From Eledone cirrhosa (taxonomy: Eukaryota), in the NCBI GenBank assembly GCA_964016885.1, contig OZ024750.1:25172001-25236000 (forward strand): DNA of 64,000 bases. Reading direction: 5' to 3'. The position numbers and the translations under genes were made by a program. The notes under the pieces were generated by a model, which was given only the letters and a program-made list of their open reading frames with translations, was not told the origin of the DNA and did no database searches. Below, piece by piece: positions 1 through 64,000 of the stretch (position 1 is its first letter; every line of letters begins with the position of its first letter).

Positions 1-209
1 CTCTGTCTCTCTCTTTCTCTCCCCCTCTGTCTCTCTCTTTCTCCCCCTCCCTCTGTCTCTCTCTTTCTCTCCCTCCCTCTGTCTCTCTCTTTCTCTTCCT
101 CCCTCTGTCTCTCTCTCTCCCTCCCTCTCTCTCTCTCTCTCTTTGTATATCTCCCTCCCTCTCTGTCTTTCACCCTTCTTTCTCATTCTGTCTCTCTTTG
201 TCTCCCTCC

Positions 210-250
<41 letters not shown>
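1..250. repeat. (CT)n-rich microsatellite
   Basis: Continuous CT/CTCC low-complexity tract. Confidence 0.95.
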
Positions 251-253
<3 letters not shown>

Positions 254-404
254 CTCCCCCCCCCCCATTATACCCCCCATCTTCTGTTAAAGTGAGTGGG
301 TTACTCCATTGTCACTTTCTCACATTACCTCCCTATTTTCCTGTGGACAATTTTTCCAATTTTATTTTCCTGGCACTTCCTTTACCTCTCTTGATACAAG
401 CTGT

Positions 405-410
405 GACACA

Positions 411-455
<45 letters not shown>

Positions 456-613
456 ACACACACACACACACACACCACACACACACCACACACACACACA
501 CACACACACCACACACACACCACACACACACACACACACATACCACACACACACCACACACACACACACACACATACCACACACACACCACACACACACA
601 CACACATACCACA

Positions 614-677
<64 letters not shown>

Positions 678-760
678 CCACACACACACCACACACACAC
701 ACCACACACACACCACACACACATACCACACACACACCACACACACACCACACACACACA

Positions 761-806
<46 letters not shown>

Positions 807-825
807 CACACACACACACCACACC
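405..825. repeat. (CA)n/(CAC) compound microsatellite
   Basis: Near-pure CA repeat; explains the HT/CV ORFs at 292-907. Confidence 0.95.
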
Positions 826-1099
826 TTATAGTTGAGATATATATACACACACATAGTTGAGATAGATATATACACACATTATAGTTGAGATATATATATA
901 TATACATTATAGTTGAGATATATATATATACACATTATAGTTGAGATATATATATATACACATAGTTGAGATATATATATATACACATAGTTGAGATATA
1001 TATATATACACATAGTTGAGATATATATATATACACATTATAGTTGATATATATATATACACACATAGTTGATATATATAGATATATGCATTATAGTTG

Positions 1100-1130
<31 letters not shown>

Positions 1131-1393
1131 TTATAGGTGATATATATATATATATATATATAACGAAGGAAATGTGGTAAGGAACCAGGTGGACCATAAC
1201 GCACCAAAGTACTCAATACTTGAGGTAGTAGAGTGGGTAATAGGAACCAGTAAGACCCCGACAGCTGAGCTCAAGCCGTTTCGACGGCTAATTCTGGACC
1301 GTCCAGAATTAGCCGTCGAAACGGCTTGAGCTCAGCTGTCGGGGTCTTACTGGTTCCTATATATATATATATATATATATATATGCATTATAG

Positions 1394-1447
<54 letters not shown>

Positions 1448-1471
1448 TTATAGGTGATATATATATACATA

Positions 1472-1505
<34 letters not shown>

Positions 1506-1745
1506 TTATAGGTGATATATATATATATATATATGCATTATAGGTGATATATATGTGTATATATATATATATATATGCATTATAGGTGATATATATATAT
1601 ATATATATGCATTATAGGTGATATATATGTGTATATATATATATATATATATGCATTATAGGTGATATATATATATGCATTATAGGTGATATATATGCAT
1701 TATAGGTGATATATATATATACATTATAGTTGAGATATATATACA
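826..1745. repeat. (TA)n-based minisatellite (cattatagttgaga / gcattataggtga + TA runs), interrupted at ~1162-1360
   Basis: Repeated short motif separated by variable TA runs. Confidence 0.9.
1162..1360. mobile_element. Penelope-like/retrozyme-like remnant ending in a perfect 60-bp fold-back palindrome, with hammerhead 3' half
   Basis: 1240-1299 is the exact reverse complement of 1301-1360. It contains GAAACGGCT-tgagctc-AGCTGTC (stem III plus GUC). A homologous copy lies at ~27700-27818. Confidence 0.6.
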
Positions 1746-2019
1746 TATATACACACACACATCTTTATACTTGTAGACAACTAAAACTGTATTCACCTAT
1801 AAGGTACTGATTGCTGATAGACAAATAATTGCTATGATTAGGATAAGAGGCTGTAAAAAGAGAATTGAGGTTGTAATTTATATATAAAAGTCTTTGATGG
1901 TAGATAGTGATAGAACAATAAATAAGATAAGTAGATGAGATGGAGTGATGTTAGAGTAACATCAGATTGAATGATTTCATGCCTGGATGGATAGGTAGAT
2001 AGATAGATGGATAGGTAAA

Positions 2020-2295
2020 TTTCTTTATTAGCCACAATGGCACAAAAGAAGGGGACAAATACAAATGGGGAGTTTACATACAGGTATATGAAAATAAAAC
2101 TATTAATAAAATAACAAATAACAATTGAAATCCCCAATAGGGGGCAGGCGTTACACAGGGGTTGTACACACCCCGAAAAAAAATGTACAACCCTCATCTC
2201 CAGGAGCACCAAGAGTGAGTACTCCCTTCCTATCTTCCTCTTTTTCCTCAACCTACAGGCTTATATAGAGAGAAGGCCCAACCACTCGGGCCATC
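2020..2295 (-). mobile_element. L1/Tx1-like LINE 3' end, copy 1
   Basis: Paralogous to 2385-2660; ends in AATAAAGAAA on minus; flanked by (TAGA/TGGA)n. Confidence 0.6.
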
Positions 2296-2384
2296 TTAGA
2301 TGGATAGATAGGTAGATAGATAGATGGATGGATGGATAGACAGACAGATAGATGGATGAATAGGTAGCTAGATAGATAGATATG

Positions 2385-2760
2385 TTTCTTTATTAGCCAC
2401 AGGGGCACAAAAGAAGGGGACAAATACAAAGGGGGAAGTTTACATACAATAAAAACGTGTAAAATACTATCACAAATGCAATTTAAAAATTAATCGATTT
2501 TCCCCAATAGGGGGAAATATTACATATGGGTAACACATACCCCCGAAAAAATGTGCAACCCTCATCTCCAGGAGTACGAAGAGTGAGTACCCCTTTCCTC
2601 TCTTCCTCCTTTTCCTCAACCTACAGGCTGATATAGAGAGAAGGCCCATTCACTCGGGCCATTCTCGCCACTTTCACCCACCTTTCATAAAACTTGCTGG
2701 GGTACAGCACCTCTCTCTCCACCCTGATTCTTCTTCCAAAGTGGTATTTGAAAAAAAGAT
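2385..2760 (-). mobile_element. L1/Tx1-like LINE 3' end, copy 2, with ORF2 C-terminus
   Basis: Minus frame FFKYHFGRRIRVEREVLYPSKFYERWVKVARMARV* resembles a Tx1-type ORF2 C-terminus; followed by 3' UTR and AATAAA; inserted in (GATA)n. Confidence 0.6.
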
Positions 2761-2883
2761 GCATAGATAGGTAGATAGACAGATGGATGGATAGACGAAT
2801 AGACAGATATATAGATGGATAGTTGGATAGATAGATAGATAGATAGATAGATATAGACAGACATGCGCGCGTGCACATACACA

Positions 2884-2927
<44 letters not shown>

Positions 2928-2929
2928 AT

Positions 2930-3172
2930 AGGAATTTAGATCAATATACAATAATTTTGTTGCACCACAACTGCTCAACAAAGACAGGTGTGAATAAAAC
3001 CTTTATCAGAACGAACTGTTAAACGATGTTTGGGAAACAAAAATACTTGAATATTATAAAACATAAAACCAAGCCGGTGAAAATAGTGGTGGTAAGCATT
3101 TCAACAGTTTAATAGATAAACTTTATATACTTACATTAGTAAATCACCTAGACTGCACAGTTTCGAGCCTTG
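2930..3172 (-). mobile_element. Penelope-like remnant with hammerhead 3' half
   Basis: Minus strand reads ggctc-GAAAC-TGTGCA-GTC-taggtg (~3145-3170); no CUGANGA; the other end abuts (TA)n. Confidence 0.4.
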
Positions 3173-3252
3173 AAAAAACTTACTAACCCATGCTAGCAAA
3201 CTTACTAACCCATGTTAAATAGTGATGGTTATGTTGATGATGATGATGTTAT

Positions 3253-3480
3253 TATCATCATCATCACTTTACGGTTGCTTTTCCCTGCTTGCAAGGATGG
3301 GACGGGTCCTTTTCAGCACAACATCTCTCCATCCATTCGTCACGGTCCTTCGTCATCTCCTCTGTGAGCTTCAGCAATCTGAGGTCAGCTCTCACCACCT
3401 CCGTCCGTGAATTTTGTGGTCTTCTTCCACTGCGTCTTCCTTCCACTGGGATTTCTTGGCACTTCTTTACCCAGCGGTCT
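3253..3480 (-). mobile_element. RTE-clade LINE 3' fragment (short-tail subfamily B)
   Basis: KKCQEIPVEGRRSGRRP..RADLRLLKLTEEMTKDRDEW ORF2 end; CCTTGCAAGCAGGGAAAAG 3' end; (TGA)n tail. Paralog at 40020-40265. Confidence 0.85.
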
Positions 3481-3515
3481 TTATATATATATATATATAT
3501 ATATATAATAAAAGT

Positions 3516-3640
3516 GAAGCTGTGTGGCTGAGTGGTTAGAGAATTGGATTCACAGTCATGAGGTTGTGAGTTCGATTCCCGGACTGGTTGATGCGTTATG
3601 TCCTTGAGCGAGCAAGACACTTTATTTCATGTTTTGCTCC
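3516..3640 (+). mobile_element. tRNA-derived SINE head fragment (family A head)
   Basis: A-box TGGCTGAGTGG, B-box GTTCGATTCC, then the tccttgagcaagacact core-like motif. Confidence 0.75.
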
Positions 3641-3732
3641 TTCTACATGGATTTGCGACCGATAGATAGTATTAGCAATTGGAAAGACCAATGTCGATTG
3701 ACTGTCTATATATATATATATGTATATATATA

Positions 3733-4010
3733 TCATCATCATCATTGTTTAACATCTGTCTTCCATGCTAGCATGGGTTAGAAGGGAATTGTCCCACTTG
3801 AGACAAGATTGGTCAGGTGACTGTGTCTTGCTCGTATAGGACTGTATCTGGCAGGTTTTCTATGACTGGATGCCCTTCCTAACACCAACCACTTTTACAG
3901 TGTAGACTGAGAGCCTTTTTACCATGTCTCCTACACAACCACTTTACAGCGTGGACTGGGTGCTTTTTGTTGTGACACCTACATGACCACTTTAGTATGG
4001 ACTGGATGTT
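3733..4010 (-). mobile_element. RTE-tailed non-autonomous element fragment (module + tail)
   Basis: ggatgcccttcctaacacc motif, 48-bp module copies, (CAT)n tail. Confidence 0.75.
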
Positions 4011-4059
4011 CTGTGGTACATATACACACATATACATATATTTTATATATATATATATA

Positions 4060-4401
4060 TATTACTTCAAAATATTAATAAATATAGACATTCATGCGAT
4101 CAAATATATTTTATTATACATATTTCAGAGGTACTGAGCTATTTCATCAGTACATCCTCATCAGATAAAATAAATTGATGTCTGACATACCTCAACTGTG
4201 CTAATAGTTCAATTCCAGTCTTGAAATAGCTCAGTACCTCTGAAATATGTATAAGAAAATATATTTGATCACATGAATGTCTATATTTATTAATATTTTG
4301 AAGTAATATTAATAACTCCAGAAAACCTCTTTGTTGAGTGCTTCTAATCTATTGTAAAACTTTATTCATTGATTAATCAATGAACCTTGTTAAACTTTTG
4401 G

Positions 4402-4402
<1 letters not shown>
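4060..4402. mobile_element. Penelope-like pLTR/retrozyme-like element with internal inverted duplication
   Basis: ~4060-4146 is inverted at ~4222-4308; hammerhead on minus; flanked by (TA)n; related to 5073-5265 and 10780-10978. Confidence 0.7.
4107..4172 (-). ncRNA. Type I hammerhead ribozyme motif
   Basis: Minus strand: UAUUUUAU-CUGAUGA-GGAuGUACUGA(loop)UCAGUACcUCU-GAAA-UAUGUA-UA|AUAAAAUA; 8-bp stem I, intact core, AUA triplet. Confidence 0.75.
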
Positions 4403-4472
<70 letters not shown>

Positions 4473-4502
4473 TATTAATAAAATAGATGTTCTTTTGATC
4501 AA

Positions 4503-4504
<2 letters not shown>

Positions 4505-4534
<30 letters not shown>

Positions 4535-5070
4535 TGTTTAACGTCCATATTCCACGCTTGCATGGGTTTGGACGGGAGTTTTCCCACTTGAGGCAAGAGT
4601 GGTTGTCTTGCTCGTATAGGACTGTCTGGCGGGTTTTCTACAGCTGGATGCCCTTCCTAACACCAACCACATTTACAGTGTGGAACTGGGAGGTTTTTAC
4701 CGTGTTACCTACACGGCCACATTACAGCGTGGACTGTGTGTTTTTTTGTTCTGACACCTACACGATCTCATTTGTTTCGGGCTGGATGTTGTGGTACCAA
4801 CATAACTTTACATTGAAAGGGGTGGTGTGGATGGGGTGGGGGTAGTGGGACGAGGGTGTATTTTGTTAGAGGTGCCTACTGACTGTAGTAGGTTTCACTT
4901 TGTACTTAGGTAAGACGGGTCTTCTCTATTACTGTGTAGCGCCAAAGATCTCAATCCAGTGACATTGTCTTGGAGAGGTGTAAGTGTGTGAGGTCGGAAT
5001 TTATCAAGTCATCCCAGGTTTTTCTGGGTCTGCCTACTCCGTGGCTTCCGTCTATTTTTATTGCCCTGCA
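4505..5070 (-). mobile_element. RTE LINE subfamily A, 5'-truncated 3' end with long 3' UTR
   Basis: CRAIKIDGSHGVGRPRKTWDDLINSDL matches the 11.5-kb ORF2 end; same 3' UTR; (CAT)n tail. Splits a hammerhead-element fragment (4470-4504 / 5073 onward). Confidence 0.9.
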
Positions 5071-5072
5071 TA

Positions 5073-5265
5073 TACATTTTATTATACATATTTCGGATGT
5101 ACATCCAAAATATGTATAATAAAATGTAATTGATGGAAAGAACATCTATTTTATTAATACTTATATTAATAACTCCTGAAAATTATTTACAGTTGAGTGC
5201 TTCCAATCTACTGTAAAACTCATTCTTTGAGATAATCATCGAATATTGTTTAACAACTTAATACT
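5073..5265. mobile_element. Hammerhead-element remnant with 28-bp fold-back palindrome
   Basis: 5073-5100 and 5101-5128 are inverted (1 mismatch), centred on ggatgt|acatcc (stem II); downstream part is homologous to 4300-4400. Confidence 0.65.
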
Positions 5266-5913
5266 TATATATATATATATATATATATATATAAGAGAGA
5301 GAGAGAGAATCACATGCACAAAATATTGAAAAGTTTCATAAGATATTGAAACGCAGAAGAATTAGTGTGAACTAGCATATTGAACATACTTAACCAATAA
5401 GCAAGTATTAATAAACCCTAATAAATCTAATTTTGTGCTTCTGCATACGTGTGCTTTCATATTGGGTTTATTATTAGTTAAGTTCAATAAGTGTGACTAC
5501 AGGCAAGATAACAGATGCTGGTTTTTATTGGTTATTATCAGGTCATGATGTAAAACAGTCTCGTAAATAGAAAAACCATTGATATGAATAGATTCGACAT
5601 TTCTTTTGGTAATTTCAAAGAAAATATAAAAATAAATATCTATTGGAATTGGAGAAATTCCCAGAATATATCAAGGTATTGATTTTGTTTCTGTAACTCC
5701 TTCATCTTACCTCCTCCTCTCACAGACAGCTCAAAAGCAATTCGATTTTACTACATTTACACACTCTCTCACACACACACTCTCTCTCACACACACACTC
5801 TCTCTCACACACACTCTCTCTCACACACACTCTCTCTCACACACACTCTCTCACACACTCACACTCACACACTCACTCACTCACACACACACACTCACAC
5901 TCTCACACTCTCA

Positions 5914-5970
<57 letters not shown>

Positions 5971-5984
5971 GAAATTCATTAACT

Positions 5985-6160
5985 GTTGTTGTTGGAGGAT
6001 GTCTGTTTACATTGGTATCTGTTGTTGTTGTTGTTGGAGGATGTCTGTTTACATTGGTATCTGTTGTTGTTGTTGTTGGAGGATGTCTGTTTACATTGGT
6101 ATCTGTTGTTGTTGTTGTTGTTGGAGGATGTCTGTTTACATTGCTGTCTGTTGTTGGAGG
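5985..6160. repeat. ~51-54 bp minisatellite, about 3.5 copies
   Basis: (ttg)n-gaggatgtctgtttacattggtatc repeats. Confidence 0.9.
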
Positions 6161-6252
6161 ATCATGTCCGACATTCTCTGTTTTATTGATTCATTACAAT
6201 CATTAGACTTACTAATTAAAAATAATACAAATTAAAGATAGTTGATGATATA

Positions 6253-6430
6253 ATAATTGTTTCTATTTTAGGCACAAGGCCAGCAATTACTGGTACATTA
6301 CTGGTACTTTATTTTATCGATGCTGAAAGGCAAAGTTAACCTCGGCGGGATTTGAACTTAGATCATAAAGGGACATAACTCTATGCTTCAAAGCATGGTG
6401 TCTGACTCTCTACCGATACTGCCGATCCAC
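6253..6430 (-). mobile_element. tRNA-derived SINE family B (Meta-domain-like body, ATT tail)
   Basis: Reverse complement of the consensus gtggattggcagtatcggtag...gttcaaatcccgccgaggttaactttgcctttc...gtagaaacaattatt. Confidence 0.85.
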
Positions 6431-7018
6431 AATAATATATTCTTATTGTTATACTTTGGGAGGGTCATGCTGCCAATAAAAACACACGCATCTGTTAGTT
6501 TCCACTTCAATTTATTATAAGTTTCCCGTTGGTTGGTTGGTTCAATAACCAGAAGGTGTGTTTATATGTTGTCAAAGCTCTTTTGTCACACATTCTGTGA
6601 TTTCCTCAGTGACTATTTTTTTTAATTTTGTGTCTCTTCTTTTTTGTTCTGTCCTACACCATCTTGTTTTTGTGTGTTGTGTGCTTAGTATAAAAATATC
6701 AGTTTCAACACGTTTTCAGATAAGAAATCTTGCAAAACAAATTCAAAAACGAATATATTCTTAATTCATCATTTACAGAAAAAAATATTAAAAAAGGAAA
6801 AAAAAAACAAACAAAAAAAAACAAGAAAACGTGTTAGTCTGTGATTTATAATTTTAGGCAAAAGTCATGAGAATAGCTAACTAGATAGTCAGCTACTGTT
6901 CAATTCAAGGTTATAAGTTCAAACTCTGGTACTGATATGATATCCAGAGACAAAATACTCTCTTTGCTTCTCCTATTTTCTATCTTTTCACTGGTATTCA
7001 AGTGTCGGCTGTTAATAA

Positions 7019-7224
7019 CCCTTTAGCATTTAAACTGGCCATATCCGGCCACAATTCTCTCACTTCCTTCTCTTCAAACCAGCCATAATCAGCTGCTCAT
7101 ACTTATGTTAAAGTATTGTTGATAAAATAATATCAAAATCTCATAGATTTGATATTATGTGAGATAATTATGTGAAGTGTTTGCCGTGAAAATATAATAG
7201 TAAATATAGAGTAATGTAAATGCT
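7019..7224 (-). mobile_element. piggyBac-type MITE copy
   Basis: CCCTTTAGCATTTA terminus; homologous to 41531-41751, opposite orientation. Confidence 0.75.
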
Positions 7225-7257
7225 CATTCCATACTATTTTCATTCCATACTATAAAC

Positions 7258-7597
7258 CAGAGGTTCTCAAACTTTTGGGACCAGCCCCGTAATACTCACG
7301 GCCACGTAATACTCTCAGCACCCCCACCCCTATTTCCAGAGAGACCTGCCTACATGCAAATTGTAAATAATATATAATAAATAAAATCGTTAATTTATAT
7401 ATAATAAATAATATAATATGTATAAATAAATATATATTTTTTATTTTACTATATTTATATATACTATGTATCATTTGATATTTAATATACTATTATATCA
7501 TCTCTACCACCCCCTCACCAGCCCCTTAGGTCTCAGATCCCCCTGGACTTTCTCAATGCTCTCTGAGGGGCAGTAGTGCCCACTTTGTGAACTTCTA
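7258..7597. mobile_element. hAT-type MITE
   Basis: TIR CAGAGGTTCTCAAACT / degenerate ACTTTGTGAACTTCT; inverted homolog at 48475-49195. Confidence 0.7.
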
Positions 7598-8245
7598 CAT
7601 AGATTATTTCATATGAAATAAATCATAGATTTTGTTATATTTAGGTAGGGTCATTTTTGCCAATAAAAAATACATGTATTATTTAACTTTCACTTTAACT
7701 TTATTATTATTAGGTTTCGTTTATTGGTTATTTTGTCAAAGCTCTTTTGTCACACATTCTGTGGCCTCTTCAATGACTATTTGTTATTCTTCTCTGTGTC
7801 TCTTATCTGTTTCATCACATGATTTCACATCAAGAGTCTTGCCAATTAAATACATAAATGATAGATTGTTTCATATAAAGGGTATCCAGCTATAGAAAAC
7901 CTATCAAACAACAGGTTGGGAGGAGCCTTCAGTTGTGTCAAAGACAAGACAACCTCCCTAGTGCTGGTGGTCTACAGAATAAAGGATTACCCGGTACACT
8001 TCTGTAAGGTGGTTGGTGATAAGGATATCCAGCTGTAGAAAATCTGCCGAATAAAGGACCGTGAAAATTCTTCAGCTATGTCAAAGACATGAGAACCTCC
8101 CTAGTGTTGGTGGCACAATACAATGCACTTGGTAGAGCACAGGATCGTATATTGAGCTGTCGCACATCTGGGGAGTCAGAAGCTCTACTGACTGGTCTGT
8201 GATGACACGTGCATGTCTGGCTAACAGAAAAAAAACAGGCATTAA

Positions 8246-8465
8246 CACTTCACCATTTACATTACTCTATATATACTATTGTATTTTTGTGGTAAAGGCT
8301 TTATCTCAAATAGTATTTCATATGATATCGAATCTATGAGATATTGATGTTATTTATTTTGAGAGCAATACCTTAACATCAGTATGAGTGGCCAGTTATG
8401 GCCGGTTTGAACAGAAAGAGGTGAGAGAATTCTGGCTGGATACAGCTGGTTTAAATGCTAAAGGG
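8246..8465 (+). mobile_element. piggyBac-type MITE copy
   Basis: TTAA on both sides; right TIR TAAATGCTAAAGGG. Confidence 0.8.
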
Positions 8466-8621
8466 TTAAACAATGATGATGAAGATTCTAGATTATTTCA
8501 TCTAATATAAATACTTTTCTTAAACCTTTCTCTATTTTCTTCTCTTCCTAACTCCTTATTTACTTGATAAATAATTTGTTTATATATGATTAATATTGTT
8601 GTTTTTGTTCTTCAAATTAAA

Positions 8622-8842
8622 CCCTTTAGCATTTAAATTACTCTATGTATACTATTATATTTTCATGGTAAACGCTTTATTTCACATAATTATCTCACAT
8701 AATATCGAATCTATGATATATTGATATTGTTTATTTTGAGAACAATACCGTAACATAATTATGCGCAGCCAGTTTTAGCTGGTTTGAACAGAAAGAGGTT
8801 AGAGAATCCTGGCTGGATGCGGCCAGTTTAAATGTTAAAGGG
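8622..8842 (+). mobile_element. piggyBac-type MITE copy
   Basis: CCCTTTAGCATTTA ... TAAATGTTAAAGGG followed by TTAA. Confidence 0.8.
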
Positions 8843-8848
8843 TTAAAC

Positions 8849-9008
8849 CAGTCATGGGCAAACTGCGAGCCCTTATACGGCCGGTTTGGCTTTCTGAATG
8901 GCCCGCCTAATTCCAAAATTGCCTTGAATTTTTTTTAGTAGTGCAGCCTGCCATATGATAAGCCACATCCTATGTGGCCCACTGCCCGAAAAAGGTTGCC
9001 CATGCCTG
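8849..9008. mobile_element. hAT (Charlie-like) MITE with perfect 8-bp TSD
   Basis: TIRs CAGTCATGGGCAAACT / AGGTTGCCCATGCCTG; GGTTAAAC duplicated at 8841-8848 and 9009-9016. Confidence 0.9.
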
Positions 9009-9192
9009 GGTTAAACCTTTCTCTATTTTCTTCTCTTCGTAACTCCCTATTTACTTGGTAAATAATTTGTTTGTTTATGTATGAATAATATTGTTGTTTG
9101 TTGTTCTTTAAATCTAAACATTTTGCCTGTAACATTGCATATAACAGATTCAATATAAATATTTATTTCTATATATTTATTTAATTTTTCAG

Positions 9193-9313
9193 AGTTGAAC
9201 TAGCAAATAACTGTGTAAAATGGGGCTGTCAGTTTTGTTTTCTTTGCAAAATGACTGCAAATGCTTCAAATGTTGTGTTGGAACCATGTATATGCAGAGT
9301 ATCAATACGGAAG
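9193..9313 (+). other. Candidate 121-nt exon (coding or lncRNA), product unknown
   Basis: Acceptor tttaatttttcAG, donor AAG|gtaaat, unique sequence; one frame is open throughout (VELANNCVKWGCQFCFLCK...). Confidence 0.3.
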
Positions 9314-9424
9314 GTAAATATCTGGAAATCTTATCCTTAACTTCATTCCTGTAATTAATGTCTTTCGCACTTCCCCTAACACCGACCCCCATCACATTTC
9401 TAGCATATTTCCCCCACACCCCAT

Positions 9425-9665
9425 CTCATTTCTCTCAAACCTCCCAGACCCACCCAGACCCACTACCCCCACATTTCTCTCAAACCTCCCAGACCCACCC
9501 AAACCCACTACCCCCACATTTCTCTCAAACCTCCCAGACCCACCCAAACCCACTACCCCCACATTTCTCTCAAACCTCCCAGACCCACCCAGACCCACTA
9601 CCCCCACATTTCTCTCAAACCTCCCAGACCCACCCAGACCCACTACCCCCACATTTCTCTCAGGC
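9425..9665. repeat. 45-bp C-rich minisatellite, about 5 copies
   Basis: ccacatttctctcaaacctcccagacccacccaaacccactaccc repeats. Confidence 0.95.
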
Positions 9666-10359
9666 TTCCTCCACTCCACCCTTTCCATTTCTCTCGCACC
9701 CCTACCCCCCTCGTTCCTCATACCCCCCCCCCCCCCGCCCATTCCTCATACTTCACCTACCCCCACACCCTCATTTTTTCTCATACCCTCATACCTCCAC
9801 CACTACCCCCTACCCTACTAAAGTCACTTCCCACCCATTAAAAAAAAATTGTAACTCTCTCAAGTTACTCTCTTTTTAGTTACTCTCTTCCTCTCTCACT
9901 CTAGTTAATCTCTCTCCCTCTCTCACTCTAGTTACTCTCTCTCCCTCTCTCACTCTAGTTACTCTCTTCCTCTCTCACTCTAGTTAATCTCTCTCTCTTA
10001 CTCTAGTTACTCTCTCTCAAGTTACTATCTCTCTAGTAACTCTCTCCCTCTCTCACTCTAGTTAATCTCTCTCTGTTTCTCTCTCTCCACCTCTCTCTCT
10101 CTCTCTGTGTAAAACTTCTAAAAAAACAAACTCTCTATAATATATTATCTTTGAATCATCAGTTTTTTTTCATTTCATTTTATATATGTTTATTATCATT
10201 ATTATTATTTATATTTTTATGCAGCTTTGCAAATGGTAATCCTGCCAGGTGCAAGATTTTTCCTTTGGGGCAATTATCTTTAAAAGGGTACAAATAAGGA
10301 TTTGTAGAAAAAAAAATGTTGATACTGTAAATGTTGGGATATTGTAGAAAATGGTTCTA

Positions 10360-10401
10360 TATATGTATATACATATATATATATATAGTAGTTAAGGTAT
10401 A

Positions 10402-10434
<33 letters not shown>

Positions 10435-10724
10435 GCACACACATACACACATGTGTATATACACACATATATATATACACATATCTGTATATACACATAT
10501 ATACACACACATATCTGTATATACATATATCTGTGTATATACACACACACATCTGTATATATACACATATATATGTATATACACACACACACATCTGTAT
10601 ATATACACACATATATGTATACACACACACATATATGTATACACACACACACATCTGTATACACACACATATAGTCTTACCCATACTAATGTGGAAGATG
10701 GTATATATATGTTTGTATACACAC

Positions 10725-10778
<54 letters not shown>
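10360..10778. repeat. TA/CA/TG compound microsatellite
   Basis: Low-complexity dinucleotide mosaic. Confidence 0.9.
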
Positions 10779-10779
10779 T

Positions 10780-10978
10780 AAAGTGTTAAACAATATTCAA
10801 TGAGTATGTCAAAGAATGAGTTTTACAGTAGATTGACTACCTTGATTAAATCTTAACCATTTAACATCTCAGGGTATGTCATGTATCATATTTTGTCTGA
10901 TGAGGACGTACTGTTGTACTTCCGAAATATGTATAATAAAATGTAATTGATCAAAAGAACATCTATTTTATTAATATT
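10780..10978 (+). mobile_element. Penelope-like/retrozyme-like element fragment (inverted 3' segment + hammerhead)
   Basis: 10780-10835 is the reverse complement of the downstream segment seen at ~5205-5260; followed by a full hammerhead; flanked by microsatellites. Confidence 0.7.
10888..10944 (+). ncRNA. Type I hammerhead ribozyme motif
   Basis: AUAUUUUGU-CUGAUGA-GGAcGUAC(UGUU)GUACuUCC-GAAA-UAUGUA-UA|AUAAAAUGU; 9-bp stem I with G-U pairs, intact core. Confidence 0.8.
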
Positions 10979-10980
10979 TG

Positions 10981-11017
<37 letters not shown>

Positions 11018-11019
<2 letters not shown>

Positions 11020-12753
11020 TCATCATCATCATCAGGTTTAGCGTCCGTGTTCCACGCTTGCATGGGTTTGGACGGGGGTTTTCCCACTTGAGGCAAGAGT
11101 GGTTGTCTTGCTCGCATAGGACTGTCTGGCGGGTTTTCTACAGTTGGATGCCCTTCCTAACACCAACCACATTTACAGTGTGGGGCTGGGAGGTTTTTAC
11201 CGTGTTGCCTACACGGCCACATTACAGCGTGGACTGTCTGGCGGGTTTTCTACAGCTGGATGCCCTTCCTAACACCAACCACATTTACAGTGTGGGGCTG
11301 GGAGGTTTTTACCGTGTTGCCTACAAGGCCACATTTACAGCGTGGACTGTGTGTTTTTTGTCGTGACACCTACACGATCTCATTTGTTTCGGCCTGGATG
11401 TTGTGGGACCAACATAACTTTACATTGAAAGGGGCGGTGTGGGTGGAGGTGGTGGGACGGGGGTGTGTTTTGATAGAGATGCCTACTGACTGTAGTAGGT
11501 TTTTACTTTGTATTTAGGTAAGGCGGGTCTTCTCTATTACTGAGTACCGCCAAAGGTCTCGGTCCAGTGACATTGTCTTGGAGAGGTGTAAGCGTGTGAG
11601 GTCGGAATTTATCAGCTCGTCCCATGTTTTTCTGGGTCTGCCTACTCCGTGGCTACCGTCTATCTTTATTGCCCTGCACTTTGTTATACAGCTGTCGTCT
11701 TTCATGCGCATCACGTGACCGTACCAACGTAGCCTTCTCTCGAGTAAACAACATCTGATCCCTCTTATTTCTAATTTTTTCCTTAGTTCGTTTATGCTTT
11801 GCCGTTCACGTATATTACTATTGCACATCCAGCGGAGCATGCAAGCTTCGTTCCTCTCTAGTCTGCGTATATCCTCTGCACACAATGCCCAGGTCTCACT
11901 GCCATGCAGCATTGCTGTTCGTATGCAGGCATCGTATAACCTGCCTTTCATTTTTAGGGAGAACCCTCTAGCGGCTAATAGTGGTATAAGCTCTCTGAAC
12001 TTTTTCCATCCAGTTCTGACTCTAGCTACTGTACTTTCAGAGCACCCTCCCCCACTGCTGATTTTGTCACCCAGATAACGGAAGCTGTCCACTATTTCTA
12101 TAGAACCCTCTGCGCAGTTGAAGGAGCTAGTATTTTGTGGGCACTTGCTGCTACTTATTGCACCAGAGCACCGGCCACATGTAAAATCTATGTTCTTAGT
12201 TAGCTTACCTGTGATCCCACTACATCTTTTATGCACCCATACTTTGCATTTGGGACATAAAATGGAGTTTCTACCTACGCCTTTCCTACACACTGAGCAT
12301 GGCCATTTCCCAGATGGGACCGCCGCCTTATTTTCTTTCCTACAAACTAGAACTTTAGTCTTAGCCAGGTTAATTTTAAGGCCTTTTGATTCTAGGCTGT
12401 GCTTCCATGTTTGGAATTTCTTCTCTAGTTCGGTCATTGATTCAGCTATGAGCGTTAGATCATCTGCGTATAGGAGTTCCCATGGGCAGCCGGTCTTGAA
12501 CTCCTCTGTTATAGCCTGAAGGGCAATAATAAATAGTAGGGGGCTAAGAACAGAGCCCTGATGGACACCAACTTTTACGCTAAACTCTTCACTATATTCG
12601 TTGTTAATTCTAACCTTACTGACTGTTTCTTTATACATGGCTTGTATAGCTCTCACAAGCCATTCGTCAACACCTAGTTTTCTAAGAGACCACCAGATAA
12701 TGGAACGGGGGACTCTGTCGAAGGCTTTCTCCAAGTCGACGAAAGCTAAGTAT

Positions 12754-12757
<4 letters not shown>
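11018..12757 (-). mobile_element. RTE-clade LINE, 5'-truncated, inserted in (TA)n
   Basis: RT-encoding ORF, ~500-nt 3' UTR, (TGA)n tail; TA runs on both sides. Confidence 0.95.
11514..12757 (-). CDS. RTE LINE ORF2 fragment: reverse transcriptase + PHD-like zinc finger + C-terminal domain (no native start)
   Basis: LAFVDLEKAFD, GVHQGSVLSPLLF, LLYADD, FRYLG, RRLRWYGHV and GRPRKTW motifs; no stops over ~410 codons. Confidence 0.93.
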
Positions 12758-12784
<27 letters not shown>

Positions 12785-12843
12785 GTATTAATTATACTAT
12801 TTATGGTTCTGCAAGTCATATAAGTGTTCATTCAATAATAAAT

Positions 12844-12890
12844 TGCTTCGAAGAATCCAAACCTCGGTTTGGAGGAAACAGTTGTAAGCA
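12844..12890 (+). ncRNA. Degenerate hammerhead-like motif
   Basis: UGCU-ucGAAGA-aUCCAAACC(uc)GGUUUGGAg-GAAAC-AGUU-GUA|AGCA; core reads UC instead of CU; lies in a TA-flanked island. Confidence 0.4.
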
Positions 12891-13331
12891 TAAAAATGTT
12901 TTGAACAGTTCTTTGATTCTTATAATTCATATATATATATATATATATCCAAAATTAAGATAAATCAAAATTAATTTAATCTAAATCAAAATTATGGGTG
13001 TCATGCCAGAAAGGCATGCGCCATATCACCCGTAAAATAAACTCCAAGATTCTAATGAATAGGTCCGAGCATTTTATAACAACTAGAAATTGATTAACAT
13101 ATAAATAAACATATGAAACAATCACAGGGGATAATTTTTACAAGTGTGTAAGCACACATAGCTAGGTAGGTAACTAAATAAAGTTAACTAGAACTTCAAA
13201 AATAGATACCTTATAATATGATTAATCTTCCCTGTATATATTCCATTAAAGAAATATATTTCACCAATTAATCGAATGGTAAACGACGGAGGCCGATACT
13301 TGGATTTTCAACAAGGAAGAGTCCAGCGGTC

Positions 13332-13384
<53 letters not shown>

Positions 13385-13544
13385 TGGAGGACCAATTATA
13401 ATTGTGGAATATACAGTGATTCATTAAGTTATATTTAAAATGAAATAAAGGGATGTGTGTAAGTTGAAGACATTTTATGTTTGAAATCTACTTATAGTTT
13501 ATCCCCATTGCCGTCATTTCGGTTATCATTACCATAATTACTCC

Positions 13545-14765
13545 CATCATTACCATCATCATCATCACCATCACACCCACAATCATCATCATTATTACCA
13601 CCATTACCATCATCATCCTCATCATCATCACCATTATCACCATCACCATTATCATCATCATCATCATCATCATCATTACCACCATCTCTCCCATCATCAC
13701 CACCATCCCTCCCACCATCACCTCCATCGCCACCATCCCTCCCACCATCGCCACCATCCCTCCCACCATCGCCACCATCCCTCCCACCATCGCCACCATC
13801 CCTCCCACCATCTCTCCCACCATCGCCACCATCTCTCCCACCATCGCCACCATCACCACCATCTCTCCCACCATCACCACCATCCCTCCCACCATCGCCA
13901 CCATCCCTCCCACCATCGCCACCATCCCTCCCACCATCCCCACCATCCCTCCCACCATCCCCACCATCCCTCCCACCATCCCCACCATCCCTCCCACCAT
14001 CCCCACCATCTCTCCCACCATCACCACCATCTCTCCCACCATCTCTCCCACCATCCCCACCATCTCTCCCACCATCACCACCATCTTTCTCACCATCGCC
14101 ACCATCTCTCCCACCATCACCACCATCTCTTTCACCATCACCTCTCTCACCATCACCACCACCATCTCTCCCACCATCGCCACCACCATCACCACCATCT
14201 CTCTCACCATCGCCACCATCTCTCCCACCATCACCACCATCTCTTTCACCATCACCTCTCTCACCATCACCACCACCATCTCTCCCACCATCGCCACCAC
14301 CATCACCACCATCTCTCTCACCATCCCCACCATCTCTCCCACCATCACCACCATCTCTCTCACCATCCCCACCATCTCTCCCACCATCGCCACCATCTCT
14401 CTCACCATCGCCACCATCTCGCCCACCATCACCACCATCTCTCCCACCATCACCACCATCTCTCCCACCATCACCACCATCTCTCCCACCATCACCACCA
14501 TCTCTCCCACCATCGCCACCATCTCTCCCACCATCGCCACCATCTCGCCCACCATCACCACCATCTCGCCCACTATCACCACCATCTCTCCCACCATCAC
14601 CACCATCTCTCCCACCATCACCACCATCTCTCCCACCATCTCTCGCACCATCTCTCCCACCATCACCACCACCATCTCTCCCACCATCACCACCACCATC
14701 TCTCCCACCATCACTACCATCTCTCCCACCATCACCACCATCACCACCATCACCACCATCATCCT
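13545..14765. repeat. (CCA/CAT)-based cryptic minisatellite, ~21-bp units
   Basis: ccaccatctctcccaccatca variants; source of the MVGE pseudo-ORF. Confidence 0.9.
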
Positions 14766-15169
14766 TATCATAATTTATTTTATTGACTCTAAAAGGTAAA
14801 GTTGGCTCGAGTTATATTTGAAATCTAAGTGCTGGGTTTCTGCAGAGTTTCTGTTTCTTTGATTCTATTAAATGTACCAATATTTGTTCAATATTTATTA
14901 TAGCTTTTTAAGCACAAAATAAATATTTTATATGCTTCTAATGTAATTCTGTTAGAATTTCTGTTGATCCGTGCTAGCATGGAAGAATGGACGCAAAACA
15001 GCGATGATGATCATTAATGCCATACAGTAAAATTATCATTATTGTTCTGTTGTTTTATTAATAAGCTTAACAGATGCCTTAAAGAAGAAGTAAGCTTCTA
15101 GTGTGCCAAATTTACAATGTAGCTACCACTCCCAGTTGGAACAGTTTCACTTCATTTCCTTTAGTTCAT

Positions 15170-15350
15170 TAATTGTTTCTACTTTTGGCACAAGGCCAGC
15201 AATTACCCAATATATTACTGGTACTTTATTTTATCGACCCCGTAAGGATGAAAGGCAAAGTTAACCTCGGCGGGATTTGAACTCAAACCATAAAGGGGCG
15301 TAATTCTTTGCTGCAAAGCATGGCGTCAGACCCTCTACCGATACTGCCAG
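15170..15350 (-). mobile_element. SINE family B copy
   Basis: Matches the consensus; cattaat duplicated on both sides. Confidence 0.85.
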
Positions 15351-15368
15351 TTCATTAATGGTTTAGAG

Positions 15369-15684
15369 TAATGGTTCCCAACCTTATGTGCACCATGCCC
15401 CATCTCAACATCTAAAGAATTGTTATCTCTCCCTTTGACATGAAAACAGCAATGATCAACTTCAAAGTGTAAACAAATTGGTGTATAAGTGGTGCCTAAT
15501 GCACAATAACATGGAGGAGGTGAGACGGGAAGTTTCTGACAGTAATGTGCACCAAAGTTGCCTTGGTGTAAAAGTAATAAAGTAAAACCTGAGGTTTGTT
15601 CTCATTAACATCATTTTCAAATGGCCCCCTTAAATATTCAAATTGCCCCCCTGTGAGGTGTGTGTTCCACGTTGGGAATCATTG
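15369..15684. mobile_element. hAT-type MITE
   Basis: TIRs TAATGGTTCCCAACC / CGTTGGGAATCATTG; degenerate 8-bp TSD gtttagag/gcttcgag. Confidence 0.65.
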
Positions 15685-15839
15685 GCTTCGAGGAATGTTT
15701 TCCCTTTGTACAAGAAATCTTGAGACTGTCATTAACCCCTTTTGATACCCCCTATCCTCACCCCCTGAAACTGCCCCTGGTTTCATGATATAGTTATTTG
15801 CTTTGTAAACACCTTCCATGTTGTCCAGTGCTCTAGTAT

Positions 15840-16370
15840 GAGCAGTGTCAGATACCATGCTTTGTAGCATATAGTTATGTCCCTTTATGTTTTGAGTTCA
15901 AATCCTGTCAAGGCTATCTTTGCTTTCCATCCCTGTGGGGTCAATAAAATAAAGCACCAATAGCAAACTGGGGTCGATTTAATTGATTTTTCCTCCCCCA
16001 AAATTGCTGGCATTGTGCCTAAATAAAAAATCATTGAGTTCAAATCTCGCTGAGGTTAGCTTTGGCTTTCATCCCTACGGGGTTGATATAAAATAAAGAA
16101 CCAGTAACGAACTGGGGTCAATTTAATTGATTTCCCCCTCCCCTCAAATTGTTGGCATTGTACCTAAATCAGAAACTATGGTGGCTTGGCAATATCGGTA
16201 GAGGGTCGGACGCCATGCTTTCCAGCATAGTTACGTCCCTTTGCGGTCTGAGTTCAAATCCCACCGAGGTTAACTTTGCCTTTCATCCTTATGGGGTCGA
16301 TAAAATAAAGTACCAGTAATGCACTGGGTAATTGATGGCCTTGTGCCAAAAGTAGAAACAATTATTATTG
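15840..16370 (+). mobile_element. Cluster of three SINE family B copies, head to tail
   Basis: Three gagttcaaatc...ctttcatcc...aaaataaag bodies of differing divergence. Confidence 0.85.
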
Positions 16371-17451
16371 TATATAAGAATCTTTGGGAAGCTGTTCTCC
16401 TGTCATTTTCCTGACATTTGTACATTATTCTATGTACTATACATGCACCTTTGATGAGTTGTAGTGCACCCGAGCACTGTACACAATAATTTCATTATTA
16501 TTATTATAAACACCAGCCAAATAATGAGAAAGTTAGTTATATTACTAAATCCCACTAATTTCTTGATTATTTTCAAAATTATCTGAAATTTTTTGGCAGT
16601 GTCTATAATTATGAAGAATTAACGTTTAACAGTGACTAAAGTAATCGATGTTGGCAGAAGCAGCAGTTATCTAAATACGATGCTTTATTGTAACCACATT
16701 GATGTTTCACATTTCCAAGATGAGATCTCATTCCATGTTAAAATAATTACTAGATAAACACACTATGGTGAAGACTGACAATTACACAGTTTATTTCTAA
16801 AGAAAACCACAATTGTATAACTATTATATCATCATCATCATCTTAATGTTCATCATCATCATCGTCTTCATCTTCATCACCATCACTTTTACACTGACTT
16901 TTTCATGCTGGCATGGGTTAGACAGCGTTTTTTAGGCAATGTTTTACTGTTGTATGCCCTTATTGACATCAACACATTTTGGTTATATTAACACTGCTGT
17001 ATAAAGTATATATATATAGTCAACTTATACTAACACTGCTCTATAAAGTATATATATAAAGTTCAGTTATACTAACACTTTTGTATAAAGTATATATATA
17101 TATGTAGTGAACTTATACTAACACTACTCTATAATGTATATATATAAAGTCCAGTTATACTAACACTGTATAAAGTATATATAAAGTCCAGTTAGACTAA
17201 CACCACTGTATAAAGTATAAATATAAAGTCCAGTTATACTAACACTACTCTATAAAGCATGAAGGCACATGGTTAGACCGATACAGCTTAGCACCAGTGA
17301 TGTTGCAATTCATTTCTAAATATCTTTTACATAAAATATATTTGGTGAATTTAAATTTGGATTAGGGTTAAGCTAAAGTTACCTAAAACCGCCACCAAAT
17401 TATCTAGAATTTTGGTCCTTAAATATTCAGTTTTACACTCCCATTATTACA

Positions 17452-17768
17452 GAAGGTGCATGACTTAGTGGTTAGAGCATCGGGCTTAGAATCATGAGGT
17501 TGTGAGTTCGATTCTCGGATTGAGATTTGTGTTGTGTTCTTTATTTCATGTTGCTCCAGTTCATTCAGATGTAGAAATGAGTTGTGATGTCACTGGTGCC
17601 AAGCTATATCCCTTGGACAACATTGGTGGTGTGGAGAGGGGAGACTGGTATGCATGGGTGACTGTTGGTCTTCCACAAACAACCTTGTCTGGACTTGTGC
17701 CTTGGAAGGAACTTTCTAGGTGCAAATCCCATGGCCATTCATGACTGAAGGATGTCTTTACCTCTTAC
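17452..17768 (+). mobile_element. tRNA-derived SINE, family A head with a different body and tail
   Basis: A/B boxes and ttgctccagt...gtagaaatgag shared with family A, then an unrelated body. Confidence 0.7.
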
Positions 17769-17781
17769 TCTATAAAATATA

Positions 17782-18895
17782 ATGTCCAGCTATGTTAACA
17801 CCACACCACTGTATAAATTATATATATATATAAAGTCCAGCTATGTTAACACCACACCACTGTATAAATTATATATATATAAAGTCCAGCTATGTTAACA
17901 TCACACCACTGTATAAATTATATATATATATAAAGTCCAGCTATGTTAACACAACACCACTGTATAAATTATATATATATATAAAGTCCAGTTATGTTAA
18001 CATCACACCACTGTATAAATTATATATATATATAAAGTCCAGCTATGTTAACACAACACCACTGTATAAATTATATATATATATAAAGTCCAGTTATGTT
18101 AACACCACACCACTGTATAAATTATATATATATAAAGTCCAGTTATGTTAACACCACACCACTGTATAAATTATATATATATAAAGTCCAGCTATGTTAA
18201 CATCACACCACTGTATAAATTATATATATATATAAAGTCCAGCTATGTTAACACAACACCACTGTATAAATTATATATATATATAAAGTCCAGTTATGTT
18301 AACACCACACCACTGTATAAATTATATATATAAAGTCCAGTTATGTTAACACCCAACCACTGTATAAATTATATATATATAAAGTCCAGTTATGTTAACA
18401 CCACACCACTGTATAAATTATATATATATAAAGTCCAGTTATGTTAACACCACACCACTGTATAAATTATATATATATAAAGTCCAGTTATGTTAACACC
18501 ACACCACTGTATAAATTATATATATATAATGTCCAGTTATGTTAACACTACACCACTGTATAAATTATATATATATAAAGTCCAGTTATGTTAACACTAC
18601 ACAACTGTATAAATTATATATATATAAAGTCCAGTTATGTTAACACCACACCACTGTATAAATTATATATATATAAAGTCCAGTTATGTTAACACCACAC
18701 CACTGTATAAATTATATATATATAAAGTCCAGTTATGTTACCACACCACTGTATAAATTATATATATATAATGTCCAGTTATGTTAACACTACACCACTG
18801 TATAAATTATATATATATAAAGTCCAGTTATGTTAACACTACACAACTGTATAAATTATATATATATAAAGTCCAGTTATGTTAACACTACTCTG
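17782..18895. repeat. ~49-51 bp AT-rich satellite, about 22 copies (diverged relatives at ~16985-17255)
   Basis: gtccagttatgttaacaccacaccactgtataaat(ta)n-aa repeats. Confidence 0.95.
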
Positions 18896-19451
18896 TAAAT
18901 TATATATTTCAGACATCATAAACATACTGAAGATAAAATCATTCTTTTCCTCATCCTTTAATTTTAAATTCATCATTACCACATATTTCTTCCATTTATC
19001 TTAATTAATCTTTTACAAAAACCCAGACATTAGTGTTAGAAATTGAATCCTTCTTAATAAGCCTTACTCTAACATAGCATGCAAATATCCAACATTTTGG
19101 AACCATAAAACTGGAGCTAGCCTAGAAAATAGATTAAGAGAGTGAAATAATTGTTTCTACTTTAGGCACAAGGTCAGCAATTATCCAGTACATTACTGGT
19201 ACTTTATTTTATCGACCCCGTAAGGATGAAAGGCAAAGTTAACCTTAAGCGAGTGAAATAATAAAAGAATTAAATGAATAAAATTTTCAAGATTTGAGGT
19301 TTTGCCAGATCTATGGAAGTTAATGTGAACATGCATACATAGATATACATAGAGCATATGTGCAAATGTAGGCGTGTGTGTGTGTATAGAGAGATATAGA
19401 TAGATATACATAGAGCACATATACAAATGTATGTATGTGTATGTATATATG

Positions 19452-19484
<33 letters not shown>

Positions 19485-20239
19485 GTTTATATATGCATTA
19501 CAAATGAAAATGGTCAGTTTGCCAAAAGGAAAGATTTCCCTTGCTTTGTATTAGCATACTTACTGCCTTTCATTTATTTTTATGACATTAATTATTAAAT
19601 CTGAAACAAAACTTCTATTTTTGTTCTCAAATCGAAGTCTGCACTTTGATGTATTTCCAATGATATATTGTGGTCAGTCATTGGATGTTTCTATTGTGGT
19701 CAATTTTATATTGAACTTCATGGTCAGTTTTATATTAAACTTCAAATATGCCAATTGGCAATATATGTAAAAAGAATTTGTTTTAAAGTTCAATATTTAG
19801 TTTAATATATTATTGGTAAATAGTTTTTGTTTATTCTATCGATCAGTTATTTTTTAAAACATTCTATAATTTTCTTTATGGAATATATCATGTAAATACA
19901 GTTTAATAGAAATAGTGTGGTGATAGGCAGATTGATAAATATAAATATATATATTTTTATCAAAACCTTATTTTGTTGCTGGTATTTATTTTATTGACCC
20001 TAAGACTTCTAGATTTTAAACTTTTTACTATTTTCTGCTGAAATTTCAAATAGGAAATTGACTTGCTTTAAAGCAGTAATGCTCATGTAATTTTATATCT
20101 ATATTCCGTTATAAATTAAAATTAAACTGGAACAGTTAAATATTTTATTTTCATCCCATTAAACTATCATTATTGATATTTTTTGAGGTTCCTGAACTAA
20201 AGTTAGATTCCTTTGTTTTGTTCCAAAATCCCAAATCCA

Positions 20240-20562
20240 AGGCCTTCTTATTCCTGGTCGAGGAACCCCTTCCTGGTTGACCTCTATTGCTCCATATTGA
20301 CCCATGTGGGTCAAAGCTATCAGGTTTGATCATTGCACTATCTTGCTTTTGGCTGCCCTCTAGTTCTTCTCCACTGCCTTAGCGTCTAAACTGTTGTCTC
20401 GGAAATGGAAGACATGGCCAGCCCATCTATGCCTTCCTTTCTTGATGGTCTTGATTATGTTCTTCATGCCAGTCTGCTGTCAAATCCTTGTGTTGTTCTT
20501 CCTGTCAAGTAAAATGATGCTCAGAATGATTCGCTCCATTTTACGTTGAGCCGCTGCAAACA
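20240..20562 (-). pseudogene. Decayed RTE-clade ORF2 C-terminal fragment (older family)
   Basis: AAAQRKMERIILSIILLDRKNNTRI*QQTGMKNIIKTIKKGRHRWAGHV, a typical RTE post-RT motif, with a stop. Confidence 0.8.
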
Positions 20563-22477
20563 TCTTATTATTCAATGATAATTCTGAACAAATAGCAGAA
20601 AAAAAATTTTCAACAAGAAAAATATGAAATATAAATTTCATGTTTTCCAACCCAGGTCTACAGTTTTGAAGCTTACCTATTTCATTATTTTACATTTTAT
20701 TTATCAAATCAAAATATAATATAGACCTGTGAATTGTTTTTTTTTAATGTTTGTAGTTAAAATTTGAACATATATTTGAATATTCTCAGTTAAGTTATTT
20801 TTAAAAATATCTTCAGTGATTTTATAGCTAAAAAGTGAACAGATTTTATAGTTAAAAGGTGACATAGATTTTATAGTTAAAAGGTGACATACGACTGTCT
20901 ATGTTTACTGTAAATATTGGTAGCATGACCCTCCCAAAGTATAACAATTCTAAGTTAAGTTATTTCAAAGATCTCCTGTGATTTTATAGTTAAAATTTGA
21001 ACATAGTTACATTTTACAAACTGTTTACTAAATACAAATATTCTAAGTTAAGTTGCTTTAAAAAAGATCTTCAGTGATTTTATAGTTAAAATTTGAATGT
21101 ACAGTTACATACTACTGGTTATGTTTACTGCAAATATTCCAAGTAAAGCTATTTTAAAATAAAACTATCTTCAGCAGTGATTTTTGTATCTAATTATATA
21201 TAATTGATCAGTGATATTATTCTATAGCAACCAGAAAATAAACCAGAAGACATTGGTTATATTTCATTCAGATTCACAACACAAATTTGATTGTATTTGT
21301 TAATTTGGGGAAACAGCAGAGATGTTTTATAGATTAAATTATATTGTTGAATAATTAAAACAATTAGCAAAGACAAAGATAAAATGTTATTGCCAACTTT
21401 CTTCTGTTTTTCAATAATTTACCTCAGAGCTGAACTATTTCTCTGAAATATAAAATATATAAAATACAGATTAAAACTTCAATCTTACTCTTCTTTTGTT
21501 AGACTTTATCTTTCTTTTGTTCCTTTTCATCTTTTTTAGTATTTTCTTCTTTCTTCTCCACCTGCACTCATTCTCCCCCCTCCTCTCTCTCTAGATCTCT
21601 CCTCCTGTCATTTCTCTCTTGCTCTCCTTTGCTCTCTCTCTTTCTCTTCTTCCCCCCTCTCTCTCTTGCTCTCCTTTGATCTCTCTCTGTCTTACTCTCT
21701 CTCATTCTTTTTTCTTTTCTAAATTGTTTCTGTCTCTCTCACACACACACACACACACAGACACACACATTCTCTATCTCTGTAGATGTATATAACCAGT
21801 ATATATGTATATATATGTATACACTACTTTCTGCTACTATTTCCTTCTTCTAGATGACCTTAGCCTATCCATCTCTGACCTTTACAAATCTCTTCATGGC
21901 ATCTATACTTATTGGCCTGTACAGGTCGGAAATAATTAAGACATTATGACCAAAATCTTATGTTTTCTATATTTAATAAATGCTATATATCTAAATATTT
22001 AATTTACAATTTATACTTGAATAAGCAGATCTGAGTATAAGCAGACTCCCAATTTTGTGTCTGAAATAGGCAAACATCTTAACCCTTTTTATAAGTCATG
22101 GCAGTTAATAAACATGTTTTCATGGTGTAGTTTTGAAATTCTCATGAGTGGAGAATATATTTATGAAATTTTAATATTTTGTTATTTAAAATGTTTTAAG
22201 TTTTCGTTTAGAATATAGTTTTTTGTTTTAAAACTCCATTACATATTTTATCTCTCTCTCTTTCCCCCTCTCTATCTTTCTCATCACTCCCCCCCCCATC
22301 ATTTGAAATAGAAAGTTTATTAGTTAATCAATATATTCTGATTATCAAAAAATGTTAAAAACATTAAAAATATTTTTTAATAATATTATTTTAATGTTTG
22401 TTCAGTCAACTTATATAATATTTTGATTTACTACACTAAATATAACATTGATGTACATTATATATAATATATGTAGT

Positions 22478-22652
22478 AGTTGTGGCAGTAGTAGTGTGGT
22501 GGTGGTAGCTGAAGTAGTAGTAGTGGTGGTGGCAGTAGTAGTAGTGGTGGTGGTGGCAGCAGTAGTAGTGGTGGTGGTAGTAGTAGTAGCAGCAGCAGTA
22601 GTGGTAGTAATGGTGGCAGTAGTAGTAGTAGTAGTAGTAGTGGTAGTAGTAG
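22478..22652. repeat. (GTA/GTG/GCA)n trinucleotide repeat
   Basis: Mixed triplet run. Confidence 0.95.
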
Positions 22653-22719
22653 TTCTATAAATAATCTTTAATGAGACATTGCTGAAACTTGTTTCCAATT
22701 AAAGTTTCCTAAATGAGAA

Positions 22720-22764
<45 letters not shown>

Positions 22765-22813
22765 TTATATATATATATATATATATATTAGTATCATGAT
22801 AGATGTATATGTA

Positions 22814-22876
<63 letters not shown>

Positions 22877-23849
22877 AATTGGTGTTGTTGTTTTTATCAT
22901 GTTATATTTTGTATTTTTTTCCCCTGTCCTTGGTTTCTTTTGTATTTTAGATATACTCTGACTCAAAATCTCAGTATAGAGATTCAACACAAGAAATAGT
23001 TTTACCAGGGTTTATTACATTTTTTTTTCTTTTACTCAACTGTTGTTTATTACTGTCTGAAATAAAATCAGTTTTTATTGTTAGTAGAATACCAAGCAGG
23101 TAATTATTAAAGGTACTAATGACAGGTGTGGCATACAATTTCAATTTCACAACTACTTCATTTGTTCCTTAAACCAATTGTAAAGATTCTAAGAATTATT
23201 ATATTGTCATTCAGAAATGACTAACCGAATTATTAGATGTAGTTAATGTGTGATGCTAGTGAGATAAGTTGGAATACAATGGATTAGAACTATTTAATTA
23301 GTCACCACTGCAATTATTGTTAGAATATAATTCTCTGCAATATATTTCACAGCTGAAAAACATCATTTCAAGAGGAACCCTTTCCTCTATCTACTTATGG
23401 TAGCATTGTTCTACAGACACACAGGCTTGTGTATAATAAAGGAATTTTACAAATGATTAATTCCATATGATAAAGCCACCCTCAAAAACACAAAATCAAA
23501 AGACAATTAATGTATAACCCGAAGTAGAGTTTATGATTCATAAGACAGGATATCAAGATCTTATCCCTGAAATTACTATAACCAATTTAATCTTAATGAA
23601 AAACGAACATTCCATTCTGGAATATATTTTACAGCATTCATTAAAGTAATTTCAAAATTAAGATCATATAATAAACTCTGCTTCAGGTTAGACATTATTA
23701 TTTATTTATTTATTTTATTTATTTTTGGGTGGGGTGGTGCAGTTACATTATTTTAATTCTCATACATAGTTGATATTAAGAATGGCATTCTGGAAGGGTC
23801 TCAAATCTTGTGTGTGTGTTTTGTTATTTATTTGATTACAAACTTACCA

Positions 23850-24142
23850 AAGTCTAAAGTTTTTCCCAAGCCCAGAGATTCATTAAGCCAATGCTGATTC
23901 CGGTTACCTTCATGTTAAGCGACTGAGAGTGCAAGAGCCCCCCCCCCTCCCTTCTATCCTGGACAGAACACCAGTCAATTGTTGGGTTAACTCCTGCACC
24001 TATTGCTGGTACTTGTTTTCTGCTGAGTATGCTGGAGCAACGTGAAATAAAGTGTTTTGCTCAAGAACACAACACACAACCCAGTCCAGAAATCAAACCC
24101 TATTATGATTGCAAGTCCAACACCCTTACCATTCAGCCGTAT
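23850..24142 (-). mobile_element. tRNA-derived SINE, family A head + V-domain-like body
   Basis: Minus: A-type head, then gactggtgttctgtccagg...cagtcgcttaacatg..aaccgg, resembling the V-SINE central domain as recalled. Confidence 0.55.
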
Positions 24143-24391
24143 TTACCTATACAATTTATTTCCCCTGAAATACTCACCAAAAATGAAATTTAAAACAAAC
24201 AAACAAACAAACACTGTTTTGTCAAATGACTGAAGTTTCAGGATTGTCTTAGGCTGTCCCTGGTACATTTTTTTCAACAGTTTGAACCAGCTGACCTGGT
24301 ATTCCAGTTCCATGATTGGTTATAGCCTGTAAAACTAATATTCCATTTTATCATACACTTCTGTTTAATAACCATTATTTACATGGCAGTA

Positions 24392-24768
24392 GGGCGGTGG
24401 ATTGGCAGTATCGGTAGAGAGTCGGACGCCATGCTTTCCAGCATAGTTACGTCCCTTTACGATCCGAGTTCAAATCCCGCCGAGGTTGACTTTGCCTTTC
24501 ATCCTTACGGGGTCGATAAAATAAAGAACCAGTAATGCACTGGGTAATTGCTGGCCTTGTGCCTAAAGTAGAAACAATTATTTACATGGCAGTATCGGTA
24601 GAGGGTCAGACGCCATGCTTTCTAGCATAGTTACGTCCCTTTACGTTCTGAGTTCAAATCCCGTCGAGGTTAACTTTGCCTTTCATCCTTACGTGGTCAA
24701 TAAAATAAAGTACCAGTAATGCACTGGGTAATTGCTGGCCTTGTGCCAAAAGTAGAAACAATTATTTA
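24392..24768 (+). mobile_element. SINE family B head-to-tail dimer with nested TSDs
   Basis: A full and a 5'-truncated copy; target sequence at 24374-24391, 24577-24594 and 24761-24771. Confidence 0.9.
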
Positions 24769-25524
24769 CATTACATTCTGTAAGAACCAACAATCACTTT
24801 AAATTGTTGCTTTAGTCTGAATTCTTTTGTAAGACATTGCCATGCCTCTTCCATTATCATCTTTTCATGTTTAATTGAAGGAGAAATATTTCTGCAGTGG
24901 TTCTCATGCTGCAGACTTAGGTTTAGAGTTCAAACGGTTAAAGAGATTAAATATTCTGCTGCCTTCAGAAATGATAAATTGAAGCTGACATGTCATTGCT
25001 TGGCAGTTTGATGTTTTGACCTAGATCTGAGTTGGAATTGGGAACATATCAATAGATTACACCACTAATGCTTCTCTGAAACAATGACTATCACTTCTTA
25101 TCTCTAAAAACATCTGTGTTATTGTAAATACAACAACATCAAAGTTATTGATATTGTGGGAAGTTCAGACCTTCTTTTTCCTTCTTTTTTCCTTTTAATA
25201 TTCTTTTTCTGTATATTTACATAAAATAGCAGACTCATATCTCAAAGAAATGGTTTACAAAATGGGTGAGGAATTGTAAGGGTTTAAAGATCTATGACAA
25301 AAATCGAAATTGTGTTCTTGCAAACCAGACACAACTTCAAAATGTCTCTTGAAAGAGATAGTGGCAGTTTGAAACCAAAGAAAAAAAATATTGATTTTCT
25401 TTTTATCTTCAGCTTAAACCAGGTACTTAACTGAATGTTCACTTACCAGCCTAACAAATTGTGTGAAACTTTATAAATTTAATTGGTCTTTGATACTAAA
25501 AGGATACATTTAAGCTACAAATCA

Positions 25525-25617
25525 CTCACACACCACACACCATGCCACATGCATGCACAATACCACACACCACACACACACACACCATGTCACACACACA
25601 TACCACACTGTCGTACA

Positions 25618-25661
<44 letters not shown>

Positions 25662-25799
25662 ATACATGCACACCATGTCACACACACCACACCACATGCA
25701 TGCACCATGCTACACACACACCACACACATACACACACACTACACAGACACACACACACACACCCATACATGCACACCATGCCACATGCACACATCATG

Positions 25800-25842
<43 letters not shown>

Positions 25843-26023
25843 ATGTCACACATACATACCACACTGTCATACACCACACACACTCATACATGCACACCAT
25901 ATCACACACACCATACACCATGCCACATGCTTGCACCATGCTACACACACCACACACACCACACACTCATACACACACCACACACACTCATGCACACACA
26001 CCATGCCACATGCACACATCATG

Positions 26024-26075
<52 letters not shown>

Positions 26076-26085
26076 ACACACCCAT
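25525..26085. repeat. (CA)n/catg compound repeat
   Basis: Low-complexity CA mosaic; source of the HT-rich ORFs. Confidence 0.9.
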
Positions 26086-26165
26086 AAACACAATTTATTA
26101 TAACAGAATAGGTTGAATCATGCCTAAAGTTTCACAGTAATAATAGACAAAATGTGTTTTGAATG

Positions 26166-26196
<31 letters not shown>

Positions 26197-26317
26197 TATA
26201 TATTTGTGTTTGTGTGACTATATGTGTTTGTGTGAGTATATATAACACCTTTCGTAACTGTACTCCTTGTTGTTGTTATTTTCTTTTCCAATGTGTGTGG
26301 GTGTGTGGGTGTTTCAT

Positions 26318-26659
26318 TCATCATCATTTCATTTCATTTTACGTCCACTTTTCCCTGCCTGCAAGGGTGGGACGGGAACTGATTCTGGCTTGATTTCTAC
26401 AGCTGGATGCCCTTCCTAACACCAACCTCATTTACAGTGAGTGCTGGGTGCTTTTTTGCCGTGGCACCTCCACGACCACTTTGCAGTGGAATGATAGGGA
26501 CACCAGTCCCTATCATCTCATTTCTACAGCTGAGTAAACTGGAGCAATGTGAAATAAAGTGTCTTGCTCAAGGAAACAACACATCACCCGGTCTGAGAAT
26601 TGAACTCGCAACCTTTCGATTGCAAGGCCAATGCCCTAACCACTAAGCCATGTGCCTCC
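26318..26659 (-). mobile_element. SINE family A, full length (tRNA head, CORE-like, module, RTE tail)
   Basis: Reverse complement of 50993-51335. Confidence 0.9.
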
Positions 26660-26897
26660 GTATTTGCGTGTGTAAGTAATATTTTTTAATATTTAGCAAG
26701 AAAATAAATAGGTCATTATATTTTAGCTGTTATATCTGTTGGTTAGGTTTTAGGATAATTACAATATAAAGAAGTAAAACCAATAAATTACAGAAAAGTT
26801 CAGATATGTTTTGACTCTATCTATACATCAAACTTTTATACTTCATGCCTTACATATTTCTACACCTTATATATATATATATATATGTATGTATAAA

Positions 26898-27520
26898 TCA
26901 TCACCATCATCATCATTTTACGTCCATTCTTCCACGCTAGCATGGGTTAGACGGGTTGTCCTGTTGTGGGTAGTGTCCGGCTGGCTGACCTGGTCTTGCT
27001 CATACGGGAACTGATTCTGATTCTGGCTTGATTTCTACAGCTGGATGCCCTTCTTAACACCAACCTCATTTACAGTGAGTGCTGGGTGCTTTTTTTCCAT
27101 GGCGCCCACACGTCCACTTTACAGTGTGGGCTGGGTGCTTTTTTGCAGTGGCGCCCACACGTCCACTTTACAGTGTGGGCTGGGTGCTTTTTTGCAGTGG
27201 CGCCCACACGTCCACTTTACAGTGTGGGCTGGGTGCTTTTTTGCAGTGGCGCCCACACGTCCACTTTACAGTGTGGGCTGGGTGCTTTTTTGCAGTGGCG
27301 CCCATACGTCCACTTTACAGTGTGGGCTGGGTGCTTTTTTGCAGTGGCGCCCACACGTCCACTTTACAGTGTGGGCTGGGTGCTTTTTTGCCATGGCACC
27401 TCCACGACCACTTTGCAGTGGGAGGGGATGGGGCATATTGTTTATATGCTTAAGCTTCGGCTTGTACCCGTGGGAAATCGGGTCTTCTGTATTACTGCGT
27501 GGCGCCAGACGTCACGGTCG
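26898..27520 (-). mobile_element. RTE LINE 3' end (third variant) with an internal 49-bp array in the 3' UTR
   Basis: DRDVWRHAVIQKTR ORF2 end; about 6 tandem 49-bp units at ~27085-27420; (CAT)n tail. Confidence 0.8.
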
Positions 27521-27699
27521 TGTGTATATATAAAGTGCCAGACTAGTACTGTGGTTGATTCTTCCTCTCGCTGGAAGAAATCTGCTGTACTCAGGCCTGG
27601 AGAGGGATGGTCAGGAAACGCCATATGTCAATACAAGGCCCCTACAACTCTAATCAGGAGTTACGGCACCATACATATTTACACACACACACAACAAAG

Positions 27700-27818
27700 A
27701 GGGTGTGGTAAGATATCAGGTGGACCATGACGCGCCAGAGTACTCAATACTTGGGGTAGTAGAGTGGGTAATATGCAAAGATTCAGGAGCCCGACGGTTG
27801 AGCTCCGGCCGTTTCGAC
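27700..27818 (-). mobile_element. Second copy of the 1.2-kb Penelope-like family, hammerhead 3' half
   Basis: Aligns to ~1172-1285; minus GAAACGG-ccggagctcaa-CCGTC; truncated at stem II. Confidence 0.55.
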
Positions 27819-27856
27819 ATAAATATATGTATATATGTATGTATCTTTTTTTTATA

Positions 27857-28185
27857 TCATCATTTTACGTCCACTTTTCCCTGCTTGCAAGGGTGGGACG
27901 GGAACTGATTCTGGCTTGATTTCTACAGCTGGATGCCCTTCCTAACACCAACCTCATTTACAGTGTGGGCTGGGTGCTTTTTTGCCGTGGCACCTCTACG
28001 ACCACTTTGCAGTGGAATGATAAGGACCCCAGTCCCTATCATCTCATTTCTACAGCTGAGTAAACTGGAGCAATGTGAAATAAAGTGTCTTGCTCAAGGA
28101 AACAACACATCACCCGGTCTGAGAATTGAACTCACAACCTTTCGATTGCAAGGCCAATGCTCTAACCACTAAGCCATGTGCCTCC
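27857..28185 (-). mobile_element. SINE family A, full length
   Basis: Near-identical to the other family A copies. Confidence 0.9.
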
Positions 28186-28214
28186 TATGTATGTAATTCA
28201 AAATTCAATAAAAC

Positions 28215-28390
28215 TTGGCAATAACGGTAGAGTGCCAGACACCATGATTTGCAGCATAGGGGTTATGGCCCTTTATGTTCTGAGTTCAAATCCCATCAGG
28301 TTAACTTTGCCTTTCATCCTTACGGGGTTGATAAAATAAAGTACCAGTAATGCACTGGGGTAATTGCTGGCCTTGTGCCAAAAGCAGAAC

Positions 28391-28427
<37 letters not shown>

Positions 28428-28430
28428 TTT
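28215..28430 (+). mobile_element. SINE family B with expanded (ATT)n tail
   Basis: Consensus body followed by about 11 ATT units. Confidence 0.85.
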
Positions 28431-28778
28431 TATTTTTTTATTTATACATCTACAGTTGTTTGAACGTGACTAGGGTATGTCATCAATTGGGGAGAAGAAA
28501 AGTAGAAATGTGCTTAACTCATCTTACCAATGAAAATAGCGAACTGTTACACTATAACCTCATATATTACTATATGTATGTATGTGTGTATGTATGTATG
28601 TATGTATGTGTGTGTGTGTATGTTCTTCTGGTTTTATAATTTCACAATTTTTTTTCCAATATATAAACACACACATAACAGATATACACGCATAAATATA
28701 TAAACACACACAGGGAGATATACACTCATAAATATATAAACACACATAGAGAGATAGACACTCAAATATATAAACACA

Positions 28779-29282
28779 CTAGCAGTGGTACCCAGCGTTG
28801 CACGGGATAAAGTATTGTGAAATATATAACCGCCTTAGCTAAGCTTAGTATTGCCACAACCACGGCTGGCAAAGAAGTAAGGGTCTGGTGGTACGTAAGT
28901 AAGCAACACTGTGGCTTAAGATGTGAGGAAGAAGTTGTGTGCACTTACCAACTGTTTGGGGAATGAGTGTGAGATTTGTCTTGAGCAAGGGTGGCAGAAT
29001 AACCGGAGGCAGCAGACAGCCAGACATACAGACAGATATTATAAGGGCGCGACGTTATATGTATGTATCTATCTAAAAAGAGAAAGACTAAGAATTATAG
29101 AGAGATCGCTAAATCGCTAGGGCATTGAAAATTTGAATTTTTTTTTGCTTAGAACACTCCCTGAAACATAAGTATTACATGTGTAAAGTTTGAAAACAGT
29201 CAGTTGGGTGCTTCTCTAGTTTTAGGGATTCAAACTCACACACAGACAGACATCCTCAGTTTTATATATATAAATATACAGA
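28779..29282 (-). mobile_element. Non-autonomous Helitron
   Basis: Minus: A|TC ... CCCGTGCAACGCTGGG hairpin ... CTAG|T (AT target, no TSD); internal (CTGT)n. Confidence 0.7.
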
Positions 29283-29384
29283 TTCTAACAGACATAAATA
29301 TATAACAACATATACTATACATGCACCTTTGACAAGTTATATATATCTATGTATGTATTTATATATTTATGTATGTGTGTTTAT

Positions 29385-29421
<37 letters not shown>

Positions 29422-29954
29422 CAGAAATAAACACACATACATAAATATATAAATACATACATAGATATATATAAACGCATAAATAGATGGTTAAGTACAT
29501 TTTTAAACAATTAGATAAGCACCACATCTGATAGTTACTAGTTGTACTGACAAAAATGAGAGCATTCTAGAAATAGTCATCTTAATGTAGCTTATTGTCC
29601 TCTCCATTCTGTAGTAGAAATATTTATCAATTTGTTACAAATTACTCCACCTAGTGACCATCCTTGCTGGAAGGAATGTTCTCAAGTGAGCAAACTTTAT
29701 TTATATTATATTTATAAAGCTTTAGATATTTTGTATATTACGGTAAACTGCAATAAAATATTATGATAACTGCAGTTGGAGACATTGCTTCTGACAGGAC
29801 TCACTAGAAGGAAGCTTTGAGGACTCTGTCTCCACGACCTTCTTAGGAATAAGTAGGTGAAGAGATAATAAACTGATGCCAAGTACCCAACAATACTCAG
29901 GCTCATAAATAACTTAAACAAATTACATTAACAAACTAACAAAGTAGCAGGATT

Positions 29955-30230
29955 GTCTACACGGTTGCTCAATCTGCTGGAAACACCAGTCAAATTTCCA
30001 TCTAATCACATCTACCATCTTACAAAAGAACACTTTGGACAATATACTCTTTGATATATAGGTTTGCCTAATCTAAGCTGAGCCTAAACAATAATTGATA
30101 CACAGGTTTACCTAATCTGAGCTGAGCTGAGCGTAAACAATAATTGATACACAGGTTTGCCTGAGCTGGGCCTAAACAATAATTGATACACAGGTTTACC
30201 TAATCTGAGCTGAGCTTGGCCAAACAATAA
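29955..30230 (+). mobile_element. Old dispersed repeat family (relatives at ~32560-32770, 57440-57700, 58350-58520) with tandemly amplified tail
   Basis: Shared gctcaa(c/t)ctgct(a/g)gaaa..agccaaat motif; tail repeats at 30060-30230 and 57565-57695. Confidence 0.55.
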
Positions 30231-31489
30231 TTGTAAAATACTTTGCTACTAATACTAATAAATAAACAGGTTTTGAGAGAAAGTTGATTTCTAATTTTGA
30301 AGTAGAACAATGATGATGATATTTATGCTGTTTCCCTCACCATCCTCTGGGGAAATTCCCTCTCTATTGTGTCCACTGGAGCCATGGGGTGGCCAGTGTG
30401 TGAGATCCCATTTGCCCATAACGGTGAGAGACGGAGGCAATGACAGTGGGAGTCCAGCTCCTCTGTCCAGAACTGGTGTATATATATGTGTGTGTGTGTG
30501 TGTGTTTTTGTCTTCAAATATAAAAAAAAAAAAAAGAGTGACTTGTGAAATTTGTCAATGAGATTATAACTAAACTAAATGATGGAAGCCAATAATATCT
30601 AAATATATTTATAACTTGAGGCTCTTTCATATCAAAATGGTCTATTTTCATACTAATATAGATTCTGTATTTCCTGGTGCCAAAGACGCTTCGTCCTCGA
30701 GGAAGCACTCTAATTTTGACAATCGCCCCCAAAAATAATAATAAACAACCTTTGGCCTCCAGGACGCATGGTAGAATTTTGAGACTTATTTTAGGAAAAG
30801 AAGTAGTGTCTTTGATGCTGGAAATTACGGTATATATTTTTGTTATATATACTTCTAATTTGAGCTACTTTAAAATAAGTTACATATAGAATAGAAGGAG
30901 AATTTATTATTACAAACATTTCATTCTGCGAGATATTTTCTATTGCTCCTTATTCCTTCCTAAATTTCTTAGCAACAAACTAGATATTGATAAAGAAATG
31001 TGTTTAAGAAGTTTGGTTTTTCTCTTTTATTTTCCATATACTTTGATCTATCATTTCTCAGCAGTGATAACATTAGTGAAATCAATGGTAAAATAAGTTG
31101 GTGTTTATTTGTTCTCTTTTATTTTTTGTTCTTTCTTTAAATCATGAATGTACTATGAAAACCTGAGGGTCTGGTTTGGCTGTGCTACTACTGCTGTCTA
31201 CCAATATATCAATATAAAGATTTGGTATTATGAACAAACCTACAATATTGATGACCAGGAAAATAGAGAAATTACAATATAAAATACTTCAATAGAAGGT
31301 TTTATTGCTTACCCAGAACTTTGATAATTGATGTTTTTATTTGTTTTTTTTTGTTTGTTTTTGTTTTTCTACACACAACCACAGCATTCATGAGCTTTTT
31401 ATAGCTTCTCTATTTCTCATTTCCTCTTCTCGCCCGTTGTCCCCCCTCCCACTCTCTCTCTTTCTCCTTCCCTCTTCTCACCATCCATC

Positions 31490-31770
31490 TCTACCTACTC
31501 TCTCTCTATCCCTACCTACTCTCTCTCTATCCCTACCTACTCTCTCTCTATCCCTACCTACTCTCTCTCTATCCCTACCTACTCTCTCTCTATCCCTACC
31601 TACTCTCTCTCTCTATCCCTACCTACTCTCTCTCTCTATCCCTACCTACTCTCTCTCTCTATCCCTACCTACTCTCTCTCCCTATCCCTACCTACTCTCT
31701 CTCCATCCCTACCTACTCTCTCTCTCTCCATTCCTACCTACTCTCCCTCTCTCTCTCTATTCCTACCTAC
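31490..31770. repeat. ~21-bp CT-rich minisatellite
   Basis: ctacctactctctctctatcc repeats. Confidence 0.9.
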
Positions 31771-32088
31771 TTTCTATCTTTCTCACTTCTATAAAAAAAG
31801 TTGCATGTTTGAACATGTATGCACCCTGTCCGTGAGTGTGAGTGTGTGTGTGTGAGTGTGTGCATGTGGGAATCCTTTGTATTACAGCATCTGTATTATT
31901 TGTAGGAAGGGCTGTTATTGCTGTCTTATGTCTAAATTATTAGAAATTGTATACTTGTGTTTATTTTTTTTTACATATCTCTAACATATTTAACTATTTA
32001 CTTCATTAAAAAATAATAAAATGTCTTCCGCAGTATTTGCTGCATTTAGACTAACCAGTCATAATTTATTACTATTATTTGATAGATT

Positions 32089-32472
32089 GGCGGTGGATTG
32101 GCAGTATCGGTAGAGGGTCGGACGCCATGCTTTGACACATAGAGTTACGGCCCTTTGTGGTCTGAGTTCAAATCCCGCCGAGGTTAACTTTGCCTTTCAT
32201 CCTTACGGGGTCGATAAAATAAAGTACCAGTAATGTACTGGGTCATTTGATGGCCTTGTGCCTAAAGTAGAAACAATTATTTGATAGATTGGCAGTATCG
32301 GTAGAGGGTCGGACGACATGCTTTGCAGCATAGAGTTACGGCTCTTTGTGGTCTGAGTTCAAATCCCGCCGAGGTTAACTTTGCCTTTCATCCTTACGGG
32401 GGTCGATAAAATAAAGTACCAGTAATGCACTGGGATAATTGCTGGCCTTGTGCCAAAAGTAGAAATAATTAT
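32089..32472 (+). mobile_element. SINE family B head-to-tail dimer with triplicated target site
   Basis: attatttgatagattg at 32074, 32276 and 32468. Confidence 0.9.
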
Positions 32473-34068
32473 TTGATAGATTGTTTCAAGACTTCATTAG
32501 TCTACAAACCTTGGTTGTAAATAACGTCTGACACTAGTTACATATTATACCGCCAAAAGAAGCTGCTATGTGGTTACACAATCTGCTAGAAGTAACAGCC
32601 AAATTTTTTTCAAATCGCCCATTATCATTCTATAACAAAAAACAAAAACACTTTGTATAATGTAACTCCTAAATATACTAGGCCTATAAAAAGAAAACGG
32701 AATGGTCAGAGCTGCAATGTTTTTGATGATAGTTTCTGCTGAATCTGTGCTGACCTTTGGCTAAACAATAAATACCAGATCATAATCATTACTGATACAT
32801 CAGAAACACAACTGTAACACCATGTTTTAGTTTATGACATCACAACAAATATCATTTGTTAAGATGTAGCTTGTTATGACATCATAATAAAAATCATGTT
32901 ATGATGTTGTTTGTTATGACTCACAATAAACATTATATATTATAAATATATGTTATGATGTTGCTTGTTATGACATCACAACAAACATCATATGTTATGA
33001 TGTAACTTATGGCATCATATGTTATGATGTAGCTTGTAAGACATCATAGCAAACATAACTCAACAAGCATCATAACTCCACATTATTTAATTATGACATC
33101 ACAACAAACATGTAAGGTTTAATTAAGTTGTGTGATGTCACTTGGAAAGTCGACACCTGAAATTGTGGCTTTCTATTTCAGAGTCAAAAATATGTTTCAC
33201 CTCTGAATCATTTTGACCATTTTACATAGCTTAGATCATATAATTTAGTTAGTAAATATTAGATTATCACCAAGAAAAACAACTGAAAAGTAGACTTACT
33301 TTTCTATCTGTTAAATTATAATTATAATTTTTATTGGGCATGAAAGAATTATTACTTTAAAAATTGTAATTGCATAATATTAACACCAGAGGTCTCCACT
33401 GCTACAGGCTTGACCACAAACCTGTCGGAGAGCGATCGATATTTGGAGAGTTTATCCTCCTTTTCTATCTTGTCTGTACATTGTTAGGTTGTCAATAATT
33501 TAAGTTCATTTTAAAGTTTACAATGATATATTTACTTTAGTGAACAAAATATTAGATTGTCATCAAGAAAGAACAATTCGACCGAAAGGTAGACTTTTCT
33601 ATCTTATCTGTACATTGACAGGTTGTCAAGTTAATGATTTTACTCTTACCACTATCATTGCTGATCCTTTGAACTCAATGTACTGTATATCTCTCCAACC
33701 TAAACATATCTACTATTCATGTTATATTGTCTCACTTCTTAGAACTTCAATAAAATACTTTGTCTAATTCTTTGTCTATTCAACTGTATATTTTGGTAGA
33801 TCTTTCATTGCTTATGTCGTCATTTAAAATTGATATACTAAACTTTCTCAACTATTTCATTGTTCTCGTACAAGAAGACCTTAACTCTTCTGATATGAAA
33901 CAGCCTAGAACCACCTAGGGTTCTCATCATCACCACCACCACCACCACCACCACTCTTTAATGTCCATTTTTCAATGTTAGCATGGGATTGTGATTTTAA
34001 TGGGTTTGTAATGAAGAACTTTTGTTATGTTCCAAACATCAGTTTAGTTACGAGAGAGTTAATTATTT

Positions 34069-34460
34069 TACAAAGCTCTTCCAAATTCTTGATTATTCGC
34101 ACTGGTTGCTGACAAGACCTCTGGTGTACTCGGACCCCGTACTGCCAAGCTCCTTCGCAAGATCAAAACATTAGTAGCCTGTCTGAGGAAAGAGCCCCAA
34201 GAGGTTGGGTGGCTGTTGTAGCGGGTGTCACTAGCCATTGTCTGCGGAAATGCTTTTGCAGTTTTGTCTGTATGGCGCAACCTCAATACCACCATGCCCT
34301 AGGCCCAGAGCCCATCACTCCCCCCGCCCCTTTCTTCTGTGGCCCTAGATTCCTTGCTTTCCCCCTCCTTTTCTTCTCATTTATGGTTTTCATAGTCCTT
34401 TCCTCTACTTTCCTATACAGCCAGATCTGCCCTTTTTTACCCCTTACAGAAAGGTATACT
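34069..34460 (+). pseudogene. CRE-clade non-LTR retrotransposon 3' fragment (RLE C-terminus + pyrimidine-rich 3' UTR)
   Basis: 34069-34302 reads FALVADKTSGVLGPRTAKLLRKI...EPQEVGWLL*RVSLAIVCGNAFAVL, matching the CRE pattern VAVETLGVLG...QRLSLAIQRGNA; two internal stops. Confidence 0.75.
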
Positions 34461-35694
34461 GTTTTCGAAATTATTTGAAATTCCTAGACAGTGTTTTTCA
34501 TTATAAACCTGGCAATGAAAGTATCAAATATCATAAGCCAAGTTCTTTGTATTAATTTAATGATTTTTTTCCTGTTAAAACATTTAAAACATTCAGATGA
34601 TCAATTGATAAGTAATCTTAGATATTTCTTCTTTGTTTTATTTTTCTAAGGTGATAAAATTTGATAAAATCTAATATTTGTTAGACAAAGAAATAGTTTA
34701 AAATGTTATTATATATATTGTAAATAGTTTAAAATGTTACTGTATATATAGTAAATAGCTTAAATTATTTTATTTATTGTAAATAGTTTAAAATTTTACT
34801 GTATATATTGTAAATAGTTTTCAATTACTTTATATATATTGTAAATCGTTTAAAATTACTATATATATATACTGCACAATTTTATAATGAATATAATATA
34901 ACAGTAAACAGTTTTAAATTACTATATATATTATACAACTGTATAGTAATATAATATTACAATAACTAGAGGCCAAATGGCAAGGTTGTTAGGACATAGA
35001 TCAAAATACATTGCAGTATTTGACCTGGTTCTGTGTTTTGAATTCAAATCCTGTTGAGGTCAAATTTACCCTTCATCCTTCCCAGGTCTGATAAAATAAA
35101 GTACCAGGGTAGTGGATTGGTGGAGATGTTAGATTGGTTTTAGGTCAATTCTAAACCAGATTCCCACTTTTTACTTGATCTGTATTGCTTTTTCTCTCAT
35201 AAAATACCATTTGTTTATATCATTCTCTTTAAAAGTAGTTTTTTTCTATTAGCATGGCTTGTTTGAATTTGTAAATTTAAACAAATGTTAGAATTATTCA
35301 GGCAGTTAATACTTGATTGATCATTTTAAATACTTACATTTTATTGGTTCTGATCTTTTATACAAATAATTTTAATGCTTATGACACTCAAATGCTTATG
35401 ACACTCAAACTTTTATTAGATTCAGCTCACAAGTCTGACCAATTTTATGTATTGCTTAGCTTATGTTTTATATTCAACTGTCATCAAATTGATAACTTGA
35501 ATTATATAATGTTTAAAAAAACTACTTCAAGCTTCATAAGAAAAGTTGGTTCTTTTCCTAGGTAAGTAGATGACTGAAATATTTTCAAATGTTCTTTTAT
35601 AGGGCAAGCATATCAAGGAACCTGTGATAAAATTTTGACAATATTGTTAGTTTAACTCTTAACATCCTGTACCTCAGTATGAGTGTGTATGCAA

Positions 35695-36000
35695 TACACC
35701 AGGTCTGAACACAATGGAAACAAACTTCCACCGTCACTGCCTCCATCTTTCCTGCTCTCCCCATCTCTCGCTATGGTGTGGGTGTGTGTCTGTGGAACAC
35801 ACACACACACACACACAAGGTCTGAACATAATGGAACCAAACTTCCACTGTCACTGCCTCCATCTCTCCCGCTCTCCTCATCTCTCACTATGGTGTGAGT
35901 GTGTGTCTGTGAAATATATATATATATACACTAGGTCTGAACACAAAGGGACCAAATTTCCACTATGACTGCCTCCATCTCTCATGTTCCCCCTATCTCT
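35695..36000. repeat. ~119-bp tandem repeat, about 2.5 copies; inverted relative at ~30420-30480
   Basis: aggtctgaaca...cttccac(c/t)gtcactgcctccatct repeats. Confidence 0.8.
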
Positions 36001-36001
36001 C

Positions 36002-36365
36002 GTGGATTGGCAGTATCGGTAGAGGGTCGGACGCCATGCTTTCCAGCATAGTTACGTCCCTTTACGATCTGAGTTCAAATCCCGCCGAGGTTGACTTAGC
36101 CTTTCATCCTTACGGGGGTCGATAAAATAAAGTACCAGTAATACACTGGGTAATTGCTGGCCTTGTGCCTAAAATAGAAACAATTATTATGAGTAAATAA
36201 ATTATTATAAATAAAGTACCAGTAATGCACTGGGTAATTGCTGGCCTTGTGCCTAAAATAGAAACAATTATTATGAGTAAATAAATTATTATAAATAAAG
36301 TACCAGTAATGCACTGGGTAATTGCTGGCCTTGTGCCAAAAGTAGAAACAATTATTATGAGTAAA
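36002..36365 (+). mobile_element. SINE family B with 84-bp 3' end triplicated
   Basis: aaataaagtaccagta...gaaacaattattatgagtaaata occurs three times. Confidence 0.9.
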
Positions 36366-37605
36366 TAGGGACCCACGCACTGGCTGCCCTGCTACCCTGG
36401 CGGTCAGAATAGGCAGCTTCAGATAAAATACAAACTACTTTTTTCTTGTTTGAATTGAAATAATACAAAATACTTAAAAATGAAATGAAAAGAAAAGAAT
36501 CTATGTAATTTCCTAGCAAGGTTTTACTGTGTGTAGATTTGTTTGTCCTGTATCTCTTCCATTATCCACTTATTACTATTTACCAACACACAATCATCAA
36601 CAGTGTCTTTGTTTCTTTTAAATGTCTTTTTCCATGTTCACATTGATTGGGATGAAACATTTTGAGGCAGTTTTCACTCCCTCCCCACTTGGTAAAGAAA
36701 TGAGGTTCGAGATCTTGGATCAATTAAATAAATATATATATATATATATATTAGTTGTGTTGGTCTCTATTTTAGTCCTAGTATTTTAATATTTTGTAAT
36801 AACTGCTCTTGTATTAACTGTGACAGGTGAATGTGTGTGGTTTAGGGTCTAGAGATTTGGATTGGCAATCGTGAGGATGTGAGTTCAATTTTCAGGCTGG
36901 GCAATGTGTTATGTCCTTGAGCAAGACACTTTTATAAACAATAGCTACTATCATTGTAACAATCCTCTTCAATACCACTGTAATAGTAGTTTGTTTGTTA
37001 GACTATGTTTTATATTCTCATTAAAAGTTTCCATTCAAATGTGTTTGTTTATTGTAAGAAATAAAAACAATATATATCAGCTGCAAAGAAATGATTAACT
37101 TTTAATCTATTTAGTCTGTTGAAATGCATCCATATCATAATGGAATAATTTACCTTTTGTCTATTATGTGAAATGTTTCTTAAAGAAAATGAATGTCTGT
37201 ATTATGATTGGCTTCCTAGTCGAACGACACATTTTTATATCACCATAACAACTTTGATTAACTAACTTCAACTTTTCAAGCTGCTTTCTTCTTCGATTCT
37301 GATTTTCTTTTTCTTACTAAAATGAATTTTAAATTGTAGAAAATAAACCAGCCAGTAACTGTTGCTTGTGTCTGCAAAGTAAAGTTGACTGCAACACAAA
37401 TTGAACTCAGAATACTGATCTACTAAACTATACATTTGTCTAGTGTTCTCATCTAGCATCATCGTTTAACATCCATTTTCCATGGTAGCATGGGTAGGAT
37501 GGATGTCCTTTTGTGAGAGATCAGGTTGGAGGGCCATGTTTTGCTCACACAGAGCTGATTTTGGCTTGGTTTCTACAGCTGGATGCCCTTCCTAATGCTG
37601 AACTA

Positions 37606-38240
37606 TAATAATTGTTTCTACTTTTGGCACAAGGCCAGCAATTATCCCAGTGTATTGCTGGTAATTTATTTTATCAATAATTGTTTCTATTTTAGGCACA
37701 AGGCCGCAATTACCCAGTACATTACTGGTACTTTATTTTATCGACCCCGTAAGGATGAAAGGCAAAGTTAACCTCGGCGGGATTTGAACTCAGAATGGCA
37801 AGGGTCGTAACTCTATGCGTCAAAGCATGGTGTCCGACTCTCTACCGATACTGCCAATCCACATTTTATCAATAATTGTTTCCACTTTAGGCGCAAGGCC
37901 AGCAATTAACCAGTGCATTACTGGTACTTTATTTTATCGACCCCGTAAGGATGAAAGGCAAAGTCAACCTCGGCGGGATTTGAACTCAGATCGTAAAGGG
38001 ACGTAACTATGCTGGAAAGCATGGCGTCCGACCCTCTCAATAATGATAATAATTTAGGTACAAGGCCAGCAATTTGAAGGGGAGAGGAATGTCAATTAAA
38101 TCAACCCCAGTGCATTACTGGTGCTTTATTTATTGACCCTGTAATGATGAAAGGCGAGTTTTGATCTCAGAACGTAAAGGGCCGTAACTCTGTGCTGTGA
38201 AGCAGGGTGTCTGAAGCTCTACTGATACTGCCAATCCAAA
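37606..38240 (-). mobile_element. Cluster of four SINE family B copies/fragments
   Basis: Consensus bodies; attttatcaataatt shared at 37668 and 37863. Confidence 0.85.
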
Positions 38241-40019
38241 ACAATTAGTATTCAAATTTTGGCTTTGTTATCTAATTATCACTTGGAAAATTTAAGATGC
38301 TTTAAGATTTAAAGTTATTTCCTCTACTTCACTAGTATTTGGGTTTTTTCTTGTTGTTGTAATATATTTTAGCTGTCACTAAACAATCCTGTTGTTGTAA
38401 TATATCTTAGCTGTGACTACACATGGTTCTAGGTGGCGAATTGGCAGAATTGTTAGAATGTCAGATAGAATACTTTATAGTATTTATTCTGGCTCGCTGC
38501 TCTCAAATCCCGCCAAGCTCAACTTTGCCTTTCATCCTTTCGAGGTCAATAAAAAAAGTACCAGTCTAGTACTGGGGTCGATTCTTCCTCTATATCTCTT
38601 TCTCATTTCCTTTCTCTCACTCTCTATCTTTCTCTGGAAGAAATCTGCTGTACTCAGAGGGATGGGCTCTGCCAGGCTTAAAAAATACCCAAGTAACACT
38701 GTATGTTAGCACGGCACTCCTTTGACTATATCAGAAGTTACTGAACCATACATACATACATACACACAGTTCTGTTTGATTTTGTTTCTTATTTTCTCTC
38801 TGAGGAAATTAAATTAAACGAACTTATTACATTCATTAAATTCCTTCAATGAGTTTTTTTTAATTTTTAATCTGCAGTCTATATCAATATTGGAAGGAAA
38901 GCTTCCACCCGACCCCACCACCACCAACTGCCATCTTTCTTCAATATAAATTACTACATGGTTATACATGAATTTAGATTTTAAAATCTGCTGTCTGTAT
39001 CGATATTGGAAGGAAAGCTTCCACCCCACCACAACCCACTACCTGGCGCCATCTTTCTTCAAAATAAATTACTACATGTTATACTTGAATTACCACAAAA
39101 GATACTTGTATTTTTTTACAATAAAACATTCCACATGTTTATACATGAATTTAGATTTTAAGCAGACGTTTTTTTTCTCCAAATTTCCTAAATTTCCTTT
39201 TCTTGGTATAAAAATAAATATCCTAAATTATTTTAACTTCAGGCTTTTTTTTTCTTGAGATATTTCGTATTTCATCTACAGTTTTTTAAAAACCAACCAT
39301 TTATTTAGTTTGTTTGTTTGTTTATTTATTTTATTTATTTATATTTATTTTTATTTAATTTAATTTAATTTTATTTTATTTTATCCCTAATCTGTTGAAC
39401 ACCAAGTATGAGTAATAATATCAATTGAAGATCCTCTAAGGAAAGCCTGTGGAATTTCCTTTATTTGTCGGAATGTGCTATCTGCTGCTGCGCCATAGAA
39501 CCAGACTCCTGTTAATACTTGCAGCTAATCTGCATTTCTCTCTTTCTTTGTTTTTTTTTTTTTATTGTTTCTGACTCATTCTCAATACCTCTGACCCATT
39601 TTCCTGCCGTATACCGACACTGCATTGCCGTAACGGTGCATTGCTTGTTAATAGAATCTTTATGACAGGACTTTCACACATAAGGGATGGGTAGTGTTGT
39701 TTTTATTTTTCTGTTTTCTTTCTGTTCTTTCTTTCTTCTATAATATAAACATACATTCATAACTTCTATCTTCGGCATCAAAGTGGTTTTAGTTTATATC
39801 TAAATTGATATATTTGTTGCTATCCATTCTTTCAAATGGATCTATAAGAAATATATTTTCTATATTTTTAATATTTTTATGAGATGCAAAAGACAAGTCG
39901 GAACGATGCACACTGAAGCAGTATGCAACAATGCACATGATTTTCAGACGTGGAATTATTCATGCACTTTTAGACTATATAGTCTTACTTTAAATAATTT
40001 TCTGTTCTCTCATATATTT

Positions 40020-40265
40020 CATCATCATCATCATCATCATACATCTGCTTTTCCCTGCTTGCAAGGTGGGGAAGGGTCCTCTTCAGCACATCATCTCTCC
40101 ATTTGTCACGGTCCTTTGTCATCACATCATCTCTCCATTTGTCACGGTCCTTTGTCATCTCGTCTGTGAGCTTCAGCGATCTGACGTCAGCTCTCACAAC
40201 CTCCGCCCATGCTTTCCATGGTCGTCCTCTACTGCGTTTTCCTTCCACTGAGATTACCTGACACT
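40020..40265 (-). mobile_element. RTE subfamily B 3' fragment with internal 36-bp duplication
   Basis: EGKRSRGRPWKAWAEVVRADVRSLKLTDEMTKDRDKW; (TGA)n tail. Confidence 0.85.
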
Positions 40266-40669
40266 TATCATGGTGGTGGGGTCTTGATGAGATGATGGTG
40301 GTTGTGGAGGGGAAGTGGTCTTGATAAGGTGGTGGTGGGGGAATATTTAATCATATAGTTATACTTCGCAGTGAATTTTACATCTATATCCTTGTCGCTA
40401 TATATTTATTATACATAATTTTAGCTCTACTTTAGAATGTTGAGCACTCTGTCTCACACTGGCCATACCAATCTTACCAGTATGTAAGTTCCTGAAAATT
40501 GTATGGACACTGTCCACTTCTCTTCTGACTTTGAAACCCCTCTAACCCTCACCCTACCCCACTCCACCCAAAACCAAACAATTCCTACAACCTTGAAACT
40601 GTAAACTTAGTGTAGTGTCAGCGGTAGGTAGCAGGCATTGTGGCTGGAAAATATAGGTGAGAAAATATG

Positions 40670-41157
40670 ATAATGGTGGTGATGGGGGTCTTGATGAGGT
40701 GATGAGGGCAATGGGAAAGTGGTCTTGATAAGGTGGTGGTGGTCGTGTGGGGGTTTGATGAGATGATGGTGGTAGTGGTGTTGGGGAAGTGATCTTGATC
40801 ATGTGGTGTTGGAGGGGAAGTAGTCTTGATAAAGTGGTGGTAGGGCAAGTAAAGTCTTGATAAGGTGGTGGTGATAGTGAAGCCTTGATAAGGTGTTGGT
40901 GTTGGTGGGGATAGTGAAGTCTTGATAAGGTGGTATTGGTGGTGGTGGTGGTGAAGTTTTGATAAGGTGGTGTTGGTGGTGAAGTTTTGATAAGGTGGTG
41001 TTGGTGGTGGTGGTGAAGTCTTGATAAGGTGGTGTTGGTGTTGGTGGTGGTGAAGTCTTGATAATGTGGTGTTGGTGGTGGTGGTGAAGTTTTGATAAGG
41101 TGGTGTTAGTGGTGGTGGTGAAGTCTTGATAAGGTGGTGGTGGTGAAGTCTTGATTA
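40670..41157. repeat. GGT-rich minisatellite (aagtcttgataaggtggtg core)
   Basis: Repeated core with variable GGT runs; another piece at ~40270-40340. Confidence 0.9.
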
Positions 41158-41530
41158 GGAAGAATGAAATAAAGTATTTACTATTGTAGGATGTAGGAGA
41201 GGAGAGCAAGCAGATGTTACATCTGAACTTTAAATCAGTAGTTTATCAAATTAACTAGCAAACCAACATATCAGTCAACTAATTATTATTTCAGCACAAA
41301 CTTTAGTCAGTTGTTATTAATTTTCAGCTAAACAAATAACAGATGCCGTTTTAAAGCAAACATTATGAAGAAAGATAGTTTTCTCCTAAGTTTGCACTTT
41401 ACTACAGCATAATATCAATAGCTATAATTGTAGCTACATATGTTGTAGGCAATTATCACCTTATTTATTGGTTGTTAGTATGGTAGCTATTGTAATCATA
41501 CAAAGAACTAAGATATATTAAATGCTTTAA

Positions 41531-41751
41531 CCCTTTAGCATTTACATTATTCTATATTTAGTATTGTATTTTCACAGTAAAGTCTTTACCTCACATAATT
41601 ATTTCACATAATATCGAATCTATGAGATTTTGCTATTATTTATTTTGAGAACAATACCTTAATGTCAGTATGAGTGGCTGGTTATAGCGGGTTTGAACAG
41701 AAGGAGGTGAGAGAATTCTGGCTGGATACGGCCGGTTTAAATGCTAAAGGG
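41531..41751 (+). mobile_element. piggyBac-type MITE, intact ends
   Basis: TTAA TSD on both sides; 14-bp TIR CCCTTTAGCATTTA / TAAATGCTAAAGGG. Confidence 0.9.
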
Positions 41752-42374
41752 TTAAAGTATTAGCTGTTAGTTTGCTGGTTATTATAATAATGGTTTCTTC
41801 ATTGGCCACAAGGGCTAACATGAAGAAAAACATTACAGACGGCAAAGGACGGTACAGGACGATACAAAGTGGGTTTGGGCTGTGTAAAAAGGTTATTGTA
41901 ATAATACAAAGAGTTGAGGTATATGAAATACTTTAAAGTATCAGTTTTTAGTATGCTGGTTATTGTAATCATACAAAGAGCTAAGATATATGAAATACTT
42001 TGAAGTATTTTCACTGTATTTCTTCATTAATGCATTACAATTCTGAGCTAAAAAATGGACCAAGATTTTAAGGTCAATTTAATCAACTAAAGTTCCTCTC
42101 CTTCATAAGAACTGTCGTTTATATCTTGGCAGCAGATATCATTGTATTTAATCAATGTAGAGTTTATTCTGTACTACGCACATGTGGTTAGATTTTACAG
42201 GTAAAGCCAACTGGTAGGAGATCCAGGGGTAGGCTACAAGCAAGATGAGTTTCAACAAAAGCTAAAAAAAAACCTTTTCCAAGCCACCATATCAATGCTG
42301 TTTTCTACATTTTAATTTAGTAAAGATTTTATTTTTGCATTCAACAGCATAATCTAGTGTTGTTCTCTTTGGTC

Positions 42375-43075
42375 TTTGTTATATTATCCAGGTCTATGGG
42401 CTTCTAACACATCACTCCTTGGTGTTTGTATGTTATATTATCCATGTTTATGGGCTTCTAACACATCACTCCTTGGTGTTTGTATGTTATATTATCCATG
42501 TTTATGGGCTTCTAACACATCACTCCTTGGTGTTTGTATGTTATATTATCCATGTTTATGGGCTTCTAACACATCACTCCTTGGTGTTTGTTATATTATC
42601 CAGGTTTATGGGCTTGTAACTTAACTTTTCAATGGGATCACTTCTTAGTTTACCTAACGTAGAAACAATTATATTATCCATTGGTAGTGTCGGTAGAGGG
42701 TCGGACGCCATGCTTTGCAGCACAGTTACGTCCCTTTACGGACTGAGTTCAAATCCCGCCGAGGTTAACTTTGCCTTTCATCCTTACGGGGTCGATAAAA
42801 TAAAGTACCAGTTATACACTGGGATAATTGCTGGCCTTGTGCCAAAAGTAGAAACAATTATATTATCCAGGTTTATAGGCTACAAACATACCACTCCTTG
42901 GTGTTTGTATGTTATATTATCCATGTTCATGGCATTTTAACTTAACGTTTAATGGAATCATTCCTTGGTATACATTATATTGTCCAGGTTTATAGGCTAC
43001 GAACACATCACTACTTGTTGTATATATATTATATTATCCATGTTTATGGGCTTCTAACTTTTTAATGGGATCACA
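42375..43075. repeat. 57-bp minisatellite interrupted by a SINE B (~42680-42860)
   Basis: gttatattatccatgtttatgggcttctaacacatcactccttggtgtttgtat repeats; SINE flanked by duplicated attatattatcca. Confidence 0.85.
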
Positions 43076-43346
43076 TCTGTAAAATGTTATACTGAATCAA
43101 ATATATTCCACGATGACAATGATTTGGAAAAAATAAATTTTTAAATCTTTAAAAATTTTAAAAACTTTATTTTTTAACACATGAAATTTTATTTCGACTG
43201 ACATAAATACATTTGCCCATACATGTTTACACATGTGTATGCAAGTGTGTACATGTATACACACACATGCACATACACATCTCTTGCATCACATTCACTG
43301 TTGCGCTTGCCAATTCTCATTGAACAAACCTTATATGTATATATAT

Positions 43347-43677
43347 GGAGGCACATGGCTTAGTGGTTAGAGCATTGGCCTTGCAATCGAAAGGTTGTGA
43401 GTTCAATTCTCAGACTGGGTGATGTGTTGTTTCCTTGAGCAAGACACCTTATTTCACATTGCTCCAGTTTACTCAGCTGTAGAAATGAGGTGATAGGGAC
43501 CGGGGTCTATATCATTCCACTGCAAAGCGGTCGTGGAGGTGCCACGGCAAAAAAGCACCCAGCACTCACTGTAAATGAGGTTGGTGTTAGGAAGGGCATC
43601 CAGCTGTAGAAATCAAGCCAGAATCAGTTCCCGTCCCACCCTTGCAAGCAGGGAAAAAGCGGACGTATGATGATGAT
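43347..43677 (+). mobile_element. SINE family A, full length
   Basis: A/B boxes, tccttgagcaagacac, module, RTE-B-type tail; preceded by (TA)n. Confidence 0.9.
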
Positions 43678-43845
43678 TATATATATATATAGCCAATGAT
43701 TATATCTATACCTAATAAATTTATGCATAGCGATGTATGTAAGTGTCTGTCTGTGTGTCTGTGTGTCTGTGTGTGTGTGTGTGTATGTATGTGTGTGTAT
43801 GTAGATGTATGTTTAAGTATGTATGTATGAGTTTATGTATGCATA

Positions 43846-43893
<48 letters not shown>

Positions 43894-45069
43894 TACCCGT
43901 CCCACCCTTGCAAGCAGGGAAAAAGTGGACGTAAAATGAAATGATGATATATATATATATACATATATGTATTTTGTGCATGTGTGTACTTGTATATGTG
44001 TGTTTGTGCATGTGTGCACCTGTTTGAATGTATGTGTGTGTGTGAACTTGTGTGTTTGTATGTGTGTGTACTTGTTTGTGTGTGTGCATTTGTTTGCATG
44101 ACTGTGGACCTGTTTTTCTCTGTGTGTATGTGTGCACCTGTTTATACGTTTGTATATGTGTATGCACTTGTTTGCATTTGTATGCTGTATTAACTGCATT
44201 GATTTGTGACTTAGTCATACATTACCTTTGTCCTACATATTTCTATATCAATTTATTACTTGTAGCCTGCTCTGTTCCACCTCTTTTACAGCAATGTCAC
44301 TCTACATTCCAATCTCTCTCCCTTAATTTCATTGCTTACTTCCCAGCTCGGCTGCAACTGTTTGCTTTTTTTTTTATTATTATTATTATTTTTTTCTTTC
44401 CACATCAGTGATTCCTCTGCTCTCTCTCTCTCTCGCTCTCTCTCTCTCTCTCCAGCTCTACAGTTCCTTTTCCACTTAATCTGACATCAGTGGTCTCCTA
44501 GCAATGTCAATTATCTAGTTAGAACATTTATTTGATGTGAGAGATAGTTTGTATAGAAGAAATATTCTCTCATCAAAAGAAACATGTTGAATGAGATAAC
44601 TGAGAAGGAAGAGTGAAGGCATTAGAATTATACTATATATATATATATATATAGTTATAATAACATTATCATATTATACATATATAGATATTATATACAT
44701 ATATAAACATATATGTAGATAACATATATTATATATTATCATTAGTGTAGATGGATGTTTGATGATGATGATATATAGACATTATGCTATATATACAGTT
44801 ATTATAATATTATCAATAAATATTATATACATATATAAACATTATATTATACATCTATAGTTATTATAACATTATTGATATTATATTATACATATAAAGA
44901 TATAACATTATAGATATTAGTAATGTACTGGGTAATTCCTGACCTTGTGCCTATTATAGATATTATATCATATATATAGAGAGATATTGTAACATTATAC
45001 ATATATTTTATATATATATATAAATATTATAATATACATATATAGTTTTGAAGGAACAGTAAGGACACT

Positions 45070-45925
<856 letters not shown>

Positions 45926-46739
45926 ATATATATGTTTGGTTAGTGTAAGTTACATGTTTTAGGAGCCATCAACAGATCAATTACTCAGTGATGATTGCTG
46001 ATTATAAATGAATGTATAGGTTTGAAGTGAGGCAATCTGTAAATACCTTTTGTCGGGAGCCTGAGAAGTGTTTGAGACATGACTAGACATGTCAGGGAGG
46101 CATTGCTGTCTCACATACACATACTGTTATCTCACATACACACACTGCTGTCACATACACACACTGCTGTCACAAACACACACGCACATACATTGCTGTC
46201 TCACATGCACACACACATTGCTCGCTTGCTCTCTTTCTCTCTCTCTCTCTCACTGAATTAGTATTCCTTTTTATTTATATGTTTGTCAGAATTTGACGAC
46301 AGTGTTGATATTTGATTTATTACAGTTTAATGAACAATATGTAATACAATATACACTATTGTAGTTATATTGTAGTCATACCGTTTTACATCCATTTTAT
46401 CACTTTACAGTGTGGGCTGGGAGCATTTTGTCGTATAGGTGTCACAACAAAAAGCACCCAGCACTCACTGCAAATGAGGTTGGCGTTAGGAAGGGCATCC
46501 AGCTGTAGAAACCAAGCCAAAATCAGTTCTGTATGAGCAAGATATGGTCACTTGACCTAACACTGCCCACAACAGGACAACTTGTCTAACCCATGCCAGC
46601 GTGGAAAAATGGACATATAATGATGATGATGACAATATATATATATATGTGTGTGTGTGTAAGTATTTCCGTAGAAAAAGTAAAGAAAAGAATAGTGCTC
46701 TATGAACTGTACAGAGCTATTTAATTACATAATAAACAC

Positions 46740-46771
<32 letters not shown>

Positions 46772-47477
46772 TATCATTAAATACATTTTACAACCTCTGC
46801 TCTGCCCTTCGTTTTTTGTCTTACACTTGTGTTCCCTGAATTCTAAGTGTTTTTTCTGAGATCATAGGGTCCATGTGACAGACAGACAAAACATTTACTA
46901 CAATTATTATCATAGAAATTTCTGAAAACACCTTTAAATATTTGAACACATTCCAAAACCTTGGGAATCTAAGATATTTTTTCTAATAGAATTTTGCAAG
47001 TCCTTACTTAGCCCTACCTTACTTATAAGATCAGAAACTTTGGGAATCTAAAATATTTTGTTATCAAATTTCTCAAATCCTTAGCCCCCTCTCCCCCACT
47101 CCTTGTAAGGTCCATTGTGCATATCTTTTATATATTTTTAAATAATGTAGTTAGACTCTTTTGTTTGGAATTAGCAACTTTCTGATAATGAAGAAATAAT
47201 TAATGATCTTTTAGTGACATGTGAGAGTGCGGGGGGAAATAATGAAGGAGTGATAAATATTAAGTCCGCTAGAACAGGGACAGCTGTGTTATTATTCTAT
47301 AGAATTCTTGGCTTTCAATGGAATTTGTTGGCACACAATGAAATCAAATGAAGTCTTATTGAATGATTTCATTCTTCTTATTCTTTTATTACTATCAGAT
47401 TATCATGCTGTATAATGGTTGCATGGTTAGGAAAAGGTAAAAAAAAAAAAAAAAAGAATACACACGCTCACACACAC

Positions 47478-47842
47478 ACAGTTTATCCCCGGCAGTTGCG
47501 GTCCTGGTTATTCATGGAATTTTCCTTATATCCTACCTAATAATTGTTTGTAGAAACCACCACATATTCGCAGGATCGTAAATACCTTCTGCGATGTTTT
47601 TAATGGCTTTTTTCATGGCAATATATATTTTTTAACACTAAATAAAAATATACCGTATTTGCCGACCTATTGGAAGCCCATTCGCATAAGATGGTCCCTT
47701 TTTTAAAAAAAATTATATATTATGTTATATTTTGACATTTATAGGCATTTTTGTGGACCACGTCTAATATTTGCGGTTTTTCACTCTCCTTGGGTGATCT
47801 AGCAACGTAAGCCCCCCCCCCGATATGGGGGGGGGGGACTAA
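47478..47842. mobile_element. Tc1/mariner (Tigger/pogo-like) MITE remnant
   Basis: cagtttatccccggcagttgcgg ... ccccgatatggggggggact degenerate termini. Confidence 0.4.
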
Positions 47843-48474
47843 TATATATATATATATATATATATTTATAAAATGTCATTCCTTGCTGGTATAGTGTTAG
47901 AGCTGAAGACAAGTTTTAGAAAATTCCAATACTTCTCTCCCATCCAACACTTTTTATTTCATTGTATACAAGATAACTGTTATTAATATTTTATTGAAAT
48001 ATTAATCATAGGGTGAACAATGAGAAAAACTAATAGTGCGATTATTTTTTTTTTATTTCTATTTTATTTATTTTTATTATTCATTTATTTATTTTTTATT
48101 GCTTTTTGTATTTTTGATGGGTGCGGGGGGGGGGGGGGATAATTTTATTTAAGTTATATTTTTATAAATTGTAATTTTGTTTTTATTTCTTATTTTCTCA
48201 TGTGTATACATGATTGAGGAATGAGGTCAGCTTCTTAGAAGTGAAACCATTCCGACAGTGTCTAACAACTGTTAGATTTATTTATGGAAACCTATTCAAC
48301 AGACCTGGATGTTTTAGTGGTGAATCACCAACATTTTGTCATGATATAGATCTATCAGAACAACATCATGTTAACATGGATGCTATGTGATTTCGTTTTA
48401 TTAGAATTTATCTCGTTTGAAAGCATTGTATAGTTGTGACATATTATCATACATTAACTGATGTAAACATACAT

Positions 48475-49195
48475 CAGAGGTTCTCAAAGTGAGCGCTACC
48501 GTCTCCTGGGAGTGTGTTGTGAAGGTCCAGGGTGTGGTGGTGTGGGGGTAGAGGTAATATAATAGTATATTAAATATTGAATGATATATAATGAAGGCGC
48601 ATTAGCCTTGCAATCGAAAGGTTGTGAGTTCAATACTCGGACCGGGTGATGTGTTGTTTCCTTGAGCAAGACACTTTATTTTACATTACTCCAGTTTACT
48701 CAGCTGTAGAAATGAGATGACAGGACTGGGGTCCCTATCATTCCACTGCAAATTGGTCGTGGAGGTGCCACAGCAAAAAAAAACAAAACACCCAGCCCAC
48801 ACTGTAAAAGTGGACGTGTAGGCGCCACAGAAAAAATAAGCACCCAGCACTCACTGTAAATGAGGTTGGTGTTAGGAAGGGCATCCAGCTGTAGAAATCA
48901 AGCCAGAATCAGTTCCCGTATGAGCAAGATAAGGTCAGCCAACCGGACACTGCCCACAACAGGACAACCCATCTAACCCATGCTAGCATGGAAGAACGGA
49001 CGTAAAACGGTGATGATGATGATGATATATTATATATAAATGTAGTAAAATACATATTATATATTATATTATTTATTATATATTATTTACAATTTGTGTG
49101 AAGGCAGGTCTCTCTGGAAATAGGGGTGGGGTCACTGAGGGCATTACGTGACCGTGAGGGGTGGGGCGGTGGCCCAAGAAGTTTGAGAACCTCTG
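48475..49195. mobile_element. hAT-type MITE with nested SINE family A (48593-49025)
   Basis: TIRs CAGAGGTTCTCAAA / TTTGAGAACCTCTG; flanks match 7258-7597 inverted. Confidence 0.85.
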
Positions 49196-49407
49196 TCGTA
49201 CATTACATTAATTAATTGTTGACAATAAAAATTAAATTCCTCTGCTGTTTTGTGATCTACAAGACATTCTTGAATATATTTAAATTGTTTATTTAAAGCA
49301 AATGTTTGAAAACTAGAATCTGCTATAAATAGGAAAATAGGAAAATAACTATTTTTTTCTGAATTTCTGGTTTTTCATATTTTGTACATTAAACAGGTTG
49401 TGTTGTA

Positions 49408-50245
49408 TCATCATCGACATCATCATCGCTTATGTCTATTTTCCACGCTAACATGCGTTAGACGGGTTTTCCTATTGTGAGACAAACCAGATCAGGTAAC
49501 TGTTTCTTGCTCGTACAGAACTGTTTCTGGCTTGGTTACTATGGCTGGATGCTGTTCCTAATATCAACCACTTTACAGTGTGGACTGGGTGCTTTTTGTT
49601 ATGACACCTACACCACCACTTTACAGTGTGGACTGGGTGCTTTTTGTTATGACACCTACACCACCACTTTACAGTGTGGACTGGGTGCTTTTTGTCATGA
49701 CACCTACACCACCACTTTACAGTGTGGACTGGGTGCTTTTTGTTATGACACCTACACCACCACTTTACAGTGTGGACTGGGTGCTTTTTGTTATGACACC
49801 TACACCACCACTTTACAGTGTGGACTGGGTGCTTTTTGTTATGACACCTACACCACCACTTTACAGTGTGGACTGGGTGCTTTTTGTCATGACACCTACA
49901 CCACCACTTTACAGTGTGGACTGGGTGCTTTTTGTCATGACACCTACACGACCACTTTACAGTGTAGACTGGGTGCTTTTTGTCATGACACCGACATGAC
50001 CACTTTACAGTGTGGACTGGGTGCTTTTTGTTGTGATACTTGCATGACCACTTTACAATGTGTACTAGGTGCTTTTTGTTGTAACACCTACACAACCACT
50101 TTACAATGAGGACTAGGTACTTTTTGTCATGATACCAACACAACCACGTTACAGTGTGGACTGGGTGCTTTTCGTCATGATACCAACACAACCACTTTAC
50201 AATGAGGACTAGGTACTTTTTGTCATGATACCAACACAACCACAT
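49408..50245 (-). repeat. RTE-tailed element with 48-bp tandem array, about 14 copies (49568-50245)
   Basis: accactttacagtgtggactgggtgctttttgt(t/c)atgacacctacacc repeats; (CAT)n tail at ~49408. Confidence 0.9.
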
Positions 50246-50659
50246 GTATTTTAAATGCTAAAGTCTGAATTATTGACAGTTCTTTTGTCTAATACGGCTG
50301 GATTCCTTATGGTAAATTTTTTTGTTAAATTCTCATTTAGATTCTTTTACTTTATTCAATATAAAGAATCTTATGAAAGAAACAACAAATTATATTTTTT
50401 CAGTGATGATTTCTGATATATTTTTACAAAGATTCTTTACGTCTTCCATTTTTATAGATCAGAATGTAAAATAAAAGAATTTCTGAAGTTATGTTCATTC
50501 AGTTTACTGAATGAACATAACTTCAGAAATTTTAGAAAATTAAATTGTATTGTATTAAATATATACATTAAAAAAATAACATGTAATGGCAGTGCCCCAG
50601 CATGACCTCAGCCAGTTGGCTGGAACAGGCAAAAGAGTAAAATGCAGTTAATTGTGTTT

Positions 50660-50786
50660 AGACTTGGAACTGTCTACTTTAAGGTCCTCAGACTTGGAAC
50701 TGTCTACTTTAAGGTCCTCAGACTTGGAACTGTCTACTTTAAGGTCCTCAGACTTGGAACTGTCCACTTCAAGGTCCTCAGACTTG
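50660..50786. repeat. 30-bp minisatellite, 4 copies
   Basis: gacttggaactgtctactttaaggtcctca. Confidence 0.95.
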
Positions 50787-50992
50787 CATTGTTATAAATC
50801 AAGTCTTAGCTATTTGTTCATTGTAATGTTTTAGTAATTTATTACACTAAGATTCATATGAACTGTTCTGCTAAATAAATTCATTATTGTGAGGTTAAGT
50901 GAAATATTTGAGGTAAATTAGACAAACAAAATAATTTTGAGATTCTTGGATTATTAATGTATATATAATGTATATATAATGTATATATATAT

Positions 50993-51335
50993 GGAGGCAC
51001 ATGGCTTAGTGGTTAGAGCATTGGCCTTGCAATCGAAAGGTTGTGAGTTCAATTCTCAGACTGGGTGATGTGTTGTTTCCTTGAGCAAGACACTTTATTT
51101 CACATTGCTCCAGTTTACTCAGCTGTAGAAATGAGATGATAGGGACTGGGGTTCCTATCATTCCACTGCAAAGTGGTCGTGGAGGTGCCACGGCAAAAAA
51201 GTGCCCAGCATTCACTGTAAATGAGGTTGGTGTTAGGAAGGGCATCCAGCTGTAGAAATCAAGCCAGAATCAGTTCCCGTCCCACCCTTGCAAGCAGGGA
51301 AAAGTGGACGTAAAATGAAATGATGATGAAATGAT
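50993..51335 (+). mobile_element. SINE family A, full length
   Basis: Representative copy; 3' end matches the RTE subfamily B 3' end. Confidence 0.9.
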
Positions 51336-53139
51336 ATTGCTGTAGGTGAAAATTCCTTGGTTAAAGTATTTAACTCTCAAGCCGGCAAGAGAACAAGTTC
51401 CATGCATTGAAATTCCACCTCATTTTTATCTAACCCCATATTTCTGGAGGTAATAATAATACATTTCATTATATCAATTCTAGAATGATAAAATTTAAAC
51501 ATGTCTTAGGTAAAATTTCAACCCCTATTGAAAGGGATGTAACTATATTTCATGACAAGCTGCCAGTTCTACCACCCAATGTCTTTTCTTTCATAAATAA
51601 TAAAAATAATGGATTTATTGTAAAATTAGACTTCAAGCTTTAGGCAAAATGAAGATTCTTTAAATTTACTTTAGCTTAACTGCCAACAAAATAGTTAATT
51701 TAGATGCAATGTTTGGAAAGGTTAAGTAAAAAATTTGAACTTTGTATATATTTGAAGAATCAATGATTCTTATTTTTGTATAGACTTTACCAGTAGTCCC
51801 TGTAATAAATATAAACACTAGAATTTTTTCCATATGCTGACATGTATGTGTATGTGTGTATCTATGTGCATATGCATACATTTATATGTATGAGTATATA
51901 AATATAAATGTGTAAACACAGACACACTTACAAAAATATACACTCACAGACATACATTCACACAAACACACACACATTCACACAAACACACACAAACACA
52001 CACAAACACACACACACATTTACACATACACATACACTCACACACACACATACACTCACACACAGCATAGTCTTTTCATCATCTCCTTCCTTCCTTTTAC
52101 ACATACATTCATTCATGCAGGCAGCAGATATAAAGAGAGAGGAGTAGTATGAGGTAGTCAAACTACTCCTCTCTCTTTACGTGTTGTGACAGAATTGCAG
52201 AAATTTATATATAGATTACCTGTAGCCCCGTAACATATGATTTCAGCCTAACAAAAGTTTAATTAGACATTTCAAAAGAGTCTGTGATAGTTAAGTTATA
52301 CCAGTTTTTATATAAATTAATTGTAGTATATAAAAACATTTTCAGAACTAGTGTTTGTTCAGTCACTTTAATTTCTTATTAACATTAGGAGTCATTCCTA
52401 TGCATTATTTTATCACTTAAGACTCAGCCAGTAATGTCAATTTAATGGATTTATATTTTATATTTTTTTTTACTTAAGATTTATTTCCATTTATTGATAG
52501 ATAGTGTAAAATTGCTTAAATTGTCAGACAGTTGTATTTCAAGATGTGTCTGTAGTGTTGTTAGTGATATGAGAAGATTACATCTCTTTACTATATCAGT
52601 CTTCATGGTAACTAAAACCAGATTCCACTAGATACGAAGTGAAAAAACAATATCAGGTAAATTTTACTTTCTCATAAACAAGTGGAAACATTTCCTAGCA
52701 ATTTCACTAGATTTCCATAAATTAGTTTGTCATGTTTGAATCTAGCTTTACCTGTCTTATCATTCTGTAATTCAATGTGGTTTTCTGGTAATTTCATGTC
52801 AATATAAGCTACTAAAATGTTGTAGTTTGCTTGAAGCATTTTATATAATATCTAATGTGGAAAGTGATATATATAAGAAGGCTAAACAATGTAAAATAGA
52901 TGTTAAGATGAAGGCAATGAAAACATTAGTTACCTGGTAATATATGATTTTTGTTGTTGTTGTTTCCTTCGTCCTAATATTTTTAATTTCAAAGAGAAGA
53001 GACTGGAACAGTCCAAAATATTAGGACATAAAAAAAAAACACACCAAAGATTACCAGGTGACTAACTTTTTTGTTTTCTTAATCTTACCATCCATTTTAT
53101 ATTGTTTAGCCTTATATATATATATCACTTTCCACATTA

Positions 53140-54330
53140 TATAAGCTACATATACCCTAAATATATCCACCATCCAATCTGGAATGTTCATCTCTTGCAA
53201 ATCCATTGAACCAAATTTTGATATCATTGTACACATGTTTTAAATACTCAACATACCCCCTCCCCACTCTCCGAAAGATTATCGTCTTTCTATGATGATG
53301 ATGATATTCAATGTCAATGTTAGCTAGGACTAGAAACTGAATCCACTCTTTGTTGCCTTAAATTAACTCTGAATAGCTTGAGTTTTTCAATAGAAGCAGT
53401 ACAGAGTCTTTGTAAGATATAGGATTACAGTTTTTACAGTTTTCTCCTTGTAATTGTTTGTTCAGCAAACTACAATATATATTTGTATATAAGCCAAGAA
53501 ATATCTGACAAAAAATTTGATGGTAAAGTAAGAGGTCAGCTTATATTCGGATCAGCTTATATTTGAGTATATATGATAAACTTTAACCCTTTAGCATTTA
53601 AACTGGCTGTGTCTGGCCAGAAATCTCTCACCTCTTTTTGTTCAAACCAGCCATAACCTACTGCTCATGCTGATGTTAAGGTATTGTTCTTAAAATAAAT
53701 ATCAAAATCTCATAGATTCGATATTATGTGAGATAAAGCTTTTACCGCGAAAATATAATGGTATATTTAGAGTATAATGTAAATGCTAAGGTGTTGAATA
53801 TTGTATTACACATTGTTCATATTGTATATTGTACTACAGGTCATATAACTACAATATTAGATATATTGTATTACATGTTATATAACTACAATATTAGATA
53901 TATTGTATTACATGTTATATATACATCGTAGATTCAATATTATGTGAGATAATTATGTGAAATAAAGTGTTTGCCGAGAAAATACAATAGTATATACAGA
54001 GTAATATAAATGGTAAAGTGTTAAGCTTTGTAATGTATCTGAGAGGTAGAATATATCAGTAAGCAGTAACTAGCTGTTCCCCACAAGCTGCTTATTAAAA
54101 ATTGACCCAATACTGTCCCAATGTTCCATGAAGTCAGATAGACAATAAAATTACTTTTTCTTAGCTTCTGTATCTGTGTATGCCTCAGAAGGTGTTTGAA
54201 CTTTTGGTCATTTTTGTAACAAAGTTCATGAAAAATATTATCTTGAATGGAAGCACATTGGTTCGGCAAACCAAAGATGTGAGTTCCTTTCCCATGTATA
54301 TCAATACTCATCCTTTTTCTATTCAGAGGG
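53140..54330 (-). pseudogene. Decayed hAT (Charlie/SCAND3-like) transposase, interrupted by piggyBac MITEs (53587-53792, ~53925-54020)
   Basis: Collinear blocks FHELCYKNDQKFKHLLRHTQI (cf. LLLHTEVRWLSKG), LLNKQLQG, IEKLKLF, YVEYLKHVYNDIKIWF/DLQEMNIPDWMVDIF. Confidence 0.75.
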
Positions 54331-54667
54331 TTTTTTAAATCGCAACTAACAGACTAATTGTATTTAATCAAATGCAGCGTAAGCACATGTTACTACTTAT
54401 TTATAATCTTAAAGTACATATGATTTGTTAGCAGATTTTATTACAATTATATGAGAATCTTATAGACATACTCTTAATTATTTACAACCTAATGTTGTTG
54501 GTAAACCACACAATGTGGTTTAACCACACCCTCATAAAAAAAACACTATCTTGCATCATTTCTTAAAATAAGCAATGAATCACTCCTTTCTACCTTATGT
54601 AGTTAAACTAGACATATTTCAAAGTGGAATCCTTTATGTTGTGTCTTTTACCTCTTCCAGTTATATA

Positions 54668-54990
54668 TCATCATCATTTTACGTCCACTTTTCCCTGCTT
54701 GCAAGGGTGGGACGGGAACTGATTCTGGCTTGATTTCTACAGCTGGATGCCCTTCCTAACACCAACCTCATTTACAGTGAGTGCTGGGTGCTTTTTTGCC
54801 GTGGCACCTCCACGACCACTTTGCAGTGGAATGATAGTCCCTATCATCTCATTTCTATAGCTGAGTAAACTGGAGCAATGTGAAATAAAGTGTCTTGCTC
54901 AAGGAAACAACATATCACCCGGTCCGAGAATTGAACTCACAATCTTTCGATTGCAAAGCCAATACTCTAACCATTAAGCCATGTGCCTCC
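54668..54990 (-). mobile_element. SINE family A, full length
   Basis: Reverse complement of the consensus; small deletion in the internal hairpin. Confidence 0.9.
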
Positions 54991-55110
54991 ATATGGGTTA
55001 AATATGGGTTGATGGGTTGAAAACCATGTTGAGATGTATTGCTATTGTTGTTACATTTTATATAACTGCCTTTCATTGGTTAGCCATTGAAGCATGAGGG
55101 AGATTAATAC

Positions 55111-55141
<31 letters not shown>

Positions 55142-55216
55142 TGTATATATATGGGCAATGTTATGGCTATGAGGTTAAGAGGTTTGTTTTACGAGCACAT
55201 AGTTTTGGGTTCAATC

Positions 55217-55268
<52 letters not shown>

Positions 55269-55435
55269 TCTTTTACCTATTCCAGCCATCCGGCTGAGGC
55301 CATGCTGGGGCAACACCCTGTGTGTGTTTGTTTCTGTGCCATAACTTAGTGGTTTGACAAATAGAGATTAATAAAACAAGTACTAGACTTTAAAATACAT
55401 ACTGGAGTCTATATGACTGATATCATTAAAAGAAT

Positions 55436-55489
<54 letters not shown>

Positions 55490-56974
55490 TCACCATCATC
55501 ACCATGACCACTACCACCATTTAACATCCATTTTCCACGCTAGCATGGGTTAGATGGGCTGTCCTGTTGTGAGACAAGTTAAATCAAACACCCGTTTCTG
55601 GCTTGGTTTCTACACCTGGTAGACATTTAATATCCATTCTTCCTGCTAATATTTAATCAGTGAACATTATGAACTATATTATTTTCAGATTTTGAGTCTT
55701 AATTTTTATTTAATTTACTGAAGAAAATTATTTCTGCAGTATTTTTAATGACTTCATTGATGGTTTTTGAATATAATTTATTTCATCATTGAGACACGAC
55801 CATGTGGAATGTTGTGTTTTTAACTGACAATAGTCCATCCCATGAGAAAATAACTGGAAAGGTTTATATTTCATAAAAAAATACATTCTTTGAATAATTG
55901 TCCTATTGTATATATATTTCTGAATGTTGTGTATCTTACCTATATCTAGATCCTGTTACTATAATCTCTCTTTAAATAGAACAGTTGTTTATTTATTTTA
56001 ATATATGAACTAGGAGAATGACATTGAAATCATACCTTAAGTTGGATGAAAATAGAAGCCAAAATATACCCGGGTGAATAGAGGTTAACAACTAAACCAG
56101 CTTTACATTCCTTTGCTATTTGACTCTTACTAAATATCTTTATAAGAATTGTTAAGTGTTCTCCATTTCTTTGTTAGTAAGCCCAATGGGATTAATTTGT
56201 TGAAATAAATAATTTTGTTTATTATAAAAAGTAGAGAAATTTGTTTTTTTCATAACAAATAAATTTTAATTGCATTATATAATGTTTGTTATAAAAAAAG
56301 AAAAAAGAAATAGGAAGAGAATTAAATATTGAAAGTAAGGGTAAGTGGGAGTGAGGGTGGAGGGTTGCGGCAGACTGTACACCCCTGTCTAGGGAGTATA
56401 TCTCAGTTGTGTCCAGCAGACAAAAAAGTGAAAGTATTACCATGGAAAACTACCAGCAATACTTGCTGAATCAGCCACCCCACCTCACAAGGCTCCTTAT
56501 TTAGGCAGGATGCACTGCTCCCAGTTTTGCAGAGGAAAGCTGCAATTCAGGGATCATGGACATCAGAGGTCTTAACAGTGACTAGCTCAAAAAGGAAGGG
56601 ATCAAGGACATCAGAGGTCACATCAGTAACTGACTCAAAAGGGTAGGAAGGGATCAAGGACACTAGAGGTCTTAACACTGACTGGCTCAAAAAGGAAGGG
56701 GCCAAGGATATTACAGGTAGCAATGTCCAGATTTGTGGTTAAAGCGACAAGGTTGGAGTTGGAGAATGTGTCATAACATGTGGTATCCCAGATTAGAGAT
56801 TGGCCTTCTTTGATCTAGTTTAGAAACCCGTAATTTGAGATTTAACTAATTTAATAGAAAAAATAATAGAAATCAAGGCAAAAATATAAAATAAAATAAA
56901 AACAACTAAAAAAACAAACAAACAAACAAAGCAAAATACAACACAGGAAAAGTAACCCTAGAGAATTGTAAACT

Positions 56975-57163
56975 AATAATTGTTTCTACTTTTTGGCACA
57001 AGGCCAGCAAATACCCAGTACATTACTGGTACTTAATTTTATCGACCCCGTAAGAATGAAAGGCAAAGTTAACCTCGACGGGATTTGAACTCAGATCGTA
57101 AAGGGATGTAACTATGCTGGAAAGCATGGCGTCCGACCCTCTACCGATACTGCCAATTCACCT
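56975..57163 (-). mobile_element. SINE family B copy
   Basis: Consensus match; ctaataa on both sides. Confidence 0.85.
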
Positions 57164-58893
57164 AATAAGGTTGACTTATTAATTTTGAGAATTATAAGAT
57201 GTTTGGCAACTTTTACTTATAAATTGTTATATGATCCAGTCTTAATGTTAGAAAGGAAATCTTATTAATATTTTTCCTCCTAAATTCTTTCATCCTTGAC
57301 ACAGTTTTCACTGGCCTCTTTCAACATTTCACCCTCTTGTCAACTTTGACCTAAATTATCGCTGTATACCACTGTATACCATATACCATATTACCACTGT
57401 ATACCATATTTAATGACTTACAAGGGGAGCCTCTACTCAGCCTCTCAGCCTACTAGAAATAGCTGCCAAATCTCCTATAAATCACTGTCTGTTTTCTTTA
57501 AAATGATGGTCATTTTGTTGTCCTGGTTTACAGTTTGAAACAAAGGATGAGATCATAATTGGAATCATAGGTCTACTTGACCAGGGCTCAACACAGGTCT
57601 GCTTGGTCAGGGCTCAACACAGATCTGCTTGATCAGGGCTAATATAGGTCTGCTTGATCACTGCTCAACACAGGTCTGCTTGATCAGGGCTTAACTTCCT
57701 CTATATAAACAACCTCCACTATATAAACACCAACCTCCACTGTATTGCCACCATCATTTTATTACTTTAAAAATCAGCTTCTCCAATCTAGTTTTGAATT
57801 GAAGAATCTGAAGAAAATCCATATGGATAAGACTGTTGAAACGAGTGTTGATAATAGCTGCTCTTTAAACCCTGTAATGACATATTAGGAATGTATTAGT
57901 AAGTGTGGGTAGTGTCTATTTATTCAAAGTATCTTAATCAAGAGGTTGAAGAGAAGAGAATGTTTACAGCATTCTCGTCTATACTCCAACCTATTTATCA
58001 TAAATAAATAAATTTAAAAAACAGAGACTGTTTCAAGAGATAAAGTATTCATCAACATTTAAGTCTTAATATTAACAACATGGTAATATAAAAAAAAATC
58101 TGTGCATGTGCATGCACATACATACATATATGCATGCTAATGCATGCATATATTTTCTAGCAATAACAAAATATTTATGCATATACATGCATGTTAAATA
58201 AATGTCCATTATCATATGCTAGCATGGAAGATAGACGTTAAACGTTGATGATGAGGTTAGTCTCTTTATATATATATATATATATGTTTATATAATCTAT
58301 TAAACCTGGTACCAATATACATACAAGGCAAGCAAAATAAGTGAACTTTTCTGTGGCTGCTCAACCTGGTAGGAATAGTAGCCAAATCCCACCCTACCCA
58401 CTTTAAAAAGAAGGATACAGATAATGTATCACTGTCAGAATAATAGATACAATGGTCATGTGTGGAACGTATTTGATAGTAAATGTGTTTGATGACAACA
58501 GACCTTGGGTCTAAACCACATATACTTAACTACCTGTATTTCAATATATGTAGAGGGAAAAAAAACTAGTGTTGAGATGTTTTCTGATATTTTGGAGATA
58601 TTAAGTGAAGATTAAAGAAAATATTTAGGTTTTCTTTGATTTTCTTGGATTCTTCTTCCTGAAGCATGTAGTTATACCAATATTGATTATTTTCTTCTTC
58701 TTCGATAATCGAAAGGATAGAAGAATTTATAGGAATATCTAATTATCTATAAAGAAAGAAACTGCATTCTTTATTTCCTTCAGTTATAGAATATATTCTT
58801 ACAACAAAAATGTAGAAATTAAAAAGAAAACCCCAAAACTATTTTTCTGTTGATTTGTAGAAATGTTAATGATTGCAATGAAATAGACGAATG

Positions 58894-59427
58894 TTAGTCA
58901 TTTGTAAATGGCCAAGATGTATTGACTAATGCTAGCATATCCCCTATTTCAGCTACAGATCTATTAACTAATGCTGGTAGATCTTCTAGATGAGTTACAG
59001 ATCTATTAACTAATACTGGTAGATACTCGAGATGAGTTACAGTTGTATTGACTAACGCTGCTAGAACCTCTAGATGTGCTACGGATGTTTTCACTAATGC
59101 TAGCAGATCCTCTATTTCAACTACAGATGTATTAACTAATTGCTGGCAAATCCTCTAGATGAGCTACAGATTTATTAACTAATGCTGGTAGAACCTCTAG
59201 ATGTGTAACAGATGTAGTAGCTAATGCTGGCAGAACCTTTAGATGAATTACAAATGTATTGACTAATGCTGGTAGAACACTTAGATGTGCTGCAGTTGTT
59301 TTCACTAATGCTAGCAGATCCTCTATTTTAGCTACAGTTGTATTAACTAATGTTGGCAGATCCTCTAGATGAGCTACAGATGTATTGATTAATGCTGGTA
59401 GATCCTCTAGATGAATTACAGATGAAC
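58894..59427 (-). other. 42-bp x12 diverged repeat; candidate exon/pseudo-exon encoding a 14-aa repeat
   Basis: One minus frame is stop-free apart from a single 1-nt insertion at ~59140; consensus SVAHLEDLPALVNT; AG acceptor just upstream. Confidence 0.4.
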
Positions 59428-59875
59428 CTAATTAAAGGGATCAATATCAAATATTTTATTCCGTAAGAAATATATCCTGTTATTTGTGGTTAAATTGTTA
59501 AAGCTACATATCCTATTAAATATATTCATTGTGTTTCTGAGTAATGTATCTTTATAGATTGGGAGAAGCTAAACAGTAACTAATCATTATTTTATATCAA
59601 CTTTCTCTGCTGACATGGGTTGGGTGAGTCATCCTGCTCTGAGTAATTTCTTATTCAGGAGTTACTGACATCCTAGTAAAGTTATAGAACCACATCTTGT
59701 TCATATGTTGCATTTCTGGCATTGTTTCTATAGCATCAACCACTTTACAGAAGCTACTGGATACAATTTATGATAGCACCAGCACTAAAGAGGCTGTCAT
59801 CTACTTGGCACGACTAAAGTGTCCTTTCTAACTTATGAGGTCTCTGTTTATTTATCAACCTCTTTAGAGAGTGAT

Positions 59876-62320
59876 GATAAAACCCACACCTGCCATAGGT
59901 GTAACAACCTCTCTAGTGTTGGTGCCATGATAAAACCCATACCTGCCATAGGTGTAACAACCTCTTTAGTGTTGGTGCCATGATAAAACCCATACCTGCC
60001 ATAGGTGTAACAACCTCTTTAGTGATGGTGCCATGATAAAACCCATACCTGCCATAGGTGTAACAACCTCTTTAGTGATGGTGCCATGATAAAACCCACA
60101 CCTGCCATAGGTGTAACAACCTCTTTGGTGATGGTGCCATGATAAAACCCATACCTGCCATAGGTGTAACAACCTCTCTAGTGTTAGGCCATGATAAAAC
60201 CCATACCTGCCATAGGTGTAACAACCTCTCTAGTGTTGGTGCCATGATAAAACCCATACCTGCCATAGGTGTAACAACCTCTCTAGTGTTGGTGCCATGA
60301 TAAAACCCACACCTGCCATAGGTGTAACAACCTCTTTAGTGATGGTGCCATGATAAAACCCATACCTGCCATAGGTGTAACAACCTCTCTAGTGTTGGTG
60401 CCATGATAAAACCCATACCTTCCATAGGTGTAACAACCTCTCTAGTGTTGGTGCCATGATAAAACCCACACCTGCCATAGGTGTAACAACCTCTTTAGTG
60501 ATGGTGCCATGATAAAACCCATACCTGCTATAGGTGTAACAACCTCTCTAGTGTTGGTGCCATGATAAAACCCATACCTGCCATAGGTGTAACAACCTCT
60601 CTAGTGTTGGTGCCATGATAAAACCCATACCTGCCATAGGTGTAACAACCTCTCTAGTGTTGGTGCCATGATAAAACCCATACCTGCCATAGGTGTAACA
60701 ACCTCTCTAGTGTTGGTGCCATGATAAAACCCACACCTGCCATAGGTGTAACAACCTCTCTAGTGTTGGTGCCATGATAAAACCGACACCTGCCATAGGT
60801 GTAACAACCTCTCTAGTGATGGTGCCATGATAAAACCCACACCTGCCATAGGTGTAACAACCTCTCTAGTGTTAGTGCCATGATAAAACCCACACCTGCC
60901 ATAGGTGTAACAACCTCTCTAGTGTTGGTGCCATGATAAAACCCACACCTGCCATAGGTGTAACAACCTCTTTAGTGATGGTGCCATGATAAAACCCACA
61001 CCTGCCATAGGTGTAACAACCTCTCTAGTGTTGGTGCCATGATAAAACCCACACCTGCCATAGGTGTAACAACCTCTCTAGTGTTGGTGCCATGATAAAA
61101 CCCACACCTGCCATAGGTGTAACAACCTCTTTAGTGATGGTGCCATGATAAAACCCACACCTGCCATAGGTGTAACAACCTCTCTAGTGATGGTGCCATG
61201 ATAAAACCCACACCTGCCATAGGTGTAACAACCTCTCTAGTGATGGTGCCATGATAAAACCCACACCTGCCATAGGTGTAACAACCTCTTTAGTGATGGT
61301 GCCATGATAAAACCCATACCTGCCATAGGTGTAACAACCTCTCTAGTGATGGTGCCATGATAAAACCCATACCTGCCATAGGTGTAACAACCTCTCTAGT
61401 GATGGTGCCATGATAAAACCCACACCTGCCATAGGTGTAACAACCTCTCTAGTGATGGTGCCATGATAAAACCCACACCTGCCATAGGTGTAACAACCTC
61501 TCTAGTGATGGTGCCATGATAAAACCCACACCTGCCATAGGTGTAACAACCTCTCTAGTGATGGTGCCATGATAAAACCCACACCTGCCATAGGTGTAAC
61601 AACCTCTTTAGTGATGGTGCCATGATAAAACCCATACCTGCCATAGGTGTAACAACCTCTCTAGTGATGGTGCCATGATAAAACCCATACCTGCCATAGG
61701 TGTAACAACCTCTCTAGTGATGGTGCCATGATAAAACCCACACCTGCCATAGGTGTAACAACCTCTCTAGTGATGGTGCCATGATAAAACCCACACCTGC
61801 CATAGGTGTAACAACCTCTCTAGTGATGGTGCCATGATAAAACCCACACCTGCCATAGGTGTAACAACCTCTTTAGTGATGGTGCCATGATAAAACCCAT
61901 ACCTGCCATAGGTGTAACAACCTCTTTAGTGTTGGTGCCATGATAAAACCCACACCTGCCATAGGTGTAACAACCTCTTTAGTGATGGTGCCATGATAAA
62001 ACCCACACCTGCCATAGGTGTAACAACCTCTCTAGTGTTGGTGCCATGATAAAACCCACACCTGCCATAGGTGTAACAACCTCTTTAGTGATGGTGCCAT
62101 GATAAAACCCATACCTGCCATAGGTGTAACAACCTCTTTAGTGATGGTGCCATGCTAAAACCCATACCTGCCATAGGTGTAACAACCTCTTTAGTGATGG
62201 TGCCATGCTAAAACCCATACCTGCCATAGGTGTAACAACCTCTTTAGTGATGGTGCCATGATAAAACCCATACCTGCCATAGGTGTAACAACCTCTCTAG
62301 TGTTGGTGCCATGATAAAAT
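59876..62320. repeat. 53-bp satellite, about 46 copies
   Basis: gataaaaccca(c/t)acctgccataggtgtaacaacctct(c/t)tagtg(a/t)tggtgccat; followed by an RTE-type tail at ~62480-62535. Confidence 0.97.
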
Positions 62321-63084
62321 CCATACGGTAAATTCCACGAATGTATGTGAGTATTATGCAGGCCTCTAACCTGTCTGAGCACTTGGTAAAGTGTGAGAAC
62401 ATATGTAGGCGAGACATGGGTCCCCTGTATATTTGAGTGGTCAGTAGCTCTGTTGACCACTGACTTGGTCTATGATGACTCATTCAACCCTTACTAATAG
62501 GGAAAATGGATGTTAAATGATGATGATGATGATGACTTATAAATTACTCAGAGCTATGACATAAATCTAAAATGAAGAAATATAATTGAAAGAACAAATA
62601 TTTCAAAGATGACATAAAGATGAACTCTTGTTTGCTTTTATACTCACTGTGTTATATATGTCAACACTAACTTAACTATTGTGTTTCTTACAGATAGCAT
62701 CCCTGAGAATTTAACCTTGGGGATATATTTGTTTTTCATATCTTTTATTGAGAACTCACATCCATGTCTTAAACAATATTTCTTTGGACTGATTGGCAGA
62801 ATCTACCGCTTCATCTTTCAAATCATTGGCAGAATCTCCTGCTTCGTCTTTTCATTGTTTGCCGGATCTACTGCTTTTCTTTCAAATGATTAATCATTTT
62901 ATTTATAGATTGCCAAGTCTTTTATCAAAGATTATTTTTATTGTTTTCTTGAGCAAAGATGGAATTGTTTCATCTATAATTTTTAACATAATTTTTTTAA
63001 TCACCTACTTATCAAACCCTTTTGTTATATCACTGCCTTGTGTAGTTGTAGGCTTTCTTTAATGGTTTCTGATTCAAACACAAA

Positions 63085-63270
63085 ACCACCAAATTTTAGA
63101 GGAGGGGTAAGTCGATTAAATTGACTCCTGTACATTACTGGTACTTTATTTTATCGACCCTGTAAGGATGAAAGGCAAAGCTAACATTGGCGAGATTTGA
63201 ACTTAGAATATAAAGAGCTGTAACTATCTGCAGCAATGCATGTTGTTTGACACTCTACCAATTACAGCCA
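63085..63270 (-). mobile_element. Older SINE family B copy
   Basis: tttattttatcgaccctgtaaggatgaaaggcaaag core. Confidence 0.75.
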
Positions 63271-63729
63271 TATATAATGAATGTTATGGTCAATAGTCTT
63301 GTATCTAGAATGTAACAACTTTAATCCTTCTGTTTCATATAATATTTTATACAGTATCTTCTATTTCAATACCTTTGGCAATGTTGAACTTTAATGACTG
63401 TACTACATGTACTACATGCCATTATTTTGAACTGTTTCCAAAGAAAGAATATATTTATACATACAATATATTTGTTATGTGTAAGTAAGTAAGACTTCCT
63501 TTACAAAAGTGAATATCCTGAGAGAGGTAGTGTGTATGTAATTGAAGAAGGAGAGTGTGACAAACATTGAGTATTTGACACTGCAAGAACACTTAAACAC
63601 TGATGTTCTTCCTATTCTAAAGGACAGATTATTTCTTATCATCATCGCCGTCGTCATCATCATTTAATGTCTGTTTTCCCTGCTAGCATGGGTTCTGTAT
63701 ATTAAGTAAAACAAAATATAACAATTATA

Positions 63730-64000
63730 ATCATCACCATCATTGCCGTTTTACGTCCATTCTTCCACGTTAGCATGTGTTAGACGAATTGTCCTGTTGT
63801 GGGCAATGCCTTGCTTATACAGAACTTATTTTGGCTTAGTTTCTGCAGCTGGATGCCCTTCCTAATGCCAACCTCATTTACAGTGCGTACTGGGTGCTTT
63901 TTGTCATGATACCTACACGACCACTTTACAGTGTAGACTGGGTGCTTTTTGTTCTGACACCTACACGACCACTTTACACTGAGGACTGGGCGCTTTTTGT
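63730..64000 (-). mobile_element. RTE-tailed element with start of another 48-bp module array (runs off the window)
   Basis: ggatgcccttcctaatgcc followed by repeated cactttacagtg..ctgggtgctttttgt units. Confidence 0.8.

What the first reader, a model, noticed from the sequence alone, without database searches (positions are those of the whole stretch)
4107..4172. Second, diverged hammerhead copy on the minus strand with structure-preserving changes
Same core and same UAUGUA-UA junction as the 10.9-kb copy, but with different flanks and a longer stem II. Differences keep pairing: stem I A-U versus G-U, and stem II first pair G-U versus G-C. The fourth stem II position is mismatched in both. 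Two subfamilies sharing fold and core suggest selection on the RNA structure. A second CUGAUGA sits at the top of stem II.
Basis: partly seen in the sequence, partly recalled or inferred. Interest (0 to 1): 0.75.

Follow-up and report, generated by a model that had tools for sequence, protein, structure and literature searches.

The report
Hammerhead in Hydra-type Penelope retrotransposon stub
This is a real hammerhead (self-cutting RNA) motif at the end of a truncated copy of a known kind of jumping gene, one of about 100,000 related motifs in this animal genome; it likely cuts only as a pair, and this copy is predicted to be zipped shut by its own mirror image, so it is ordinary.

Summary
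In detail: 4107-4172 (minus) is a type I hammerhead whose helix III is only a palindrome, with the cut at 4115/4114. It is the terminal repeat (pLTR) of a Hydra-clade Penelope-like retrotransposon. A full broken unit elsewhere in the genome reads hammerhead, tail, RT, GIY-YIG, hammerhead (period 3,790 bp) and carries the Hydra motifs. Here only two 5'-truncated arms landed head to head in (TA)n, one with a 93-nt tail, a published layout. A core-only pattern finds 106,199 genome matches (control 164). Across lineages stem II and helix III show double-sided compensation, so the fold was under selection in active elements. Among inserted copies the core decays as fast as the rest (2.0% vs 2.2%), so this copy is not itself selected. 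The second CUGAUGA is incidental. Read-through RNA here folds into a long fold-back hairpin that buries the cut site. No arm of 79 starts at the cut site, so the copied RNA was uncut or re-joined. Cleavage was not tested. The scan noted Hydra elements, two-armed insertions and twin tail hairpins before on other DNA of this genome. Verdict: new member of a known kind.

The parts
4107..4172 (-). Type I hammerhead motif with palindromic (dimer-type) helix III; predicted cut between 4115 and 4114
4059..4223 (-). Minus arm: 5'-truncated pLTR of the Hydra-type element, ending at end site 1 (+56 from the cut), no tail
   Evidence: 97% to natural copy L061; 96-98% to the 40 best genome matches
4222..4402 (+). 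Plus arm: pLTR truncated in loop II (3' half of the hammerhead only, no CUGAUGA) plus tail; 2-nt overlap with the minus arm at the head-to-head joint
   Evidence: (I3)
4310..4402 (+). 93-nt tail = sequence that follows the pLTR and leads to the ORF start in full units; ends at end site 2
   Evidence: L196 tail 1678-1770 then ORF
4315..4339 (+). Small bulged hairpin (ACTC...GAGT) a few bases after end site 1; a twin (GCTC...GAGC) follows end site 2 in full units
   Evidence: lead from earlier scan notes
4144..4150 (-). Second CUGAUGA, paired inside stem II; incidental
4044..4061 (.). (TA)n target, left
4403..4470 (.). (TA)n target, right
10889..10944 (+).

Best explanation
The motif is the hammerhead of the terminal repeat of a Hydra-clade Penelope-like retrotransposon, left here in a two-armed, 5'-truncated insertion in a TA repeat; in the active parent element it likely cut RNA only as a dimer, and this copy is likely inert. 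Shown: motif, link to an RT + GIY-YIG unit, insertion layout, covariation across lineages, neutral decay across copies. Inferred: the element's enzyme cut (TA)n, primed reverse transcription from both DNA ends at two fixed internal sites of its RNA (+56 and about +149 from the cut), stopped early on both sides, and the two cDNAs were joined head to head through a 2-nt microhomology. Inferred: two hammerheads pair through the self-complementary AUAUGUAU and exchange stem I strands to cut, probably slowly or with the element's protein, to process element transcripts; the RNA that was copied was still continuous across the cut site.
For: L196: hammerhead 1515-1677, tail 1678-1770, ORF, 1.16-kb 3' UTR, hammerhead 5305-5467; 7 of the 8 long stretches fetched for RT matches have this hammerhead after the same 3' UTR in whole or part. 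Hydra motifs in natural copies: RWR, DKT-type, CxCX5C, CxxC before E, CxH after N as defined in PMC8557442 section 11. Genome counts 39,241 (control 0) and 106,199 (control 164). Covariation: 96.6% cells paired, 33 double-sided cells, 0/500 shuffles as high, slid controls 37-56%. Helix III palindrome changes UAUGUA/UAUAUA/UGCGCA and stays self-complementary in 89-100% per position. 14 of 16 two-armed insertions have exactly one tail (p=0.0013). Fold-back of the locus -158 kcal/mol buries GAAA, cut site and stem I 3'. Dimer cleavage, low activity and protein help are reported for other PLE hammerheads (PMC4209133; PMC11167929).
Against: No cleavage or expression data. The 16 sequences were hand-picked and found through patterns that fix the core (and for many, stem I), so core invariance there is circular. 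The lineage-level test free of that bias is only suggestive: 0 of 22 core positions vs 13 of 115 others carry shared variants, p=0.09. Four more distant elements found by protein alone showed no full core by script (0 of 4); by eye 2 of 2 inspected keep a CUGAAGA box near the end with a damaged second box. The first stem II pair is G.U (A-U or even A.C in other lineages), not the G-C called highly conserved in PMC4209133. Clade call rests on motifs, not on a tree with reference proteins; Pfam gave no passing match. The dimer fold is not the computed minimum (-24.4 vs -27.7 kcal/mol).
Confidence: 0.9

Rival explanations
1. The hammerhead cuts and is re-joined, giving a circular unit-length RNA that is the true template; this would explain more-than-unit copies and arms that run through the cut site.
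For: 76 of 79 arms run through the cut site and none starts within -10..+8 of it; L196 holds one unit plus about 330 extra nt; model proposed in PMC4209133 discussion.
Against: An uncut transcript explains the same data; in vitro, hammerhead mutants did not affect insertion and unprocessed RNA was the main substrate for Poseidon_Ac (PMC11167929). No RNA data here.
Confidence: 0.2
2. This particular copy is an active, host-selected ribozyme.
For: Its 11 core positions are intact, as in 47 of 58 close copies.
Against: Intact core is the default at 2% divergence; it has 4 differences from the majority in 163 nt; no second sense copy nearby within its insertion; mirror arm sequesters the cut site.
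Confidence: 0.03
3. It belongs to a non-autonomous tandem retrozyme.
For: Type I dimer-type hammerhead, no ORF at this locus; such elements exist in this genome per earlier notes.
Against: The same pLTR is joined to 3' UTR, RT and endonuclease in long copies; locus is not a tandem array.
Confidence: 0.03
4. The fold is kept for a non-catalytic role (protein binding or RT positioning) and cleavage is marginal.
For: No genomic trace of cut templates; weak first pair of stem II; a pyrimidine mismatch at stem II position 4 is kept in 97% of unfiltered hits, which catalysis does not obviously need (inference).
Against: All catalytic positions, the free N7 position varying (U/A/G/C) and the palindromic helix III fit selection for dimer cleavage.
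Confidence: 0.12

Closest known systems
Hydra clade of C-terminal EN+ Penelope-like elements (Craig et al. 2021, PMC8557442; passages, section 11 and supplement rows read), incl. Hydra-1_Obim
   Same: RT then GIY-YIG, RWK-like and DKT motifs, CxCX5C linker, CxxC/CxH, (TA)n targets, type I hammerhead near the 3' end with palindromic helix III
   Different: Different family: Hydra-1_Obim has another hammerhead sequence with 4-bp helix III and 1-nt loop; unit here is 3,790 bp (clade generally under 3 kb) with a 1.2-kb 3' UTR; tail 93 nt rather than 30-40
Minimal/dimer-type PLE hammerheads (Cervera and de la Pena 2014, PMC4209133; parts 1-2 of 4 read; Lunse et al. only through the review PMC6765202 passages)
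   Same: Type I, long helix II, palindromic helix III, many diverged families with compensatory changes, mostly single motifs in truncated copies, pairs on opposite strands
   Different: No extra base between 9 and 10.1; first stem II pair G.U/A-U rather than G-C; fixed pyrimidine mismatch at stem II position 4; copy number about 10 times the largest quoted there (9,000)
Poseidon_Ac tail and internal RT initiation (Frangieh et al. 2024, PMC11167929; parts 1-2 of 4 read); inverted pLTR with tail (PMC3846280, passages)
   Same: Two end sites downstream of the hammerhead bounding the tail; AT-rich target; template continuous over the cut site
   Different: Other clade; ORF starts about 200 nt after the cut here, not inside the hammerhead
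Metazoan non-LTR retrozymes (preprint 10.64898/2026.07.22.740005, part 1 of 5 read)
   Same: Type I dimer-type hammerhead
   Different: Not a tandem non-coding unit; tied to a coding element

Membership tests
Type I hammerhead, dimer type | Core CUGANGA, GAAA, UH in order with stems I and II | tested here: met
Type I hammerhead, dimer type | Helices supported by compensatory change | tested here: met
   stem II 7 of 8 pairs, helix III 1 of 4, stem I 0 of 8 double-sided; unfiltered pairing 84-97%
Type I hammerhead, dimer type | Short palindromic helix III | tested here: met
Type I hammerhead, dimer type | G10.1-C11.1 pair (highly conserved, not absolute) | tested here: not met
   G.U in this subfamily (54 G, 57 U of 58); purine-pyrimidine order kept; published Hydra hammerheads also depart here
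Type I hammerhead, dimer type | Self-cleavage at the predicted bond | not testable with these tools
   no assay; no RNA run available
Hydra-clade PLE | RWK motif and DKT motif in N-terminal region | tested here: met
   RWR in L197, DKT in L196, L198, L203; homologue P0001 has RWK and DKT
Hydra-clade PLE | CxCX5C linker, C-terminal GIY-YIG, CxxC and CxH around E and N, no CCHH | tested here: met
   absence of CCHH read by eye from the alignment
Hydra-clade PLE | Insertion into (TA)n; canonical hammerhead | tested here: met
Hydra-clade PLE | Generally shorter than 3 kb | tested here: not met
   period 3,790 bp in L196; a tendency in the paper, not a defining rule
Hydra-clade PLE | RT phylogeny groups with reference Hydra proteins | not tested
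   reference proteins not available to the tools
EN+ PLE insertion layout | Direct pLTRs around the ORF; inverted 5'-truncated copy; one-sided tail | tested here: met
Neptune/Nematis PLE | CX2-5CxxC linker and CCHH motif | tested here: not met
Non-LTR retrozyme | Tandem short non-coding units each with a hammerhead | tested here: not met

The most novel reading that the evidence does not exclude
These Hydra elements cut their RNA as hammerhead dimers, re-join it into a 3.8-kb circle, and a dimeric RT copies it from two hairpin-marked start sites into both ends of a TA break; the many lineages share stem I and a self-complementary helix III closely enough to cut each other's RNA in trans, and the fixed pyrimidine mismatch in stem II is a protein or tertiary contact that switches the ribozyme on.
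Probability: 0.15. Interest if true: 0.6.

Novelty: new member of a known kind. Interest (0 to 1): 0.2.

Why it matters
On its own this copy is genomic debris. The family is useful as material: about 100,000 motif copies in many lineages give natural compensatory evidence for the intermolecular helix III, and the insertion ends record how Penelope-type enzymes copy RNA (two fixed starts, one tail per pair, template continuous over the cut site). What PLE hammerheads do in vivo is still open, and this family offers ready constructs for that test.

Tried and rejected
Rfam: no hammerhead match at gathering or E<=10. Neptune assignment: my first reading, dropped after motif comparison. Second CUGAUGA as a second core: no stem II can form behind it, it is paired in stem II, and it is not kept in sister subfamilies; a CUGAGGA variant in about a quarter of close copies changes only the free position, which I read as a loop-edge change. 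Spike of 5' ends at the cut site: none in this subfamily (0 of 79; peaks at -78 and -188 are alignment breaks against a diverged sister subfamily); in the larger family D 1 of 30 distinct arms, and genome-wide 158 matches in a 4-base window at the cut against 18 and 50 in two control windows with stricter filters; by hand, with the base make-up, these scale to about 260, 90 and 340, and 9 of 31 inspected rows were small internal deletions or duplications, so no spike. RNA editing scar in this copy: only one A>G difference from the majority. Expression: no RNA holder listed; contigs laid cannot show ends. Pfam on ORF fragments: nothing above cut-off. Protein atlas gave no answer. Lunse et al. 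could not be read; its supplement may list cephalopod hammerheads of this type. Literature searches for a description of this family; none found, PMC13282606 has no mention of hammerheads; the supplement of PMC8557442 was cut when stored.

Full report
Observation. A structural descriptor finds this motif, the 10.9-kb one and one poor hit in the window, against 0.02 per shuffle. Rfam does not detect it. The stated differences from the 10.9-kb copy are real but one-sided (A-U to G.U, G-C to G.U). U at 4154 is a minority state: 52 of 58 close copies have C, consistent with CpG decay (inference).

Context. The motif lies in an inverted repeat (arms 4054-4146 and 4222-4314, 96%). Against a natural longer copy, the minus arm is 4223-4059 and the plus arm 4222-4402, overlapping by 2 nt, both ending outward in (TA)n. 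The plus arm starts in loop II, so it holds only the 3' half of the hammerhead, and runs 93 nt further than the minus arm.

The parent element. The 40 best genome matches are 96-98% identical. Two of 30 such loci shared over 1.5 kb upstream including an endonuclease-like frame; searching with the adjoining RT DNA gave 4,082 candidates. L196 is a whole, broken unit: hammerhead 1515-1677, tail 1678-1770, ORF with RT and GIY-YIG to about 4170, 1.16-kb 3' UTR, hammerhead 5305-5467. So the hammerhead is in the pLTR and the 93-nt extension is the tail. Natural copies show RWR, DKT, CxCX5C, YIG, CxxC..E and CxH, the marks of the Hydra clade (PMC8557442 section 11). The paper's supplement lists Hydra-1_Obim of an octopus with a different hammerhead. 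One database homologue, P0001 (36% identity over 425 aa), has the same motifs. That the host is an octopod is my guess from genome size, repeats and scan notes, not a test.

Abundance. A strict pattern gives 39,241 matches (reversed control 0); with stem I left free, 106,199 (control 164); many insertions have two arms, and a few listed rows are chance. This subfamily has 408 exact flank-anchored copies. In 400 kb of arbitrarily chosen DNA my descriptor found 8 motifs of 3 or more families.

Selection, at two levels. Across 16 hand-picked lineage representatives 96.6% of cells pair, 8 of 20 pairs change on both sides, and no shuffle of 500 reaches the covariation score (RNAalifold recovers stems I and II unaided). 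These were found with patterns fixing the core, so core invariance there is circular. With a pattern that fixes only the core, stems I and II pair in 84-97% per position, position 4 of stem II is unpaired in 97% (nearly always CxC or CxU), and helix III stays self-complementary as UAUGUA, UAUAUA or UGCGCA (36 and 31 hits; in the random set 18 hits include chance ones and pair less). Among inserted copies chosen by outer flanks only (63 copies from the first 67 of 408 rows, three near-majority rows not fetched; 58 used, 5 with indels dropped), rare changes hit the core at 2.0% and the rest at 2.2% (p=1); flanks 2.6-3.9%. Shared variants avoid the core in this family and in family D (24 of 30 arms used): 0 of 22 vs 13 of 115 positions, p=0.09. 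Four distant elements found by protein only gave no full core by script. Reading: selection on the fold in active source elements, neutral decay afterwards.

How it works. Helix III has no room for a loop; two molecules can pair through AUAUGUAU and swap stem I strands. The active monomer is 5.4 kcal/mol above its minimum, the symmetric dimer 3.3 above its own: modest support. Dimer cleavage with low rates and protein help is reported for other PLE hammerheads. Of 79 arms anchored downstream of the cut (70 loci from the first 100 of 758 rows), 47 end at site 1 and 32 carry the tail; 14 of 16 two-armed insertions have exactly one tail (p=0.0013), matching two RT start sites as shown for Poseidon_Ac. 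76 of 79 arms run through the cut site and none starts there; family D shows no spike either. So the copied RNA was uncut or re-joined; these data cannot tell which. A small bulged hairpin follows each end site (window 4315-4339; twin in L196 and L198), a lead taken from earlier scan notes and checked in 2 full units only.

This copy. RNA read through 4410 to 4054 folds into a long fold-back hairpin between the arms (-158 kcal/mol) that buries GAAA, the cut site and the 3' strand of stem I. Only a transcript starting in the 75-nt spacer would free it, and it would still need a partner. No RNA data were available.

Novelty. Hammerheads in PLE pLTRs, dimer-type helix III, opposite-strand pairs, inverted truncated copies, one-sided tails, (TA)n targeting and Hydra elements in octopus are all in print (PMC4209133, PMC8557442, PMC11167929, PMC3846280). 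I found no description of this family's hammerhead, but Lunse et al. could not be read. New member of a known kind; interest 0.2.

Noticed in passing
window 4466-5271: A two-armed insertion of the 10.9-kb subfamily folds back at stem II (about 5098-5103, no 5' core); its minus arm is split at one element position into 4466-4504 and 5073-5103 by a 568-bp 3' fragment of another retroelement (matches 11036-11678; RTE-like, label recalled).
   Followed up: partly
window 4110-4115 (minus): AAUAAA spans the cut site; other abundant lineages read AAUGAA, so it is not universal.
   Followed up: partly
one search list; L371, L375, L390, L392: A 3-nt loss at the cut site in 19 of 100 listed family-D rows, once in both arms of one insertion; slippage in ATAATA is the simple reading, an imprecise re-joining scar is not excluded.
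   Followed up: no
L308, L312, L324, L325: A lineage with A.C at the first stem II position (4 of 31 hits).
   Followed up: no
L119:4668 and 4842; L002:2386; L061:939; L039:2183: Other hammerhead families with different stem I and helix III (TATATA with a GC-rich stem I; CTAG; CCATGG) in fetched loci.
   Followed up: no
L048 about 1330-1560: Tandem repeats of the 5' half of the 10.9-kb subfamily hammerhead in front of a whole copy.
   Followed up: no
window 43354-43417, 45214-45271, 51000-51063: Three near-identical tRNA-like matches just at the Rfam cut-off, probably SINE heads.
   Followed up: no
L061, L062, L196: Hydra-type elements of different families (30-50% protein identity) cluster next to each other at shared (TA)n tracts.
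   Followed up: partly
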